A stretch of DNA of 64,000 nt, taken from contig JANWWR010000006.1 of the NCBI GenBank assembly GCA_025055835.1, positions 59,120 through 123,119 of the forward strand, read 5' to 3'. Below, piece by piece: positions 1-64,000 of this stretch. A program made the translations under genes and the position numbers. Under the pieces are notes generated by a model. The model searched no databases. It saw nothing but the letters and a program-made list of their open reading frames with translations, and was not told the origin of the DNA. The stretch comes from Gemmatales bacterium (lineage in GTDB: Bacteria; Planctomycetota; Planctomycetia; Gemmatales; HRBIN36). Numbering within the stretch: the first letter of the stretch is position 1; the number at the start of each line of letters is the position of its first letter.

Positions 1-2
1 TG

Positions 3-1307
3 AACTACGTCCACGAACTCAGCGACGAAGAGCGGCAGAAGTTCATTGAAAACGCCATCCAAGCCGGGCTGCAAAGTCTGGACATCCACTCGGCCTACAT
101 CAATCCCAAGGACTTCAAGGCCTTCAGCCGACAGAGCGAAGGCGTTTTTGGCGGCGTCGGCATCCAGATCGTCGTGGACCGGGAGTCCCGGCGAATCGTG
201 GTCATCAGTCCCATCGTCGGTACCCCGGCGTACAAGGCCGGCATCAAGCCCGGGGACGAGATCGAGATGATAGACGGGGAACCGACCCAGGGCATGTCCG
301 CCGAGGACGCCGTCGAACGCATTCAGGGGCCGCCAGGAACCACGGTCCGGCTGACTATCCGTCCCCGCGGTTCGACGCGGACCGTGGAGAAGACGCTGGT
401 CCGCAGCATCATCGAGGTCGAAAGCGTCCTAGGCGATCAGCGGGATGCCAATAAAAAGTGGGACTTCATGCTCGACAAGGAATACCGCATTGCCTACGTG
501 CGGCTGAGCCAGTTCACTAAGAAGTCGTTTGACGAGTTGCGGAATGTGCTGGCTCGTTTGGAGAACGAGCAGGTCCGGGGCCTGATTCTCGACTTACGAA
601 ACAATCCCGGCGGACTGCTCGACTCCGCGGTCAACATCGCCGATCTCTTTTTGACCGGCGGCGTCGTGGTCAGCGTCGAGGGCCGCAACCGGACCCATTC
701 CACTTACGAGGCCCGAGCGCCAGGCACGATGCTGCTCAACCGGCCCGTCGTGGTGTTGATCGATGGGTCAAGTGCCAGCGCCAGCGAGATCGTGGCGGCG
801 GCCTTGCAGGACCACAAACGGGCCGTCGTCATGGGCGAACGGTCTTTCGGCAAGGGCAGCGTCCAGACCTTGATTCCGATGGAAGGGGGCAAGGCGGCCT
901 TGAAGCTGACGACGGCGAAGTACATGCGGCCCAGCGGCAAGAACATCCACCGCTTCCCGGACAGCAAGGAGGAGGACGATTGGGGCGTGCGGCCCGACGT
1001 CGAGGTGCCGCTGACTCGAACGGAACGCGAGGAATACTGGCTGGCCCGAAGGGACCGGGACATTGTCCGCGACGAACTGACGCCGGATCAGGTGCGGGAG
1101 CCTTTGGCCCGTGTCGTCTCGGCCTTGGCCACAGCCTGGCGGTGCGATTCGGCCCTTAACCCTGCCATCTCGGCGGTGGAACTGGGGGCTGCTTCGGAAT
1201 CGCTGCCCTGGCCGCCGCTGCCCTTCAGTGACAAAGTGAGGGACCGAGCCGTAGAGTATCTCAAGGAGCAATTGGGCAAACCAGCTACGGTCCGACGAGC
1301 GAGATGA
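3..1307 (+). CDS. S41 family C-terminal processing peptidase (Ctp/Prc-like), 5' end lies outside the window
   Basis: The reading frame is open from nt 3 (NYVHELSDEERQKF...), upstream of the listed ORF 174..1307. PDZ segment IVVISPIVGTPAYKAGIKPGDEIEMIDGEP. S41 core motifs LILDLRNNPGGLL, VVLIDGSSASASEIV and GERSFGKGSVQT. Confidence 0.9.
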   Translation, partial: NYVHELSDEERQKFIENAIQAGLQSLDIHSAYINPKDFKAFSRQSEGVFGGVGIQIVVDRESRRIVVISPIVGTPAYKAGIKPGDEIEMIDGEPTQGMSAEDAVERIQGPPGTTVRLTIRPRGSTRTVEKTLVRSIIEVESVLGDQRDANKKWDFMLDKEYRIAYVRLSQFTKKSFDELRNVLARLENEQVRGLILDLRNNPGGLLDSAVNIADLFLTGGVVVSVEGRNRTHSTYEARAPGTMLLNRPVVVLIDGSSASASEIVAAALQDHKRAVVMGERSFGKGSVQTLIPMEGGKAALKLTTAKYMRPSGKNIHRFPDSKEEDDWGVRPDVEVPLTRTEREEYWLARRDRDIVRDELTPDQVREPLARVVSALATAWRCDSALNPAISAVELGAASESLPWPPLPFSDKVRDRAVEYLKEQLGKPATVRRAR

Positions 1308-1313
1308 ACCACC

Positions 1314-2345
1314 ATGTATTTCCTGGCCATTGAATCCTCCTGCGACGAGACGGCAGCGGCCGTTTTTGATGACGAGCCTAAGATTCTGGCAAACGTCGTG
1401 GCCTCACAGGCTAAGCTGCACGAACGCTTCGGCGGTGTGGTTCCCGAGGTGGCGGCCCGAGCGCATCTGCAACGACTGTTGCCGGTCATCGACGACGCCT
1501 TGAAGCAGTCCGGCATCACCCTGCGGGACATCGAAGCGATTGCGGTGATGAACACACCGGGCCTGGTGGGTTCACTTCTGGTCGGCGTCAGCGCGGCCAA
1601 GATGCTGGCGGTCGCCCTCGACGTGCCGCTGGTGGCGGTCAATCACATCGAGGCCCACATTTACGCATGCCGCCTCGCTGCCGGGTGCGAAGTGTTCCCG
1701 GCCATCGGGCTGGTAGTCAGTGGCGGACATACTTGCCTGTTTGATTGCCGTTCAGCCCTCGACTTCCGCTTGTTGGGCGCGACCATAGACGACGCCGCTG
1801 GCGAGGCGTTCGACAAGGTGGCCAGCATCCTCGGCCTTGGCTTCCCGGGGGGACCGCTGATCGAGAAGGCTGCCCGGACCGGCGATCCGAAACGTTTCGC
1901 CTTTCCTCGGGCTTTCTTGCGTGACCACCGCTTCGACTTCAGCTTCAGCGGCTTGAAAACGGCCGTGCTTTACGCTCATCGCGATCTAGCCAAGGCCGAG
2001 GGTGGCACGGTTTCCGAACAGACGAAGGCCGACCTCGCCGCCAGCTTCCAGCAGGCGGTCATTGACGTGCTGGTCGGCAAGTGCCGCCAAGCGTTGGAGC
2101 AGACCGGACTGGAAAATCTGTGCGTCGGCGGTGGCGTAGCAGCCAATCAGCCATTCCGGCAAGCCTTGCAGCGGATGACCGAAGAACACGGCTGGCGGTT
2201 GTTCATTCCGCCGATGTCACTGTGCACAGACAACGCGGCGATGGCGGCCATGGCGGTCGAGAAATGGCGGACCGGCCAACTCGCACCGCTCGATCTTGAC
2301 GCCTATCCCACCTACATGCCGTCGGCGGCTCCGGTTCCTGCGTGA
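1314..2345 (+). CDS. tsaD: tRNA N6-adenosine threonylcarbamoyltransferase TsaD (Kae1/Gcp family)
   Basis: N-terminus MYFLAIESSCDETAAAV, metal-binding VNHIEAH, GGVAAN near the C-terminus, and 343 aa as is typical for TsaD. It starts 7 nt after the S41 peptidase stop. Confidence 0.95.
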   Translation: MYFLAIESSCDETAAAVFDDEPKILANVVASQAKLHERFGGVVPEVAARAHLQRLLPVIDDALKQSGITLRDIEAIAVMNTPGLVGSLLVGVSAAKMLAVALDVPLVAVNHIEAHIYACRLAAGCEVFPAIGLVVSGGHTCLFDCRSALDFRLLGATIDDAAGEAFDKVASILGLGFPGGPLIEKAARTGDPKRFAFPRAFLRDHRFDFSFSGLKTAVLYAHRDLAKAEGGTVSEQTKADLAASFQQAVIDVLVGKCRQALEQTGLENLCVGGGVAANQPFRQALQRMTEEHGWRLFIPPMSLCTDNAAMAAMAVEKWRTGQLAPLDLDAYPTYMPSAAPVPA

Positions 2346-2542
2346 AAGCGAAAACTCGCCGTCGGACGAAAACGCATCATTTATGCCGATCCGAGCGCGG
2401 ATGCCGTCCGTCTCATGCTCCGCTCGGCAAAAACCGGCGTGGATTCTCGTCGTCGGCCTGCTCTTTCCCCCGGCGCGGTTAGACTCACCGACAGAGCGTG
2501 GCGCGATGATCTCCGAAATCCCCGAAGCAGGATGGCATTCCC

Positions 2543-2920
2543 ATGATGCGTTGGATGATTGCGACTCTGATGGGCTTGGGAGCATTGGTCGGTCTGGCTG
2601 AGTCTGCCCGGGCCGATGGTCATGCCTGGTACTATCCCTACGGGTGGTATGTGCCGAAAGGCTCGTACTGGGTGCGCTGGCATGGGCTGAGGGAACCCTG
2701 GACGCCGCCGACGCCGACTGCGTGGACGGTGGTTCGGCCGTGGCAGCCTGGGTGCGGAGGCTGTCTGCCTGCCAGTCCGACGGTCCCCTTCATTCCGGCC
2801 CCGTACCTTCCCCCGGAACCGTGCGAGGAGCTTTGGACCTACGGCAAGATCAACGGCACTAAGCCGGTCATTCGGCAACTTGTGCCAATGACGGGTCCGC
2901 TGGCCGCCGACGCTCCTTAG
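2543..2920 (+). CDS. small secreted hypothetical protein, Trp/Tyr/Pro-rich
   Basis: Signal-peptide-like N-terminus MMRWMIATLMGLGALVGLAESARA, followed by an aromatic/Pro-rich mature part (HAWYYPYGWYVPKGSYWVRWHGL...). No family recognised. Confidence 0.45.
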   Translation: MMRWMIATLMGLGALVGLAESARADGHAWYYPYGWYVPKGSYWVRWHGLREPWTPPTPTAWTVVRPWQPGCGGCLPASPTVPFIPAPYLPPEPCEELWTYGKINGTKPVIRQLVPMTGPLAADAP

Positions 2921-2948
2921 CCGTCGGATTCAAAGCGTGATCGTCTTT

Positions 2949-2998
2949 AAGGGCGTCGTCTCTCAAGGGGAACAGGGGGCGACGCCCTTGGCATTTTT
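2949..2998. terminator. putative bidirectional intrinsic terminator between convergent genes
   Basis: Perfect 10-bp inverted repeat AAGGGCGTCG (2949-2958) / CGACGCCCTT (2980-2989), followed by GGCATTTTTC. It lies between the + gene ending at 2920 and the - gene ending at 3024. Confidence 0.5.
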
Positions 2999-3023
2999 CA
3001 AGCCCCAAGCTACTTGCCCCGGT

Positions 3024-3320
3024 TTATCGCAGAGGGAGAGAGACGTCACCTTCCAACCGCCAATGCCCTTCGCCGGAGCGGTCCCAAAGCATCGCGATAA
3101 CCAAAAGCCCGACGGCTAATCCGAGGTAAACCAGTCCCCTGTGCGGCTGAAAGGCGATCAGTACGCTTCCCAGGCCGAGCACTCCTAACGTGCCGAGAAA
3201 GAGCCGTCGGCCCCATCGGGCCAGATAGGAATCCTGTCGGCAGCGGCACCAGACGATGCCGACCGCCCCAACAGCAAATGCAGCAAGGGTGGAAACGAGG
3301 AGCAGAAAGGGAAACAGCAC
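3024..3320 (-). CDS. small integral membrane protein, hypothetical
   Basis: The 98-aa ORF has three hydrophobic stretches (LFPFLLLVSTLAAFAVGAVGIVW, LFLGTLGVLGLGSVLIAF, LVYLGLAVGLLVIAMLW). No family recognised. Confidence 0.45.
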   Translation of the reverse strand: MLFPFLLLVSTLAAFAVGAVGIVWCRCRQDSYLARWGRRLFLGTLGVLGLGSVLIAFQPHRGLVYLGLAVGLLVIAMLWDRSGEGHWRLEGDVSLPLR

Positions 3321-3548
3321 GGGTCGGTCCCTCCACGAACGGGTCTGCGGGATAGCGGACGAGACGGGCCTGGGTCAGAGGCGGCGAGAACCGTCTTGCG
3401 ATCCGGGCCGGACCATAGCAAGCGTCTGCCAGTGATGCCAGCCCAACTGGAAGACGGCGAAGCCGCTACGGCTTGCGCGCTCTCTCCGCCAATTGCGTCG
3501 GAAGCACATCGCTACCTACAATTGCCATAGGCGGGGGAAGGAGAGGGC

Positions 3549-4448
3549 ATGCCGAGCCGCTGGATAAGCTGGTCGATTATCGTTTTCTGGATCGGAATGA
3601 TGGTCTGGTTGACCGGGGCGGAGTTGTATCACCGCTTCGGCACCCGTCCCCGTCTGCAAGACACTCTCGCCGCCAGTGCCCAAGCCGGTCCCGTGCATTG
3701 GAACATCACGGAAATCCTTCGACGGGATCGGCCACCCAAGGAAGGAGAGGCCCCGGAGGAGCGTCCGCTGGGCACCGCCGTCACGGAAGTCCGACTGGAC
3801 GCCCGAAGCGGGAAGTACCAGTTAGCCCAGCAGATCCATCTGCATCGGCTTTTTAACACCGGCTTTTCCTTGAATCTGACCAGTCGTTCTGAGGTCAATC
3901 TGTTTGGCCGTCTACAGCAAATCAGTTTCAACGCCACCGTACCGGAAGTGAATCTGCATTGCGAACTGGTCGGCCGACCTCAAGGGCCGGACAAGCTCCG
4001 TGTTCAAGCCTTTTTCCGCTTCGGCTCGGAGCATCACGAGGTCCAACAGACTATTTCCTACGACGGCACCGACCTGGTGCTTTCCAGCCTCTGTCCGTTG
4101 GACCGGATGCCGGGCCTGAGACCGGGGCAAACCTGGAAGACGCCCATGGTCGATCCGGTCGAGTCGATCCTGGGGCAGTCGTTCTCCTCGGGCAATCTGC
4201 CCAAGGCGGAAATCACCCGGCCGCTGGTCACGGTGCGTGTCTGGGATCAGCCACAGGGGTTGCTGTGGCGTGGAGAATTTGTTCCTTGTCTGGTCGTTGA
4301 AGCGGTGCAAGGCGGCAGAAGCATGAAGATTTACGTGCGGGAATCGGATGGCCTCGTGCTCAGACAAACAGCGGAACTGGGTTCGCTTTCTCCTTTGACG
4401 TTGGCTGTGACTCGTGACCCTCGCAAATCCCACGGGGTCATCCCCTAG
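3549..4448 (+). CDS. membrane-anchored hypothetical protein, first gene of an ABC-transporter operon
   Basis: SD-like GGGGGAAGGAGAGGG lies directly upstream of the ATG. N-terminal TM anchor WISWSIIVFWIGMMVWLTGA, then a beta-rich soluble part. The ABC ATPase gene follows 23 nt downstream. Confidence 0.6.
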   Translation: MPSRWISWSIIVFWIGMMVWLTGAELYHRFGTRPRLQDTLAASAQAGPVHWNITEILRRDRPPKEGEAPEERPLGTAVTEVRLDARSGKYQLAQQIHLHRLFNTGFSLNLTSRSEVNLFGRLQQISFNATVPEVNLHCELVGRPQGPDKLRVQAFFRFGSEHHEVQQTISYDGTDLVLSSLCPLDRMPGLRPGQTWKTPMVDPVESILGQSFSSGNLPKAEITRPLVTVRVWDQPQGLLWRGEFVPCLVVEAVQGGRSMKIYVRESDGLVLRQTAELGSLSPLTLAVTRDPRKSHGVIP

Positions 4449-4471
4449 GCGGAGTGCTTGTCTTGTCCGCA

Positions 4472-5227
4472 ATGATCGAATTGCACGACGTAAGCAAGTT
4501 CTACGGCGATAAACTGGCCGTGGACGGACTGACCTTGACCATCTCCCGCGGCGAGCTGTTCGCCTTTCTCGGTCCCAACGGGGCCGGCAAGACGACGACG
4601 ATCAAAATGCTATGCGGCTTGCTTTTTCCGAGTCGGGGCACGATCCGCATCGGCGGCTACGATGTCCAGAAGCAAGGCGACCTCGCCCGGCAGATCATCA
4701 GCTACGTTCCCGATCAGCCGTTTCTCTATGAGAAGCTCACCGGACGGGAGTTTCTCGAATTCATCCGGGAAATGTACGGCATGGACCCGGTTTCGGGCCG
4801 CAGACGCATCGAGGAGCTGATCGAGGTCTTCGAGCTGACTTCTTTTGTGGATGATTTGACCGAGAGCTATTCCCACGGCATGAAGCAGCGGACCGTCTTC
4901 GCGGCAGCTTTGCTCCATCAGCCGGAGGTGTTGATTGTTGATGAACCGATGGTCGGTCTGGATCCCAAAAGCCAAAGGCTCGTGAAGGACCTGATGCGAC
5001 GGGAAGTGGCGCGCGGCGGGACTGTCTTCATGTCCACCCATCTGCTCGGCGACGTGGAGGAACTGGCGACGCGGATCGGCATCGTGCATCGGGGACGGCT
5101 CATCGGCTGCGGCACCCTGGACACGCTCCGCAAACAAGCCGCCCACGACGGCTCATTGGAGGATGTGTTCCTGCGTCTGACAGCGGAGGAGGAACCGGCG
5201 GCGTTGGCAGCCAAGGAGGCCTCATGA
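4472..5227 (+). CDS. ABC transporter ATP-binding protein (ABC-2/DrrA-like)
   Basis: Walker A GPNGAGKTTT, signature variant YSHGMKQR, Walker B VLIVDEPMVGLD and an H-loop (FMSTH). I chose the ATG at 4472 (MIELHDVSKFYG); the track's 4454 is a GTG alternative. Confidence 0.9.
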   Translation: MIELHDVSKFYGDKLAVDGLTLTISRGELFAFLGPNGAGKTTTIKMLCGLLFPSRGTIRIGGYDVQKQGDLARQIISYVPDQPFLYEKLTGREFLEFIREMYGMDPVSGRRRIEELIEVFELTSFVDDLTESYSHGMKQRTVFAAALLHQPEVLIVDEPMVGLDPKSQRLVKDLMRREVARGGTVFMSTHLLGDVEELATRIGIVHRGRLIGCGTLDTLRKQAAHDGSLEDVFLRLTAEEEPAALAAKEAS

Positions 5228-6993
5228 GCGACATCGCCCTGCCCCTGGAACGCCGATCCTCTGACGGTCCGCGGCAGATGGCCCTTTTCCGCCGCCTCCA
5301 GCGCACGCTGTTGAAAAATGGCGTGTGGCAGGCTGTTCGCAAGTCCCGCCTGCGGATCGGGCTGATCCTTGTCCTGAGTCTCATGATCTGGGGCGGCCTG
5401 TACGGATTGTTCCGCGAAGGCTTCGTCTTCCTTCGCAACCTCGAAACCACGGTGCCGATCAGCTTCTACATCATCGAACTGCTCTTTGGCATGTTCTTCC
5501 TCGTACTGACCGGCCTCTTGATCTTCTCCGTCGGCATCTTTTTACACGAAAGTTTGTTCCGGGCCTCGGAGACGCGGTATCTCCTGACCACACCGGCGCG
5601 AGCGGACCAGATTTTCGGATACAAGTTCCGGGAAGCAGTGTTTTTCAGTGGCTGGGCGTTTCTGCTCCTCGGTTCGCCGCTGCTCATCGCCTATGGCATC
5701 GAGATGCGGGCCGATTGGCCGTATTTCATCTTGTTTCTGCCATTTCTGGTGGGCTTCCTCATACTTCCCGCCTCCATTGGAGCTTTGGGCTGTTTGCTGA
5801 TCGTCGATCTGTTCCCGCGGCATCGGCGGCTGGTGCTGGGCTTGATGGTGTTGGCGGTGGTGCTTTTGGGCGTCGTCTGGCTCGTGTATCTGTTTTATGA
5901 TGCTCGGTCGGAGGGACTGTCCGAGGCGTGGCTGCAAAAGCTGCTCAATCACCTGCGGCCAAGCCAGTGGTGGGGGCTGCCGAGCCGATGGATGACCGCC
6001 GGGCTGATGTCGGCGGCCCACAGCCGCTTCGACGACGCCCTGTTCTACCTGGCCCTGGTCTGGAGCAATGGCCTGTTCGCCTATCTGCTGGCCGCGTGGA
6101 CGGCGGGACGAATCTATCGCCGGGCCTACAACGGCGTCAACAGTACTGGCGGATCGCGGACGGCCAACCTGATTGATAAGGTTCTCCGGGCCTTCGCGAA
6201 TGGCTTCGACCGGCTTGCTTACCTGCTCTTGGCCTGGACCGACGCTCGAACGCGGTTGTTCATTCTCAAGGACCTGCGAACCTTCCGCCGCGACTCGGCC
6301 CAGATGGCCCAGGTCTTGATTCTGGGCGGGATTCTGTTCCTGTATTTCATCAACATCCGCTGGCTGCCCCACGGGCAGTATGCCGACTACGAACGGACGC
6401 TGATCGGGCTGATGAACGTGGCAGTCATCGGACTCATGATGGCGACGTACACGAGTCGTTTCGTCTTCCCGTTGATGAGTCTGGAAGGGCGGAATTTCTG
6501 GATTCTGGGCTTATTGCCGATCAGCCGGGAACGTCTGCTTCTGAGCAAGTTCGCCTATGCCGCCGCGGTGACGGTTACGATCGGACTGGGCTTGGCGACG
6601 ATCAGCGAAGTGATGCTCCGGCTGGCATGGCCAATCGTGGCCGTGCATCTCCTGGCGGTGCTGGTGTTGTCGCTTGGTCTGTCGGCGATCAGCGTGGGTC
6701 TGGGCACCTACCTTGTCAACCTCAAGGAAACCAACCCGTCAAAGATCGCCACGGGGTTCGGCGGAACGATCAACTTGTTGGTCAGTCTGGTGTTCGCTCT
6801 AACGGTGATCGTGCTGGCGGGTGTCTCTACGCTGCTCTATTTCGCGGATCCCAACTTGCTGGAGCCGGAAACCGTCCTGCGGGTGCGATGGTGGATGGGA
6901 TTAAGCGTGGCGGTGTTGTGTCTGACGGGCATGGCGGCGGTGATCCTTCCGCTGCGTCTCGGCATCCGCGCCTTTCGTCGCATGGAGTTTTAG
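5224..6993 (+). CDS. polytopic membrane protein, presumed permease partner of the preceding ABC ATPase
   Basis: ATGA start/stop overlap with the ATPase gene. The 589-aa product has more than 10 hydrophobic helices throughout. No specific family confirmed. Confidence 0.7.
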   Translation: MSDIALPLERRSSDGPRQMALFRRLQRTLLKNGVWQAVRKSRLRIGLILVLSLMIWGGLYGLFREGFVFLRNLETTVPISFYIIELLFGMFFLVLTGLLIFSVGIFLHESLFRASETRYLLTTPARADQIFGYKFREAVFFSGWAFLLLGSPLLIAYGIEMRADWPYFILFLPFLVGFLILPASIGALGCLLIVDLFPRHRRLVLGLMVLAVVLLGVVWLVYLFYDARSEGLSEAWLQKLLNHLRPSQWWGLPSRWMTAGLMSAAHSRFDDALFYLALVWSNGLFAYLLAAWTAGRIYRRAYNGVNSTGGSRTANLIDKVLRAFANGFDRLAYLLLAWTDARTRLFILKDLRTFRRDSAQMAQVLILGGILFLYFINIRWLPHGQYADYERTLIGLMNVAVIGLMMATYTSRFVFPLMSLEGRNFWILGLLPISRERLLLSKFAYAAAVTVTIGLGLATISEVMLRLAWPIVAVHLLAVLVLSLGLSAISVGLGTYLVNLKETNPSKIATGFGGTINLLVSLVFALTVIVLAGVSTLLYFADPNLLEPETVLRVRWWMGLSVAVLCLTGMAAVILPLRLGIRAFRRMEF

Positions 6994-7007
6994 GGTGAGG
7001 AACGCCC

Positions 7008-8258
7008 ATGGCGAAATTCAGGCAAGTTTTGACCGTGGTTCTGGCCGGAGGAAAGGGCACCCGGCTGGAACCGCTGACGCGCGACCGGGCCAAACCGGCC
7101 GTGCCATTCGGAGGCGTCTATCGCATCATTGATTTCCCGCTGTCCAACTGCATCAACAGTGGCTTGCGGCAAATCTTCGTTCTGACCCAATACAAAGCCC
7201 GGTCGTTGGATCGGCATCTGAGCCGAGCTTGGGGGTTTCTCAGCCGGGAATTGGGCGAATTCATCGAAGTCCTGCCGCCGCAACAGCGCATCGACGAACA
7301 CTGGTACCAGGGCACCGCCGACGCCATCTACCAGAACATCTACAGCATCGAGAAGGAAGACCCGAAGTACGTCCTGATCCTCGCCGGAGACCACATCTAC
7401 AAGATGGATTACGGCGACATGATTCACGCCCACATCGAGCGAGGCGCGGACCTGACGATTGGCTGCATTCCGGTGCCGCTCAAGGACAGCATTCATTTCG
7501 GCGTCATGGAGCTGGATCGGGAAGGGCGTGTCGTTGGTTTTCGCGAGAAGCCGCCCCAGGCCGCGCCCATGCCGGATGATCCCCAGCATTGCCTGGCCTC
7601 AATGGGCATTTATGTCTTCACGGCCAAGGTGCTCTACGAACTCCTGCTCCAGGACGCCGGACGGCAAGACAGCGAGCACGACTTCGGCAAGAACATCATT
7701 CCACGCATCATCGAGACGCACCGGGTCTATGGCTTCCGCTTCCGGGACAAGAACCGTAAGGCGGTACCCTATTGGCGGGATGTCGGCACCTTGGATGCCT
7801 ACTACCAGGCTAACATGGACCTGGTCGAAGTCGATCCTGTGCTCAACCTCTACGACCGTGAATGGCCGATCCGCACATTCCAGCCGCAGCTTCCGCCGCC
7901 GAAGTTCGTTTTCAGTGAGGAGGGTCTGGGACCGCAATTCCGCCGCGGCGAGGCGATTGACAGCGCCGTGTGTCAGGGCTGCATCATTAGCGGCGGCCAT
8001 GTCCGAAAAAGCATCCTCTCGCCGGATGTGCGGATCAACAGTTACGCCCTGGTTGAAAACTCGATCCTGCTTGACGGCGTGGACATCGGCAGAAATTGCC
8101 GCATCCGCAACACGATCATTGACAAGGGCGTGAAAGTGCCGCCGGGGACGGTGATCGGCTACGATCTGGACCACGATCGGGCCAGGGGCTGGGTGACGAC
8201 GGAGCAAGGCGTCGTCGTCATTCCCAAGGACGAATCGGCCGAGACTTTCCGCAAGTGA
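7008..8258 (+). CDS. glgC: glucose-1-phosphate adenylyltransferase
   Basis: VLAGGKGTRLEPLTRDRAKPAVPFGGVYRIIDFPLSNCINSG, WYQGTADA, and a C-terminal left-handed beta-helix region. SD GGTGAGGAA upstream. Confidence 0.95.
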   Translation: MAKFRQVLTVVLAGGKGTRLEPLTRDRAKPAVPFGGVYRIIDFPLSNCINSGLRQIFVLTQYKARSLDRHLSRAWGFLSRELGEFIEVLPPQQRIDEHWYQGTADAIYQNIYSIEKEDPKYVLILAGDHIYKMDYGDMIHAHIERGADLTIGCIPVPLKDSIHFGVMELDREGRVVGFREKPPQAAPMPDDPQHCLASMGIYVFTAKVLYELLLQDAGRQDSEHDFGKNIIPRIIETHRVYGFRFRDKNRKAVPYWRDVGTLDAYYQANMDLVEVDPVLNLYDREWPIRTFQPQLPPPKFVFSEEGLGPQFRRGEAIDSAVCQGCIISGGHVRKSILSPDVRINSYALVENSILLDGVDIGRNCRIRNTIIDKGVKVPPGTVIGYDLDHDRARGWVTTEQGVVVIPKDESAETFRK

Positions 8259-8782
8259 ATCGAAGGATGAAGGCCGTGGCAACGGAACAAACCTATCCGG
8301 CAGACCCGCCGCTTCGCCGTCCGAATCTGTGGCTGTGGGGATTATTTGGGGCCGTCGTCGGCGTCATCGCCTGCATTGTCGTGCTGAACTGGTGGAACAG
8401 CCGACTTGCTCTGACGGCGGAACGCCTGGCCCAGGCTCGACAGCTTTGGCGGACTAACGGCCCAGCGAATTACGATCTCGAAGTTTCAGTCAAAGGCAAG
8501 ACCCAGGGCCGATACACGATTCAGGTTCGCCAGGGCAAAGTCACGGCCGCAACCTGTGATGGCCAGCCATTTGAAAAGCTGGACCAAGCTTACCCGTGGA
8601 CCGTATCAGGGCTGTTTGAGGTCGTGCTGCAAGCCGACCTGGAGGAACTGACCCGGCCGGATCGCCGACCGTTCTACACCCGCGTCGAGTTCGACCCCGT
8701 GTATGGCCATCCAACCCGCTATCTGCGATCGGGGGAGGGCCACCAGGTTCAAATCGAGGTCAAATTGAACCCGCAGCCGTAG
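8255..8782 (+). CDS. membrane-anchored hypothetical protein
   Basis: The GTG at 8255 overlaps the glgC stop (GTGA); an alternative ATG is at 8267. One TM helix (LWLWGLFGAVVGVIACIVVLNWW), then a roughly 120-aa soluble domain. No family confirmed. Confidence 0.5.
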   Translation: MNRRMKAVATEQTYPADPPLRRPNLWLWGLFGAVVGVIACIVVLNWWNSRLALTAERLAQARQLWRTNGPANYDLEVSVKGKTQGRYTIQVRQGKVTAATCDGQPFEKLDQAYPWTVSGLFEVVLQADLEELTRPDRRPFYTRVEFDPVYGHPTRYLRSGEGHQVQIEVKLNPQP

Positions 8783-8783
8783 G

Positions 8784-10139
8784 TCATGGCTCCGGCACGA
8801 CGGGAGGCCGATGCCTTGGCAGCTCACTTTTGAAATCGCCGAGGCTGTTCCAGCGGTAGCGTTTATTCAAATCCACCTCGGCAACGACGACGGTGCCAAA
8901 TTTCTCGGCGTGGACCAGGGGCCGCCCGTCGTGGCCGTACACCGCCGTCAGCATCCAGTTCCTCGAGATGTCCTCGTAGGTGCTGCTGACGATGTAAACA
9001 TGATTTTCGCAGGCACGGGCCGAGGCTAATTGCGGATTACAGCCCCAGACCGGCCAGGCGATTACTTCCGCTCCGCGATTCGTCAGTTGCCGGGCGACCT
9101 CGGGAAAGAAGCCATCGTAGCAAACCATCATGCCGACCTTGCCGAACCGGGTGTCGAACACGGGATAGTCGTTCCCCGGGGCGCAACCGCGTTGGATCTC
9201 TTCCCGCGGCAAAGTGACCTTGCGGTATTTCCCGACGACCTCGCCATCCGGTCCGATGAGAACCGCGACGTTGTAAACGAGATGTCGATCCCGCTCGAGC
9301 AGACCGGCGACGATGTAGAGGTTATGCTGCTTGGCCAATTCGCCGAAGATGCGGGTCGAAGGACCGGGAATCGGCTCGGCACACTCGGCGAGGCTGTGGG
9401 GATTCTTGCCCGTGCCGACATGGGTGATGGTTTCACCCAGGACGACCAGATCGGCCCCCTGCCGAGCAGCCTCGGCGATGAGCGGTGCGAACTCCCGGCA
9501 GTTCGACTCCGGCGATTTACCGCTGGGCTTGTAGTGGACAGCAGCAAGGCGAACCCGGCGGGGCTTGGGCGGATCGGTTTCAGCAAAGCTCACCTTCGCC
9601 CATTCGATCGAGCCATTCGGTGCCCACAGCAGGTGCAATTCGACGACCGCCCGGGTCGCCTTTTCTGGAGCCTGATAGGTGTCGGAAACCTCGGTCCAGC
9701 CGGAGGTGTCCGTAGCCTTGTCCGTGGGATGCTCGGCCTCTGCCGGCCCCTTCCAGCCCTGAAGGTAGCCAGCGACAGGTTCTTCGCTGAGAGGTACAGG
9801 TCGGCCGTGGTCATCCTCCCAGCGGATGCGAACCGAGGCGCTGCGGCGCGGCAAACTGACATTGTGGACCTTGCGGACGGCGAAGAAGCGATAGTGGCGG
9901 CCTCCCTGCACCGGAAACGTCTTCTCCCACCAGCCGTGCAGCCCTTCCCGCTCATCGTGCCGGATGACAAACGCTCCTCGATTGTCCGGTCCACCGCTGG
10001 GAAGATAGTCAAAGCTTGGTCGGATTTCGTCCCGGGGTGCTCGTGTTTTCCAGCCTTCCGGGGCTTGAGTTGGCTCCTGACCGAAAAGTGGCAGTGCAAA
10101 AGCCCAGACGGTCAAGACGCTTACCAGGCATGCTCGCAT
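8784..10139 (-). CDS. secreted carbon-nitrogen hydrolase (nitrilase superfamily) with an N-terminal beta-rich extension
   Basis: Signal peptide MRACLVSVLTVWAFALPLFGQ. Extra N-terminal domain of about 190 aa. CN-hydrolase Glu-Lys-Cys triad context LVVLGETI, YRKVTLP and MMVCYDGFFPE. Confidence 0.85.
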   Translation of the reverse strand: MRACLVSVLTVWAFALPLFGQEPTQAPEGWKTRAPRDEIRPSFDYLPSGGPDNRGAFVIRHDEREGLHGWWEKTFPVQGGRHYRFFAVRKVHNVSLPRRSASVRIRWEDDHGRPVPLSEEPVAGYLQGWKGPAEAEHPTDKATDTSGWTEVSDTYQAPEKATRAVVELHLLWAPNGSIEWAKVSFAETDPPKPRRVRLAAVHYKPSGKSPESNCREFAPLIAEAARQGADLVVLGETITHVGTGKNPHSLAECAEPIPGPSTRIFGELAKQHNLYIVAGLLERDRHLVYNVAVLIGPDGEVVGKYRKVTLPREEIQRGCAPGNDYPVFDTRFGKVGMMVCYDGFFPEVARQLTNRGAEVIAWPVWGCNPQLASARACENHVYIVSSTYEDISRNWMLTAVYGHDGRPLVHAEKFGTVVVAEVDLNKRYRWNSLGDFKSELPRHRPPVVPEP

Positions 10140-10415
10140 GGCTACCTCTCCTTTCGCTCGGAGTGGTCACGTGGCGGAAATTGAATAAGTGTTGCCTCCA
10201 CACCCGGCCGTCGGCGCACTCGGCAGGTTTGTCAGACTTTTGCCATTACCCCCGGCTTTCCTGGGTGTTAAAGTACCATCCGCAGGACGCCGTGCAAACC
10301 AGAGACGATCTCTCAAACCGGATTTGTCGAGCAAGCAGGATGCGCCGGTCGGGGAGATGGTGCGGGGTATTTCTGGGTAAACTTCGCGGGAGTCATGAGA
10401 CAACGGGAGAGGGCT

Positions 10416-13400
10416 ATGCATCGGCTTCGGCATCTCGCGTGGTTGGGGGGCGTGTTCGTCGCAACCGCCTGCCTGGTCGTGTTGTCGTTGGAACCGGCCT
10501 GGTCGCAGGATCAGGACCAGCGCTCACGGCTGGATCGGCTCACGGAACTGGAGAAGAAAGTCGGCGAGATCAGCAAGGAACTGGCGGAACTGAAGAAGTC
10601 CTTGGAGCAGCCGTCCGAGGCAGCCAAGGCCAGCGACACGGACAAGCCGGCCACGGACAAGCCGGCCGAAACGACCGCCCGCCAACCCGTCTCGCCAGAC
10701 GGTGGATTACCGGCCGAGTGGGTCAGGAGTCTGACCTGGCGGTGCATCGGACCGGCGGCGATGGGTGGCCGCATCACCGCGATCGCCGTGTATGAGAAGG
10801 ACCCCAGCATTTATTGGGTGGCCACGGCGTCCGGCGGGCTGCTCAAGACGACCAACAATGGCATCACCTTCGAGCATCAATTCGACAAGGAAGCCACGGT
10901 TTCCATCGGGGATGTCGCCGTCGCCCCGTCGGACCCGAACATCGTCTGGGTCGGCACGGGTGAAAACAACCCCCGTAATTCCGTCTCCTACGGCGACGGA
11001 GTGTACAAGTCCACGGACGGCGGCAAGACCTGGAAAAACATGGGCCTCAAGAAGAGCTTTCAGATCGGCAAGATCATCATCCATCCCACGGACCCGAACA
11101 TCGTTTATGTCGGGGCCTTGGGCCGCCTCTATGGGCCGAACGAAGAGCGGGGCTTGTTCAAGACCATCGACGGCGGAAACACCTGGGAAAAGATTCTGTA
11201 CATCGACGACAAGACCGGCGTGATCGACATGCGGATGCACCCCACCGATCCCGAGACGCTCATCGTCGCCACCTGGGAACGGCAGCGGGATGAGTACGAC
11301 GGCTTTTTCGGCAACGTCGAGGGCGATCAATACGGGCCGATCAAGACCCACGCGCCGGGCACGGGATTGTACAAGACAACCGACGGCGGCAAGACCTGGC
11401 GGAAACTGACCCAGGGGCTGCCGACCTGCAACATGGGCCGCATCGGCCTCGACTGGTACCGCAAGGATCCGAACGTCGTCTTCGCCATCATCGACACGGA
11501 AAAGGTGGGCATGACCACGGCAGCCTATCTCGGCGTGCAGGGCAACACGGCCAAGGAAGGCGTGGCCTTGACCTCCGTGGTCGAGAACGGCCCTGCCGCC
11601 AAGGCCGGGCTAAAAGCCGAGGATGTGCTGCTTTCCATCGGTGGTAAGGACGTTAAAGAGTTCGGTGACATCGCCAAGATCCTCGACGACTATGTGGCCG
11701 GGGACAAGGTCGAAGTCGCCTTCAAACGCGGTGAAGAAAAGAAGACCGTCGAAGTGACACTCGGCACCCGGCCGGCGCAGGCTGCCGGGGCGGCTTCCGG
11801 CATTCTCTTCGCCGGGTTCATGGCTGAGGACGTCGAAGGAGGGTTCCGCGTCACCCGGATCATGGCGGAGGATTCCCCGCTTCAGGTCGGCGACGTGATC
11901 CAATTGATCGACGATAAGCCGGTCAGCGGCTTCCGCGAAACCTTCCAACAACTCGCCAGCACCAAGCGGGCCGGGGATAAGATCAAGGTTCAGTTCGACC
12001 GCGACGGTCAGAAGAAGGACGCCGAATTGACGCTGACCGCCCCTCCCTTCGGCGGAGGCGGTGGACGAGGGGGCCTCGGAGCAGCCCCGGGCCGGACGAC
12101 ACGGCCGTTTTCTTCGACCTTGGGCGGCCAACGGGAAAACGTGCAGAATCAACAAGGCAAGGGCGGGTTTAACACCGGCGGCGTGTTCAAATCCACGGAC
12201 GGCGGCGAAACCTGGACCCGCATCAACAGCCTGAATCCCCGTCCCATGTATTTCAGCCAGGTCCGCGTCGATCCCAGCGACGACAAGTATGTGTACGTCC
12301 TGGGCGTGTCGCTCTACCGTTCCAACGACGGCGGCACGACCTTCCGTCCCGACGGAGGCCGGGGCGTTCATGCCGACCATCACGCCTTGTGGATCGATCC
12401 GCGGGATGGCCGACACATGATCCTCGGCACCGATGGCGGTTTCTACGTCACCTACGACCGCATGAACAATTGGGACCATCTCAACACCGCCGCCTTGGGC
12501 CAGTTCTATCACGTCGCCGTTGACCCGCGGAAAGATTACCGGGTGTACGGCGGCCTTCAGGACAACGGCAGTTGGGGCGGACCGGCACGGATCCGTTCGG
12601 GTTCAGGACCGATCAACGAGGATTGGTTCCGCATCGGCGGCGGCGACGGCTTCACCTGCCGCGTCGATCCGAATGATCCGGACCTCGTGTACTTCACCAG
12701 CCAGAACGGAGCGATGGGCCGACGTCATCTGCGGACCGGCGAGACGGCATCCATTCGGCCACGCACCCCAGGAGGCCCGGGCCGAGGCGAACCCGGTGGT
12801 CGTGGCGAACCGGCACAGCGGGGCGAGCAACCGGGTCGCGGGGAACAGCCGGGACGGACCGAGGGGCAGCCGCAACCCGCCGAGCAGCGGGAAGGCGAGG
12901 AGCAGCCGCGTACCGCCCAGCAGAGCCGTTACCGCTGGAACTGGAACACTCCTTTCATCCTCTCGCACCACAATTCGCGAATCTTCTACTGTGCAGCTAA
13001 CTACGTGTTCCGCTCGCTGGATCGGGGAAATGACTTGCAAGTTATTTCACCAGAGATCACGGCGTCCGAGAAAGGCAGCGGCACGGCGTTGTCGGAATCG
13101 CCGCGAAATCCGAACGTGCTTTACGCCGGGACCGACGACGGCATGATTTGGGTGACGCGGGACGGCGGCAAGACATGGAAGGAAGTCGGCAAGAACGTGC
13201 CCTTGCCGAAACGGATGTGGGTGGCGACGCTGGAGGCGTCCCGCTTTGCCGACGGCCGCTGCTACGTCTGCATTGACGGGCACCGCTCCGACGATGACAA
13301 CCCGTACCTGTTCGTGACCGAGGACTACGGCGAAACCTGGAAGCCGATCACAGGCAACCTGCCGTGGGGTTCGACCCGCTGCCTGCGGGAAGATTTGCAG

Positions 13401-14285
13401 AATCCCAATCTGCTCTTTGTCGGCACGGAGTTCGCCGTCTTCGCCTCGACCAACCGGGGCGTCAGTTGGACCAAGATCAACAACAATCTGCCGACCGTTG
13501 CCGTGCATGAATTGGCCATCCATCCGACCATGAACGAGATGGTTGCTGCCACGCACGGTCGCAGCCTGTGGATTGTGGACATCACGCCGCTGCGGCAGAT
13601 CAACAACGAGGTTCTGAGCGCCGACGCGGCTTTGCTGAAGCCTCACACGGCCATTCGCTGGCGGAGCGAACCGAGCCGGGGCGGCACCAACCGCCGCTTC
13701 GTCGGCAGCAACGGCCAGTCCGGGGCCCACATCTACTACGTTCTGAACAAGAATGCTGAGCGGGTTTCGATCAAGATCATGGACATCGAAGGCAAGGTGC
13801 TGCGGGAGCTTCGGGCCAGTTCGACGCCGGGTATGCATCGCGTCACCTGGGACCTGACTCGGGTGCCCGAACGACCTGCCGGAGCGGGCCAGCGTGGCGA
13901 ACCGGGTCAGGCTGGCCGGACCGGTCCGGGTGGCGGTCGAGGACAGCAGGCCGGAGCCGCCACGCAGACCCCCGGCGGTCAACCGCCTACCGCTCAGCCG
14001 CCTTCGGGTCCGCAGCCGACCCAGCCTCCGGGAGGATTCGGTGGTTTCGGTCGCGGCGGCTTCGGCGGGTTTGGCGGACAGCCGGTCCCGGCAGGCACCT
14101 ACCGCGTGGTCCTGACCGTGGACGGCAAGGAGTACAGCCAGATTGTCCGCGTCGAGAACGATCCGAATTACCCGAACTTGGATCAGATCGTCGCCGACGA
14201 GGAAGAGTTCGACGAGGAGGAAGAGGAGGAAGAGGAACGCGATCCGATTCCCCTGGAGTGGCTCATTCCGGCTGACATCCGCTAA
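10416..14285 (+). CDS. sortilin/VPS10-like BNR (Asp-box) beta-propeller protein with two inserted PDZ domains and low-complexity tracts
   Basis: SD GGGAGAGGG lies before the ATG at 10416, followed by signal/anchor LAWLGGVFVATACLVVLS. At least 8 Asp-boxes are present (STDGGKTW, TIDGGNTW, TTDGGKTW, STDGGETW, SNDGGTTF, TRDGGKTW, TEDYGETW, STNRGVSW). PDZ-like segments fall at about 11.52-11.77 kb and 11.80-12.04 kb. Low-complexity tracts include RGEPGGRGEPAQRGEQPGRGEQPGR, GGFGGFGRGGFGGFGG and EEEFDEEEEEEEERD. Confidence 0.85.
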   Translation: MHRLRHLAWLGGVFVATACLVVLSLEPAWSQDQDQRSRLDRLTELEKKVGEISKELAELKKSLEQPSEAAKASDTDKPATDKPAETTARQPVSPDGGLPAEWVRSLTWRCIGPAAMGGRITAIAVYEKDPSIYWVATASGGLLKTTNNGITFEHQFDKEATVSIGDVAVAPSDPNIVWVGTGENNPRNSVSYGDGVYKSTDGGKTWKNMGLKKSFQIGKIIIHPTDPNIVYVGALGRLYGPNEERGLFKTIDGGNTWEKILYIDDKTGVIDMRMHPTDPETLIVATWERQRDEYDGFFGNVEGDQYGPIKTHAPGTGLYKTTDGGKTWRKLTQGLPTCNMGRIGLDWYRKDPNVVFAIIDTEKVGMTTAAYLGVQGNTAKEGVALTSVVENGPAAKAGLKAEDVLLSIGGKDVKEFGDIAKILDDYVAGDKVEVAFKRGEEKKTVEVTLGTRPAQAAGAASGILFAGFMAEDVEGGFRVTRIMAEDSPLQVGDVIQLIDDKPVSGFRETFQQLASTKRAGDKIKVQFDRDGQKKDAELTLTAPPFGGGGGRGGLGAAPGRTTRPFSSTLGGQRENVQNQQGKGGFNTGGVFKSTDGGETWTRINSLNPRPMYFSQVRVDPSDDKYVYVLGVSLYRSNDGGTTFRPDGGRGVHADHHALWIDPRDGRHMILGTDGGFYVTYDRMNNWDHLNTAALGQFYHVAVDPRKDYRVYGGLQDNGSWGGPARIRSGSGPINEDWFRIGGGDGFTCRVDPNDPDLVYFTSQNGAMGRRHLRTGETASIRPRTPGGPGRGEPGGRGEPAQRGEQPGRGEQPGRTEGQPQPAEQREGEEQPRTAQQSRYRWNWNTPFILSHHNSRIFYCAANYVFRSLDRGNDLQVISPEITASEKGSGTALSESPRNPNVLYAGTDDGMIWVTRDGGKTWKEVGKNVPLPKRMWVATLEASRFADGRCYVCIDGHRSDDDNPYLFVTEDYGETWKPITGNLPWGSTRCLREDLQNPNLLFVGTEFAVFASTNRGVSWTKINNNLPTVAVHELAIHPTMNEMVAATHGRSLWIVDITPLRQINNEVLSADAALLKPHTAIRWRSEPSRGGTNRRFVGSNGQSGAHIYYVLNKNAERVSIKIMDIEGKVLRELRASSTPGMHRVTWDLTRVPERPAGAGQRGEPGQAGRTGPGGGRGQQAGAATQTPGGQPPTAQPPSGPQPTQPPGGFGGFGRGGFGGFGGQPVPAGTYRVVLTVDGKEYSQIVRVENDPNYPNLDQIVADEEEFDEEEEEEEERDPIPLEWLIPADIR

Positions 14286-14303
14286 GCGTTTTTGAATTCG
14301 ACT

Positions 14304-14362
14304 CGGGAGCGCGGCTCGACGGAGGCTTTTTCCTCGGGCCGCGCTCCCGTTGCGTTTTGTTG
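14304..14362 (+). terminator. putative intrinsic terminator downstream of the beta-propeller gene
   Basis: Perfect 12-bp inverted repeat CGGGAGCGCGGC (14304-14315) / GCCGCGCTCCCG (14338-14349), followed by TTGCGTTTTGTTG. Confidence 0.55.
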
Positions 14363-14534
14363 TGGTATTTCACCCTCGCGGTGTGTAGAAAACGTTAGGA
14401 AGACATGATTAGAACAGATTTGACGTCTTGCCGATCCCGCCCGGTCGGTCCGACTTGACGCATGCGCCGTTCTCAGCGATATCTACGCCGGCCGATGTCC
14501 AGTGATGCTTGAAAAATAAGGAGGTCCTCCGCCC

Positions 14535-16847
14535 ATGGCCCCGACCACGACCGCTGCCCCGGAAAAAGCAACGCCCAAGCAATCTCCTCAAAAAACATCG
14601 TTCTGGGACCGACTCTTGATCGGCCTCGCCTGGCTGACCCTCTGGCCGATCATCTGGCTTCTCATCAAATGCATGTACCGCATTCGGGTCGTGGGACTGG
14701 AAAATGTTCCAGCCACCGGACCGGCAATCCTCGTCTGCAACCATGTCACCTGGTTCGACGGGTTCTTCATCGCGTCCACGATGAAGCGGCGGGTCCGCTT
14801 CCTGGTTTATGCCCCGTACATCAAGAACCCCTTCTTTGGTTGGCTGCTGCGGTTGGCCGAGGTGATTCCAATCGCGTCCGAAGCCGGTCCTCGGGCCATC
14901 ATCACGGCTCTGCGGGAAGCGGGGGAGTGCCTGAAACGCGGCGAGATCATCGGCATCTTCCCCGAAGGAGCCTTGACCCGCACCGGAGCTATGCTGCCGT
15001 TCAACCGCGGGGTCGAAAAGATTCTCGAGAAAAATCCGGTGCCGGTGATCCCCGCGTGCCTCGACCGTCTCTGGGGCAGCCTTGTCAGTCATTCCGGAGG
15101 CAAGTTCTTCTGGAAGTGGCCGAAGCACTGGCGATACCCGGTCACGGTCATGTACGGCAAACCGCTGCCGCCGGACACCAAGCTTTGGCAATTACGACAG
15201 GCCGTTCAACAGCTTCAAACGGAATGCTTCATCCTTCGGCGGGAGGATCATAAGCCAGCACATCGGCAGTTCGTCCGCATGGCCTGTCGGCACCCGTTCC
15301 GGTCCTGCATCATCGACGGGTTGACCGAGGGAAAAGAACTGAACTTCGCCATGACGCTCACCGGAGCCAGTCTGCTCGCAGAAAAGCTCCGGCCCCTGCT
15401 GGCGGACCAGGAGATGGTCGGCGTCCTGCTCCCCACGACTCTCGGCGGAGCTTTGGTCAACATCGCCGTGGCGTTCCTGGGAAAGCCGGTCGTTAATCTC
15501 AATTACACGGCCAGCAAGGAAGCAATGCAGTCAGCCCTGCGGCAGTGCAAGATCACCAAGGTCGTCACCGCTCGTGCCTTCCGGGAGCGGATCAAGCCGG
15601 ACCTCGGACCCGATGTTCAGTTCATCGACCTCGAAGAGATTCGCAAGCAGATTCCGAAGTGGCGTCAGATACTGCGTTACCTTCAGGTGGTTTGCCTGCC
15701 TGGGTGGTGGCTGGAGTATGTCACGCTCCGACTCGGCAAGCACCGCGGAGACCAGTTAGCCACGGTGATCTTTTCCAGCGGCAGCACCGGCGACCCCAAG
15801 GGCGTGATGCTGTCGCATGACAACATCGTCGGCAACATCGAATCGTGCTTGCAGGCCCTGGATCCGCTGCCGGGCGACCGGATGCTGGCCGTGCTGCCGT
15901 TCTTCCACAGCTTCGGCTACACCGTTACGCTTTGGTTGCCGCTGACCATCGGAGCGTCCGCGGTGTACTATCCCGACCCGCGGCAGGCCAAGGAAATCGG
16001 TCAACTCTGCAAGAAATACAAGTGCACCTTGTTCGTCACAACGCCGACCTTCCTCCGCTTCATCATTCGCAAGTGCGAACCGGACGAATTCCGCAGCTTG
16101 CGTCTGCTCATCACCGGGGCGGAAAAACTGCCGCGATCGGTGGCGGAGGAGTTCGAGGCCAAGTTTGGCATCACGCCGCTGGAGGGTTACGGCACCACGG
16201 AACTGTCGCCGGTCGTCGCCACGAATGTGCCCGATTACCGCAGCCCGGTCATGACACAGATCGGACATAAGCCCGGTACCGTCGGTCATCCCGTTCCCGG
16301 CGTATCGGTCAAGATCGTCGATCCGAACGACTATTCCAAGGTCCTGCCGCCCGGCGAAGTCGGAATGCTCCTGGTCAAAGGACCGAACGTGATGGTTGGC
16401 TACCTGAACCGTCCCGAGGCCACCGCCGAGGTGATCCGCGACGGCTGGTACGTCACCGGCGACCTCGCTTCGCTCGACGAAGACGGGTTCATCACCATCC
16501 ACGACCGTCTCTCCCGGTTCAGCAAAGTGGCCGGGGAAATGGTGCCTCATCAGAAGGTCGAGGATGCCATTCACGGGATCTTGCGAACCTCCGAGCGGGT
16601 TTGCGTCGTAACCGGCGTGCCGGATGAGAGGAAAGGCGAACGCTTGGTTGTGCTGTACATCCCGACGAACGGCATGGACCCCAAGCGAGTGCATGAACTG
16701 CTGGCCTCCAGCGATCTGCCCAACCTCTGGCTCCCGAGTCCGAATGCGTACTACCAGGTGCCCGAGATTCCGATCCTTGGCAGCGGCAAGCTGGACCTGC
16801 AAAAAGTAAAACAAATGGCGTACCACCTTAGCAGTGCCCAATCGTGA
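14535..16847 (+). CDS. aas: bifunctional lysophospholipid acyltransferase / acyl-[ACP] synthetase (Aas-like)
   Basis: AAGGAGG SD upstream. N-terminal PlsC-type domain with HX4D (NHVTWFD) and FPEGALTR. C-terminal AMP-binding domain with IFSSGSTGDPKGVMLSH, GYGTTE and TGDLASLDEDGF. This architecture matches E. coli Aas. Confidence 0.85.
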   Translation: MAPTTTAAPEKATPKQSPQKTSFWDRLLIGLAWLTLWPIIWLLIKCMYRIRVVGLENVPATGPAILVCNHVTWFDGFFIASTMKRRVRFLVYAPYIKNPFFGWLLRLAEVIPIASEAGPRAIITALREAGECLKRGEIIGIFPEGALTRTGAMLPFNRGVEKILEKNPVPVIPACLDRLWGSLVSHSGGKFFWKWPKHWRYPVTVMYGKPLPPDTKLWQLRQAVQQLQTECFILRREDHKPAHRQFVRMACRHPFRSCIIDGLTEGKELNFAMTLTGASLLAEKLRPLLADQEMVGVLLPTTLGGALVNIAVAFLGKPVVNLNYTASKEAMQSALRQCKITKVVTARAFRERIKPDLGPDVQFIDLEEIRKQIPKWRQILRYLQVVCLPGWWLEYVTLRLGKHRGDQLATVIFSSGSTGDPKGVMLSHDNIVGNIESCLQALDPLPGDRMLAVLPFFHSFGYTVTLWLPLTIGASAVYYPDPRQAKEIGQLCKKYKCTLFVTTPTFLRFIIRKCEPDEFRSLRLLITGAEKLPRSVAEEFEAKFGITPLEGYGTTELSPVVATNVPDYRSPVMTQIGHKPGTVGHPVPGVSVKIVDPNDYSKVLPPGEVGMLLVKGPNVMVGYLNRPEATAEVIRDGWYVTGDLASLDEDGFITIHDRLSRFSKVAGEMVPHQKVEDAIHGILRTSERVCVVTGVPDERKGERLVVLYIPTNGMDPKRVHELLASSDLPNLWLPSPNAYYQVPEIPILGSGKLDLQKVKQMAYHLSSAQS

Positions 16848-17665
16848 GTCGGGAGCATCTTCAGAGCGGGAACCGGCTGGAGCTTCTGAAGCAAGTCCGA
16901 GTGGTTCTCGTCCGCACCGAGATCGCGGGAAACATCGGAGCGACCGCCCGAGTGCTCGCCAATTTCGGCATCCGGGACTGGTGCCTGGTTGCTCCGCAAG
17001 CCGACCCGCTTGCCGAGGAATCGGTGAAATTCGCGGCTCGCGCCCAGCCCACCCTGACATCGGTTCGTCGATGCGAGACGCTTACCGAGGCTGTCGCGGA
17101 CTGCCTCGTCGTCTGCGGCACCACCTCGCATGAAACCGGCATGATCCGCTCGACATCTTTGGGCTTGCCTTGGGAAATCCTGCCGCGTCTGCTCTCGGCG
17201 GCGGTCTCGGGCAAGGTGGCGTTGGTGTTTGGACCCGAAGCGGACGGACTGAGCAACGAGGACCTCAGCCTATGCCATCACATCCTGCACATTCCAACCG
17301 ACGATGGTTATCCGGCCCTGAATCTTTCCCACAGCGTTGCCGTCTGTCTGTACGAACTGCGAAGGAGTCTTTTGCTCAACGACCGGCTTGAACAGCCGCG
17401 AAGCGACCTTGCTGCCTTCACTGAACAACAGCGGATGTTTGAACACCTTGAAGAGGCACTCACAGAATTGCATTTCCTCTGGAAGCCGGATGCGGATCGG
17501 CTCATGTACGCGATTCGGCATCTGCTCGGTCGAGCAGGATTGACGCATCAGGAAGTACAGATCCTTCACGGCCTTGCCCGTCAGATCCAATGGCGGTGCC
17601 GTCATCCGAATCCGCCTTATTCTCCGCCCTTGCCAAGTGATCCTGCGTCGAAGGCGATGGGCTGA
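16844..17665 (+). CDS. SpoU/TrmH-class RNA 2'-O-methyltransferase, TrmJ/LasT-like
   Basis: The GTG start overlaps the aas stop (GTGA). VRVVLVRTEIAGNIGATARVLANFG, ALVFGPEADGLSNEDL and LNLSHSVAVCLYEL. Confidence 0.8.
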   Translation: MSREHLQSGNRLELLKQVRVVLVRTEIAGNIGATARVLANFGIRDWCLVAPQADPLAEESVKFAARAQPTLTSVRRCETLTEAVADCLVVCGTTSHETGMIRSTSLGLPWEILPRLLSAAVSGKVALVFGPEADGLSNEDLSLCHHILHIPTDDGYPALNLSHSVAVCLYELRRSLLLNDRLEQPRSDLAAFTEQQRMFEHLEEALTELHFLWKPDADRLMYAIRHLLGRAGLTHQEVQILHGLARQIQWRCRHPNPPYSPPLPSDPASKAMG

Positions 17666-20600
17666 AGCTCTCGGGATGCCGTTGCCGCTCTCGATTCAAA
17701 ATGGCCAAGAAAAGCTCCCGGTTGCGGGCTGTGCGGCGTTCGAGATCGAGCAGAAACCTTTCGGCTGGCGCCTGGCCGTCCTGTCCATCGTAGCCCAGGC
17801 GATGGGCAATCTTCCGTAATTCGTCCTCGTTTTCAGGCAACTCGTCGGTGGCCGTGTTGGAGACGATGCGCAGGCGGCTCTCGACACGTCGGAGAAACTC
17901 GTAGTTGCTGCGCAGATCCAGGTATTCGCTCTCGCTGATCAGCCCCGTCTGGTTCAGAGCATCCAACGCGTCCCAGACATTGGTTCGCCGGATCTGGGGA
18001 ATCCGGGGACCGTACTTCAGTTGCAGGAATTGGACCAGAAACTCGATGTCCACGATCCCGCCGAGTCCACGCTTCAGGTTGCGTTCACCCCGGCTCACTT
18101 CCAGGCGTCGCCGCATGGCCAGGAACTCGTCCACGAACTGCGGGTCCCAGGGTGGCGAGCAGATTTCTTGCCAGATCAAGGCCAGCACCTCCTCGCCAAA
18201 CCTCGGATCGCCGTAAACCACCCGAGCACGGGTCAGGGCCTGACGTTCCCACAACTGGGCCGTACCTTCGGTGTAGTAGCGCCGAAACTCCGGCAGCGGC
18301 GTGACCAGGCTGCCGGACCGCCCCGTAGGCCGCAAACGCATGTCCACCTGATAGAGCCGACCCCGCGGCCCGTGTCTTCCGCTCGTGTTGATGATCCGCT
18401 GGGCAAGCTGGCTGAAGAAATGGAAATGGTCCGTGGCGGACGACGGCAACTCACCCGGCTTCAAGCTGCTTCCGGTCGTTCTGCCATCGCCTTCGTAGAT
18501 CAGGATGAGGTCGAGATCGCTGTTGTAGGTCAATTCCCGCCCGCCCAGCTTGCCCAGGCCGATCAGCACCCAGCGACACTCCCGCCCGGCTCCCGAGGTT
18601 GAGTCCAGGATCGGTCGGCCGAAGCGACTCACGACGGCTTTCCATTCCATCTCTGCGATCTGGCCTAAGATCGCTTCGGCAAGATCGGACAACGCAGCCA
18701 GGGTTGTCCGCAATTCGTCTTTGCCGAGAATGTCGTTGACGCCGATGCGGAGAAGCTCTTTCTCCCGGAAGCTGTGCAGGATCAGGTCGGTATCCTCGGC
18801 GTTGTGGCAGAGCATGGCCAGTTCTTCACGCATCTCCTCCAGGGAGCGTGGCCGATTAAGGACCAGACTGTCTACCAGTTCGTCGATCATGCCGGGATTC
18901 TTGATGAGGAGCTCGGAAAGAAACTGGCTCCAGGCGCACAGATCGACGTACAGTCGCAGACTGGGCGGATTGAAACTGAAAAGCTCCCAGAGGACCCCCT
19001 TGGCTCCCAACGAAGCCGTCACCTTTTCCAGGTTGGTCAAGGCCATGTCGGGATCGGGGGTTTCCGACAAGGCCCGCAAAAGGCTCGGGGCGATGCTGGC
19101 GAGAAACTGGCGGCAGCGTCGGCCGGGAAGAAACGGCACGGATTCCGTGGCGAGTTGCATGAGGTTGTGGAACGCTGCTTCGATGTTTCGGAAGCGGTAG
19201 CGTCCGAGGACCTGACGGATGGTTTCGGGATCGGGGTCGGGAGCGAGAATCAGGTCGGCCTCCGGCTCGGCGTCGCTGTCGCCTCGGAAAGTGTCGTGCA
19301 GGAGGTGGTTGAGGATTTCCCGGTTGGCTCGGGTCTTTTCCCGGTAGTCCTTAAGGAATTGATCCAGAGGATCAAGGTTGGCTTGCTCAATGCTGACCAC
19401 GGGAAGAATTCTGGGTTCGGATGCGATTCCGCCGGACATCCGGGGAGAGCCGAGCGGTTCACCCGGGCGGTCGCTTGTCGGAAGCGAGCGAACCACGGTG
19501 CTGCGCGGCTTGTAGCCCATACGACGGGCCAGACGTGCTAATTCCTCGGGATGGTCGGGCAGGCGGTGTGTTTGCAGATCGAACATCAGTTGCAGCCGGT
19601 GTTCGACCTTGCGGAGGAAGCGGTAAGTGCTCTCCAGTGTCTGGCTCTCGTCCACGGTCAGGCACTCGGCGTCGGTCAGGGCGTGAATGGCCCTGAGAGT
19701 GTTGCGTTGCCGGACCTCGGGCAAATCGCCGCCGTTGAGCAATTGCAGGAACTGAATTGTAAACTCAACGTCCCGAATGCCGCCCCGTCCGGTTTTGACT
19801 TCCACCTCGTCTTCGCCGGCACGACTGGTCTTGCGTTCGATCTGCCGTTTTAGGGCCTTGATCTCGTTGATTTCCGCGAAGCTCAGGTATTTGCGATAGA
19901 CGTATGGTTCGATCCGGTGGAGGAACTCCTGGCCCAGTTTCAGATCGCCGGCGACTGGGCGAAGTTTGATGAGTGCCTGCCGTTCCCAGGTGCGGCCAAG
20001 AGTGTCGTAATAGGACAGCGTGCTGGCCACCGATCGGGCCAAGGGGCCGCGTTCCCCTTCTGGCCTGAGCCGCAGGTCGATGCGGTAGGCCTGCGGATGG
20101 GTACAGAGCAGGCGGACCACCTCGGTCATGGCCCGGCCGTAGAACTCGTCCAGGCTGATCGACAGTCGACCGGCAGTGACACCCTCGGCGTTGTAGATCA
20201 TCATCAGGTCGATGTCGCTGCTGTAATTCAACTCCTCGCCACCGAGCTTGCCGAAGGCAAGAATGCAGCAGCGGCCGGGGCCTAGGTCGGTCTGCGGTTC
20301 GCCAAATCGGTTCGTCAGTTGTCGCAAAGCAGTACGAAGTGCGACTTCAAGGGCGGCATCGGCCACCTGGCTGATGTCCTGGGTGATCTCTTCCAGGGGG
20401 CGATCCCGGTAGATGTCGTTGGCCCCAATGCGAAGGATCTGCCTTTCCCGGAACGTGCGAAACTTGCGAAGAACCGCTGAGTCCTCGAAGCACGCATCCA
20501 CTTCCGCCTGAAGCTGGGCGATCAATTCCTCACGGCTGGGGCTTCGCCGCAGAGGCACGCGGAGCATCGGCAGGTACTCGGGATGGGCGGTCAGCAGGTC

Positions 20601-20927
20601 GCTGAAATAGTAACTGGTGCTGAGGAGTTGCAGCAGGATTTCGAGGGTACGGCTGCGGCCTTCCGGCATGCCGAGGAGACTTTCGACCGCCGACGGAGCG
20701 GCCAGGAACCGTTCCAGGTTGTTCAGGCCCATGTCCGGATCAGGGCAGCGGGGCAGATAACGAGACAAGGGGACGCATAGTTCAGCCAAGCGGTTCGGGC
20801 CGAGAATGCGAGCCAGTCCCTGAAAGTTCCGCCAGCCCTGGGCCAGATCGCGCAGCCCCCAGCCGCTCAGGAACAGGCGGGCTTCCTCGAATGATTCCAA
20901 ATACAGCCGAAGCTGATCGAGTTCCAT
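17502..20927 (-). CDS. glnE: bifunctional glutamine synthetase adenylyltransferase / adenylyl-removing enzyme
   Basis: Two nucleotidyltransferase modules with GKLGGEELNYSSDIDLMMIY and GKLGGRELTYNSDLDLILIY, each followed by GlnE-type helical domains. 1141 aa. Confidence 0.93.
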   Translation of the reverse strand: MELDQLRLYLESFEEARLFLSGWGLRDLAQGWRNFQGLARILGPNRLAELCVPLSRYLPRCPDPDMGLNNLERFLAAPSAVESLLGMPEGRSRTLEILLQLLSTSYYFSDLLTAHPEYLPMLRVPLRRSPSREELIAQLQAEVDACFEDSAVLRKFRTFRERQILRIGANDIYRDRPLEEITQDISQVADAALEVALRTALRQLTNRFGEPQTDLGPGRCCILAFGKLGGEELNYSSDIDLMMIYNAEGVTAGRLSISLDEFYGRAMTEVVRLLCTHPQAYRIDLRLRPEGERGPLARSVASTLSYYDTLGRTWERQALIKLRPVAGDLKLGQEFLHRIEPYVYRKYLSFAEINEIKALKRQIERKTSRAGEDEVEVKTGRGGIRDVEFTIQFLQLLNGGDLPEVRQRNTLRAIHALTDAECLTVDESQTLESTYRFLRKVEHRLQLMFDLQTHRLPDHPEELARLARRMGYKPRSTVVRSLPTSDRPGEPLGSPRMSGGIASEPRILPVVSIEQANLDPLDQFLKDYREKTRANREILNHLLHDTFRGDSDAEPEADLILAPDPDPETIRQVLGRYRFRNIEAAFHNLMQLATESVPFLPGRRCRQFLASIAPSLLRALSETPDPDMALTNLEKVTASLGAKGVLWELFSFNPPSLRLYVDLCAWSQFLSELLIKNPGMIDELVDSLVLNRPRSLEEMREELAMLCHNAEDTDLILHSFREKELLRIGVNDILGKDELRTTLAALSDLAEAILGQIAEMEWKAVVSRFGRPILDSTSGAGRECRWVLIGLGKLGGRELTYNSDLDLILIYEGDGRTTGSSLKPGELPSSATDHFHFFSQLAQRIINTSGRHGPRGRLYQVDMRLRPTGRSGSLVTPLPEFRRYYTEGTAQLWERQALTRARVVYGDPRFGEEVLALIWQEICSPPWDPQFVDEFLAMRRRLEVSRGERNLKRGLGGIVDIEFLVQFLQLKYGPRIPQIRRTNVWDALDALNQTGLISESEYLDLRSNYEFLRRVESRLRIVSNTATDELPENEDELRKIAHRLGYDGQDGQAPAERFLLDLERRTARNRELFLAILNRERQRHPESFSPSPSTQDHLARAENKADSDDGTAIGSDGQGREGSVLPDASILLDRADAESRT

Positions 20928-20957
20928 GCTTGTCCAGCCTGGGAGAGGACGGGCGAA

Positions 20958-22439
20958 TCACACCAGCGGCAGCGGGATCCGAGCGGACCGCGCTTCCGTT
21001 CTGCTTTCTTCGCCATTTTCCTGTGGTAAGACCGACCGGTGATGCGGGTCCGGTTCGCTGACCTCGCCGAACAGGGTGAACGCCGACGCATCCACGATGC
21101 GGAGTTGGACGAATCTTCCGATCAGGCTGAGCGGTCCGTCGAAAACGGCAATGTGATCCGTGTCAGTGCGTCCAGTCAGTTGCGGAAACTCGCTGGAATC
21201 CGAAGCGTGACCGAACTTCTTGCTCGGACCTTCGACCAGCACTTCGACCGTTCGGCCAATCCAGGTCCGGTGCTCCCGCAGGCTGACCCGGTTCTGAATC
21301 GCCAACAAGTCGTTGTTGCGTCGGCGTTTCACTTCCTCCGGCACATCATCGGGATACAGTTCGTCAGCCTTCGTGCCGGGACGGGGGCTGTACTTGAAGA
21401 TAAAGCTGTTTTTGAAACCTGCCTCGGCAACCAGATCGCAGGTCCGCTGGAAGGAGGCCTCTGTCTCGCCGCAGAAACCAACGATGAAGTCGCTGCTGAT
21501 CGCCACGCCGGGAATCCGTTCACGACAGCGAGCCAGCATGTCGCGGTAGTACTCGACGGTGTAGAGCCGCTTCATCCGCTTCAGCACCTCGTTGCAGCCG
21601 GACTGGGCCGGGACGTGCAGATAGCGGCAGACCTTGGGAAGATCGGCGACGGCGTCGAGGAGGTCGTCGGTCATGTCCCGGGGAAAGTTGGTCACGAACT
21701 TGATCCGACGAATGCCCGGAACATCGTGCAGGAGGTTGAGCAGGTCGGAAAGTCGAGTGGTTCGGCCGTCCCCATGATCGAAGCAGTAACTGTTGACGGT
21801 TTGGCCGACGAGGGTGATTTCGAGACAACCTTGGTCGGCCAATTGCCGGACCTCGGCGAGAATGTGCTGCGGATGCCGACACTGCTCCGGGCCCCGGACA
21901 CTGGGCACGATGCAGTAGGTGCAGAACTTGTCACAGCCGAACTGCGTCCGCACGTAGGCCTGGAACGCATTGGGTCGCATGGACGGTTCGCGGAGCGGAT
22001 CGTAGCTTTCGAAGCTCTCCGTGACTTCGGGACGCGACGCCTCAGCCCGACCCAGGCTGACGGCGATTTGCGGAGAGCCGGTGCGTTCGATCTCGCCCAG
22101 CAGTTCCGGGATGCGGGCCAACTGGCCCGGTCCGCAGATCAGGTCCACATGGGGAGCCCGCTTGCGGATCAATTCTTGATCCTTCTGGGCCATGCAGCCG
22201 ATGACGCCAATAATCGTCTTCGGCCGCTTCTGCTTGTGCCGGCGCAAGGTGCCCAGGGCACTGTAGATTTTGTCCTCGGCATGCTGGCGGACGCTGCACG
22301 TGTTGAACAGAATCAGATCGGCGTCCCGTGGATCGTCCACGATCTGATAGCCAAGCCGACGCAGACTGCCGACTACCAGCTCGCTGTCGAGCACGTTCAT
22401 CTGGCAGCCCACCGTTTCGAGGAATAATTTGCGACCCAT
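20958..22439 (-). CDS. miaB: tRNA-i6A37 methylthiotransferase MiaB
   Basis: KLFLETVGCQMN, radical-SAM CDKFCTYCIVPSVRG, and a TRAM-like C-terminus. I preferred the ATG at 22439, preceded by AGGTGG; the track start 22448 is a GTG. Confidence 0.93.
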   Translation of the reverse strand: MGRKLFLETVGCQMNVLDSELVVGSLRRLGYQIVDDPRDADLILFNTCSVRQHAEDKIYSALGTLRRHKQKRPKTIIGVIGCMAQKDQELIRKRAPHVDLICGPGQLARIPELLGEIERTGSPQIAVSLGRAEASRPEVTESFESYDPLREPSMRPNAFQAYVRTQFGCDKFCTYCIVPSVRGPEQCRHPQHILAEVRQLADQGCLEITLVGQTVNSYCFDHGDGRTTRLSDLLNLLHDVPGIRRIKFVTNFPRDMTDDLLDAVADLPKVCRYLHVPAQSGCNEVLKRMKRLYTVEYYRDMLARCRERIPGVAISSDFIVGFCGETEASFQRTCDLVAEAGFKNSFIFKYSPRPGTKADELYPDDVPEEVKRRRNNDLLAIQNRVSLREHRTWIGRTVEVLVEGPSKKFGHASDSSEFPQLTGRTDTDHIAVFDGPLSLIGRFVQLRIVDASAFTLFGEVSEPDPHHRSVLPQENGEESRTEARSARIPLPLV

Positions 22440-22513
22440 GAATACCACCTATTGCACGGCCGTATCGTGATTCTAGCCGCCAAGGAAGGGCTGGAGAAGG
22501 CGAAGGAATCGGC

Positions 22514-23176
22514 CTAGATTCCCAGTTCGGAAGCGGCCCGACGGGCTTCGACGACGAAGCGGCGCATTTTTTCCCGGTCCTTTTTGCCTGGTTGGCTCTC
22601 GACGCCGCTGGCAACATCGACGGCGTAGGGCCGAACGATCCGGATGGCCTCAACCACGTTTTCCGGGGTCAATCCCCCGGCCAGGATCAGGGGCAGACCA
22701 AAATCCCTGCCCGCTAACAAGTGCCACGGAGCCTGCTTACCCGTGCCGCCGAACTGCCCCGGGACCCGCGCATCTACCAGGAGGGCCGAGGGACGGATGC
22801 CGTCGTCGTTCAGGTCCGACACAAACTTCCGGGCTGCTTCGACGTCGCCCTCCTCTCCAACCGGAAACGCCACAATGAGATGGCACTTTGAAAAGGCAGG
22901 GGCAATGCCTTCCGAGCGGGAGTCAAAGCCGTGAAGCTGGAGGCTCCGAAGCCCCAGGCTGGAGAGGCACCAGCGAAGATCGGCCGATTGAGGCCGGACC
23001 AGAACGGCGACCGGCTCGACGAACGGCGGCAACTCGCCGACGATCTCTTCGGCAACATGACGGGAAACGCAGCGGGGTGACTCGGGAAAAAAATTGAGAC
23101 CAACAGCATCGGCCCCGCATTCCGCCGCAGCCAGTGCGTCCGTTACCGTAGTGACTCCGCAAATCTTGATCCGCAT
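22514..23176 (-). CDS. trpF: phosphoribosylanthranilate isomerase
   Basis: MRIKICGVTTVTDALAAAECGADAVGLNFFPESPRCV, FGGTGK and ILAGGLTPENV. I chose the ATG at 23176; the track start 23182 is a TTG. Confidence 0.9.
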   Translation of the reverse strand: MRIKICGVTTVTDALAAAECGADAVGLNFFPESPRCVSRHVAEEIVGELPPFVEPVAVLVRPQSADLRWCLSSLGLRSLQLHGFDSRSEGIAPAFSKCHLIVAFPVGEEGDVEAARKFVSDLNDDGIRPSALLVDARVPGQFGGTGKQAPWHLLAGRDFGLPLILAGGLTPENVVEAIRIVRPYAVDVASGVESQPGKKDREKMRRFVVEARRAASELGI

Positions 23177-23257
23177 CGTCAAAGTTTACGCAGCAGCTAG
23201 CCGATTTCCAATTTCTCCCGATTGGGATTCAGTCTAGCAGGAAAGCGATGCGGATGG

Positions 23258-23287
23258 TTGTCCGGGTCCGTCAGCGGGTGGTAGAAT
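23258..23287 (+). promoter_or_regulatory. putative sigma70-type promoter
   Basis: TTGTCC (23258-23263), 18-nt spacer, TAGAAT (23282-23287), about 65 nt upstream of the ATG at 23351. Pattern match only. Confidence 0.3.
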
Positions 23288-23350
23288 CTTTCTCGTAAGG
23301 ATTGCGTGTGCCCCGTGGCAAGATCGTGCCCTGCCCGGCAGAGGTGAGCC

Positions 23351-24880
23351 ATGTCCGGTCTTCGACTGATGCTCGTTGCCATCGGCTGCTGGATTCCGTG
23401 GACCATCGCCATCTCCGCCACCCCAGACACCGGGGAAATCGAAAAGCTCATCAAGCAACTGGGTGACGAGAAGTTCGCTCGTCGCGAGGCAGCCTGCAAA
23501 GCCTTGGAACAGATCGGTGCCCCAGCCCTGGATCCGCTGCGGCGAGCCTGTGGCGATGACGATCCCGAGGTCCAACGCCGGGCCAAGGATCTGGTTCGAG
23601 CCATCGAACGCCGCATGGAACGCGAAGAAATCCTGCGGCCAACGCTGGTCCGCCTTGATCTGAAAGACGCTTCGGTGCCGGATGCCGTGGCCGAACTGGC
23701 AAAACAAGCGGGTTATTCCATCCTTCTCGGTGGGGATGCCGCGAAACTCCAGCCGGACCTGAAACTGACCTTGCAGACCAAGGAAATGCCTTTCTGGGAA
23801 GCGTTGGATTTACTTTGCCTCAAGGCCGGCTTGACTCATGTCGTAAACCCGCAAAATGTTCGGGTCCAGCATCCCGGGAATCCTGTCGGCAGCGTCCGTG
23901 TACCTAATGCTGTTTCCAGCCAAAGCGGCACGGCGATTGTTCTCGCACCGGGAGCTCCGCCCCGTTATCCGACCTTTTACGCCGGAGCGTTGCGGCTTCG
24001 CCTTCTGCCTCCCGGAGCAGTGAACCTGCCTGGAATTTCGGAAGAGTCACCCGGTGAAACGGTTATGACCCTGGAAATCTGCCTGGAGCCCAAGCTGCTG
24101 GGACATGAGGTTCTTGATGTCAACGTCGTTAAAGCGCTTGACGACCGGAATCAGCCGCTGGCTCCGGTGTTGAAGCCCGCCAAACAGCCGACCGCTGGTC
24201 CCGAAGAACAACAGGTCGTCATCCGGAACGGCAACCAGGTCGTCATTCGCCAGTGGATCGTCAACCGGGGCAGCATTCCGAGCGACATCCTGGCTTTGGA
24301 GAATACGCCGCGACTGATCCCCCTTCGTTTCAAATTGCCGGATCAACCGGGACAGGTTCTCGCCGACCTTCAGGCAACTCTTGCAGCCCAGGTCCGAACT
24401 CCGGTGATGCCGCTTCTCACAGTGGAAAACATCATGGAGGCAATCGGCAAGGAGATCGCGGGCAGAGACGGTGTCTCCGCGACGATTTCCTCCTGCACGG
24501 TAGGGCGCGTCGGCGAGGTGACGGTGGCGATGCGGTTGGCTCCAAATGCATTGATGCTGGCCGGGTTGAATCCCAACGTGCCGGTGCAAATTGTGCCCAA
24601 TCAACAAATGCCTCTGAATGCCGTTCGCATGGGCCTGGCCTCCGCCGGAGCAACGACTTTCACGCTGACCGACACCGATGGAAACCCCTATCAACTCGTC
24701 GGCACCCAGTACACCCAGGTGTTCGGTCCCCCTAACAACATCAGTCTGGACTATCGGTTGATTTTCCGGCCGCAGAATCCCAAGGCCCAACCCCAGCGCT
24801 TAACGATCTCCGCATCTCGCGTGGCAGCCATCGAGCTGCCGTTCGCGATGCACAACATTCCTCTGATTGAAAGCCACTGA
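23351..24880 (+). CDS. secreted hypothetical protein with an N-terminal HEAT-like repeat and an STN-like segment
   Basis: SD GAGGTGA upstream. Signal peptide MSGLRLMLVAIGCWIPWTIAISA. HEAT-like IEKLIKQLGDEKFARREAACKALEQIGAPALDPLRRACGDDDPEVQRRA. It is a full-length paralog of the product of 54679..56013. Confidence 0.65.
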   Translation: MSGLRLMLVAIGCWIPWTIAISATPDTGEIEKLIKQLGDEKFARREAACKALEQIGAPALDPLRRACGDDDPEVQRRAKDLVRAIERRMEREEILRPTLVRLDLKDASVPDAVAELAKQAGYSILLGGDAAKLQPDLKLTLQTKEMPFWEALDLLCLKAGLTHVVNPQNVRVQHPGNPVGSVRVPNAVSSQSGTAIVLAPGAPPRYPTFYAGALRLRLLPPGAVNLPGISEESPGETVMTLEICLEPKLLGHEVLDVNVVKALDDRNQPLAPVLKPAKQPTAGPEEQQVVIRNGNQVVIRQWIVNRGSIPSDILALENTPRLIPLRFKLPDQPGQVLADLQATLAAQVRTPVMPLLTVENIMEAIGKEIAGRDGVSATISSCTVGRVGEVTVAMRLAPNALMLAGLNPNVPVQIVPNQQMPLNAVRMGLASAGATTFTLTDTDGNPYQLVGTQYTQVFGPPNNISLDYRLIFRPQNPKAQPQRLTISASRVAAIELPFAMHNIPLIESH

Positions 24881-24912
24881 TCGAAGTTAAACCCCCGGAT
24901 AAAGCCGGAATC

Positions 24913-25500
24913 ATGAGTTCCGACCGCCTGCGCTGGTGCGTCTTCTGCGGAAGCAAGACAGGAACAGACCCCCAGCATGCGGAAGCGGCCCGGGAGTTGG
25001 GGCGGACGCTGGCGAGACGCGGAGTAGGAATTGTGTATGGAGGCGGTCACGTCGGCCTGATGGGTGTCCTGGCCGACGCTGCCCTACAGGCCGGGGGCGA
25101 GGTCATCGGAGTCATTCCTCGCTTCATGGTGGAGGAGGAACTGGCTCACGAGAAACTCAGCCAGTTGCATATCGTTTCCACTATGCATGACCGCAAGGCC
25201 CTCATGGCCGGTCTGGCCCACGCCTTCGTTGCCCTTCCCGGCGGATTCGGCACAGCCGAGGAGTTCTTCGAAATCGTCACCTGGAGACAACTCCACCTCC
25301 ATGACAAGCCCATCGGTCTGCTCAACGTTCATGGTTTTTTCGACCCGCTAATAGCCTGGATGGACCGAGCCGTGGTGGAAGGCTTCTTGAAACCGCGGCA
25401 CCGGGAAATGATTGTCGTCCGTACTCAGGTGGCCGACCTCGTCAGCGAGCTTGTGCCGTTGTGCAAGCCGGTTGCTGGCGGAGCCATCGAGGAAGCCTGA
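24913..25500 (+). CDS. LOG family protein (cytokinin riboside 5'-monophosphate phosphoribohydrolase-like, TIGR00730-type)
   Basis: VFCGSKTG, IVYGGGHVGLMG and PGGFGTAEEFFE motifs. 195 aa. Confidence 0.9.
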   Translation: MSSDRLRWCVFCGSKTGTDPQHAEAARELGRTLARRGVGIVYGGGHVGLMGVLADAALQAGGEVIGVIPRFMVEEELAHEKLSQLHIVSTMHDRKALMAGLAHAFVALPGGFGTAEEFFEIVTWRQLHLHDKPIGLLNVHGFFDPLIAWMDRAVVEGFLKPRHREMIVVRTQVADLVSELVPLCKPVAGGAIEEA

Positions 25501-25550
25501 TTCAGGAACAGGTCAGGCGCCAGGGGTCTGGGCAGGTTTTGCATGTGGCC

Positions 25551-27905
25551 TCACGACGGCTTGTTGCGAGAGGCACGCTCAGCCTCGCGGACCAGGGCTT
25601 CGATGCGGGAATCAAGAATGGCGTTATCCGGAGCGCCAACCCACTTTTCGCGGATGATGCCGTTGTGGTCGATGAGGTACAGGGTTGGCCAACCGCGGAC
25701 TCCCCAGATTTTGGAGATGCTCTCGCCGCCGTCGGAACGGGTGTTCTTAAGGGACCGCCAGTTGACCTGATGGACGATCAGATCGGACTGCAATTTCACT
25801 GGGTCGCGGTCACTGTTGACGCCGAGCAGCACGAACGGCCGACCCCGCATCTTCTCCACGAGCTGGCGTTCGTGGGGGATCATATTGCGGCAGTGCGGAC
25901 ACCAGAAACCCCAGAAGTCGAGCAAGACCACCTGTCCGCGGAAGTCCGACAGGCGGAGGCAGGCACCTCCCAGGTCCTCCCCGTCGATTTCCGGCGCGGG
26001 CATGCCGACAAGCGGCTCCTGCCCTGGCACCCAAGAACCTGTCTGGCCCGAAGAAGGCCGACCCGGCTGTTGGAAGCCCGCGCCATTCACCGCACCGCCC
26101 GATCCAATCGTTCCTCCAGGCAGACCGCCGGTCCCGCTGGGCGGCTGAGGAATGCCGGAGGGCGGATTGGAAGGCGGCGGCTGATGCGAGCTGCGCTGCG
26201 TATCCGTGTAGCCGGTGGTGGGTGGCCGCTTCGGCTCCGACGGCTGCTTAGCCTGAGCCGCCAGCGTCGGGTTCGGGCGGGCCATGTCCGAAGCAAAGTC
26301 GAAGACGAACCCAAGTACAACCAACGGGATGACGATGACCGCCGCACCCAGACCGATCACCAGACCGAGCAAGAGATTGAACTTTTGAGCTGCTTTCTTG
26401 CTCTTGAACTTCCTTTTCTTGCCCTTGCCTTTGCGGCGAAAAGAATCCGCGCTGCCATCGTCGTCCTCGGCAGTTTCTTCCTCATCTTCGACGGCTGAGG
26501 AGATCACCATCGCCTTGGCAACCGTTTGAGTCGCGGAAGCCGGTTTGATTTTCGTGGTCGCATGGGTCGAACTCGTCGCACTGGCAGCCGGCACGGTCTT
26601 GGCTGCGCCGTTGCGAGACGGAATCGCCGTCGTGTTCGGTGTCGGGGCTGCGACGCGGATGGGGCCGGTGTTTGCCGCAGGCGTCAACCGGGCCGCTGGC
26701 TTGCCAGGCAACTTCGGAGAAGACCCGGCTGCTTTGCTTGCCATCGGTTGATCATCTTCAATGATCGCCTGGGGCAGCGTCTCCGTCGGGGAGGTAAGCC
26801 GAGGAACTGTGTCGCCATTCCGCGTATCGGCAGAAAACGTCTGAGTCTGGCCCGGCTTGAGGCGAATTGCCGAAAGCGGTGCGGTTGGAGTCCCTTCGAT
26901 CCACGGCTGGAGATCGTTCAGGATGTGGCCGGGCGTCGGATACCGTGCTGCCGGATCCTTGGCAATCATGCGGGCTACCACCGCTGACAGTTCCGGGGGC
27001 ACCTCGGCAATTACCTCATGGAGCAGCGGCAGTTCCTTCATCTGGTGAAAGAGTAGTTTCTGTGCCGGGGTTCCCTCGTACGGCGGCTTGCCGGTGATTA
27101 ATGCGTAGAGCGTCAGACCCAGGCTGTAGATGTCGGAACGGATGTCGATCGCCTGTTCGCCGCGGGCTACTTCCGGAGCCATGTAATCCAGCGAGCCGGT
27201 CAGTTCCTCGTTCTGGGCGAGGCGAGCGGTGATGTTGTCGCGGTCGTTGTGGAAACAGCGAGCCAGACCGAGGTCGAGAATCTTCAGCGTGTTTTGGCGG
27301 TCCACCAGCAAATTACCCGGCTTGATGTCCCGGTGGATCATGCCCCGCTCGAAGGCGTGTTGCAGACCACGGCAGGCCTGGGCGATGAAGCCGACGGCAG
27401 TTCGCCACGGCATCGGTCCCTTTTTGTCGAGATGACTCTGAAGGTTGACGCCAGGCACATATTCCATCGCCAGGTAATGGACACCATCGACTTCTCCGAC
27501 ATCGTAGGCGCGAACGATGTTCGGATGGTCCAAAGCTGCGACGGCCCGAGCCTCCCGGTAGAAGCGTTCCAGAGCAAGTTTGTCCTTGGTGCTTTTCTGC
27601 GGCAGGATCTTCAGAGCGACCTGCCGATGCAGTTTGACATGTTCGGCCAAATAAACGACCCCCATGCCGCCCTGACCGATCTGCTCCAGCAGCTTATAGG
27701 GCCCAAGAACCAGACCGCGATACCGACCCGCCAGGAGCATGGTGGCCTGGAACCGCGTCAGCAGGCCCTTCTCGATGAGGAGCTTGGCCGCTTCGCTGGA
27801 AGAAGTCGGGGAAGTCTCCGCGTAGAACTTGTCCAAAACTTCATCGTTCAGCAGGCTGCTCTTAGCAACCAGCTCACGGAACTCCAGCGCAGACTGTACC
27901 GCCAT
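25551..27905 (-). CDS. membrane Ser/Thr protein kinase with a C-terminal extracytoplasmic thioredoxin-like (TlpA/ResA-type) domain
   Basis: Kinase motifs GQGGMGVVYLAEH, VALKIL, HRDIKPGNLLV, DLGLAR and YMAPE. Single TM helix LLLGLVIGLGAAVIVIPLVVLGFVF. Pro/Gly-rich linker. Thioredoxin segment VVLLDFWGFWCPHCRNM...GWPTLYLID. I chose the ATG at 27905 (MAVQSALEF), preceded by GGGAG; the track start 27959 is a TTG. Confidence 0.9.
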   Translation of the reverse strand: MAVQSALEFRELVAKSSLLNDEVLDKFYAETSPTSSSEAAKLLIEKGLLTRFQATMLLAGRYRGLVLGPYKLLEQIGQGGMGVVYLAEHVKLHRQVALKILPQKSTKDKLALERFYREARAVAALDHPNIVRAYDVGEVDGVHYLAMEYVPGVNLQSHLDKKGPMPWRTAVGFIAQACRGLQHAFERGMIHRDIKPGNLLVDRQNTLKILDLGLARCFHNDRDNITARLAQNEELTGSLDYMAPEVARGEQAIDIRSDIYSLGLTLYALITGKPPYEGTPAQKLLFHQMKELPLLHEVIAEVPPELSAVVARMIAKDPAARYPTPGHILNDLQPWIEGTPTAPLSAIRLKPGQTQTFSADTRNGDTVPRLTSPTETLPQAIIEDDQPMASKAAGSSPKLPGKPAARLTPAANTGPIRVAAPTPNTTAIPSRNGAAKTVPAASATSSTHATTKIKPASATQTVAKAMVISSAVEDEEETAEDDDGSADSFRRKGKGKKRKFKSKKAAQKFNLLLGLVIGLGAAVIVIPLVVLGFVFDFASDMARPNPTLAAQAKQPSEPKRPPTTGYTDTQRSSHQPPPSNPPSGIPQPPSGTGGLPGGTIGSGGAVNGAGFQQPGRPSSGQTGSWVPGQEPLVGMPAPEIDGEDLGGACLRLSDFRGQVVLLDFWGFWCPHCRNMIPHERQLVEKMRGRPFVLLGVNSDRDPVKLQSDLIVHQVNWRSLKNTRSDGGESISKIWGVRGWPTLYLIDHNGIIREKWVGAPDNAILDSRIEALVREAERASRNKPS

Positions 27906-28019
27906 GACGGACTGCTCCCAAGACAGTTTGGGGGGTCGGCTACCGCAAACTTGTGTCAAGAACAGCCGTCAGTCAAATCGGCGGGACAGTTTCTATCTCA
28001 ACATTCCTGTCGGGCCTGA

Positions 28020-30524
28020 TTAATGCCGGAAGAGAAACTCCTTGGAATTGATCAAAGCCCATTGCACGTCTTCCCAGGCTTTTCGCTTGTCCGGCGATTT
28101 CGCCAGGTGTTCCGAGATGGCCTTGACCTCAGGCTCCTGCGGCGGACGGGAGAGCGTGGCGAAATAGAGTTCCTCGATGATCTCCGCGTCCGACTTGTTG
28201 GCTGCCATCAGCTGCCCGATACGGTTGTTAGGGTTGCGGAGCTTCTCGTGGATGGTCGGTCCGTTGATCAGCTGGAGGGCCTGGGCGAGATTGCTATCGC
28301 TCTCCCGCTCGCACTCGCAGGCCAGTTCCCGAGCCGGTTGGCCGAAGGTCTTCAGGAACACGTGATTAATCTCGCCATCCGGCAGCTGGGTAGCCCGCGT
28401 TCCCAGCGGCAGGCCGGGGAACTTCTCCGGTACGGCCGTGGCAGCGCAGATGGCATCCAGCAACTGTTCCGCGGTATGCAATTTCGTCACCGCGTGGGAG
28501 AAGTAACGGTTGTCGTCCTTGTTCGTCTCATTGGTTGCTGCGCTAAGTTGATAGGTGCGCGAGTTCATGATCGTGCGAATGATGTGCTTGACGTCGAAGC
28601 CATGAGCCACGAAATCCTTGGCCAGGGCGTCAAGCAATTCTTCATTGCTGGCCGGGTTGGAATCGCGGAAGTCGTCCACGGGATCAACAATGCCGCGTCC
28701 CATGAGGTGGTACCAGATGCGGTTGACGGTAGCCCGAGCAAAGTACGGGTTTTCCGGGCTGGTCAGCCAGGCGGCCAGCACTTCGCGGCGGTCTTGCTTA
28801 GATTCCATCGGGGCCGCGTCACCGCCAGGAAAGCGCGGCGGCATGGGCTTGTTGGTCCGCGGCTGAACCACTTCGCCGCTGCGGTCGACGAAAATCAACT
28901 CCGAACCCGGCGGCGGATTGCCCTCCCGAGGCCGATCCTCGCTCGGATCACGCATCTGCTTCACCCGTGCGAAGAATGCTGCCAAGCTGTAATAATCGTC
29001 CTGCGTCCACCGCTCGAACGGGTGATTGTGGCACTTGGCGCATTGCATCCGGATGCCGAGGAACAACTGGGCCGTGGTCTCGGCCAAGCTCGTCGGATCC
29101 CGAGCGATGCGATAGTAGTTCGCTGGCGGATTGGCGTAGGTGCTGCCCCCGGCGGTGATAATCTCCCGCACGACTTGATCGAAGGGCCGGTTTTCCTCGA
29201 TGCAGTGACGTAGCCATTCCTGGAATTTGTGGACTCCCGCCAGTTGGATGGTCTTGCGATTGGAACGCAGCACGTCGGACCATTTGAGCGTCCAGAAGTC
29301 CGCATACTCTGGTCGCTCCAGGAGCTTCTCGATCAATTTCGCTCGCTTTTCCGCTTCCTGATTCGCCAGAAACTCACGGGCTTCCTGGGCCGTCGGAATG
29401 ATGCCGCACAAATCCAGATAGGCACGGCGGAGGAACTCTTCATCGGAGCAAAGCGGCGACGGCAAGATGTTGAGCATCTTCAACTTCTTGTCCACCAGCT
29501 GGTCGACGTAGTTGTGCTCTGGCGGATTGGACCAAACGAACTCGGCCTTGGGTTTGAGGTAGGTCAGCCGGATCGTGACCATTGTTTCGAGATAGCGCAC
29601 CAGCACGGCCACCTCGCCGGGCACCTTGAACTCGGCAAGGCCGGTGCGGCTCACGTCGGCAACGCCAGGATCGCTGCTGCTGAAATTGGAAAGCCAAGTC
29701 ACGTCACGGACCGACCCGTCAGCGAAATAAGCCAACACGGCCAATTGCTGAGAGCGAGCGGGATGCAACTGCACGCGGTCGCCGGGAAGCACTTCAAGCT
29801 TCTGCAAGGCCGGCAAATCTTTGGGGTCGTCCTTCAGCCCTTGGCCGATCCACGCGGCCAGCACTTCGTGAGGCAGCGAACCGGCGGCGAAGCGTGGCCC
29901 GCCCTCGTGCGGAACCCGACCCAGGGCCTTTTGAATCACGAGGCTGGAATCAGGATGGAGGCTGGCGGTGCGTCGGCCCAAGGCGTCCCGGCTGAGTTGG
30001 ATGAAGTCGGCGTCGGGATCGTAGCCGCGAAGGCTCAAGCGAAAACCGCCCTTGCCGCTGGGTGTGCCATGGCACGCACCGGCGTTGCAGCCACCGACAT
30101 TGAGTGCCGCGATGACATCCTGGCGGAAACTCACTGGCCGAGGTTTCTCCATGTTCGCAACCGCCACGGGCACCATGATCGTGTGCGATCCCACCTGGAT
30201 TTGCACGGTCGTGGAGCCGTTGCCCCTAGGCCGCACCATGCCGCTTTCGTCCACCGAGGCGATTTGGTCAGACTCCACGCGGTAGGACGCAATCGAGGTC
30301 AAATCCCGCACCTGTCCGTCGGCGTATCGGCCCGTCACGAGAATCTGACGCATGGCCCGCGCGTCGGGCAAGGTGATTTCCTTCGGGACCACTTCGACGG
30401 CGGTGGGCTGGCCGATGAGTTCCGCCTTAGCCTCGTCGGCACGGATTTCACGGACGGTTTTGAGGCAGATAGAAACCATGACAAGGCCAAGGAAGCTAAA
30501 TCGTAGGCAGGTTGGGTAGTGCAT
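28020..30524 (-). CDS. DUF1549/DUF1553 (PSCyt/PSD1-type) domain protein with Big_2-like Ig domains
   Basis: Signal/anchor MHYPTCLRFSFLGLVMVSICL. Big_2-like segment VTGRYADGQVRDLTSIASYRVESDQIASVDESGMVRP. GGCNAGACHG. DUF1549-like YLDLCGIIPTAQEAREF. DUF1553-like CAKCHNHPFERWTQDDYY. I set the start at the ATG at 30524 because the longer track ORF (to 30773) reads through non-coding tandem repeats. Confidence 0.85.
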   Translation of the reverse strand: MHYPTCLRFSFLGLVMVSICLKTVREIRADEAKAELIGQPTAVEVVPKEITLPDARAMRQILVTGRYADGQVRDLTSIASYRVESDQIASVDESGMVRPRGNGSTTVQIQVGSHTIMVPVAVANMEKPRPVSFRQDVIAALNVGGCNAGACHGTPSGKGGFRLSLRGYDPDADFIQLSRDALGRRTASLHPDSSLVIQKALGRVPHEGGPRFAAGSLPHEVLAAWIGQGLKDDPKDLPALQKLEVLPGDRVQLHPARSQQLAVLAYFADGSVRDVTWLSNFSSSDPGVADVSRTGLAEFKVPGEVAVLVRYLETMVTIRLTYLKPKAEFVWSNPPEHNYVDQLVDKKLKMLNILPSPLCSDEEFLRRAYLDLCGIIPTAQEAREFLANQEAEKRAKLIEKLLERPEYADFWTLKWSDVLRSNRKTIQLAGVHKFQEWLRHCIEENRPFDQVVREIITAGGSTYANPPANYYRIARDPTSLAETTAQLFLGIRMQCAKCHNHPFERWTQDDYYSLAAFFARVKQMRDPSEDRPREGNPPPGSELIFVDRSGEVVQPRTNKPMPPRFPGGDAAPMESKQDRREVLAAWLTSPENPYFARATVNRIWYHLMGRGIVDPVDDFRDSNPASNEELLDALAKDFVAHGFDVKHIIRTIMNSRTYQLSAATNETNKDDNRYFSHAVTKLHTAEQLLDAICAATAVPEKFPGLPLGTRATQLPDGEINHVFLKTFGQPARELACECERESDSNLAQALQLINGPTIHEKLRNPNNRIGQLMAANKSDAEIIEELYFATLSRPPQEPEVKAISEHLAKSPDKRKAWEDVQWALINSKEFLFRH

Positions 30525-30668
30525 GGCGTACCCCCGTGAAGGACTCCATCGGTAGGCCGTGCGGCGGGCCGTTACTTCGGGCAGGGTTGGGCGAGCTTCG
30601 TTCTCAGGCTGATTATAACTGCTCGCGTTCTCTGATGCGAGACACTTTCTGCGAGTATCTGCTTTCAG

Positions 30669-30854
30669 CCTCGCTGACGCTTCGGGTTTCTGTGTCAGGC
30701 GAGCGGGGCACGCCAGTGCCCCGGTTACTCCCTCGCTGACGCATCGGGTTTCTGTGTCAGGCGAGCGGGGCACGTTAGTGCCCCGGTTACCCCCTCGCTG
30801 ACGCTTCGGGTTTCTGTGTCAGGCGAGCGGAGGGCGTAAGCCCTGCGGTCGCGG
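30669..30854. repeat. three tandem copies of a 62-bp unit, each able to form two hairpins
   Basis: The units span 30669-30730, 30731-30792 and 30793-30854. The consensus is CCTCGCTGACGCWTCGGGTTTCTGTGTCAGGCGAGCGG + variable hairpin + CGGT. Hairpin A pairs CTCGCTGAC with GTCAGGCGAG. Hairpin B is GGGGCAC-GCCA-GTGCCCC in unit 1, GGGGCAC-GTTA-GTGCCCC in unit 2 and AGGGC-GTAA-GCCCT in unit 3. Confidence 0.9.
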
Positions 30855-30876
30855 TCGCTAATTCGCTTCAGGCACC

Positions 30877-31000
30877 GGCAAGCTTACACTTGCCGCTCGC
30901 CATAGTGTATGTGCTTTCGCTTGCCGCTCGCTGTAGCGTGTGTTCACGCTTGCCGCCCGCGATAGTGTGTGTTTTCGCCTGTTTCTCAGCGTGTTATTCG
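30877..31000. repeat. second tandem-repeat family (about 30-bp unit, 3 good copies plus a degenerate fourth), preceded by a hairpin
   Basis: Hairpin GGCAAG-CTTACA-CTTGCC at 30877-30894. Units are CTTGCCGCTCGCCATAGTGTATGTGCTTTCG (30889), CTTGCCGCTCGCTGTAGCGTGTGTTCACG (30920), CTTGCCGCCCGCGATAGTGTGTGTTTTCG (30949) and a degenerate CCTGTTTCTCAGCGTGTTATTCG. The CCGCTCGC core is the reverse complement of the GCGAGCGG core in the 62-bp units. Confidence 0.75.
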
Positions 31001-31034
31001 CACTTAAGGGGCAAGCGGGCAGTTCCCCCAATCA

Positions 31035-31060
31035 GCGAGCGGGCAGCGTTAGCTGCCCGG
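31035..31060. repeat. isolated fourth copy of the GCGAGCGG-flanked hairpin
   Basis: GCGAGCG-GGGCAGC-GTTA-GCTGCCC-GG. It has the same flanks and a GNNA loop like the hairpins in the 62-bp units, but a different stem sequence. Confidence 0.7.
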
Positions 31061-31117
31061 TAGCCGACCCATAGCTATCCAGTAACCCAACCAAGAGCTG
31101 CCCAGCACCGCAAGAGT

Positions 31118-32059
31118 TTACCCCCGAAACTGCATCGGGTCCAAAACCACATGCTTGATTCGCCGTCGCTTCCAAGTGTAGGTCACATGCAATCGGCCGT
31201 CCGAGGTCTGGATGATGGCGGGATACGAAAACTCGCCCGGTTCCGTCTCGAATTCGTGGACCATTTTCCACGTCTGGCCTTCGTCCCCGGAGACAGCCAG
31301 ATTGAGCGGATAGCGATTGCGGTTGGAGTGGTTGTACACGAGAAAGAGGCGGCCTTCGCGGGTCTGCGCCAGGTCGATGCCGCTGCCGGGATTGGGCAAC
31401 ATTGTCCGCTCCGCCGGCGTCCACGTTTCCCCGTTGTCCCGCGACTCCGAACGACAGATGAAGCCGATGTTCCGCGATCGGCAGTACATGACGACCCGAC
31501 CGTCACGGGTTTCGAAAAGCGTCGGCTGAATGATGCCGTACAACTGATCTGGGACATAGATCGGTCCAAAGCGTCGCCACGTCTTGCCATCATCGTTGGA
31601 CCGTTCAACCCAGCACGCCCAGGTCTTGTAACTTTCGACGGAGGTTCCCGACAGGATGGTGCCGTCGGCCCTTTGGATCGGCTTGTTTTTGATCGGGCCG
31701 AGCAGGCCGGCGGGAAGCAGTTCCGAATCACTCCAGGTCTTGCCGCCGTCCGTCGAACGCCGAACCAGTCCCGACCAACCCCGGGGATTCTCCCCGGCCT
31801 TGTAGAAGAGAAAGAGGGTCCCCGACTTGCTGCGGAAAAGTACCGGGTTCCAGCACGGAGCACCGGGTTCCTGCGAGGCAATCTCGGGAGCCGACCACCC
31901 GCTGCCGTCGTGCCGGGACCAGTAGATCTGCACGTCCCGATTGCCCTCGTCCGACCCGCCGAACCACGCTGCCAGCAACTTTCCCGGTTCCGTCTCGACG
32001 ATGGTGGAGGCGTGACAGGAGCGAAACGGAGCATTCTCGAAGATGAATTCGCTGTGCAT
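31118..32059 (-). CDS. BNR/Asp-box sialidase-like (exo-alpha-sialidase family) protein without a signal peptide
   Basis: Four Asp-boxes: STDGGKTW, SNDDGKTW, SRDNGETW and SGDEGQTW. The N-terminus MHSEFIFENAPFRSCHASTIVE is typical of the bacterial BNR_2 sialidase-like family. I chose the ATG at 32059, preceded by GAGGAA; it lies 16 nt after the pyrK stop. Confidence 0.8.
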   Translation of the reverse strand: MHSEFIFENAPFRSCHASTIVETEPGKLLAAWFGGSDEGNRDVQIYWSRHDGSGWSAPEIASQEPGAPCWNPVLFRSKSGTLFLFYKAGENPRGWSGLVRRSTDGGKTWSDSELLPAGLLGPIKNKPIQRADGTILSGTSVESYKTWACWVERSNDDGKTWRRFGPIYVPDQLYGIIQPTLFETRDGRVVMYCRSRNIGFICRSESRDNGETWTPAERTMLPNPGSGIDLAQTREGRLFLVYNHSNRNRYPLNLAVSGDEGQTWKMVHEFETEPGEFSYPAIIQTSDGRLHVTYTWKRRRIKHVVLDPMQFRG

Positions 32060-32075
32060 GGATTGTTTCCTCGGG

Positions 32076-32912
32076 TCAGACCCACAGCAGTTCGGAGGCC
32101 GGGAACACAGGCCCATCCAGGCAGGCCCGTCGATAGTCCCAGCCTTCTTGCGTGGCTACCTTCACCGCGCAACCAAAACAGATGCCGATGCCGCAGGCCA
32201 TCGGCGTTTCCAGCGACAGATCGCAAGGCAAGCCGTGACGAGCTGTCAAGTCCGACAAGGCGTGCAGCATTGGCTCGGGACCGCAACCGACGACGCGCAT
32301 CCGGCCAGTCAGCCGCCCGGCAGCCAAATCGTGTTCGAGCAATTGCGTCACTCGCCCAGCAAATCCGACTGAGCCATCGTCGCTGGACAGGCGAACCTCG
32401 GCCCCCCGTTCCAGGAAGTCGGATAGCCCAGCGAGCAGATCAGCGGTACGTACACCGTAGTACAGCGTGACTTGTTTAACCTCCCGGTTTGGCTGATCGC
32501 TCCCGTATCCGTGGCGACCCAGGACCCGCCGGATCAGCGCAGGAAACGGCGTCTGGCCGATGCCTCCGGCAACGAGAATCAAATGCTCGACCCCCTCGTA
32601 TCCAGGAAAGCCGTTGCCAAGCGGGCCCCACAACTCCACCTCATCCCCACGATTCAGCCGGGACATCAGGCTGGTCATCTTGCCGACAACCAGGAAGACG
32701 ATGTCGAGATCGTGTCCATCCGTGTCGTACAAAGCGAAGGCACGACCAAGGAGCGGATCGGTTCGCCGTGGCAGGCGCAGCATGACGAACTGACCGGGGC
32801 GGATGCGGGAGGCAATCGGCGGACAGGCAATCCTCAAGCGATAGGTGTCCCGGGCCATCGGCCCCCGCTCGACGACCTCAGCCGTACTTGCCTGGACCGG
32901 GACCATGCTCAC
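32076..32912 (-). CDS. pyrK: dihydroorotate dehydrogenase electron-transfer subunit (PyrK-type FAD/2Fe-2S protein)
   Basis: FNR-like RPGQFVMLRL and LILVAGGIGQTPF. C-terminal 2Fe-2S cluster cysteines MACGIGICFGCAV. The GTG start overlaps the rluB stop (GTGA); an alternative ATG is at 32906. Confidence 0.85.
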   Translation of the reverse strand: MSMVPVQASTAEVVERGPMARDTYRLRIACPPIASRIRPGQFVMLRLPRRTDPLLGRAFALYDTDGHDLDIVFLVVGKMTSLMSRLNRGDEVELWGPLGNGFPGYEGVEHLILVAGGIGQTPFPALIRRVLGRHGYGSDQPNREVKQVTLYYGVRTADLLAGLSDFLERGAEVRLSSDDGSVGFAGRVTQLLEHDLAAGRLTGRMRVVGCGPEPMLHALSDLTARHGLPCDLSLETPMACGIGICFGCAVKVATQEGWDYRRACLDGPVFPASELLWV

Positions 32913-33697
32913 GATTGCTCCTTCCCCGCCTTCTTGGATCGAGACTTGTCCTTGTCCCTGGGGCGGAAGGCGATTTCTTTCAATTGCCGCAGTTCCGGCA
33001 AGGTCAGACGCCGCGATTTGCCGGGCCTCAAACGGCCCAGACGGATCGGCCCGATGGCGATACGTTTAAGCCGCATGACCTTGTGCCCCTGCTTAGCCAG
33101 CATCCGGCGAATCTCACGGTTCTTTCCCTCAGCCAGAACGATCTCCAGGAACGTGCTCTTGCCGCGAGTACCAAGCCGCTTGACCCGCTTGGCCCGCACC
33201 TTGCCATCGCTGATCCAGATGCCTTCGGTAAGTTGCTTGAGTTCTTCCTTGCTCGGGAAGCCAGCGACCTGAACATGGTAGGTCTTTTCAATTCCGTAAC
33301 GCGGGTGCATGAGCCGCTGGGCGAGTTCCCCGTCGTTGGTCATGAGCATCAGTCCCTCGCTCTCCTCGTCGAGTCGGCCGACCATGTAAACCCGCTCGGG
33401 GACATGAAGGAGCAGATCAATCACCCGCGGCCTTCCGGCAGGGTCGTAGTGCGTCGAAAGGTAGCCACGTGGCTTGTTGACCAGCCAGTAGACGAGGCGT
33501 TCCCGCTGAATCTGTTTGCCATCCACGGCCACCTGCTGGCCTGGACTGACTTTGTAGCCGAGTTCGCGGATCACTTGGCCGTCCACGGTGACACGGCCGG
33601 ACGTGATCAGCTCCTCGCAGTGCCTTCGTGATCCCAATCCCGCGGCCGCCAGGACTTTGTTCAATCGCTCCGTTGTTTCCTCTGCCATGCCTTGCAT
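32909..33697 (-). CDS. rluB: rRNA pseudouridine synthase, RsuA/RluB family
   Basis: S4 domain RLNKVLAAAGLGSRRHCEELITSGRVTVDG. Catalytic VGRLDEESEGLMLMTNDG. Lys/Arg-rich tail. I chose the start at Met39 of the track ORF (33697; Met42 at 33688 is also possible) because the homology begins there. Confidence 0.85.
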   Translation of the reverse strand: MQGMAEETTERLNKVLAAAGLGSRRHCEELITSGRVTVDGQVIRELGYKVSPGQQVAVDGKQIQRERLVYWLVNKPRGYLSTHYDPAGRPRVIDLLLHVPERVYMVGRLDEESEGLMLMTNDGELAQRLMHPRYGIEKTYHVQVAGFPSKEELKQLTEGIWISDGKVRAKRVKRLGTRGKSTFLEIVLAEGKNREIRRMLAKQGHKVMRLKRIAIGPIRLGRLRPGKSRRLTLPELRQLKEIAFRPRDKDKSRSKKAGKEQS

Positions 33698-34051
33698 TGT
33701 AGCAGGCCGATTCGCCGAAAAACTCGATGATGACTGGAAAGCGAAGGGACCTCGAACCCATCCAATCAAACCCACAACTGCCGCAAGAAATTTCCGGGAA
33801 GGCCTTGGCAATTCGCCTTTCTTTTTTCGGATCGGTTGACTATAGCCCTCGCCCCCGGAAGGAACAGACCGGCTCGGCGGGGGAACCCAACGTCAATTTG
33901 GGAAGCTGAGTGCGGTTCCGGGAGCGTGGGACCTGTCTGGAAGTCGGGGAGAGTCCGGCAAAGTCGTTGTCCGAGCAAATCGGTTCCGGTCGCTGAAGCG
34001 CGGGAAGGGATCCGTCTCGCCCAAGACCCGTTGCGCAGGGAGGCTTTCGCA

Positions 34052-36487
34052 ATGAACCTGGGAAAACTGTTGGCGTCGTTGATCGGTAGCGGGGCGGGCA
34101 GGAGCGGGAAAAGCCCATCTCGAAGCGTACCCCTGACGCTTGAACCGCTAGAGAGCCGAACGGTGCCCGCGACCATTTCCGGGTACGTCTTCGTGGATGC
34201 CAACAACAACGGCCTATTCGATCCCGGGGAGTCGCCGATTGCCGGAAGCGTCGTCGAGCTGCGAACACCGTCGGGAGCTCTCGTCGGTCAGACGGTGACC
34301 GACGCCCTGGGATTCTACCTGTTTGACCGCGACGGCCGAGTCAACACAGGACCGCAGCAGATCACGCATCTGCTCAGCTTCCCCGAAGCGACGGCCAATC
34401 AGACACGCTTAGGTCAGGTGCCGCAGTTTGACCCGGCTCTTGGCATTTTACAGTCTGTGGAAATCCGTGTTGGTGGGCGGTTCGTAAGTAACATCCGAGT
34501 CGAGAATCTCGATCCGGCAGCGTCGGCCATCACATCCACGGTCGGTGGCTTCGTCGTGCTTGTCGGACCGGGCGTCTCCAGCGAGGTCAATGCTCCCGAG
34601 GCTTCCGAGGTCTTCTATGCAGCCGCTTTCGATGGCACGCTGGACTTCGCCGGTCCGAGCGGAAAGGACTTCGGAGCAAGGACCGTCACGGGAAGCGGCA
34701 ACTTCATGCTGACGAATTCCAGCGACCTGAATGCGTACCGCGGCACCGGGACCGTATCGTTCAGCCTGACGACGGCGGCCACCTCCCGCGTCAGCGGCGG
34801 CAACCTGGCAGCGATCATCAACAGCGTTGCCGGAGCCAATGTCGAAGTCGTCTATCATTATCGAGCCGACGCCAGCCTGAGACCCGGCGATTACGTGATC
34901 CATCAATTCACGCCGTCCGGCTACCTCGACGGCAGGGACTCGCGGGATGGAGTGGTGTTGCCCAACAGCGTCGGCAGCGACACCATCGCCGTCACCCTGC
35001 GGGACCGCAACCTGGTCAACAACAATTTCGGTGAGCTTCTACCGGCCAGCCTGAGCGGCTCCGTGTATGTGGATGACAACAACAACGGCGTCCGCGAATC
35101 GAGCGAGGCCGGGATCGGAGGCGTTACCATCACGCTGACCGGCACGGACGACGTCGGCCGGTCGGTGACGCTCACCGTCGCGACCGGCTCGGACGGCAGC
35201 TACCGCTTCGAGAACTTGCGTCCGGGCACTTACACGATCACGCAGACGCAGCCGAGCGGTTATCTGGATGGCAAAGACAGCCTCGGCTCGCTCGGCGGAA
35301 CGAATAGCAACGACCGCTTCCAGAACATCACCGTTCGCATGGGGCAGAACGGGATCAATTACAATTTCGGCGAACTTCGCCCCGCCAGTTTGAGCGGCTT
35401 CGTCTATGTGGACGCGGACAACGACGGGGTCAAGTCGGCGAGCGAACTGGGAATCACTGGCGTGACGCTGACGCTGACGGGCACGGACGATCTCGGCAAC
35501 GCGGTCCGCATGACGGCGGTCACGGGAGGGGACGGCGGCTACCGCTTCGACAATCTCCGACCGGGAAATTACACCGTGACCCAGACGCAGCCGGACGGCT
35601 ATTTGGACGGCAAGGAAGCAGTGGGTTCAGCCGGGGGATCGCTCAGTGCCAACGACCGCATCAGCAACATCACCCTGTCGTCCGGGACGCAAGGGACGGG
35701 ATACAACTTTGGTGAACTGCAACCGGCCACACTCGGCGGCTCGGTCTATTCGGACTTGAACAATAACGGAGTGCGTGAGGCGAGCGAGTCGGGAATCGCC
35801 GGGGTCAGGATCACCCTGACCGGCATCGACGACCGAGGCCAGACAGTCAATCTGACCGCTACGACTGCTGCGGACGGCTCGTTCAGCTTCACCGGACTGA
35901 GACCGGGCACTTACACGATCGCACAGACGCAACCGAGCGGCTGGCTGGACGGCAAGGACACGGCGGGGAGCCACGGGGGATCGGTCGGCAATGACCGGAT
36001 TGCCGACGTTGTGCTTCGCAGCGGAGATAACGCAACGAACTACCATTTCGGCGAGTTGGTTCCGAGCAGTTTGAGCGGCTTTGTCTACCATGACAAAAAT
36101 AACAACGGTCGGATGGATGCCAACGAGAAAGGCATCGAAGGCGTCCTCATCACGCTGACCGGCACGGACGATCTCGGCAATACGGTCCTGATGACCACGC
36201 GGACCGACAGCGCCGGACGCTATCGCTTCAGCAACCTTCGACCAGGCACCTATACGATCACGCAAAGGCAACCGGGCGGCTGGCTGGACGGCAAGGAAAG
36301 CCTCGGAACCGCCGGCGGCTTTGCCGGTGAGGATGAGTTTTACGGCATCGTCCTTGGCGCGGGCGTGGACGGTCGGGACTACAACTTCGGCGAAGCCAAG
36401 CGGAAGTCTGACGGCGGTTCGCAGGGGAACAACGACGAGCTGAGCAAGTTCTTCTTCCTTGGCTCGACCCGACGCAATGGCAATTGA
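34052..36487 (+). CDS. secreted repeat protein with SdrD-B-like (Cna-B/carboxypeptidase-regulatory-fold) domains and an LEPLESR-type N-terminus
   Basis: The ATG at 34052 is preceded by CAGGGAGG. N-terminus MNLGKLLASLIGSGAGRSGKSPSRSVPLTLEPLESRTVPA. Five repeats carry the pattern SG.VY.D.NNNG......E.GI.GV.ITLTG.DD.G..V..T..T...G.Y.F..LRPG.YT..Q.QP.G.LDGK....G. Confidence 0.85.
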   Translation: MNLGKLLASLIGSGAGRSGKSPSRSVPLTLEPLESRTVPATISGYVFVDANNNGLFDPGESPIAGSVVELRTPSGALVGQTVTDALGFYLFDRDGRVNTGPQQITHLLSFPEATANQTRLGQVPQFDPALGILQSVEIRVGGRFVSNIRVENLDPAASAITSTVGGFVVLVGPGVSSEVNAPEASEVFYAAAFDGTLDFAGPSGKDFGARTVTGSGNFMLTNSSDLNAYRGTGTVSFSLTTAATSRVSGGNLAAIINSVAGANVEVVYHYRADASLRPGDYVIHQFTPSGYLDGRDSRDGVVLPNSVGSDTIAVTLRDRNLVNNNFGELLPASLSGSVYVDDNNNGVRESSEAGIGGVTITLTGTDDVGRSVTLTVATGSDGSYRFENLRPGTYTITQTQPSGYLDGKDSLGSLGGTNSNDRFQNITVRMGQNGINYNFGELRPASLSGFVYVDADNDGVKSASELGITGVTLTLTGTDDLGNAVRMTAVTGGDGGYRFDNLRPGNYTVTQTQPDGYLDGKEAVGSAGGSLSANDRISNITLSSGTQGTGYNFGELQPATLGGSVYSDLNNNGVREASESGIAGVRITLTGIDDRGQTVNLTATTAADGSFSFTGLRPGTYTIAQTQPSGWLDGKDTAGSHGGSVGNDRIADVVLRSGDNATNYHFGELVPSSLSGFVYHDKNNNGRMDANEKGIEGVLITLTGTDDLGNTVLMTTRTDSAGRYRFSNLRPGTYTITQRQPGGWLDGKESLGTAGGFAGEDEFYGIVLGAGVDGRDYNFGEAKRKSDGGSQGNNDELSKFFFLGSTRRNGN
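35041..36395 (+). repeat. four tandem intragenic repeats of about 339 bp (113-114 codons)
   Basis: Repeat starts line up at about 35041, 35381, 35723 and 36061 (CCGGCCAGCCTGAGCGGCT / CCCGCCAGTTTGAGCGGCT / CCGGCCACACTCGGCGGCT / TCCGAGCAGTTTGAGCGGCT). Each encodes one SdrD-B-like domain. Confidence 0.8.
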
Positions 36488-36520
36488 TCGCTCCGGAACC
36501 TGACCCGAAAGGGCCTTGTC

Positions 36521-37993
36521 ATGCGGTACGCATCTGCCGGGATCGTGGGACTTGGATTGGCCGTGGGAGGTTGGTTGTCTCCCCCCGCGAACTCAGCGGA
36601 AAACCCGCCAATTGCGGCTTCGATTCCGAACGCGACCATGCCCGCCAGCGTCGGTCTGGGCCGACCGGTGGGCAAGTCGCTTTCTGTGCTTGGGAAACCA
36701 ACGCCAACAACTGTCCGCGCTCAAAGTCCCGACCGCAATCCACTCCTGCCCCCGAGCGACGACAAGCCGGTGACCGTCGTGGCTGCGTCGGCCCCAACGG
36801 AGGCTCCTGCTCCTACGCCGGTGACGGTCGCGGAAGGGGATCCCTGTTTGGAATGCGGGCCGGTGACGTGTATTCGAGGACCAGCCGGCAACTTGTACGG
36901 CACCGTGGAGTTTCTCCTGTGGAATCTGCGCGACAGCAAAACGCCTCCGCTCATCACCACCAGCAGCGTGCTGACACGCAACGTGCCATTCATCCCCGGA
37001 GCCATCGGCTCACCGGGTACCGTGGTACTCTTCGGCGGAGATATTGATCACGGCTGGACGCCGGGCGTCCGCGGGACGCTTGGCTACTGGTTCGATCCCT
37101 GCCAGACGCTGGGCATCGAAGGCGGGGCATTCGGTCTGGAACACCGCGGCGTCACCTATGTGGCCGGGTCCGAAGGCAATCCGCCGCTGTTTCGGCCGTT
37201 CTTCAACAACTCGCCGACGTTGATTCCGCCCTTCGTCGGCGAGGATGTTCAGGATGTCGCCTTTCCCAATGAACTTTCCGGCGTTGTTGTCGCCAATCTC
37301 GACAGCCGACTCTGGGGGGCGGACTTGAATCTCCGCAAGAGCTTGTGCTACGGAATGACCCGCCGCTGCACGAATTACAGCGTCGATCTCCTTGGCGGTT
37401 TTCGCTTTCTGTCGTTGAGCGAAACGCTTCAGATCGACGAGGACTTGATTACCCGGCAGCAGGTGGATCTCGGACCGCCACCCGGCACGCGATTCGTCCT
37501 CCACGACGAATTTCGCGCAGACAACCGTTTCTTCGGCGGACAACTGGGAGCCACGGCCGAGTTCCGCCGAGGCATCTGGTTTGTCAACCTCCGTGGCCTG
37601 GTTGCCCTGGGAGGAACGAGGCAGGAAGTCAGCATTGACGGGGCCACGGTCGCCACCGCTCCAAATGGCCAGACGCTGATCCGCCGCGGCGGTTTGCTCA
37701 CGCAGCCAACCAACATCGGCCGGTACGAACGGACCGTCTTCAGCGTTGTCCCGGAAGTCGGAATCAACGTCGGCTGTCAAGTCACGGAAGGACTGCGGAT
37801 TTTCGCCGGGTATTCGTTCCTGTACTGGAGCAACGTCGTCCGGCCCGGAGAAACCGTGGATCGGGTCGTAAATGTGACGCAGTTGCCCGGTTCGCCGGTG
37901 CCCTTCTCCGGCCCCGCCCGACCTGCCTTCGTCTGGAGCGACACTGATCTTTGGGTGCATGGGCTGAATGCCGGGCTGGAACTGCGTTACTAG
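36521..37993 (+). CDS. BBP7-family predicted outer-membrane beta-barrel protein
   Basis: Signal peptide MRYASAGIVGLGLAVGGWLSPPANSA. YGTVEFLLWNLRDSKTPPLITTS is typical of the planctomycete BBP7 family. Alternating beta-strand pattern with a C-terminal LNAGLELRY. It starts 34 nt after the adhesin gene. Confidence 0.7.
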   Translation: MRYASAGIVGLGLAVGGWLSPPANSAENPPIAASIPNATMPASVGLGRPVGKSLSVLGKPTPTTVRAQSPDRNPLLPPSDDKPVTVVAASAPTEAPAPTPVTVAEGDPCLECGPVTCIRGPAGNLYGTVEFLLWNLRDSKTPPLITTSSVLTRNVPFIPGAIGSPGTVVLFGGDIDHGWTPGVRGTLGYWFDPCQTLGIEGGAFGLEHRGVTYVAGSEGNPPLFRPFFNNSPTLIPPFVGEDVQDVAFPNELSGVVVANLDSRLWGADLNLRKSLCYGMTRRCTNYSVDLLGGFRFLSLSETLQIDEDLITRQQVDLGPPPGTRFVLHDEFRADNRFFGGQLGATAEFRRGIWFVNLRGLVALGGTRQEVSIDGATVATAPNGQTLIRRGGLLTQPTNIGRYERTVFSVVPEVGINVGCQVTEGLRIFAGYSFLYWSNVVRPGETVDRVVNVTQLPGSPVPFSGPARPAFVWSDTDLWVHGLNAGLELRY

Positions 37994-38445
37994 CTCGAAG
38001 CGAGGCCCGAGTCCGCCAAGTGTTTTAGATAATGCCGTTCTCGACCACGCATCCGGCGTCGAGCTTTCGGGTCAAGGTCGTCATAACCGCACAGATGCAA
38101 CATGCCGTGGACAACGTACAGGCATAACTCCCGATCGGGGTGCAAGCCTCGTCGGCCAGCCTCCCGAACGGCCGTCTCGATGCTGACGACAATCTCTCCT
38201 TCAAGCGGCGACGCTCCGGGTCGGCTCAACGGAAAGGTGATCACGTCGGTCGGCCCTTCGTGGTCCAGATAGGTCTTGTTCAATCTGGCGATTTCACCGT
38301 CGGATACGATGGCCAGGCTGATCTCAGCCGCATCTATGCCCTCGCCTTCGAGCACGGCTCTGATCGCCCGCCGGAGCAATTTGCGGTTGACGGGCACGAG
38401 TCGCTGGTGGTTGACGATGGCGATGCGATGGCGAGGCTTGGGCAT
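37990..38445 (-). CDS. ybeY: rRNA maturation endoribonuclease YbeY
   Basis: Zinc motif HGMLHLCGYDD. 151 aa. TAATG stop/start overlap with the upstream CMD-family gene. Confidence 0.93.
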   Translation of the reverse strand: MPKPRHRIAIVNHQRLVPVNRKLLRRAIRAVLEGEGIDAAEISLAIVSDGEIARLNKTYLDHEGPTDVITFPLSRPGASPLEGEIVVSIETAVREAGRRGLHPDRELCLYVVHGMLHLCGYDDLDPKARRRMRGRERHYLKHLADSGLASS

Positions 38446-38843
38446 TATTCGGGATCGGGCAGAATGTCCGGCTCGATCTGGTAGGCGTCGGCCAGACGGT
38501 TCATGGCGTTGTACAGTCCGACTACGGCCAGCACTTCTCCCAGGGCTTCGTTGTCCAGACCGAGCTTTTTCACGGCCGCTGTATGGGAGTTAATGCAATA
38601 GGTGCAGCCGTTCGTCACTGAAACCGCCAAGGCGATGATTTCCTTGGTCAGCAAATCGATCTTGCCGGGCTGCATGATGGCCTTGAGCCGGGTCCAGCAG
38701 ATTTCAAGGTGGTCGGGATTGGTGGCCAAGGCCCGCCAGATGTTGGGCACCCGGTCAATCTTTTTTGTTGCCTTGATGTCCTCGAAGATGGCTCGGACCT
38801 TTGGATGCGATGTGGTTTCTTCGACCAATTTCACCGTTGCCAT
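38445..38843 (-). CDS. carboxymuconolactone decarboxylase (AhpD-like) family protein
   Basis: AhpD-type CxxC context VSVTNGCTYCINSHT. 132 aa. SD GGAGGG upstream. Confidence 0.85.
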   Translation of the reverse strand: MATVKLVEETTSHPKVRAIFEDIKATKKIDRVPNIWRALATNPDHLEICWTRLKAIMQPGKIDLLTKEIIALAVSVTNGCTYCINSHTAAVKKLGLDNEALGEVLAVVGLYNAMNRLADAYQIEPDILPDPE

Positions 38844-38876
38844 TTTTTGCCCTCCGATCGCAAAAGACCGACCGAA

Positions 38877-40130
38877 TCACTGAGCCAGTCGCAGAAGCTC
38901 CCGTCGGACCAGGGGCACGAGGTCGAGCCGATCCTGCCGCAGCACTTCGGCGAAGCGGCGCAGAGTCAGTTCCAGATGCTCGGCCACTTCTGGATGGAGG
39001 TTGGCCACGTCGTTGACCTCCCAGCGATCCTCAGGTTTCACGAACAACTGCCCGGTCTGTCCGCTCAAGCGCAGACACCATTCGTGGGTCCGTAAAAGCC
39101 ATTGATCCGCATTTTCTATCCGCGAATGCGAGCAGATGTATTCCCGCCGTTGCAGCGGCTGGCCCCGGGCCGTCGAAAGCAGGCCGAAGCCGTGGACCGA
39201 CTCCGGCACCGGAATACCGAACGCCTCGGCAAGGGTCGGCATGAGATCGACAGCCAGGGTGAGTTGCTGGACTCGACGGCCAGCCTGTTCCTGGTTGGGC
39301 AATTTAACAACGAGCGGAAGATGGATCAGTTCCTCGTGCAGATGGGCAGGCTGATCACCAACAACGCCGTGCTGGCCGAGTGGCCAGCCGACATCCGAAG
39401 TGATCACGATCAGCAGTTCGTCGTACATGCCCAGTTCCCGAACCTGATCGAGTAGCATGCCCAACCACTGATCCACGCCGTACACGACACCGGCGTAGGT
39501 TGCGGCTGCCCTCTCGACAAGCGATTTGGCCTCGGATGGCTCAGCCGTGACGATATCTTTGGAGAGCACCTGACCCAGCGGCGGATCGAAAAGCGGTTCG
39601 AGGTCGGCTTCTGGATGACCTTCCAGGGCTTCCTTGTCGAACTCGCTCGGATGCCAGGGAGCGCGGAGCGAAGCGAGTTCCAGCCACACAAGCCAATTCT
39701 TCAGGCCCTGGTTGGTCTTGAGCCATTCCACGGCGGTCTGCACGGTGCCCCCCAGCGGGCTTTCCTGTTCGAGATCACCCACGCGGCATTGGCGGATCCA
39801 GTGCATCGCTTCCCAGCCCCGTCCCGGCAAGCGATTGCGAGACGGCGAACGCTCATCGCCGATCAAAACCGTGGCGATGTCATGTTCCCAGAGCAACTGG
39901 GGGAGGCGGGGAAAGCGGCGTCGTCCCGTCGCCGCATCGGGCAATAACCATCGGCCAGTCAGCCAGTTCCACCGCACCGCAGATGGCGTTGGTTCCGGAG
40001 CGAAATGTTGATCGAAGACCACGCTGTGGGAGGCCAGTTCGTCCAAGGTCGGCGTCACCAGCCAATCGTTTCCGTAGCAGCCTAAATACGCTGGTTGACA
40101 CGCATCCAGCACGACGACCAGACACTTCAT
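38877..40130 (-). CDS. sulfatase-like / alkaline-phosphatase-superfamily protein lacking the C/S-x-P-x-R formylglycine motif
   Basis: Sulfatase-like N-terminus KCLVVVLDACQPAYLGCYGNDWLVTPTLDELASHSVVFDQHF. At the expected C/S-x-P-x-R position the sequence is EPTPSAVRWNWLTGR. No signal peptide. Confidence 0.65.
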   Translation of the reverse strand: MKCLVVVLDACQPAYLGCYGNDWLVTPTLDELASHSVVFDQHFAPEPTPSAVRWNWLTGRWLLPDAATGRRRFPRLPQLLWEHDIATVLIGDERSPSRNRLPGRGWEAMHWIRQCRVGDLEQESPLGGTVQTAVEWLKTNQGLKNWLVWLELASLRAPWHPSEFDKEALEGHPEADLEPLFDPPLGQVLSKDIVTAEPSEAKSLVERAAATYAGVVYGVDQWLGMLLDQVRELGMYDELLIVITSDVGWPLGQHGVVGDQPAHLHEELIHLPLVVKLPNQEQAGRRVQQLTLAVDLMPTLAEAFGIPVPESVHGFGLLSTARGQPLQRREYICSHSRIENADQWLLRTHEWCLRLSGQTGQLFVKPEDRWEVNDVANLHPEVAEHLELTLRRFAEVLRQDRLDLVPLVRRELLRLAQ

Positions 40131-40169
40131 GCTTGGTTACCCGGGCAGATTCCGCTTCAGCAGCGGCGT

Positions 40170-40197
40170 TTGACGAAGCCGATGTGCGGTCTAACAT
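40170..40197 (+). promoter_or_regulatory. putative sigma70-type promoter of folE
   Basis: TTGACG (40170-40175), 16-nt spacer, TAACAT (40192-40197), about 55 nt upstream of the folE ATG. Pattern match only. Confidence 0.3.
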
Positions 40198-40250
40198 AGG
40201 TTTGGGTTGAGACTCCGGCGACCGCAGCATCCGCATCCATCGAGGCAAGC

Positions 40251-40895
40251 ATGTCGGATTCGTCCTCCAATCGTAAGGCACGAACCCTGCCAGGGCCCAA
40301 GCGTCAGAACAACGGACAAGCCCATGCCGTTGATCTCGACCGCATCGCTTCTGCCGTGCGAGAAATCCTGATTGCGGTTGGCGAAGATCCAGATCGGGAT
40401 GGCCTTCGGGAGACGCCGGCCCGGGTCGCCCGGATGTATGCCGAGTTGTTCCGCGGCCTGAACCAAGACCCTCGGACGCATCTGCGCAAGTGCTTCACGG
40501 AGAAGTACGACGAGATCGTGCTGGTCAAGGACATTGATTTCGAAAGCGTTTGCGAGCATCACCTGATGCCGTTTATGGGAAAGGCCCACATTGCCTACCT
40601 GCCCAAAGGACGGATTGTGGGTCTGAGCAAATTGGCTCGGGTCGTGGAAGTGATGGCCCATCGGCCGCAGGTGCAGGAGAGGATGACTCAAGAGATTGCC
40701 GATCTCCTTATGGACGAGTTGGACGCCAAGGGCGTGGCCGTGGTTCTCGAAGCCACGCACACCTGCATGACCGTCCGCGGCATCCATAAGCCGAACAGCA
40801 TTTGCACCACGAGTGCCATGCGCGGCGTCTTCCGCACCAACCTTTCGACTCGCTCCGAACTGATGGCCCTCATCTACGGAACCCGGGTGCGGTAG
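40251..40895 (+). CDS. folE: GTP cyclohydrolase I
   Basis: ETPARVARMY, CEHHLMPF and RPQVQERMT motifs. 214 aa. Confidence 0.95.
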   Translation: MSDSSSNRKARTLPGPKRQNNGQAHAVDLDRIASAVREILIAVGEDPDRDGLRETPARVARMYAELFRGLNQDPRTHLRKCFTEKYDEIVLVKDIDFESVCEHHLMPFMGKAHIAYLPKGRIVGLSKLARVVEVMAHRPQVQERMTQEIADLLMDELDAKGVAVVLEATHTCMTVRGIHKPNSICTTSAMRGVFRTNLSTRSELMALIYGTRVR

Positions 40896-40899
40896 CTCG

Positions 40900-41673
40900 G
40901 TGATGGACGCGGCATTTCTCGAGGTCTTTTGCCTGCGGTTGGCGATCGGATTGGTGATGGCCCTGCTGCTTTTGCCTCCGCGGCAGATCAATCCGCGCTT
41001 TCATCGTATCCAGTCAGTGATCGTGCTGGGGCTGACCACGGTGACGGTGGTACTGGCCTGGTCCCGGGCCGAAAGTGCTTTCTTTCTCGGCATCGGTCTG
41101 GCCGTGGGTGCCTGTCTTCTTGGATCGGTATTCTGGAGTGCCCACGCCAGTCTGGCGGCGGGCGGGTCGGTAGTGCTGACCGCGGCAGGGCTGCTGATCG
41201 CTCTGGCGGGTCTGCACACGGAGGCGGGTACATCCGCTTCGGTGCAGCTGGGCCTAGCTTACTTGATCGCTGACGACCTCACCTCCTCGGCAGTGCTGGG
41301 GCTGGCAACCACCGCGATGCTCGTGGGGCACTGGTATCTGATCGCTCCGACAATGGCGATAGACCCCCTGATCCGGTTGATTGCGGCCTTGGCTGGGGCA
41401 GTGGGGCTGCGTATGCTGACCGCGTTGGCGGATATGAGCCTGATCCTGACCGGAGACGCGACGCTGGACTCCTTGGGCTGGTTGTGGCTGGCGTTACGTT
41501 GGGTTGTCGGCTTCGCCGGGCTGGGCATCCTCACGGTCTTGGCTTGGCGGACCGCCCGGATTCGTTCGACGCAGTCGGCGACAGGCATCTTGTATGTGGT
41601 CACGATCTTCGCCTTCTTTGGAGAATTGACGGCCCAACTCTTGCATGCCCATCTGGCGGAGTTGCCACAATAA
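40900..41673 (+). CDS. polytopic membrane protein, hypothetical
   Basis: GTG at 40900 or ATG at 40903, 5 nt after the folE stop. Seven to eight hydrophobic helices. No family recognised. Confidence 0.55.
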   Translation: MMDAAFLEVFCLRLAIGLVMALLLLPPRQINPRFHRIQSVIVLGLTTVTVVLAWSRAESAFFLGIGLAVGACLLGSVFWSAHASLAAGGSVVLTAAGLLIALAGLHTEAGTSASVQLGLAYLIADDLTSSAVLGLATTAMLVGHWYLIAPTMAIDPLIRLIAALAGAVGLRMLTALADMSLILTGDATLDSLGWLWLALRWVVGFAGLGILTVLAWRTARIRSTQSATGILYVVTIFAFFGELTAQLLHAHLAELPQ

Positions 41674-41710
41674 TTGTGATCCTCCGCGAAACTCTTTGTC
41701 GGGAAATGCC

Positions 41711-42211
41711 ATGCCGAAGTTGCGGTTTTCCTGCCCAGAATGCGAAAGTCGAATCGCCACGGAGGTCGTCTCTGCGCCGTTGTGGAAGTGCCCCTATTGC
41801 GCGGCTGATGTTCCCAATCCCACGGCGAGCGAAGATGCCAATAGCTTGTCGCGATGTCGGGTCTGCGGCAACGCGGAAATGTATGTTCAAAAAGCATTCC
41901 CGAACTGGCTCGGCATGGGTGTGGTGATCCTCGCGGGAATCGGATTCCTGGTGTTTCATTGGATGTACTGGTTCTATGCGGCCTGGGCTTGCCTATTCGG
42001 GGCAGCAATCCTGGATACGCTTTTGTACTTCCTGATGGGCAACGTCACCCTCTGCTATCGCTGCGGAGCGGAGCACTACGGGTTCGCGGTCAATCCGGGG
42101 CATGGCAATTTCGACTTGGGGGTGGCGGAGAAGTATCGCCAGGAGCGGCTGCGGAAGCGTCTCCTGGGCGGAGACTCCGCGTCATCCGTCCGTTCTTCCC
42201 AATCCCGTTGA
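41711..42211 (+). CDS. zinc-ribbon membrane protein, hypothetical
   Basis: MPKLRFSCPECESRI...WKCPYCAADV and RCRVCGNAEMY (two CxxC pairs each), then two TM helices, then a further CYRCG. I chose the ATG at 41711 rather than the track start 41645, which overlaps the previous gene. Confidence 0.5.
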   Translation: MPKLRFSCPECESRIATEVVSAPLWKCPYCAADVPNPTASEDANSLSRCRVCGNAEMYVQKAFPNWLGMGVVILAGIGFLVFHWMYWFYAAWACLFGAAILDTLLYFLMGNVTLCYRCGAEHYGFAVNPGHGNFDLGVAEKYRQERLRKRLLGGDSASSVRSSQSR

Positions 42212-42312
42212 AGACGAGATCAATTGGGCAGAATCGCGGCGTGACGAGGTTCACCGCCGGGGTAGAATAATCGCCAACGTGCATCCTCTGAAAGCCGGTT
42301 CCTCGGTGTGCG

Positions 42313-45222
42313 GTGGCTTCGCAGCAGCTTCAGCTTCAGGAAGATTTGCGCGACCTGATTCGCGGTGATCTGCACGCCGACGAATACCATCGCAGCCTCT
42401 ATAGCACCGACGCCAGCATCTTCCAAGTCGAGCCTCTGGCCGTCATCGTGCCGCGCGATGAGGAAGAAGTTCAGAAGATCGTCCGGTACGCGGCAGAGAA
42501 GAAGATCCCGATCACGGCCCGAGGAGGGGGAACCGGTCTGAGCGGGGAGTCGCTGACCAGCGGCATCGTCCTTGACTTCAGTCGCTACTTCCGGGCCATT
42601 CTGGGCATGGATGGCGAGACGGTGCGGGTGCAGCCCGGCGTCGTGTGCCGCCAACTTAACGACTTCCTCGCTCCGATGCGGCTGCGACTCGCTCCGGACC
42701 CGGCCACGGCGGACCAATGCACCGTCGGCGGCATGGTGGCCACGAATGCTTCCGGCCCCCGCGCCTTGCGTCACGGGTACATGCGGGATTACGTGGTTCG
42801 GCTTCGCTGTGTGCTGGACACCGCGGAAGCGGTCGACTTCAGCGAGGAACCGTTGCTCCATGGTGAAGAGATCACGACTCGAAAGCGGCAGCTGGTGGCC
42901 GGCTTGGCGGCCCTCTTGGAATCCCACGCCGACCTGATCCGATCCTGCCTTCCGCGGACTCGTTTCAATCGCTGCGGCTACCTCCTGCATGATGTTCTGG
43001 GGCCGAAACACCTGCACATGGCCCGCATGCTGGTCGGCACGGAAGGGACGCTGGCCCTCGTCACCGAGGCGACTCTACGTGTCGTGCCGTGGCCGAACAG
43101 CAGAGCTGTCCTGGTGGTCGGCTTTCCAAGCATGGAGGCGGCCTTGAAAGCCTTGCCAACCTGCTTGGTCGCCGAACCTGCTGCGTGCGAATTGCTGGAG
43201 CATCGCCTTCTGACGCTCACTCGGGAAGTGCATCCCGAATATGAGCGGGTGCTTCGACCGGGAACCCAGGCAGCGTTGCTAGTCGAGATCGAAGGAGAAA
43301 AACCTGGTTCAGCCGAACTAGTCGCGGAATCGCTGAGCCGAGCCCTCGCGGTGGATCATCCGCTAACCGGGGTGGCGATCGGCGTCAAACCGGAAGAGAT
43401 CGAACACTTGTGGGGACTCCGCAACGCAGCCTTGCCTCTGCTTTATCGCCTGCCTGGCACGTCGCCGCCGGTGCCGTTCGTCGAGGACATTGCCGTCCCC
43501 GTTGAGCATCTCGCCGACCTTCTGCACCGCTCGCAAGAACTTCTCCGCAAACTTCAGATGACCGCGTCCTATCTGATTCACGCCGGCAGCGGCCAAGTGC
43601 ATCTCCGGCCGTTCTTGAACATCCACGAACCGGGAACCGTGGATCGCCTTCAGGAACTGGCAGAAGGGCTGTACGGTATCGTTCTCGACTTAGGCGGAAC
43701 GATCAGTTCACAGCATGGCGTCGGCTTGGGACGGACGCCCTGGGTCGCCCGACAGTACGGTCGGCTTTACCAGGTGTTTCGGGAAATCAAGGCCCTGTTC
43801 GATCCGAACAACGTGTTCAATCCGGGGAAGATCGTGGACCTCGGAAATCCAACAGCGCCCGGCAAGACCCTGTCGGAACTCATCCGGCGTCGAGCGACTG
43901 CGGCCCCTCCCGGAGGTTGGCTCCTGCTTTGGAAGTCCGAGCAGGTCGCTGAAGAATGCAATCGCTGCAATGGCTGCGGAAGCTGTCGCACTGAATCGCT
44001 GCCGGAGCGGATGTGCCCGATCTTCCGTGTCCAGCACCACGAGGCCGCCGCTCCCCGGGCCAAGGCAAACCTGCTGCGGGCCTTGCTGTCCCATCCTGAA
44101 AACGCGGCGAAATTGCACCACGATGAGGTCCGGGCTGTTGCTGACCTCTGCATCAATTGCCGCATGTGTGCCCTCGAATGCCCGGCCAAGGTCAACATCC
44201 CCCAACTGATGCTGGAGGCAAAAGCCCAGAATGTCGCGGAGAATGGCATCAGTTGGGATGACTGGGCCTTGGCTAGAACGGAATCGCTGGCTTGGCTGGG
44301 CAGCGCGTTCGCCGACGTGGTCAATCCCCTGTTACGAAGTCCAACACTACGCTGGCTCCTGGAAAAATGGCTGGGCATCTCCCGGAAGCGGCGATTGCCC
44401 GCCTTCGCTCGGCGAAGCTTCCTTCAGATCGCCGAGCGGCGTGGCTGGACCCGTCCCAGCCGACGACCCGGTGTCGTCTATTTCGTCGATGTCTTCGCCA
44501 ATTACAATGCACCGCAGATCGCCGAAGCCACCGTCGCCGTCCTGCACCATCACGATATTGAGGTCTATGTGCCGCCCGGCCAGGTCGGCTGTGGGATGGC
44601 TCCGCTGTCCGTTGGCGATGTCGATTCGGCCCGCAAAGCCGCCCGCCAGAATGTCCGCGTCTTGGCGGAGTTGGTCCGTTCCGGTTACGTCGTCATCTGC
44701 TCGGAACCGACCGCGGCGCTCATGTTCAAGCAGGATTATCCCTTGCTGCTCGAAGATCCCGATGCGGAACTGATCGCTTCCCGAACCTGGGAACTGACAG
44801 CGTTCCTGGCGGACCTTCAGGACCAAGGGCGACTTCAGACCGAGTTTCGGCCGCTGCCTTGGAGTGTCGGGCATCATGTGCCCTGCCATCTGAAAGCCCT
44901 CGGCGTCGGAGTGCCGACAGGTCGCTTGCTTGCGTTGATCCCCAGATTGCGGCTCCTTACAATCGATCTCGGATGCTCCGGCATGGCAGGCACGTTCGGT
45001 CTGAAAGCGACAAGTTTCGAAACGTCCCTGCAAGCCGGAAGGCCGATGCTGGAACGGCTGAGACAACGGGATGTTCAGATCGGCGTCAGCGAGTGCAGCG
45101 CCTGTCGAATGCAGATGGAACAGGGAACGCGGAAACGATGCCTGCATCCGATCGAAGTGTTGGCGATTGCTTACGGGTTGATTTCCGAGCCGCAGCTTCG
45201 GACGGGATCGTCTCTTCGTTGA
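42313..45222 (+). CDS. FAD-binding oxidase fused to an Fe-S/CCG-domain oxidoreductase (YdiJ / GlcD-GlcF fusion type)
   Basis: GTG start. FAD_binding_4 region ITARGGGTGLSGES. Oxidase C-terminal GTISSQHGVGL. Ferredoxin-type CNRCNGCGSCR and CINCRMCALECP. Two CCG-type cysteine-rich regions. 969 aa. Confidence 0.88.
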   Translation: MASQQLQLQEDLRDLIRGDLHADEYHRSLYSTDASIFQVEPLAVIVPRDEEEVQKIVRYAAEKKIPITARGGGTGLSGESLTSGIVLDFSRYFRAILGMDGETVRVQPGVVCRQLNDFLAPMRLRLAPDPATADQCTVGGMVATNASGPRALRHGYMRDYVVRLRCVLDTAEAVDFSEEPLLHGEEITTRKRQLVAGLAALLESHADLIRSCLPRTRFNRCGYLLHDVLGPKHLHMARMLVGTEGTLALVTEATLRVVPWPNSRAVLVVGFPSMEAALKALPTCLVAEPAACELLEHRLLTLTREVHPEYERVLRPGTQAALLVEIEGEKPGSAELVAESLSRALAVDHPLTGVAIGVKPEEIEHLWGLRNAALPLLYRLPGTSPPVPFVEDIAVPVEHLADLLHRSQELLRKLQMTASYLIHAGSGQVHLRPFLNIHEPGTVDRLQELAEGLYGIVLDLGGTISSQHGVGLGRTPWVARQYGRLYQVFREIKALFDPNNVFNPGKIVDLGNPTAPGKTLSELIRRRATAAPPGGWLLLWKSEQVAEECNRCNGCGSCRTESLPERMCPIFRVQHHEAAAPRAKANLLRALLSHPENAAKLHHDEVRAVADLCINCRMCALECPAKVNIPQLMLEAKAQNVAENGISWDDWALARTESLAWLGSAFADVVNPLLRSPTLRWLLEKWLGISRKRRLPAFARRSFLQIAERRGWTRPSRRPGVVYFVDVFANYNAPQIAEATVAVLHHHDIEVYVPPGQVGCGMAPLSVGDVDSARKAARQNVRVLAELVRSGYVVICSEPTAALMFKQDYPLLLEDPDAELIASRTWELTAFLADLQDQGRLQTEFRPLPWSVGHHVPCHLKALGVGVPTGRLLALIPRLRLLTIDLGCSGMAGTFGLKATSFETSLQAGRPMLERLRQRDVQIGVSECSACRMQMEQGTRKRCLHPIEVLAIAYGLISEPQLRTGSSLR

Positions 45223-45266
45223 CAGGTTTGGGGCCAAGCGACGGCAACCCGGTCCAGGCACCATCC

Positions 45267-45515
45267 ATGCGGTTTAAGATTCTCCTTTTTGCCGCGCTGC
45301 GGGAGCGGATGGGTGTGGAAGCCGTGGAGATCGAACTGGAACCCGGCTCTCGGGTGGCTGATTTACGGCGAGGGCTGAGCGAGCGGTTCCCCACCTTGGG
45401 ACCGCTGCTGAGTCGCTGCGCCATCGCCGTGGCTGAAGAATTTGCTGATGACGAGACGGTCCTGCGTCCCGAGGAAGTCGTCGCCCTGATTCCCCCCGTG
45501 AGTGGCGGTCAATGA
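45267..45515 (+). CDS. moaD: molybdopterin synthase sulfur-carrier subunit MoaD, ending in GGQ rather than GG
   Basis: The 82-aa ubiquitin-fold-sized product runs MRFKILLFAALRERMG...VALIPPVSGGQ. Its stop overlaps the moaE start (ATGA). Confidence 0.85.
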   Translation: MRFKILLFAALRERMGVEAVEIELEPGSRVADLRRGLSERFPTLGPLLSRCAIAVAEEFADDETVLRPEEVVALIPPVSGGQ

Positions 45516-45943
45516 TTCGCCTTCAACATGAACCCATTGATTATGCTGGCGTTACCGAGGCGGTGCGGTCCCCGCTGGCCGGGGCCGTGGTGCTGTTCTT
45601 GGGCACTGTCCGGGAATTCACGGACGGCCGACGAACCACGCATCTGGAGTACGAGGCCTACCCTGCAATGGCCGAGAAAAAACTGGCCGAAATCGAAGCG
45701 GAACTAAGGCAACGCTGGCCGGTCGTCGGCGTGGCGATGGTTCATCGGCTGGGGCGGCTGGAGTTGGGTGAAGTCAGCGTCGCCGTGGCCGTCAGTGCTC
45801 CCCATCGTGCCGAGGCTTTCGAGGCTGCCCGCCACGCTATGGAGCGGATCAAAGCCATTGTCCCCATCTGGAAACAGGAAAACTGGGACGACGGCTCCAC
45901 CGCCTGGGTCCATCCGGAGTCGCAGCCGTGCTGCCACGATTGA
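45512..45943 (+). CDS. moaE: molybdopterin synthase catalytic subunit MoaE
   Basis: GAVVLFLGTVREF, YEAYPAMAEK, VSAPHRAEAFEA and IKAIVPIWKQE. 143 aa. Confidence 0.9.
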   Translation: MIRLQHEPIDYAGVTEAVRSPLAGAVVLFLGTVREFTDGRRTTHLEYEAYPAMAEKKLAEIEAELRQRWPVVGVAMVHRLGRLELGEVSVAVAVSAPHRAEAFEAARHAMERIKAIVPIWKQENWDDGSTAWVHPESQPCCHD

Positions 45944-46917
45944 TCGACGGCTTCGGCCGCGTTCACAACAACTTGCGGATCAGCGTCACGGACCGCTGCA
46001 ACCTCCGCTGCACTTATTGCATGCCGGAGGAAGTTACGTTCCTTCCCCGTGATGAACTGCTCACCTTTGAAGAGATAGCCCGCATTGTTCGCGTCGCAGT
46101 CAAGCTCGGTATCGACAAATTGCGTCTAACCGGCGGTGAACCGCTGCTGCGGCGGAATCTGGACCGCCTGACGGCCATGCTGTCCGCCATTCCGGAGATC
46201 AAAGACATCAGTTTGACGACCAACGGCCTGCTTTTGAGCGAGCAAGCCAAGGCGCTACACCTTGCCGGCCTGCGCCGCATCAACGTCAGTCTCGACACCC
46301 TGCGGCCCGAAGTGTTCCGCCATCTGACTCGCCGTGACGGACTGGACCGAATCCTCGCCGGTCTTGAATCGGCCCGCACCATCGGCTTTCATCCGATCAA
46401 GCTCAATGCGGTCATCCTCCGCGGCGTTAACGATGAGGACATCGTGCCGCTGGTCCGTTTTGCCCTGGAAAACGGTTTCGAGATGCGGTTTATCGAGTAC
46501 ATGCCCATCGGGGCTGAACCGTGGGAACGGGCCAAGGTCTTTTTTGCTCATGAGATCATGGAGCGGATCGAAAACGAGATCGGTTCCCTAATCCCGGCCC
46601 CCGACTACGATCCTCGCAGCCCGGCGATGGAGTTCTGCCTGGCGGACGGCTCCGGACGTGTAGGCATCATCGCTTCCGTGTCGCGGCCCTTCTGTCACCA
46701 CTGCAATCGCATCCGGTTGACCGCGGACGGCAAGCTCCGCAACTGCCTTTTTGCCCTGGAGGAAGCCGACCTCAAGAGCGTTTTGCGGAACGGTGGTTCG
46801 GATGAAGACATTGCCGAGGTCTTCCGAGCCAACGTCGCGGCCAAATGGGAGGGACACGAAATCAACACGGCTCGCTTCATCAAACCGCTGCGGACCATGC
46901 ACGCCATTGGCGGTTAA
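45928..46917 (+). CDS. moaA: GTP 3',8-cyclase MoaA (radical SAM)
   Basis: LRISVTDRCNLRCTYCMPEE, LTGGEPLLR, and the C-terminal cluster CHHCNRIRLTADGKLRNCLF. Confidence 0.95.
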   Translation: MLPRLIDGFGRVHNNLRISVTDRCNLRCTYCMPEEVTFLPRDELLTFEEIARIVRVAVKLGIDKLRLTGGEPLLRRNLDRLTAMLSAIPEIKDISLTTNGLLLSEQAKALHLAGLRRINVSLDTLRPEVFRHLTRRDGLDRILAGLESARTIGFHPIKLNAVILRGVNDEDIVPLVRFALENGFEMRFIEYMPIGAEPWERAKVFFAHEIMERIENEIGSLIPAPDYDPRSPAMEFCLADGSGRVGIIASVSRPFCHHCNRIRLTADGKLRNCLFALEEADLKSVLRNGGSDEDIAEVFRANVAAKWEGHEINTARFIKPLRTMHAIGG

Positions 46918-46935
46918 AGCTATTCATCATTTGGA

Positions 46936-48696
46936 CTAGGCGGCAGGCCGAGCGAGGCGGAACAAGTCGTCATGGCCCTGGGCTTCTTCCGGCGAGGTTT
47001 GAGCCACGAATCGTCCCGAACGCACAATCAGAACTTCGTCGCAAAAATCCAGGGCCATTTCGCCAGGCAGCACGAAAATCACCAAGCGCTGCCGAGACCA
47101 TTCCTTCAACGACTCCAAGACCCGGCGACTTGTCTCGGGATCAAGCCCTGTAAGAAGGTCATCCAGCAGCAACACCTCGGGATTGCGAAGGAAGGCCCGA
47201 GCTAAAGCAAGACGCTGCAACTGGCCTACCGACAACTGCACACCTTTGCGACCAACCCGCGCTTCCAGTCCGCCGACTGGCCTCAACTGCTCGACATCTT
47301 TATCCAACGCCGCTTGTCGAAGGGCTTGTTCGATCAACTCGGCGGACGCATCGGGCTTGGCGATTTTGAGGTTTTCAAGCAGCGTCCCTTGCACGATGAG
47401 CGGCGGCCAGGCCGAGAGCATGATCCGGGAACGCAGGTCCCCGGGATCCAAGTCTTCGACCTTGAACCCGTTGTAGGTCAGCAATCCCGATTGAGGTCGC
47501 GAAGATCCGCTAAGCAGGTGCAGAAGCCTGGATTTCCCGGAACCGCTCGGCCCTGCGACACCGTAAAGGAGACCAACGCTCAATTGGCAGGTGACGTCCC
47601 GAACCAGAACCAGATCGCCAACGGCGGACGCGACCTCCCGGCAAGCGATTTCGCGGATCGGTTCGCCGAGGAGCTTGCCCGTCGACTTTACCTCCGGTGT
47701 TCCGGAGGCTTCGGCGGGCACGGAGTTGGCCTGGTCGAGGAGTTGGCTCAGGTATTCGCTATTTTCCTCGGCCAGCGACCATTGTTGCAGGACTTGGCGC
47801 AGTCCCAGGAAAAGCGATTGGTGCAGGGCCAGAAGTGCAGCCAGATCCGCCAGGGTGGTGCGTCCCAAAGTCAGCAGCCAGCCTCCAAGGGCAAGTAAAA
47901 GCAATCCCGTGATGGCGGACGCCACGTGGGTTTCTAGAGTGCCGAGACGCTGCGCCCGTAATGAGGCTTCCTCTCCGCCGAGTTGTTTCCCGATGGGTTC
48001 GGCGAGCCGGTCCAACTGTGCCTCTCCAGCCCCGTAGAGCTTGATCTGCGGCAGTGCGGCGAAGAGCCGACAGAGCCGGTTGTGCAATTCCTGCTGCCCC
48101 TGCAATGCCGCGCTTGCACCTTGCCGCTGCCGACCGATCAGACGGGCTGTCCATAGTAAGACCCCAACTGCCGCCACCAGAACAACGATCCCACACTCCG
48201 GCTGTAAGATCAGCGCCGCCCCTGCGGTCATGATGGCTGATACGAGGCGCTGAACCGCCCCGAGAGCCGAACGCAGCGTCCGAGCCACCACCATGAGGCC
48301 ATTGCGGAGCAGATGGACAATCTGATGGGCGTCTAGCGACTGCACGTTGTCCGGGGAGCCGCTCAGGAGGGACTCGACTTTCTTCCGCACTACCTCGACG
48401 CCGACCGACCTTTCAAACAACAGGCTGACACTGGTGGCACCGTATTCGGCGGCTTGTCCCAGGAACCAGACTCCGATTAAAGCGGCAAGTTCCCAGGCGA
48501 TGGCGATGAAATCGCCGTCAAGACCGGCTTGCAACAGTCGGCTGAGGAGCAGAAAGCGCAGACTGGTGAAAGCTCCAGCTGTCAGGAGGGCAGCGAAGTA
48601 CAGCACAACCCGCCTGGATTCTCGAAAGGCTTGGCGAAGCAGTGCCGCCATGGGAGGAGAAATGAGTTCGCGCAGCGACATAAGCGGTGGCATCAT
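46936..48696 (-). CDS. ABC exporter fused TMD-NBD subunit with a degenerate nucleotide-binding site
   Basis: Walker A GPSGSGKS and signature LSVGQLQR are retained. Walker B is LLLDDLLTGLD (Asp instead of the catalytic Glu). Trp sits at the expected Q-loop position (SAWPPLIVQGT). There is no H-loop His (VIFVLPGEM). The ATG at 48696 overlaps the upstream stop (ATGA). Confidence 0.85.
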   Translation of the reverse strand: MMPPLMSLRELISPPMAALLRQAFRESRRVVLYFAALLTAGAFTSLRFLLLSRLLQAGLDGDFIAIAWELAALIGVWFLGQAAEYGATSVSLLFERSVGVEVVRKKVESLLSGSPDNVQSLDAHQIVHLLRNGLMVVARTLRSALGAVQRLVSAIMTAGAALILQPECGIVVLVAAVGVLLWTARLIGRQRQGASAALQGQQELHNRLCRLFAALPQIKLYGAGEAQLDRLAEPIGKQLGGEEASLRAQRLGTLETHVASAITGLLLLALGGWLLTLGRTTLADLAALLALHQSLFLGLRQVLQQWSLAEENSEYLSQLLDQANSVPAEASGTPEVKSTGKLLGEPIREIACREVASAVGDLVLVRDVTCQLSVGLLYGVAGPSGSGKSRLLHLLSGSSRPQSGLLTYNGFKVEDLDPGDLRSRIMLSAWPPLIVQGTLLENLKIAKPDASAELIEQALRQAALDKDVEQLRPVGGLEARVGRKGVQLSVGQLQRLALARAFLRNPEVLLLDDLLTGLDPETSRRVLESLKEWSRQRLVIFVLPGEMALDFCDEVLIVRSGRFVAQTSPEEAQGHDDLFRLARPAA

Positions 48697-50474
48697 CCCG
48701 CCCGGACTCCTTCCGCTTCTAAAGTTGGCAGCCACCGGGCCAAAATCTGCGTTCGTGGTCCTTCGGCAACGATTCGGCCGCGATCGATCACGATGAGACG
48801 GTCGCAGACGGCCAGCGTCGCTGGGCGGTGCGAGATCAGAAAGGTGATCCAGTGGTGCCGTCGCTGAAGAAGACTGTGCAAAAATCGTTGTTCCAGAGCG
48901 GAGTCGCAGAGGCTTGTCGGTTCATCGAACACCACCAAACTCGCCGGCCGGAGCCAGACGCGAGCCCATTCGACACGCTGTTGCAGGCTGCGGGTGTGCC
49001 AGACGGCTGTGGTTCTCTCTCCGAGACGGTCGAGGTGTTCATGACGGAGGTTGGGATCGATCCCGGCTTCTCGAAGGGCCTCAATAACCGCTTCCGGGCT
49101 GGCTTGCGGATAAACCCAGGCGACTTCCTCGGCCAGCGTCCCCTCCAGGCGAACGGGAACTTGCGTGACGGCGGAAGCCTGTTGCCAGAAACTGGCCAGG
49201 GAGATTTCTCGGGCATCGCGGCCATTGACCAGAATGCGGCCGGTGGTCGGATCGAGGAGGCGAAGAATGACATGAGCCAGAGTCGTTTTCCCTGCTCCGC
49301 TGCGGCCGATGATGCCGATGATCTCTCCCTGGCGCGCCTCCAGATTGATCTCAGAGAGCAAAGGAACGCCAGACAGTTCATAGCCGACCTGCTCCAGACG
49401 CAAGGAAGTGATCGGCTCCGCCAAGGGAGTGCCGGCGTCATGCTGTCGGCGTTCGCTGAACCGTCCTTCGTTGAATTGAAAGATGTCGCCAAGTTTGGCG
49501 ACCTTGGTTTGCATAGCGATTTGGATGCGGACCAGTTCGCCAAGTGGTTCCAGAAGCATCGTCATAGCGACGAAGGCCGTCATGGCACTGGCTGCCGCCA
49601 CGCCGGTGAGCAGAACGACACCAACCGCCAGGGCCAATAGCACGATGCCGAGCACGTTGATTACCGCGGCTCCGCCGGCCTGAATACGGGCCATCCGCAG
49701 GGTCCGGGCTGTCCAGGCGGAACAGGCTTCGTCGAACTGGCTTAAGGCCTGTTCTCTCAGCCCGAGTCCGTGAAGATCGTGCAGGTTGGAAAAGATGACG
49801 AGAACGCGGTCAATGAATCCAAGGTCGGTGCGAAGTTCTTCACGGGCGAGTTGCCGCAGACGGCTCATGCGTTGCCAGGCCAGGAAGCTCAAGGACGCCA
49901 GCAGCGCCAGGCCAATCGCTGCGTGAAGGGGTGCCTGCACAAGCACTGTCGAGACCACACCCACGATGACAACCAGCCGCGTCGCCGCGGTCGTGACCAT
50001 GCTCAGGAAGGCACGGACCGCAAGTTGAAGCTTGTCGAGGTGAAGGACGAACTTGACCAGGGAACGAGTGCGAAAATAGTCGGCGGGTAGCAGGAGCAAC
50101 CGTTCGGTTGCCCAGCGGAACGTGGCCACTTCGACACCCGCCAAAAACCAGCGTTGCGTTTCGTCGGAAAGATACTGGCAGACGGCTGCTCCGAGCTGAC
50201 AGGCAAGCAAGCCCGCCACAGCCAGGAACAAAGGGAGTGGGGCACTTTGAAGGATCTCAGGATCGAGGCGACGCAAAGTGTGATCGAGGAAGAACACCAG
50301 AAGGGCGAGGCAGCCAGCCCGACAGGCGGCAAGCAGCCCGGTCAGTGCCAGCCGATACCGGAACGGCCAACCGATTTGGACCAGCAGCCAAGCCAATCTC
50401 GAGACGGAAATCTCATCGGCTTCGTGTTCCTCAGAACGATTCAAATCCTCGTTGGAGAGGACAACTTCCGTCAT
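48693..50474 (-). CDS. ABC exporter fused TMD-NBD subunit with a degenerate signature motif
   Basis: Walker A GRSGAGKTT, Walker B LVVFDEPTS and H-loop LISHR are intact. The signature position reads TRSLQQR instead of LSGGQ. I preferred the ATG at 50474, preceded by GGAGGCGGA; the track start 50543 is a TTG and another ATG is at 50525. Confidence 0.85.
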   Translation of the reverse strand: MTEVVLSNEDLNRSEEHEADEISVSRLAWLLVQIGWPFRYRLALTGLLAACRAGCLALLVFFLDHTLRRLDPEILQSAPLPLFLAVAGLLACQLGAAVCQYLSDETQRWFLAGVEVATFRWATERLLLLPADYFRTRSLVKFVLHLDKLQLAVRAFLSMVTTAATRLVVIVGVVSTVLVQAPLHAAIGLALLASLSFLAWQRMSRLRQLAREELRTDLGFIDRVLVIFSNLHDLHGLGLREQALSQFDEACSAWTARTLRMARIQAGGAAVINVLGIVLLALAVGVVLLTGVAAASAMTAFVAMTMLLEPLGELVRIQIAMQTKVAKLGDIFQFNEGRFSERRQHDAGTPLAEPITSLRLEQVGYELSGVPLLSEINLEARQGEIIGIIGRSGAGKTTLAHVILRLLDPTTGRILVNGRDAREISLASFWQQASAVTQVPVRLEGTLAEEVAWVYPQASPEAVIEALREAGIDPNLRHEHLDRLGERTTAVWHTRSLQQRVEWARVWLRPASLVVFDEPTSLCDSALEQRFLHSLLQRRHHWITFLISHRPATLAVCDRLIVIDRGRIVAEGPRTQILARWLPTLEAEGVRAG

Positions 50475-50585
50475 TCCGCCTCCATGCAGCCGAGACTTGG
50501 TACGAAGGCGAGTACCATAATCCATGTGCCGATCCGTGGTCAATCCAGCCCGAAAAGCCCAACACCGACTGCGTCAGCCTTCGCA

Positions 50586-50614
50586 TTGACCGATCTTGCA
50601 GCGAGACCTAGAAT
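50586..50614 (+). promoter_or_regulatory. putative sigma70-type promoter
   Basis: TTGACC (50586-50591), 17-nt spacer, TAGAAT (50609-50614), about 50 nt upstream of the ATG at 50663. This is the best consensus match I saw in the window. Confidence 0.4.
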
Positions 50615-50662
50615 TAGGCCGACAAACGATCCCGACTCAAAGAGCACGGAGGGTCTTGCCGC

Positions 50663-51415
50663 ATGAAGGCGGAACAGCGTCATCAACTACAACAGAACGA
50701 TCTGGCCGCCGGCATGGGCAAGCTCGTCCAGAGCGCTCAGGGATCGGGAAGCATGCTGCTGGGAGTGGGATTGCTCCTGGTTGCGTTATTTCTGGCCTAC
50801 TGGTGGTGGACCAGCAATACTGCCAATCGGATTTCCCAGACCTGGATCAACTGGTGGGAAGACCGCAGTTCCGGGGCGATTCTGGAATTCATGCCGGAAG
50901 CGGAACTGAAGAAAATTGCCGATCAGGCCCGGGGCACGATCGCCGATCAGGCTGCCCAGCTGACCTTGGCAGATCAGCTTTACGAGAAGGCATACAAGAC
51001 CATGTTTCGGGACTCGGCCTCGGCAGCCGTTCCACTGTTCGAAGAAGCCTATGCCGTGTACGAGCCGCTGAGCCGCACGGCGAGTTCCCGCGAAGTTGCC
51101 TTGCGGGCTTTGATCGGGGCAGCTCGGTGTAAGGAGTCGGCTGGCGATCTGCCAAAGGCCGTGGAAACCTATCAGGCAGTCGTGGACCGTTACGGCTCGC
51201 TCTTCCAAGGCCCGAGCGGTGAAGAACATCCGCTGGTCGCCGAGGCTCGCCGACGGCTCAAGGCACTGCAAAGCGGAGACGGCTTCGCCTTCTACAACGG
51301 CACGGAAGGACGCCAGGCTTGGCCCCAGCGGCTTCCCAAATCGGAAAAGACGTCGTCACCCACTCCGCCAGGGGAGTTGCCGCCGCTGCCCGGCAGCAAC
51401 ACGGAGAGTCCTTAA
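50663..51415 (+). CDS. membrane-anchored helical (TPR/YfgM-like) hypothetical protein
   Basis: N-terminal cytoplasmic stretch, TM helix MLLGVGLLLVALFLAYWWW, then a helical domain (ADQLYEKAYKTMF..., GDLPKAVETYQAVVDRY) and a Pro-rich tail. Confidence 0.6.
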   Translation: MKAEQRHQLQQNDLAAGMGKLVQSAQGSGSMLLGVGLLLVALFLAYWWWTSNTANRISQTWINWWEDRSSGAILEFMPEAELKKIADQARGTIADQAAQLTLADQLYEKAYKTMFRDSASAAVPLFEEAYAVYEPLSRTASSREVALRALIGAARCKESAGDLPKAVETYQAVVDRYGSLFQGPSGEEHPLVAEARRRLKALQSGDGFAFYNGTEGRQAWPQRLPKSEKTSSPTPPGELPPLPGSNTESP

Positions 51416-51420
51416 ACCTT

Positions 51421-51470
51421 TTCGCCTAGTACGATGGGGTATAGGCGAACCGCACTTCGGTTCGTCTTGT
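51421..51470 (+). terminator. two overlapping hairpins, possibly a weak terminator
   Basis: TTCGCCTA (51421-51428) pairs with TAGGCGAA (51442-51449). GAACCG (51447-51452) pairs with CGGTTC (51458-51463), followed by GTCTTGT. The T-run is poor. Confidence 0.25.
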
Positions 51471-51488
51471 CGATAGCTCGCGCTCGCC

Positions 51489-52532
51489 ATGGACCTGCTC
51501 AAGACTCCGCCGACGGCTGACGACAAATCTGTGGACCTGACAGTCCATGCTCGGGTCGCTGGGACTCGATTGGACCAATACCTGGTGGCCACGTTTCCGG
51601 GACACAGCCGTTCGGCCATTCAACGGGCCATCGAGGCCACGGCCGTCACGGTCAACGGGCAGCCGACCAAGGCCAGTTATCGGCTGCGAGACGGCGACCG
51701 CATCCGCATCTGGCTGCCCGATCCGGAGGCCCACGCTCCCGTCCCGGAAGACATTCCCCTGGAAATTCTCTACGAGGACGACGTTCTGGTCGTCATCAAC
51801 AAGCCGCCCGACATGGTAGTCCATCCGGCCAAGGGCAACTGGAGCGGTACCTTGGTCAACGCCCTCCGATTCCATTTCGACCATCTCAGCGGGCTGAACG
51901 GCGACTACCGACCGGGAATCGTCCATCGGCTCGACCGCGACACCAGTGGCGTGATCCTCGTGGCCAAGGAAGAATCGGCCCATCGCGACCTCTCGATGCA
52001 GTTCGAGACCCGGAAGGTGTACAAGGAGTATCTGGCGATCACCTCCGGCGTGCTCGATCGAGACAGCGACTACATCGAACGGGCCATCGGGCCTCATCCC
52101 CACGACCGCGAGAAGAAGGCCGCCTATCTTCACCCTGACGAAGAGCGCAACATCAAGGAAGCTTGCACCTATTACGAGGTCATTGAGCGCTTCGACGGCT
52201 TCACGTTCGTGAAGTGCATGCCGAAAACCGGCAGAACCCATCAGATCCGCGTGCATCTGGCCTGCGTCGGTTGTCCGATTCTGGCGGACAAAGCCTACGG
52301 GGGCCGGAGCGCCCTCCACTTGAGCGACTTGATTCCGGAACTCGCTCCCGATGCTGACGAAGTGCTGCTCTCCCGACAGGCCCTGCATGCCCATCGCCTC
52401 CGCTTCCAGCATCCGCGTACCGGGCGCTGGATCGAGGCCCAAGCCCACCTGCCGAAAGACATGGAACGCACTTTGGCCGCGTTGAGACGCCATCGGCCTC
52501 CTCAGGAAACCGGCAAATCTCGGAAAAAGTAG
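51489..52532 (+). CDS. rluD: RluA-family pseudouridine synthase, RluD-like
   Basis: S4 domain RLDQYLVATFPGHSRSAIQRAIEATAVTVNG. Catalytic HRLDRDTSGVILVAK. TGRTHQIRVH. Confidence 0.9.
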   Translation: MDLLKTPPTADDKSVDLTVHARVAGTRLDQYLVATFPGHSRSAIQRAIEATAVTVNGQPTKASYRLRDGDRIRIWLPDPEAHAPVPEDIPLEILYEDDVLVVINKPPDMVVHPAKGNWSGTLVNALRFHFDHLSGLNGDYRPGIVHRLDRDTSGVILVAKEESAHRDLSMQFETRKVYKEYLAITSGVLDRDSDYIERAIGPHPHDREKKAAYLHPDEERNIKEACTYYEVIERFDGFTFVKCMPKTGRTHQIRVHLACVGCPILADKAYGGRSALHLSDLIPELAPDADEVLLSRQALHAHRLRFQHPRTGRWIEAQAHLPKDMERTLAALRRHRPPQETGKSRKK

Positions 52533-52559
52533 CCGTTGTGAAAATTCCTGACCGGCCCG

Positions 52560-52588
52560 TTGTTCCCCGTCCCTTCATGGCGTATATT
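52560..52588 (+). promoter_or_regulatory. putative sigma70-type promoter of recA
   Basis: TTGTTC (52560-52565), 17-nt spacer, TATATT (52583-52588). AAGGAG SD 6 nt before the recA ATG. Confidence 0.35.
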
Positions 52589-52632
52589 AACACACGTTCA
52601 CTATCCCTTGGGGCTGCGACAAGGAGCAGGTC

Positions 52633-53742
52633 ATGGCCGAGGCGTTCAACGACAAGAACATGGAGAAAGAACTGCGATTGGCGATCAGCCAGATCGAGAA
52701 GCAGTTCGGCAAGGGCGCGATCATGCAGTTGGGTGAAAACGCCCTGACCGACATTCCCGGCATTTCGACTGGGGCCTTGAGTCTGGACATCGCCCTGGGT
52801 GGGAGGGGACTGCCGAGGGGCCGTATCATCGAAATCTTTGGCCCGGAGTCGAGCGGCAAGACGACGTTGGCCCTGCACGCCGTTGCCAATGCCCAGCGGC
52901 AGGGCGGCGTGGCTGCCTTTATCGACGCCGAACATGCCCTCGATCCCGCTTGGGCGAAACGGCTCGGCGTCAATCTCGAAGCACTTCTCGTCAGCCAGCC
53001 GTCGCACGGGGAGGAAGCCCTCAAGATCGCTGAGATGCTGGTCAAGTCCAATGCCGTGGACATCATTGTCATCGACTCGGTCGCCGCTCTGGTTCCCCGT
53101 ACCGAAGTCGAAGGGGAGATTGGCGAAGCCCACGTCGGCTTACAGGCCCGCCTCATGTCCCAGGCCTTGCGGATCCTCAACCCGATCATTTCCAAAACCA
53201 AGACCTGCATCATCTTCATTAACCAGATTCGCCAGAAGATCGGCGTGATGTTCGGCAATCCGGAGACGACCGCTGGCGGATTGGCTTTGAAGTTCTACAG
53301 TTCGGTGCGGATCGACGTCCGCAAAATCTCTTCGATCAAGGAAGGGGAAGAAACCATCGGCTCCCGGATCAAGGCCAAGGTGGTCAAGAACAAGATCGCT
53401 CCGCCGTTCCGCAGCGCGGAGTTCGACTTGATGCATGACCGTGGAATCAGCCGCGAAGGGGATCTGATCGACCTGGCTTTGGAAGATCGGCTCATCGAGA
53501 AGAGCGGGGCCTGGCTTAACTATGGGGATACGCGTTTAGGACAGGGACGGGAGAACGCCAAGCAATTCCTCCGCGAGAACCCGAACCTGATGGACGAAAT
53601 CGCCCAGAAGATCCTGGCCAAGCGCGGCCTGCTGTCATCCGCTGCCGGTGCGTCCGAGGAGGATTCGGCAAATGGCCGAGCAGCTGAGGAGCCGACGCCC
53701 AGTAACCGAAGCCGTCGTCAGGCAACAACGGAAGATCGCTGA
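52633..53742 (+). CDS. recA: recombinase RecA
   Basis: [12 protein letters not shown], Walker [31 protein letters not shown] and [22 protein letters not shown]. Confidence 0.98.
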
Positions 53743-54019
53743 GCCGCCGGTTCGGTCGAAAACGCCGCTTTTGGCAACGACAGCGGTCCTGTGGAGGAAG
53801 ACCATCAAGGCTTCCCGTAGCGACTGACGCAGCATGTCCCATCACCGAGACTCCAGCATCTTCGGTGCGGCGTTTGGCTGGGCTTCGGTTCCGACCGATA
53901 GAAGTTCGCGGACGGTTGGCTCGGCGGCCAACTGCGGCCTATACTTCAAGGGCTGATGGAAAGGGCCATCTGGTCCGTAAAGCTTGGGGGTGACTGTGTC
54001 CCGCATCTCCCGGCGTTCG

Positions 54020-54616
54020 ATGAAAGCTGCTGGCAGCGACTTCACGCTCACCGAGGCTGTGCGTCCGGCCCCCGGAGCCTCGATCGTTCCCACCACCGGC
54101 TACCGGCTTGGCCGCTTCCTTGACAAGCAATCGGGCGAGTCGATTCCGATGCTTGTTGCCGCGGTATCTCGGGAGCGGCTGCTGGATGTCTTCCTCGAGC
54201 TGGTTCACGGCCTGGACGGCGTCGTGGATGTAATTCTGGAAACCAGCCACGATTCCCAGGACGGTCGCCATAAAGACCTGTGGAGGGAATGCATCGACTT
54301 GCCCGTCCTGTTAAGCCATCTGTGGGACTACGAGGATGTGCTTCTGAACGATGGCTGCGCCGGGATAGCGGTCCTGGAATCGGCCAGCGGCACCGAGGTG
54401 CAACTGGACGAACACAAACTTCTGTTCGTCTATGCCGATAACCTCAGCCCCTTCGTATCCGTCCTGGAGCAGCACGGGATTCCCCGCAACGACCGCCTGA
54501 AGCTGATCTGCGAGGTCGAGCATTTCCACGCCACTACCGAGGAATACAGGCAGCGATTCCATGAGATGTGCTGCCGACTCGGTGTTGCTGAAGACGCCCC
54601 TGCACTTAATGGCTGA
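54020..54616 (+). CDS. hypothetical cytoplasmic acidic protein
   Basis: The ORF is open from the TTG at 53984; the first ATG is at 54020 (MKAAGSDF). Protein-like composition (LLDVFLELVHGLDGVVDVILETSHD..., EVEHFHATTEEYRQRFHEMCCRLG). No family recognised and the start is uncertain. Confidence 0.5.
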   Translation: MKAAGSDFTLTEAVRPAPGASIVPTTGYRLGRFLDKQSGESIPMLVAAVSRERLLDVFLELVHGLDGVVDVILETSHDSQDGRHKDLWRECIDLPVLLSHLWDYEDVLLNDGCAGIAVLESASGTEVQLDEHKLLFVYADNLSPFVSVLEQHGIPRNDRLKLICEVEHFHATTEEYRQRFHEMCCRLGVAEDAPALNG

Positions 54617-54678
54617 CAACACGGCGATTCCATGCCCGTCGCTTGGCTCGTTCCCAAGCTTGCGTGCCGTTCCAATCC

Positions 54679-56013
54679 TCAGGGCAAAGTCAGGTCCTGA
54701 AACTCGAAGGGGACGGAGTGAGAGAGAATGTGCCAGTCGTAGTACACCATGCGCTCCGGTTCACCCGCCTTGCCGTTGTTGGCGTAGGTGATCGACCCGC
54801 TGAAGTTTGCTCCGCCGTTGAAGCCGTTGCCATCCCAACTCGGACCATAGCATTGCCACTTGTTGCCCTTGGCGTCGATAAGCACGAGCCGCTGCATCAA
54901 CTGGTTGATCCAGGAGTAATCACGCTTGCCTTGCTGAGCACCGTCGGTGAGGTTGATGCGGAACGTGATCTGCTGGCCGTTCTTGCTGATATTCTCGATT
55001 TTCAGGCTGACGTTGCCTTCCTCGAAGGTGCGACCTTGGGCTTCCATAACCTTTTCGATGACGATGCGGGGTTTTTGAGAGGCCACGACGGTCACGGGAA
55101 TCGTGCCTCGAAGTAATTTGATCGCCTTGGAACCCGGGGCCGGTTGCAGATTCGCATGTACCTCCTGGCTGAAGGTGCGATACCCGGAGTAATATCGGGC
55201 ACCGAAGAATTGCATCTGGGACGGGAGCGTCAGCGGTTGGCCTGAATCATCGAAAGCTTCGGTGATGATCGGCTGACCGCAGGTCAGCAGCGGCAACTTC
55301 GGTTCGACCGTCAGGCCCAGACGGATCGTCAAGGACTCCGTGCGGCGGATCGGCGAGGCGGGGGCATCCGCCGACCGCAGAGAACGGGAAGCGAACTCGA
55401 TATTCCGCGTGTAGTTGAACCCCCGCACCGAGACGCGGAACGGGCCGCTGACGTGGACGACCCCCGGAAAGCTGTCACCGTATTCCAGACGGATCGCGTC
55501 CGCGTTCGAACCGTAGTAGCCTTCCTGGAAAACAAGTCCCGCCCGATTGCAGAACTCCTCAAAGGCATGCCAAAAGAGGGTGTCCTTGAATTCCAGTTCG
55601 ATCAGCTTGTTTTCTCCCATGTCCCCCGAGGCAGCCTCAAACTGATAACCGGTCGCCTCAGAGAATTTCTGGATCGCTTCCTTGACGGGGAGATTAGCGA
55701 TTTTCAGGGTGACCTTGGTCGGAGAAAGGTACTGGTTGCGCTCCAGGTTGCCAACAATGTCGTTAAGCTTCCGCTGAACGTCAGCGTCTTCCACTTCTTC
55801 AAGGGCCTTGCGAAGCGCCGGGAGCAGGTCGAGGTCTGCGTTTTGCAGTCGTTTCAGGGCAGATTCTCGCACCTGGAAGCTGGGATCACCGAGTTTCTTG
55901 ACAAGGTCAGGAATCTCGCCGGGTTGGATCTTGGGGTTGGCTTTCTGCCCGTCGTCGGCCTGTACCAAGGCGACGAGCAGCAGCGGAATCAACAGGACCA
56001 TCGAGCGGAGCAT
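54679..56013 (-). CDS. secreted hypothetical protein with an N-terminal HEAT-like repeat and an STN-like segment (paralog of 23351..24880)
   Basis: The ATG at 56013 is preceded by GGAGGAG. Signal peptide MLRSMVLLIPLLLVALVQA. HEAT-like DLVKKLGDPSFQVRESALKRLQNADLDLLPALRKALEEVEDADVQRK. PTKVTLKIANLPVKEAIQKFSEATGYQF matches PTLVRLDLKDASVPDAVAELAKQAGYSI in the paralog. Confidence 0.65.
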   Translation of the reverse strand: MLRSMVLLIPLLLVALVQADDGQKANPKIQPGEIPDLVKKLGDPSFQVRESALKRLQNADLDLLPALRKALEEVEDADVQRKLNDIVGNLERNQYLSPTKVTLKIANLPVKEAIQKFSEATGYQFEAASGDMGENKLIELEFKDTLFWHAFEEFCNRAGLVFQEGYYGSNADAIRLEYGDSFPGVVHVSGPFRVSVRGFNYTRNIEFASRSLRSADAPASPIRRTESLTIRLGLTVEPKLPLLTCGQPIITEAFDDSGQPLTLPSQMQFFGARYYSGYRTFSQEVHANLQPAPGSKAIKLLRGTIPVTVVASQKPRIVIEKVMEAQGRTFEEGNVSLKIENISKNGQQITFRINLTDGAQQGKRDYSWINQLMQRLVLIDAKGNKWQCYGPSWDGNGFNGGANFSGSITYANNGKAGEPERMVYYDWHILSHSVPFEFQDLTLP

Positions 56014-56117
56014 GGTGGGAACTCCTCCGAGCGTCTCCTGTGCGGATACCATGACTATACTGGACGGCTTCGAGAATTACAACAAAGGGGCAATACATCC
56101 CGGAGGTTTCTTGGCCT

Positions 56118-57128
56118 ATGGGGGCGTCAGTCCCACCCTGTCTGCTTGTCACGTTGGGCGATGTGGCGGGTATCGGACCCGAAGTGGCGGTGCGAGCCTG
56201 GTCCGATCCCGCCTTGCACGAACTCGCCGCCCTCACGATGATCGGCGACGTCGGCGTATTGCAGCGCGAAGCCCAGCGTTGGAATCCGTCCGTGCAGGTC
56301 GTGGAGGTGAATCGTCCCGGTCATCTCGCTGGCGGCGTCCGTCTGATGCCGGTCGTGCAGGGCACTAGAGAACTGCTTTTCGACGTGAAACCAAGTCAGG
56401 TCAGCCGCCAGGCCGGGAAGGCCAGCTACGACTTTCTCGTTCGAGCCGTGGAGTGCATTCGAGGTGGTGTTGCCGACGGTATGGTGACGCTGCCCTTGCA
56501 CAAGGAAGGCCTGAAAGCAGCAGGCTTGGCGTTTCCAGGGCACACTGAAATCCTCGCGGAATTAACCGGCACGAACCGCTTCGGCATGATGCTGTATCAT
56601 GGCGGCCTGGGTGTGACGCACGTCACATTGCATATGGCTCTGCGCGAGGTGTTCAGTCATCTCAAGATGGAAGCCATCTTGGAAAAGATCGAATTAACCG
56701 CTAAGATGCTGGCCCGGCTCAAGAAGGAGGTTTTGGAGGGCCGAAGACCTCGACTGGCCCTGTGCGCCTTGAATCCCCACGCCGGAGAAGGAGGCTTGTT
56801 CGGCCGGGAGGAAATCGAAATCCTGGAACCGGCCGTGCGGTTGGCCCAGGAGCGCGGATACGATGTTTCGGGACCGATGCCCAGTGACACCGTATTCCTG
56901 CATGCCAAGGTGGGCAGGTTCGACGGCGTGATCGCCCTGTATCACGACCAAGGACACATTCCTATGAAGCTTCTGGCGGGATATCGGGCGGTCAACATCA
57001 CCCTGGGACTTCCCATAGTACGAACCAGCGTGGCCCACGGCACCGCCTACGACATTGTCGGCAAGGGGGTGGCTGATCCGGGCGGACTGATCGAAGCGGT
57101 GCGGGCAGCAGCCCGATTGTGCGGCTAG
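56118..57128 (+). CDS. pdxA: 4-hydroxythreonine-4-phosphate dehydrogenase
   Basis: LLVTLGDVAGIGPEV, FPGHTE, LNPHAGEGG, YHDQGHIP and RTSVAHGTA. Confidence 0.92.
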   Translation: MGASVPPCLLVTLGDVAGIGPEVAVRAWSDPALHELAALTMIGDVGVLQREAQRWNPSVQVVEVNRPGHLAGGVRLMPVVQGTRELLFDVKPSQVSRQAGKASYDFLVRAVECIRGGVADGMVTLPLHKEGLKAAGLAFPGHTEILAELTGTNRFGMMLYHGGLGVTHVTLHMALREVFSHLKMEAILEKIELTAKMLARLKKEVLEGRRPRLALCALNPHAGEGGLFGREEIEILEPAVRLAQERGYDVSGPMPSDTVFLHAKVGRFDGVIALYHDQGHIPMKLLAGYRAVNITLGLPIVRTSVAHGTAYDIVGKGVADPGGLIEAVRAAARLCG

Positions 57129-57134
57129 GAAGTC

Positions 57135-57767
57135 ATGACGACGGTTTACCTGCTCCGACATGCGGCCACCTCCGCGAATCTGGCCCGGCCTTATCGCCTT
57201 CAGGGACGAGGCTTGGACATGCCTTTGGACCCCCTGGGTGTCCGTCAGGCGGAATTAACACGCGACTACCTGGCACTGCATCCCATCGAACGAGTTCTGA
57301 GCAGTCCGTTGCGTCGAGCGTTCCAGACAGCAGCGATCATCGCTGAGCCGCATGGCGTGCCCATCGAAGAATGTTCGGAGCTTGTGGAATGCGACGTGGG
57401 GCGATGGGAAGGCATGACGTGGGAGGCAATCCAGAGCAGCGATCCCGAAGCCTATCGGCTGTTTGAGGAAAACCCCGAAGTGCATCCCTATCCGGAGGGG
57501 GAGAGCTTCGGCGAGGTCTTCCAACGGGCCAAGCGCTTCTTCGATGCGCTGTTTCGGGAACAACGCAGCGGAACCATCCTGGTCGTCAGCCATCACATCG
57601 TGACTCGCGTTTACCTGGCGGGACTGCTCGGGCTGCGTCCGTCCGAGGCCAAGCGGGTCAAGATCGACAATTGCGGATTGTCCGTGATCGAGCGAACCGA
57701 TGGCTCGGTCCGCCTGGTCACGCTCAACGCGGCATTTCACCTCATCGGATTGGGCCGCGCAGCCTGA
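57135..57767 (+). CDS. histidine phosphatase family protein (phosphoglycerate-mutase-like)
   Basis: TVYLLRHAATSAN (RHG-type motif) and ILVVSHHIV (second catalytic His). 210 aa. Confidence 0.85.
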   Translation: MTTVYLLRHAATSANLARPYRLQGRGLDMPLDPLGVRQAELTRDYLALHPIERVLSSPLRRAFQTAAIIAEPHGVPIEECSELVECDVGRWEGMTWEAIQSSDPEAYRLFEENPEVHPYPEGESFGEVFQRAKRFFDALFREQRSGTILVVSHHIVTRVYLAGLLGLRPSEAKRVKIDNCGLSVIERTDGSVRLVTLNAAFHLIGLGRAA

Positions 57768-57779
57768 AATTCGACGCGT

Positions 57780-58769
57780 TCACGGACGTTTGTGAGGAGC
57801 GGTCGGATCAAGAAGCGGCTGATCACGAGATGATTCCGCCTCCTGCCGCGTCTGCCGAAGAAGATTCCGTTCCCGCGTTTGCAGGATGAGAGCGGGATCC
57901 ATCTCCTGGGCGGCCTCTTTCTCCGAGTCCGAGGGCTGGAAAATCTTGGCGAATGCCTCGGGCGATGCCGGCGCTGAAAGAGAAGGAGTCTGAAATTCCA
58001 GGATGACGAGGGCCTCATCCTTGCCTTCAGGGACGGTTGGTCCCTGCCATTCGACGCGATACGGCCAGAGCGTTTCCTTGTCGAGATAAAGCAGACAGCG
58101 CCGCGGAATGCGGATGAAGCCGGTCCGCTTCGTCCACATTTCGCGCAGATCCGGTCCCGAGCCGCCCTCCTTGCGGGCCGGTGCCAGTTTGTCCACGAAG
58201 GCCTTGGTCCATTCCCCTTCGAGAATGAAAACGGATCGGCCGCCAGGCAGCTGGCCGTGCTTCACGCCGGACCAGACCAGTTTTTCTTTCATTTCAAGCA
58301 GTACGCCGCGCGGACCGAGAAAGCCGTGCTCGGCATCGTCGTCCCGAATCAATTGGGCCGTAAGTTCCGGACCTAGCAGCGTTTTGTCGATTTGTTCCCG
58401 GGCTTCAAGCAGTTTCGCCAGGGTGTAGGTCCGCACTTCGCGGCTCGGCCCGTTGTCCAGGATTCGCCAGATTCTCTCGCCGTCGCAATAGATCCGAAGT
58501 TCGCCTGGGGACTTGCCCACGCTGACCCGGCAGGTGTACACGGATGCCTTGCGTTCGGGAGCGACAATGTACTTGCCCTCGGACATGAGATGAGAAACTC
58601 CGCCGTGAACGTGGTGGCGGTAGGCGGTTTCAAGCCAAGGCAACTTTCCCAGCTTCTCCAGACAAGATTCAAAGAGCATAACTGGGTCGGCGGGTCGGTC
58701 TTGGGCAGACGAGGCAAGGCCCGCCGGGAGAATCAGGCATGCTGAGAGGACGAAGCGAAGGCACTGCAT
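57780..58769 (-). CDS. secreted hypothetical protein, LolA-like by pattern
   Basis: I chose the ATG at 58769 (MQCLRFVLSACLILPAGLASSAQ signal peptide). GKYIVAPERKASVYTCRV...LRIYCDGERIWRILDNG resembles the LolA/LppX-fold pattern. Charged disordered tail. The long N-terminal extension in the track ORF is Pro/Arg-rich and unlikely to be coding. Confidence 0.5.
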   Translation of the reverse strand: MQCLRFVLSACLILPAGLASSAQDRPADPVMLFESCLEKLGKLPWLETAYRHHVHGGVSHLMSEGKYIVAPERKASVYTCRVSVGKSPGELRIYCDGERIWRILDNGPSREVRTYTLAKLLEAREQIDKTLLGPELTAQLIRDDDAEHGFLGPRGVLLEMKEKLVWSGVKHGQLPGGRSVFILEGEWTKAFVDKLAPARKEGGSGPDLREMWTKRTGFIRIPRRCLLYLDKETLWPYRVEWQGPTVPEGKDEALVILEFQTPSLSAPASPEAFAKIFQPSDSEKEAAQEMDPALILQTRERNLLRQTRQEAESSRDQPLLDPTAPHKRP

Positions 58770-58992
58770 GGGTCGCCTTTTCCGGATTTGTCGAAAGAAA
58801 CGCCGCTCCGATGGCCGAGTATATCCCCAAGGATGCCTGCCAACAAGTTTGCGCACGGCATCCGGTGGGGGAGATGAGCGGCTGGGGGCCGTCGCGGAAG
58901 GAATGGCGGACGGCTTCCGAGCCGAACGCGGAATGGGACCTCGGGCCTCGTCGGTGCGGCAAAGCACCCTACGCCTGATTGAGGGGGATGAG

Positions 58993-60342
58993 ATGAAACG
59001 AGCAGCGGGGTTGCTGGTCACGCTGGCCGTTGCGGCCGGATGTGCCTCTACCGGAGACATGGTCGGTTATCCCGGAGCCGGGCCGACGGTCAGTTCCCTG
59101 CCCCACGCTCCCCCGGCGCCTCCGCCGTTGCGTGGGGCGGTTGGACCGTGGGGCGAAACAGTGCGCATGACGCCTCCGGTCGGACCTCATGCTCCCGGAG
59201 CTGTCGGAGCCGTTGGGCCGGAAGTCGTTCAGGCGACCATGCCGCCGATGGGGGTTCCGGGATTGCTTCCTGCCGCTGGCATGCCAGGCCTGCCGGGAAG
59301 CGTGATGCCGACCAGCGGTGTCGTTCCCGCAGGAGGTGGTGCCGCGGCCAGCGCGGCTCCGGCCTTCCCCGTGGCTCGAACCCAGGTTCGCTTCGCGGGT
59401 CCGGCGGGGGCCAAGATCGGCTGGTATGTTCCCGGCCCCGCAGGCAGCGACGGCAAGCCAGTGCTGCTGCCGCATCAGTTGGACGTTCCAGGCCGGTACA
59501 ACTTCCTCCAGGCTTCGATCTACCGCTTGAAGCTGAGCGACATCCCCGGCCGTCAGGGCGTTGCCTTCTATCCCACCCTGGAAGTGGTTCCGGGCAATCC
59601 GAAGACCGAGGCCTTCCTCGCTCACAACGCGATTCCAGTTGAATTCACCGAGGAAGACTTTGATCAGGTCGCTGCGGGCAACTACATCACCAAGGTCATC
59701 TACCTGCCCGATCCGCAGTATCAGGCCCCGGCCGAGGGTGGCGTTGATACGCTGGTCTCGACCCGGCTGGAACCGGGACAGGATCCTTGTGCGGAAGCGA
59801 TGAAGCGCGGTCACATCCTGCTTGTGGTGCGGATGGGTGGGATCGACTTGGAAACCGCCAACACGCCGGCCCTGGATAATCCGGGACCCTTCGGTCTGCC
59901 GCGGGCCATGGGCGGCTCAATGCCGATGAACACTCCGATGCAGATGTTGCCTCCGGCGACGGCCGCAGCCCCGACGACCTTACCGGGCATCGTCAACCCG
60001 GTGCCCGCCGGTCTTCCGCCCACGCCCCCGATGGTGAATCCTCCGATGCCCCGCTTCGATCCGCCCCAGGCGGCTCCGCCCGGTCCGATGGTTCCGGCCA
60101 AGCCCGGTACCCTGCCGCCTCCGCCAGTCCCGGGCGCGAAGAGCAACGGAGATGGCTCCGGAGTGCAACAGACTGCCTACCAGATCGGCAGCGACGGACG
60201 ACACTATCCGGTTTCGATGCCACCTACGCAAGAAGTCCGGTTTCCGCAGACCACGATTCCGGCCCCTGCGAAATCTGGAACCTGCACGGAATGCGAAGGC
60301 AAGAAGCGTCGCGGCATCCTGGATGACCTGTTCGGGCAGTAA
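58993..60342 (+). CDS. Pro-rich lipoprotein with a central unnamed domain shared with the next gene
   Basis: The ATG at 58993 is preceded by GAGGGGGA. Lipobox LLVTLAVAAGCAS. Pro/Gly/Ala-rich flanks. Central segment VRFAGPAGAKIGWY...IYRLKLSDIPGRQGVAFYPTLEV...ITKVIYLPDP. Confidence 0.65.
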   Translation: MKRAAGLLVTLAVAAGCASTGDMVGYPGAGPTVSSLPHAPPAPPPLRGAVGPWGETVRMTPPVGPHAPGAVGAVGPEVVQATMPPMGVPGLLPAAGMPGLPGSVMPTSGVVPAGGGAAASAAPAFPVARTQVRFAGPAGAKIGWYVPGPAGSDGKPVLLPHQLDVPGRYNFLQASIYRLKLSDIPGRQGVAFYPTLEVVPGNPKTEAFLAHNAIPVEFTEEDFDQVAAGNYITKVIYLPDPQYQAPAEGGVDTLVSTRLEPGQDPCAEAMKRGHILLVVRMGGIDLETANTPALDNPGPFGLPRAMGGSMPMNTPMQMLPPATAAAPTTLPGIVNPVPAGLPPTPPMVNPPMPRFDPPQAAPPGPMVPAKPGTLPPPPVPGAKSNGDGSGVQQTAYQIGSDGRHYPVSMPPTQEVRFPQTTIPAPAKSGTCTECEGKKRRGILDDLFGQ

Positions 60343-60498
60343 GAACGATCGCCTGACCGAGGGATCCCGATCCGCGAGGACGAGAAGTCGCTGATGTACT
60401 TACGGGGGCAACGACGACCAGTTCAAGGGAGCCGTTGCCCCCGAGTGCTTCCGGGATGGGACAACAATACTGTGCCGCTGGTCAGCGGGAACAATGGG

Positions 60499-62190
60499 AT
60501 GCGGACCATGATCGGCCGTCTGAACTTGCGAGCAAATGCCCCTTCCACGTTGAGCCGACTGTGCTTCGTTCTCGTCTTTGTTTCGGTCGTGGCGATTCCT
60601 CGTCTTACCTCGCAGGCCCAGGAGAAACACGTCATCCTTCAACGTTCTGAGGTCAAGGCCCCGCTGCTTTTCGTCCGCGTGCAGGGGCCTGAAGGCATGG
60701 CTGTCACCTTCCTCGACTCCCGCGGCGGCCGCACCTTCGACCAGCCGGTGACCGTGGGCCTGCGTCCCAGTTTCATTTACCGCCTGCGTCTGAGCGGTTT
60801 TCCTAATCGTCCAGGCGTGAACTTTTATGCCAGCCTGGAAGTCCGCAGCACTTTGCATCTGCCTCCACGACAAAAGGCCAGCGAATTCCCCGCTCCGGTG
60901 ATTTTTTCTGAAGCTGATGCGGAGAGTGCCTTGGCGGGTGTGCTCGTCACCAAGGTCATCGGTCTGGAAGATGCCGAAAAAACGGCTTTGGGGCCGCTGT
61001 TCTCCGGTCAACCGGCTGAAGTGAGTGTCAATCCCGAGGATGATCCGCTCAAGTATGCCCAGATGCTCGGCAGGCCCCTGCTGATCGTTCGCCTCGGGAC
61101 GCGCGAACCGGAAGCGGCCGAAGTGGCCCGTCTGGGACCGGGAATGATCCTCTTTCCGGACATGGTCTCGCTCCCGCCCCCGTCCTCTTCGCAGCTGTTC
61201 CACAAGGTCCCGCCGGAACTGCCGCTCAAGGGTCTGCTCGATCCGTTGGAAGAATGTCTGCGGGATGGAGGAGATCAAGGAACACCCGCCCATTTCAATT
61301 CCACGGGTCGCATCGGCGGTCTTGACCCCAGTGACACGGTGGCGGAATACCGTGACTCGACCGGGAGGCTCAAGCTCAAACCATCGAACGTCGTCTGTAT
61401 CTTCGTCCCCCGCTGGTTTGTCGTGAAGCACGAGACGGGCCTGTCCCGGTTCGATGCGGCCAAGGCGATTAGCGCCGTGGATGCCGCCAAGCGGCAGAAC
61501 CTGCTGGCCGAAAAACAGAATTCCCGGCCCCTGCGTGGCCTGAAGGAAGCCGAGCAATTCCGTCACCGGCAGCGCCTCGAGGCAGCCCGAAGCACAGATC
61601 GGGCCACCCGGGTTGAGACAGTTAAAGTCCTTCAGGGCACCGAGATTGACATCGGCCTGGCAGCGTATCTGGGGACTAAAGCGGCTCTGACGCTGCGAGA
61701 CGAGGACAAGCTGCGTCTGGCCCGCCAGTTCAAACTCGCCCAGGAACTTCAGAAGGAGCAGGCACCCGCCGGCACCCAGGCGGCAAACGGTCCGCAGGCG
61801 GTTGGCCATGTCGTCGGGTTGGGTCAGGTGACCGGCTCGGCGGATCTTCGCGAATTCAGTTGCATCTGCATGCCGGGCGAGCCGGAGCTACCGGAAAAGC
61901 CGCTGTATCTGTGCAAATGGGCCTCGACCGACGCCGCTCAAGTCGGCGACGTCATCACCTTCTACATCAAGTACGTCAACCTGGGGGGCAAGCCGATCCA
62001 GGACATCGCCATCTCGGACAGCCTGACCGGCCGCTTGGAGTACGTTCCCGGATCCGCGAAATCGGATCGGGAAGCCGTCTTCGTCACTCAGGAAAACGAT
62101 GCGGGTTCCCTGATTCTCCGGTGGGAGATCCGCGATCCGCTTCCGCCGGGGAAAAAAGGCGTGGTGAGCTTCCAGGCACGCGTCCGCTGA
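60499..62190 (+). CDS. secreted protein with an N-terminal unnamed domain (paralogous to the preceding gene) and a C-terminal DUF11 / conserved-repeat (TIGR01451-type) domain
   Basis: ATG at 60499, with signal/anchor LCFVLVFVSVVAIPRLTSQA. VRVQGPEGMAVTFL...IYRLRLSGFPNRPGVNFYASLEV...VTKVIGLEDA. C-terminus AAQVGDVITFYIKYVNLGGKPIQDIAISDSLTGRLEYVPGSA...GKKGVVSFQARV. Confidence 0.7.
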   Translation: MRTMIGRLNLRANAPSTLSRLCFVLVFVSVVAIPRLTSQAQEKHVILQRSEVKAPLLFVRVQGPEGMAVTFLDSRGGRTFDQPVTVGLRPSFIYRLRLSGFPNRPGVNFYASLEVRSTLHLPPRQKASEFPAPVIFSEADAESALAGVLVTKVIGLEDAEKTALGPLFSGQPAEVSVNPEDDPLKYAQMLGRPLLIVRLGTREPEAAEVARLGPGMILFPDMVSLPPPSSSQLFHKVPPELPLKGLLDPLEECLRDGGDQGTPAHFNSTGRIGGLDPSDTVAEYRDSTGRLKLKPSNVVCIFVPRWFVVKHETGLSRFDAAKAISAVDAAKRQNLLAEKQNSRPLRGLKEAEQFRHRQRLEAARSTDRATRVETVKVLQGTEIDIGLAAYLGTKAALTLRDEDKLRLARQFKLAQELQKEQAPAGTQAANGPQAVGHVVGLGQVTGSADLREFSCICMPGEPELPEKPLYLCKWASTDAAQVGDVITFYIKYVNLGGKPIQDIAISDSLTGRLEYVPGSAKSDREAVFVTQENDAGSLILRWEIRDPLPPGKKGVVSFQARVR

Positions 62191-62396
62191 CCAGCCTCCC
62201 AGACTGGCAGCAACTTCTTGCCAAATCGATGTCAACGCACTTGTAGGATCGCAAAATTCGCATGATTCAGACCGACCCGCCAACTTGTCTCGATCTTTCG
62301 TGATCTGGTCAACTTTCCGTAGCCGTTGTCCAAATCGCGTCATACAGTAAGGCCCGTAGTCAAGCCGCATAGGGACCGAAAAGCGGGAGAAGGTTC

Positions 62397-63614
62397 GTGG
62401 ACTGGCTTGCCGACTATTGGCCGGTGATTCGCGCGTTACTCGCTTCAATTCTTCTAGTGACGCTGGTTGCCGGTTCGGCCATCATCTTCATCTGGATGGA
62501 ACGCAAGGTAGCCGGACGAATCCAGGACCGTCTCGGGCCGACGCGGGTCGGCGGCAAGTTCGGCTGGCTTCAGACTATCGCCGACGGCATCAAGCTGATC
62601 GCCAAGGAAGACATCATTCCCGCTCACGCTGACCAGCTGCTGTTCCGCATCAGCCCTTACATCGCCTTCGTCGGCGTGTTCCTGTCGTTCCTGGTGTTGC
62701 CGTTCGGACGTGAGATCGTCGGCCTGCCGATGAACATCGCGGCGTTTTTCATGCTTTCCGTGCTTTCGACTGAGGTGTTCGGCATCATCCTGGCCGGGTA
62801 CGGCTCGGGCAGCAAGTGGTCCCTGTTCGGCGGAATGCGGGAAGCGGCCCAGATGGTCAGCTACGAAGTGCCACGGGCCTTGTGCGTGGTGATTCCCGTG
62901 CTTGCCGCCGGAACCCTTGACCTGCAACTCATCGCCCAGCAACAGGCTGGTTTCTTCTGGAACTGGCTGATCTTCCACGACCCGTTTCAGTTTCTCACGT
63001 TCTGGGTCTTCTTCACCGTCGCCACGGCGGGCTGCAAACGCGCCCCGTTCGACTTGGCCGAGGCCGAGAGCGAATTGGTCGCCGGTTTCCACACTGAGTA
63101 CAGCGGCTTCCGCTGGTGCCTGTTTTTCATGGCCGAATACGGGGCCATGTTCGCCGCCAGCGCTCTCGCCGTCACCCTGTTTCTGGGCGGCTGGCACACG
63201 GGCCTGTTCCCCGCTGACTTCATGCCGGGCGACTTCGAGACGCCGCTGGGCATCCTGGCCAGCTTCCTCAGCGTCATCGTGCTGATCGCCAAGAGCTGGC
63301 TTCTGGTCTTCGTCATGATGTGGATTCGTTGGACGCTGCCGCGGCTCCGCATCGACCAGGTCATGATGATGTGCCTGAAATATCTGGTGCCGATCAGCTG
63401 CGCTCTCCTGCTGCTCGCCAGTTTGTTGCCTCTGCTGTGGAATACGCTGGGATTGCCACGACTTCCATTCCGAAATCCCCCAGCCTTGCCGGTGCTGCCC
63501 GCGACTCAGCGAATGCCCACTAGCCAGGCAATGCAGCCTGCTTTCGACGACGGAACTCAGTCATCTACTCAGCCACCGCAGTTGACCCGCAGGGACTCGC
63601 ATGAGCTTCGCTGA
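62397..63614 (+). CDS. nuoH: NADH-quinone oxidoreductase subunit H, with a roughly 60-aa Pro/Gln-rich C-terminal extension
   Basis: The GTG start is preceded by GGAGAAGG. IFIWMERKVAGRIQDRLGPTRVGGKFGWLQTIADGIKL, APFDLAEAESELVAGFHTEYSG and RWTLPRLRIDQ. Confidence 0.95.
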   Translation: MDWLADYWPVIRALLASILLVTLVAGSAIIFIWMERKVAGRIQDRLGPTRVGGKFGWLQTIADGIKLIAKEDIIPAHADQLLFRISPYIAFVGVFLSFLVLPFGREIVGLPMNIAAFFMLSVLSTEVFGIILAGYGSGSKWSLFGGMREAAQMVSYEVPRALCVVIPVLAAGTLDLQLIAQQQAGFFWNWLIFHDPFQFLTFWVFFTVATAGCKRAPFDLAEAESELVAGFHTEYSGFRWCLFFMAEYGAMFAASALAVTLFLGGWHTGLFPADFMPGDFETPLGILASFLSVIVLIAKSWLLVFVMMWIRWTLPRLRIDQVMMMCLKYLVPISCALLLLASLLPLLWNTLGLPRLPFRNPPALPVLPATQRMPTSQAMQPAFDDGTQSSTQPPQLTRRDSHELR

Positions 63615-64000
63615 CTTTTTGTTCTGGGTCGTGGCCCTGCTGACTGGGCTTTCTGCCGTGATGGTCGTCGTCACGCAGAACATCGTCCGGGCGGCCCTGT
63701 GGCTACTGTTCACCCTGGCGGGAACGGCGGGATTGTTCTTCCTTCTCGGGGCCGACTTCGTCGGCGCGGTTCAGCTTCTCGTGTATGTCGGCGGCATCCT
63801 GATTCTGCTGGTGTTCGGCGTCATGCTGACGGCCCAGGGACCGTTCGTGAATCTCCGGGCCGGGGCCGGGGAATGGGCCGTCGCCATCGTCGTCGGCTTG
63901 CTGCTCCTGGGATTGCTGGGCAGCGCTTTCCTGATGACCGACTGGCGATTTTTGCCGACCCAGCCGCCGGACCCCGCCACAAGTCGCTATACCAACGACC
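63601..64000 (+). CDS. nuoJ: NADH-quinone oxidoreductase subunit J (3' end outside window)
   Basis: The frame is open from the ATG at 63601 to the window edge. It is absent from the ORF track because there is no stop. MSFADFLFWVVALLTGLSAVMVVVTQNIVRAALWLLFTLAGTAGLFFLLGADFVGAVQLLVYVGGILILLVFGVMLT is typical NuoJ/ND6. Confidence 0.9.
   Translation, partial: MSFADFLFWVVALLTGLSAVMVVVTQNIVRAALWLLFTLAGTAGLFFLLGADFVGAVQLLVYVGGILILLVFGVMLTAQGPFVNLRAGAGEWAVAIVVGLLLLGLLGSAFLMTDWRFLPTQPPDPATSRYTND

Follow-up and report, generated by a model that had tools for sequence, protein, structure and literature searches.

A gap of 593 nt separates two genes on the - strand of the window, i.e., the whole 64-kb stretch of DNA that was analyzed, and on a lenient ORF map it is the largest gap of the window, as the first-pass annotation had stated. 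Upstream of the gap, with its 3' end towards it, lies a BNR_2 sialidase-like gene of 313 amino acids (31118..32059, as called on the public contig), and downstream lies a PSCyt2/PSD1 (DUF1549/DUF1553) gene of 834 amino acids (28020..30524). The start of the PSD1 gene was placed at the ATG at 30524, because the alignment of the syntenic orthologue begins at residue 87 of the 917-residue ORF call (28020..30773), which is thus over-extended and had rightly been marked as too long. The gap contains three 62-bp tandem units, three oppositely oriented units of approximately 30 bp, and a 27-nt hairpin, designated hairpin B, that is present five times. Besides these repeats, a TATAAT hexamer that could act as a -10 element is found on the - strand (30612-30617), outside the repeat array and approximately 88 nt upstream of the PSD1 start; both this hexamer and the ATG are present in the sequence as noted before. 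A two-hexamer consensus scan called no promoter at the TATAAT or elsewhere near the gap, the promoter/terminator scan gave no terminator-like site on either strand between 30300 and 31400, and none of the hairpins of the gap is followed by the T run of an intrinsic (Rho-independent) terminator.

The 62-bp units lie in exact register on the + strand at 30669-30730, 30731-30792, and 30793-30854, each consisting of a linker and one hairpin B copy, and their identity to the first unit is 100%, 94%, and 79%, respectively. The linker can form a hairpin A (CTCGCTGAC / GTCAGGCGAG), the 3' arm of which overlaps the conserved 5' flank (GGCGAGC) of hairpin B. This hairpin is real but weak (-7.7 kcal/mol, z -2.2, folded as single-stranded DNA), and, judging by the flanks of other doublets, its 5' arm (CCCCCTCGCTGAC) is plausibly the relic of an inverted partner copy.

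All five hairpin B copies share the register GCGAGC, 7-nt arm, GNNA, 7-nt complementary arm, and GGT, and each folds in single-stranded DNA into a stem of 8 bp capped by a tetraloop, with energies between -12.1 and -15.3 kcal/mol (z between -4.1 and -5.7). Copy 1 (30699..30725, +; GCGAGC GGGGCAC GCCA GTGCCCC GGT; -12.1 kcal/mol, z -4.1) and copy 2 (30761..30787, +; GCGAGC GGGGCAC GTTA GTGCCCC GGT) have the same stem, while copy 3 (30823..30849, +; GCGAGC GGAGGGC GTAA GCCCTGC GGT) has one G.G mismatch. Copy 4 is inverted (30874..30900, -; GCGAGC GGCAAGT GTAA GCTTGCC GGT) and has one T.G pair, which is replaced by a perfect stem (GGCAAGC) in the contig of a near-identical strain. Copy 5 (31035..31061, +) reads (A)GCGAGC GGGCAGC GTTA GCTGCCC GGT. 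Copies 3 (left) and 4 (right) constitute a convergent doublet, 51 nt from start to start, with a geometry that fits the wider family described below. A loose motif pattern matched the window seven times, where chance alone would give 0.58 matches; all five hairpin B copies are within the gap, and the window holds a single hairpin B cluster.

The units of approximately 30 bp (30882-30912, 30913-30943, and 30942-30972) carry CTTGCCGCTCGC, which is GCGAGCGGCAAG on the - strand. Read on that strand, they consist of GCGAGC (GCGGGC in the third unit), GGCAAGC, and GAAA or GTGA, and a CACAC-rich sequence replaces the 3' arm. No fold was obtained for them as single-stranded DNA, and they are truncated, non-folding derivatives of hairpin B. 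Hence the structured repeats reported by the first-pass annotation are real, including the three exact-register 62-bp units and the five hairpins; the units in the opposite orientation number three and span 30882-30972, where three to four had been proposed at 30889-31000.

Comparison with related genomes points to a recent, unstable, and local origin of the array. The syntenic gap between the BNR and PSD1 genes of the relative L002 (85% protein identity) measures 190 nt and lacks the array. A near-identical strain, in which the BNR protein is 100% identical, has two of the approximately 30-bp units instead of three, and its public contig stops inside the 62-bp array. The intergenic DNA of the orthologous gap has diverged too far for a target-site duplication or a precise empty site to be defined. 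Moreover, a pattern for the 62-bp linker with hairpin A gave no match in the metagenome collection.

Hairpin B itself is widely dispersed. A fixed-register pattern matched 15 viral contigs and at least 115 genome loci, which among the matches listed are nearly all labeled Planctomycetota, with several loci per MAG. Four loci carry the label of another phylum; three of these (L028, L037, and L091) are chance matches with unpaired arms, and the fourth, in a Limnocylindrales (L066), is fully paired. Six further matches come from one MAG labeled Chitinophaga and carry a GGCATGC...GCTTGCC subfamily. The family consensus is G-GCGAGC-GGNNNNC-GTNA-GNNNNCC-GGT (27-28 nt), in which the sequence is fixed at the 5' flank, or foot, in the loop, and at the 3' GGT, and four stem pairs vary while staying paired. 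Among the matches listed, 138 of 148 are paired at three or four of the four stem positions that the pattern leaves free, and 127 of 138 copies have a G at position -1. In 105 distinct copies, 91.5% of stem cells pair as compared with 76.5% in shuffles, two-sided stem changes number 134 where 48 are expected, and sliding the register lowers the stem pairing to 26-53%. A T.T stem mismatch that seemed to be conserved was rejected as a general structural feature, as it belongs mostly to the GGCATGC...GCTTGCC subfamily from a few MAGs.

The proposal that stems change while pairing is kept, made on the few copies of the gap, is therefore borne out by the family at large, and simple slippage is ruled out for hairpin B by its covariation and its occurrence in register at more than 100 loci. 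The observation that the loops are GNNA tetraloops stands for all five copies; copy 1, with its GCCA loop, departs from the family consensus, which is GTNA. With regard to dispersal, the 27-nt hairpin recurs widely, whereas the composite 62-bp unit was found nowhere else.

The copies are arranged in a characteristic manner. Among the matches listed, 37 pairs of neighboring copies are convergent, 3 divergent, and 11 tandem, so that the hairpin is found mostly in convergent doublets, 27-115 nt apart and with variable spacers. Tandem arrays also occur elsewhere, for example five copies with a period of 31 at L048 and three copies with a period of 43-44 at L088, both in Gemmataceae. Both orientations relative to genes are found, without bias. 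Finally, the uvrA gene of L079 contains two hairpin doublets in frame, corresponding to insertions of 40 and 42 amino acids relative to the solved UvrA structure 9gxk.

The dispersed copies in fixed register, the convergent doublets, the tandem arrays, and the in-frame uvrA insertion together identify the behavior of hairpin B as that of REP, REPIN, or BIME elements. These elements, which are mobilized by RAYT transposases and have been described in E. coli and Pseudomonas (Nunvar 2010, Bertels & Rainey 2011, Di Nocera 2013, PMC3733652), are likewise short palindromes with an unpaired conserved foot, present in many dispersed copies, as inverted doublets with variable spacers, as mosaic clusters and as tandem arrays, and occasionally inserted in frame in genes, including uvrA as reported in Opitutus terrae. 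For hairpin B, dispersal is seen across the loci of the family, and the 64 kb covered of its own genome show one cluster. At 27 nt, hairpin B falls within the size of 20-40 bp that defines the REP stem-loop palindrome. It lacks the REP tag GT[AG]G or CGTC, its foot being G-GCGAGC, and its stems, unlike those of REPs, differ widely in sequence from copy to copy, also among the copies of a single locus. Overall, we consider it probable that the gap is a BIME-like cluster of REP-type elements, i.e., a pile-up of a small planctomycete DNA hairpin that is probably mobile. A REP/MITE-like dispersed element had been listed before as one of several alternatives, and it is the explanation that the evidence supports. 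No description of this hairpin family could be found, and it seems to be new, although elements of such a kind are well known.

The reading that competes best with a cluster of REP-type elements, although we regard it as unlikely, is a cis-acting role on the - strand transcripts, through termination or pausing, a block of 3' exonucleases after the BNR gene, or a structured 5' leader of the PSD1 gene; such a role, of the kind ascribed to the REP elements of enterobacteria, is compatible with a mobile origin followed by exaptation. The array lies exactly between two co-directional genes and forms stable GC-rich hairpins on the - strand as well, and the TATAAT downstream of it, as a promoter of the PSD1 gene's own, would fit termination within the array. 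Functions of this type have been hypothesized for REPs (Di Nocera et al. 2013, PMC3733652). However, the hairpins lack a U-tract and no terminator was called, the relative with the same gene arrangement shows that the genes do not need the array, and the family members have no preferred orientation relative to genes. If the array affects transcription of the two - strand genes at all, this would be a by-product of its presence.

The first-pass annotation had favored a structure selected at this locus, perhaps as an independent RNA of the + strand, and a structured non-coding RNA of multiple hairpins with a protein-sequestering or regulatory function, in which the GNNA hairpins are selected as RNA, is in our view improbable. 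It could account for the covariation of the stems, for the + orientation of four of the five hairpin B copies, and for the good folding of the region (z -5.9 on the + strand and -4.7 on the - strand), yet such z-scores are expected of any cluster of palindromes. Rfam gave no family at gathering threshold across the whole window, and a permissive scan of the window returned Acido-Lenti-1 (RF01687) alone, with 13.3 bits at 30821-30847 (-) against a gathering score of 37. Applied to related loci, the same scan found long palindromes with miRNA-like matches below threshold and again Acido-Lenti-1 (18.2 bits, in L048), the sole match related to the motif. Acido-Lenti-1 is a short hairpin (Weinberg et al. 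2010), and the complementary strand of hairpin B shows the same C-UGAC-G apex, but the remainder of the 46-nt model is not matched by copies of the hairpin B type, which score 13-18 bits. Moreover, the array lacks a promoter-like or terminator-like site, is missing from the orthologous gap of L002, and differs in copy number between near-identical strains, and the hairpin occurs in both orientations relative to genes as well as in frame within them, so that the claim of a locally selected + strand RNA is not upheld.

An array of protein-binding DNA, in which a nucleoid protein, a topoisomerase, or a transcription factor recognizes GCGAGCGG and the repeats are kept for chromosome or promoter architecture, is less probable still. 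With 7.4 occurrences expected, the window contains GCGAGCGG 13 times, including six times in the gap; this enrichment would agree with such a role, and BIMEs of E. coli bind IHF, gyrase, and Pol I. A site bound as duplex leaves unexplained that the stem covaries while the loop is fixed, as well as the convergent doublets with variable spacers and the in-frame uvrA insertions, and the locus shows no link to a candidate binding protein. The least probable of these readings, a private tandem repeat (VNTR) that arose by slippage of a chance palindrome without a wider family or selection, would fit the tandem 62-bp and approximately 30-bp arrays, the difference in copy number between strains, and the linker that is unmatched in the metagenome collection, but it is refuted for hairpin B, which is found in exact register at other loci across the phylum and has four different stems in one gap that slippage of a single unit cannot yield; slippage remains as a likely mechanism of local unit amplification. 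A CRISPR array was rejected as the whole 62-bp unit repeats, including the linker, and orientation is mixed in the gap, and an iteron or origin and an integron attC site were rejected because their anatomy does not fit.

For the cluster of REP-type elements, the enzymes that come into consideration are those of the HUH-Y1 type. Class 3 TnpA_Y1 genes are flanked by atypical REP-like hairpins (Quentin et al. 2018, BMC Genomics 19:475, PMC6006769), such as CACGAGC CGGAAGC GTGA GCGACGG GT in Planctomyces limnophilus, and these are the closest described relatives of hairpin B (Quentin 2018). Both share a foot that ends in CGAGC, a 7-nt arm, a C-G-closed GTNA tetraloop, and a second 7-nt arm, and convergent doublets and tandem arrays of both are found among Planctomycetes, Gemmataceae included. 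In a test of the layout, the P. limnophilus class 3 copy reads ACGAGC + 7 + GTGA/GTCA + 7 and hairpin B GCGAGC + 7 + GTNA + 7; if the foot is read strictly as CnGA, its first base is not the same. The arms of the class 3 hairpins have a fixed sequence and pair imperfectly (CGGAAGC / GCGACGG or CGCGACC / GGGAGCG), in contrast to the fully paired stems of free sequence and the fixed GGT after the stem in hairpin B.

The arrangement of a class 3 gene with its repeats was confirmed in six distinct loci (L241, L261, L262, L264, L270, and L271), two of which are Gemmataceae MAGs, and in all six the stop codon of the gene falls in the loop of the first downstream hairpin copy. In addition, the gene of a class 3 relative, L273, has on its flanks a hairpin composed of GGCGAAC, a perfect stem of 8 bp, and TGAA, from which it follows that enzymes of the class 3 family do pair with perfect-stem hairpins with a GGCGA-C foot. 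Planctomycete RAYT genes of class 2.2 have GTAG-tagged REPs instead.

Unlike the hairpins of the class 3 type, copies of the window type were never found next to a class 3 gene. No HUH-Y1 gene flanked by a window-type hairpin was detected in the window, in approximately 0.94 Mb of window-type loci, or in the viral contigs, and mobilization of hairpin B by a Y1 enzyme is for that reason something that we infer. The two subfamilies seldom co-occur, with seven near-class 3-type copies in 793 kb of window-type loci and no window-type copies in 636 kb of class 3-type loci, and the class 3 hairpin core had no match in the window with three mismatches allowed. Clustering of all ORFs of window-type loci revealed no recurrent transposase, common planctomycete paralogue families alone being recurrent, and none of the proteins examined has a C-terminal tail that a window-type copy could encode. 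Individual candidates were discarded. At L015 a doublet lies at a distance of 1.5 kb from the Y1_Tnp gene, which has no copies on its flanks; for the L074 protein, Pfam gave no match; and P0323, the one candidate from the comparison of C-terminal tails (GERAT), has at its flanks a hairpin that is related to the window type but distinct from it (GGCGAAC-GCGCGACC-TGAA). Searches of the viral contigs with the L015 and L074 proteins gave no lead, and a class 3 protein profile found no relatives there. When plasmids were queried with a hairpin of the Legionella type, the only matches were dispersed copies in records of Legionella adelaidensis, with no transposase nearby.

On this basis, the following course of events is proposed for a cluster of REP-type elements. 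The hairpin elements probably fold in single-stranded DNA, in which an HUH-Y1 enzyme of the IS200/RAYT type, related to class 3 TnpA_Y1, would recognize the foot and the hairpin and cut and rejoin the DNA. The hairpins would thereby spread, mostly as convergent doublets, into intergenic DNA and now and then in frame into genes. Once the lineage had diverged from the closest relative sampled, one or more elements may have been inserted into the BNR-PSD1 gap, and local duplication, by slippage or unequal recombination, would then have produced the three 62-bp units of linker and hairpin and the three units of approximately 30 bp, the order of these events being the one that we infer.

More speculatively, and with a probability that we place well below that of the cluster itself, the GGCGAGC-stem-GTNA-stem-GGT hairpins may represent a distinct mobile system of the Planctomycetota. 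Recognition in such a system would be by foot, loop, and stem geometry, so that the stem sequence is left to drift, and the mobilizer could be a candidate HUH-Y1 or another enzyme. Some copies could have been co-opted, for example as peptide inserts of proteins such as UvrA or as transcript-end or leader structures such as the array described here. If the cognate enzyme were found, enzyme and hairpin together would offer a clean system for how Y1 enzymes read hairpins with stems of free sequence.

With a probable REP-type origin, a conspicuously structured gap would be explained as selfish repeat DNA. Repeats of this GC-rich kind have practical consequences as well, since ORF callers read through them and assemblies tend to break there. 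The hairpin, which is common in the Planctomycetota, now has a simple, searchable signature (GGCGAGC, GGNNNNC, GTNA, GNNNNCC, and GGT), and this signature is tied to the little-studied class 3 HUH-Y1 family, which with 3,636 clusters (50% identity) at E <= 0.001 far exceeds the 24 proteins of the 2018 report.

The gap between the PSD1 and BNR genes holds a BIME-like cluster of hairpins from a REP-type family that occurs in many planctomycete genomes and is apparently undescribed so far. The window (61% G+C) has a planctomycete gene content, with Gemmataceae as the nearest named relatives. Both genes bordering the gap lie on the - strand: a gene with PSCyt2 and PSD1 domains (28020-30524) below, and a BNR_2 sialidase-like gene (31118-32059), of which the closest named homologues are from Gemmataceae, above. 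Since the alignment with the syntenic PSD1 orthologue begins at residue 87 of the 917-aa ORF, the true start is the ATG at 30524, which leaves 593 nt (30525-31117) as non-coding gap, the largest in the window on a lenient ORF map.

All repeats and hairpins described in the first-pass annotation are present in this gap. Three 62-bp units in exact register (30669-30854) are followed, in the opposite orientation, by three units of approximately 30 bp (30882-30972). Hairpin B occurs five times in a single fixed 27-nt register, composed of GCGAGC, a 7-nt arm that begins with GG, a GNNA loop, the complementary arm, and GGT, and displays four different stems; copies 1-3 (starting at 30699, 30761, and 30823) and copy 5 (starting at 31035) are on the + strand, and copy 4 (30874-30900) is on the - strand, such that copies 3 and 4 constitute a convergent doublet, as in the wider family. 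Computed as single-stranded DNA, every copy adopts an 8-bp stem capped by a tetraloop (-12 to -15 kcal/mol, z -4.1 to -5.7). Hairpin A, located in the linker of the 62-bp units, is weak (-7.7 kcal/mol, z -2.2), and its 3' arm consists of the conserved 5' flank ('foot') of hairpin B plus GTCAG. The approximately 30-bp unit contains the hairpin B foot, left arm, and loop, followed by CACAC-rich sequence that replaces the right arm, and does not fold as DNA. A weak 23-bp repeat (2.6 copies, 68% identity) is present at 31051-31109. The right arm of copy 5 with its GGT (GCTGCCCGGTAGCC) reappears in the degenerate form GCTGCCCAGCACC at approximately 31097, beside the BNR stop codon, and may be the relic of a further hairpin copy.

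Public collections were scanned with a pattern that left everything free except the flanks, the ends of the loop, and three stem pairs, and 15 viral contigs and at least 115 genome loci matched. Among the genome matches listed, nearly all were labelled Planctomycetota, including Gemmataceae, Pirellulales, Planctomycetaceae, and Thermoguttaceae. The stem of hairpin B covaries strongly: in 138 of the 148 matches listed, at least 3 of the 4 stem positions left free by the pattern are paired, with many different stem sequences. In 105 distinct copies, standard pairs occupy 91.5% of the stem cells versus 76.5% in shuffles, and two-sided stem changes number 134 versus 48 expected; when the 3' arm is shifted by 1-3 columns, pairing falls to 26-53%. 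A G precedes the foot in 127 of 138 copies, and the loop reads GTNA. The covariation that had been claimed for the gap thus holds for the whole dispersed family rather than for this locus alone.

Four loci were labelled as other phyla; three (L028, L037, and L091) are chance matches with unpaired arms, and the arms of the fourth (L066, labelled Limnocylindrales) are fully paired. One MAG labelled Chitinophaga has six loci with well-paired copies. The MAGs named 'Candidatus Kuenenia sp.' and 'uncultured Chitinophaga sp.' (loci L022, L025, L029, L031, L042, L058, L059, L068, and others; L032, L050, L051, L065, L097, and L111) have approximately 55% G+C and one common hairpin subfamily, GGCATGC-GTCA-GCTTGCC, with a T.T mismatch. 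Judging from this G+C content and the common repeat, these bins appear to be other planctomycetes with unreliable labels.

Among the matches listed, neighbouring copies were convergent in 37 cases, tandem in 11, and divergent in 3. The copies of a convergent doublet are 27-115 nt apart, with spacers that lack conservation and, often, a different stem in each half. Head-to-tail arrays were encountered in two Gemmataceae MAGs, with five copies at a period of 31 (L048) and three copies at a period of 43-44 (L088). On a crude gene map, the copies favoured neither orientation with respect to the genes beside them, and a large number were inside long ORFs. At least some of these intragenic copies are real: the uvrA gene of locus L079 (1789-4242, - strand) contains two in-frame hairpin doublets (2725-2817 and 3424-3516) encoding the peptides ...ASGGRQPPG...TGGLTPPAR..., and in comparison with a solved UvrA structure (9gxk), each doublet is a clean insertion (40 and 42 residues) that separates segments contiguous in the structure. 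REP insertions of this kind have been described in Opitutus terrae uvrA genes (Di Nocera et al. 2013, PMC3733652). In its doublets, tandem arrays, and in-gene insertions, the window-type family resembles REP, REPIN, and BIME elements. A long GGAGG/CCTCC-rich inverted repeat, which gives rise to spurious Rfam miRNA matches, is also present in the L079 uvrA ORF, in its 3' part (approximately 1998-2118).

The array in this gap is of recent origin and unstable. A relative with an 85% identical BNR protein has the same gene order with a gap of 190 nt, which is free of these repeats. Another contig, from a strain that matches the BNR protein at 100% identity, contains two 30-bp units versus three in the window and a perfect copy 4 stem, and stops within the 62-bp array; the 62-bp linker pattern had no match in the metagenome collection. 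Because the relative's gap is without repeats, the unit count differs between strains, and the linker is without match in the metagenome collection, one or more hairpin elements would have been inserted in the gap, followed by local tandem duplication. As a by-product, the array could possibly act in cis on the - strand transcripts, by termination or stabilisation past the end of the BNR gene, in which case the TATAAT at 30612-30617 would start the PSD1 transcript anew, but such a role is not required, because the relative keeps the gene arrangement without the array. Pure slippage accounts for the amplification of the units but leaves hairpin B itself unexplained. An independent + strand RNA gene, as proposed in the first-pass annotation, is unlikely in view of the lack of an Rfam family, promoter, or terminator, the orthologous gap without the array, the varying orientation of the hairpins relative to genes, and the copies within coding sequence, whereas the REP/MITE-like element that it had listed as an alternative is correct. 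In a relative at 85% protein identity, a run of approximately 33 C (L003:7040-7075) lies just downstream of the BNR gene; the JGI contig stops approximately 45 nt past this run, and ENA and Logan contigs with the same BNR gene stop approximately 100 nt after the gene, short of the run.

REP-type hairpins of a related layout accompany the genes of the 'class 3' HUH-Y1 proteins, a small group described from 24 members and found mainly in Planctomycetes, Acidobacteria, and Proteobacteria; these flanking hairpins are atypical and have a CnGA foot (Quentin et al. 2018, PMC6006769). The Planctomyces limnophilus hairpin in Table S1 of that study (CACGAGC CGGAAGC GTGA GCGACGG GT) has the same layout as hairpin B, i.e., foot, 7 nt, GTNA, 7 nt. 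Unlike class 3, the class 2.2 RAYT genes of planctomycetes have ordinary GTAG-tagged REPs. The P. limnophilus-type core was found at at least 120 metagenome loci, mostly as convergent doublets. In locus L241, a 173-aa gene (677-1198) with the class 3 signatures NHVH and Y----Q is flanked on both sides by hairpin copies, including a 37-bp tandem array, and five further loci with homologous genes, two of them Gemmataceae MAGs, are arranged alike (L261:4001-4549, L262:4001-4534, L264:10001-10531, L270:10001-10546, and L271:10001-10522). The last codons and stop codon of the class 3 genes are supplied by the first downstream hairpin, with TAA or TGA derived from a GTAA or GTGA loop, e.g., AAC GAG CCG GAA GCG TAA (N-E-P-E-A-stop); the sequence type of the adjacent repeat can therefore be predicted from the C-terminal tail (NEPEA, SEPEA, TEPRP, or GERAT). 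The L241 protein family comprises 3,636 clusters (50% identity) at E <= 0.001 and 535 at E <= 1e-30, with some members within proteins of more than 1,000 aa (e.g., P0265, P0266, P0289, and P0315).

The fixed-arm hairpin GAGC-CGGAAGC-GTNA-GCGACGG (L141-L260, L137:1378-1435) keeps its non-Watson-Crick arms across contigs of 36%-77% G+C, a constancy that is unusual given that REPs usually vary between species, and mostly forms tight convergent doublets (approximately 30-35 nt start to start). Dispersed class 3-type hairpins are also present in Legionella adelaidensis NCTC12735 'plasmids' 8, 9, and 11 (L138-L140), which carry housekeeping genes (ATP synthase, ribonucleotide reductase, lysS, and mutS) and look like chromosome pieces deposited as plasmids.

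The common architecture of hairpin B and the class 3 hairpins suggests that hairpin B may be mobilised by a class 3-like enzyme. The window, approximately 0.94 Mb of window-type loci, and the viral contigs yielded no Y1 gene with window-type hairpins on its flanks, and the fixed-arm and window types seldom occur on one contig. All class 3 genes examined had the fixed-arm hairpin, except a relative in L273, whose flanking hairpin differs in sequence and consists of GGCGAAC, a perfect 8-bp stem, and TGAA; perfect stems and a GGCGA-C foot are therefore within the repertoire of the class 3 enzyme family. Since hairpin B has neither the fixed imperfect arms nor the position next to the gene that are two defining features of the described class 3 repeats, it is placed beside that repeat group and not inside it.
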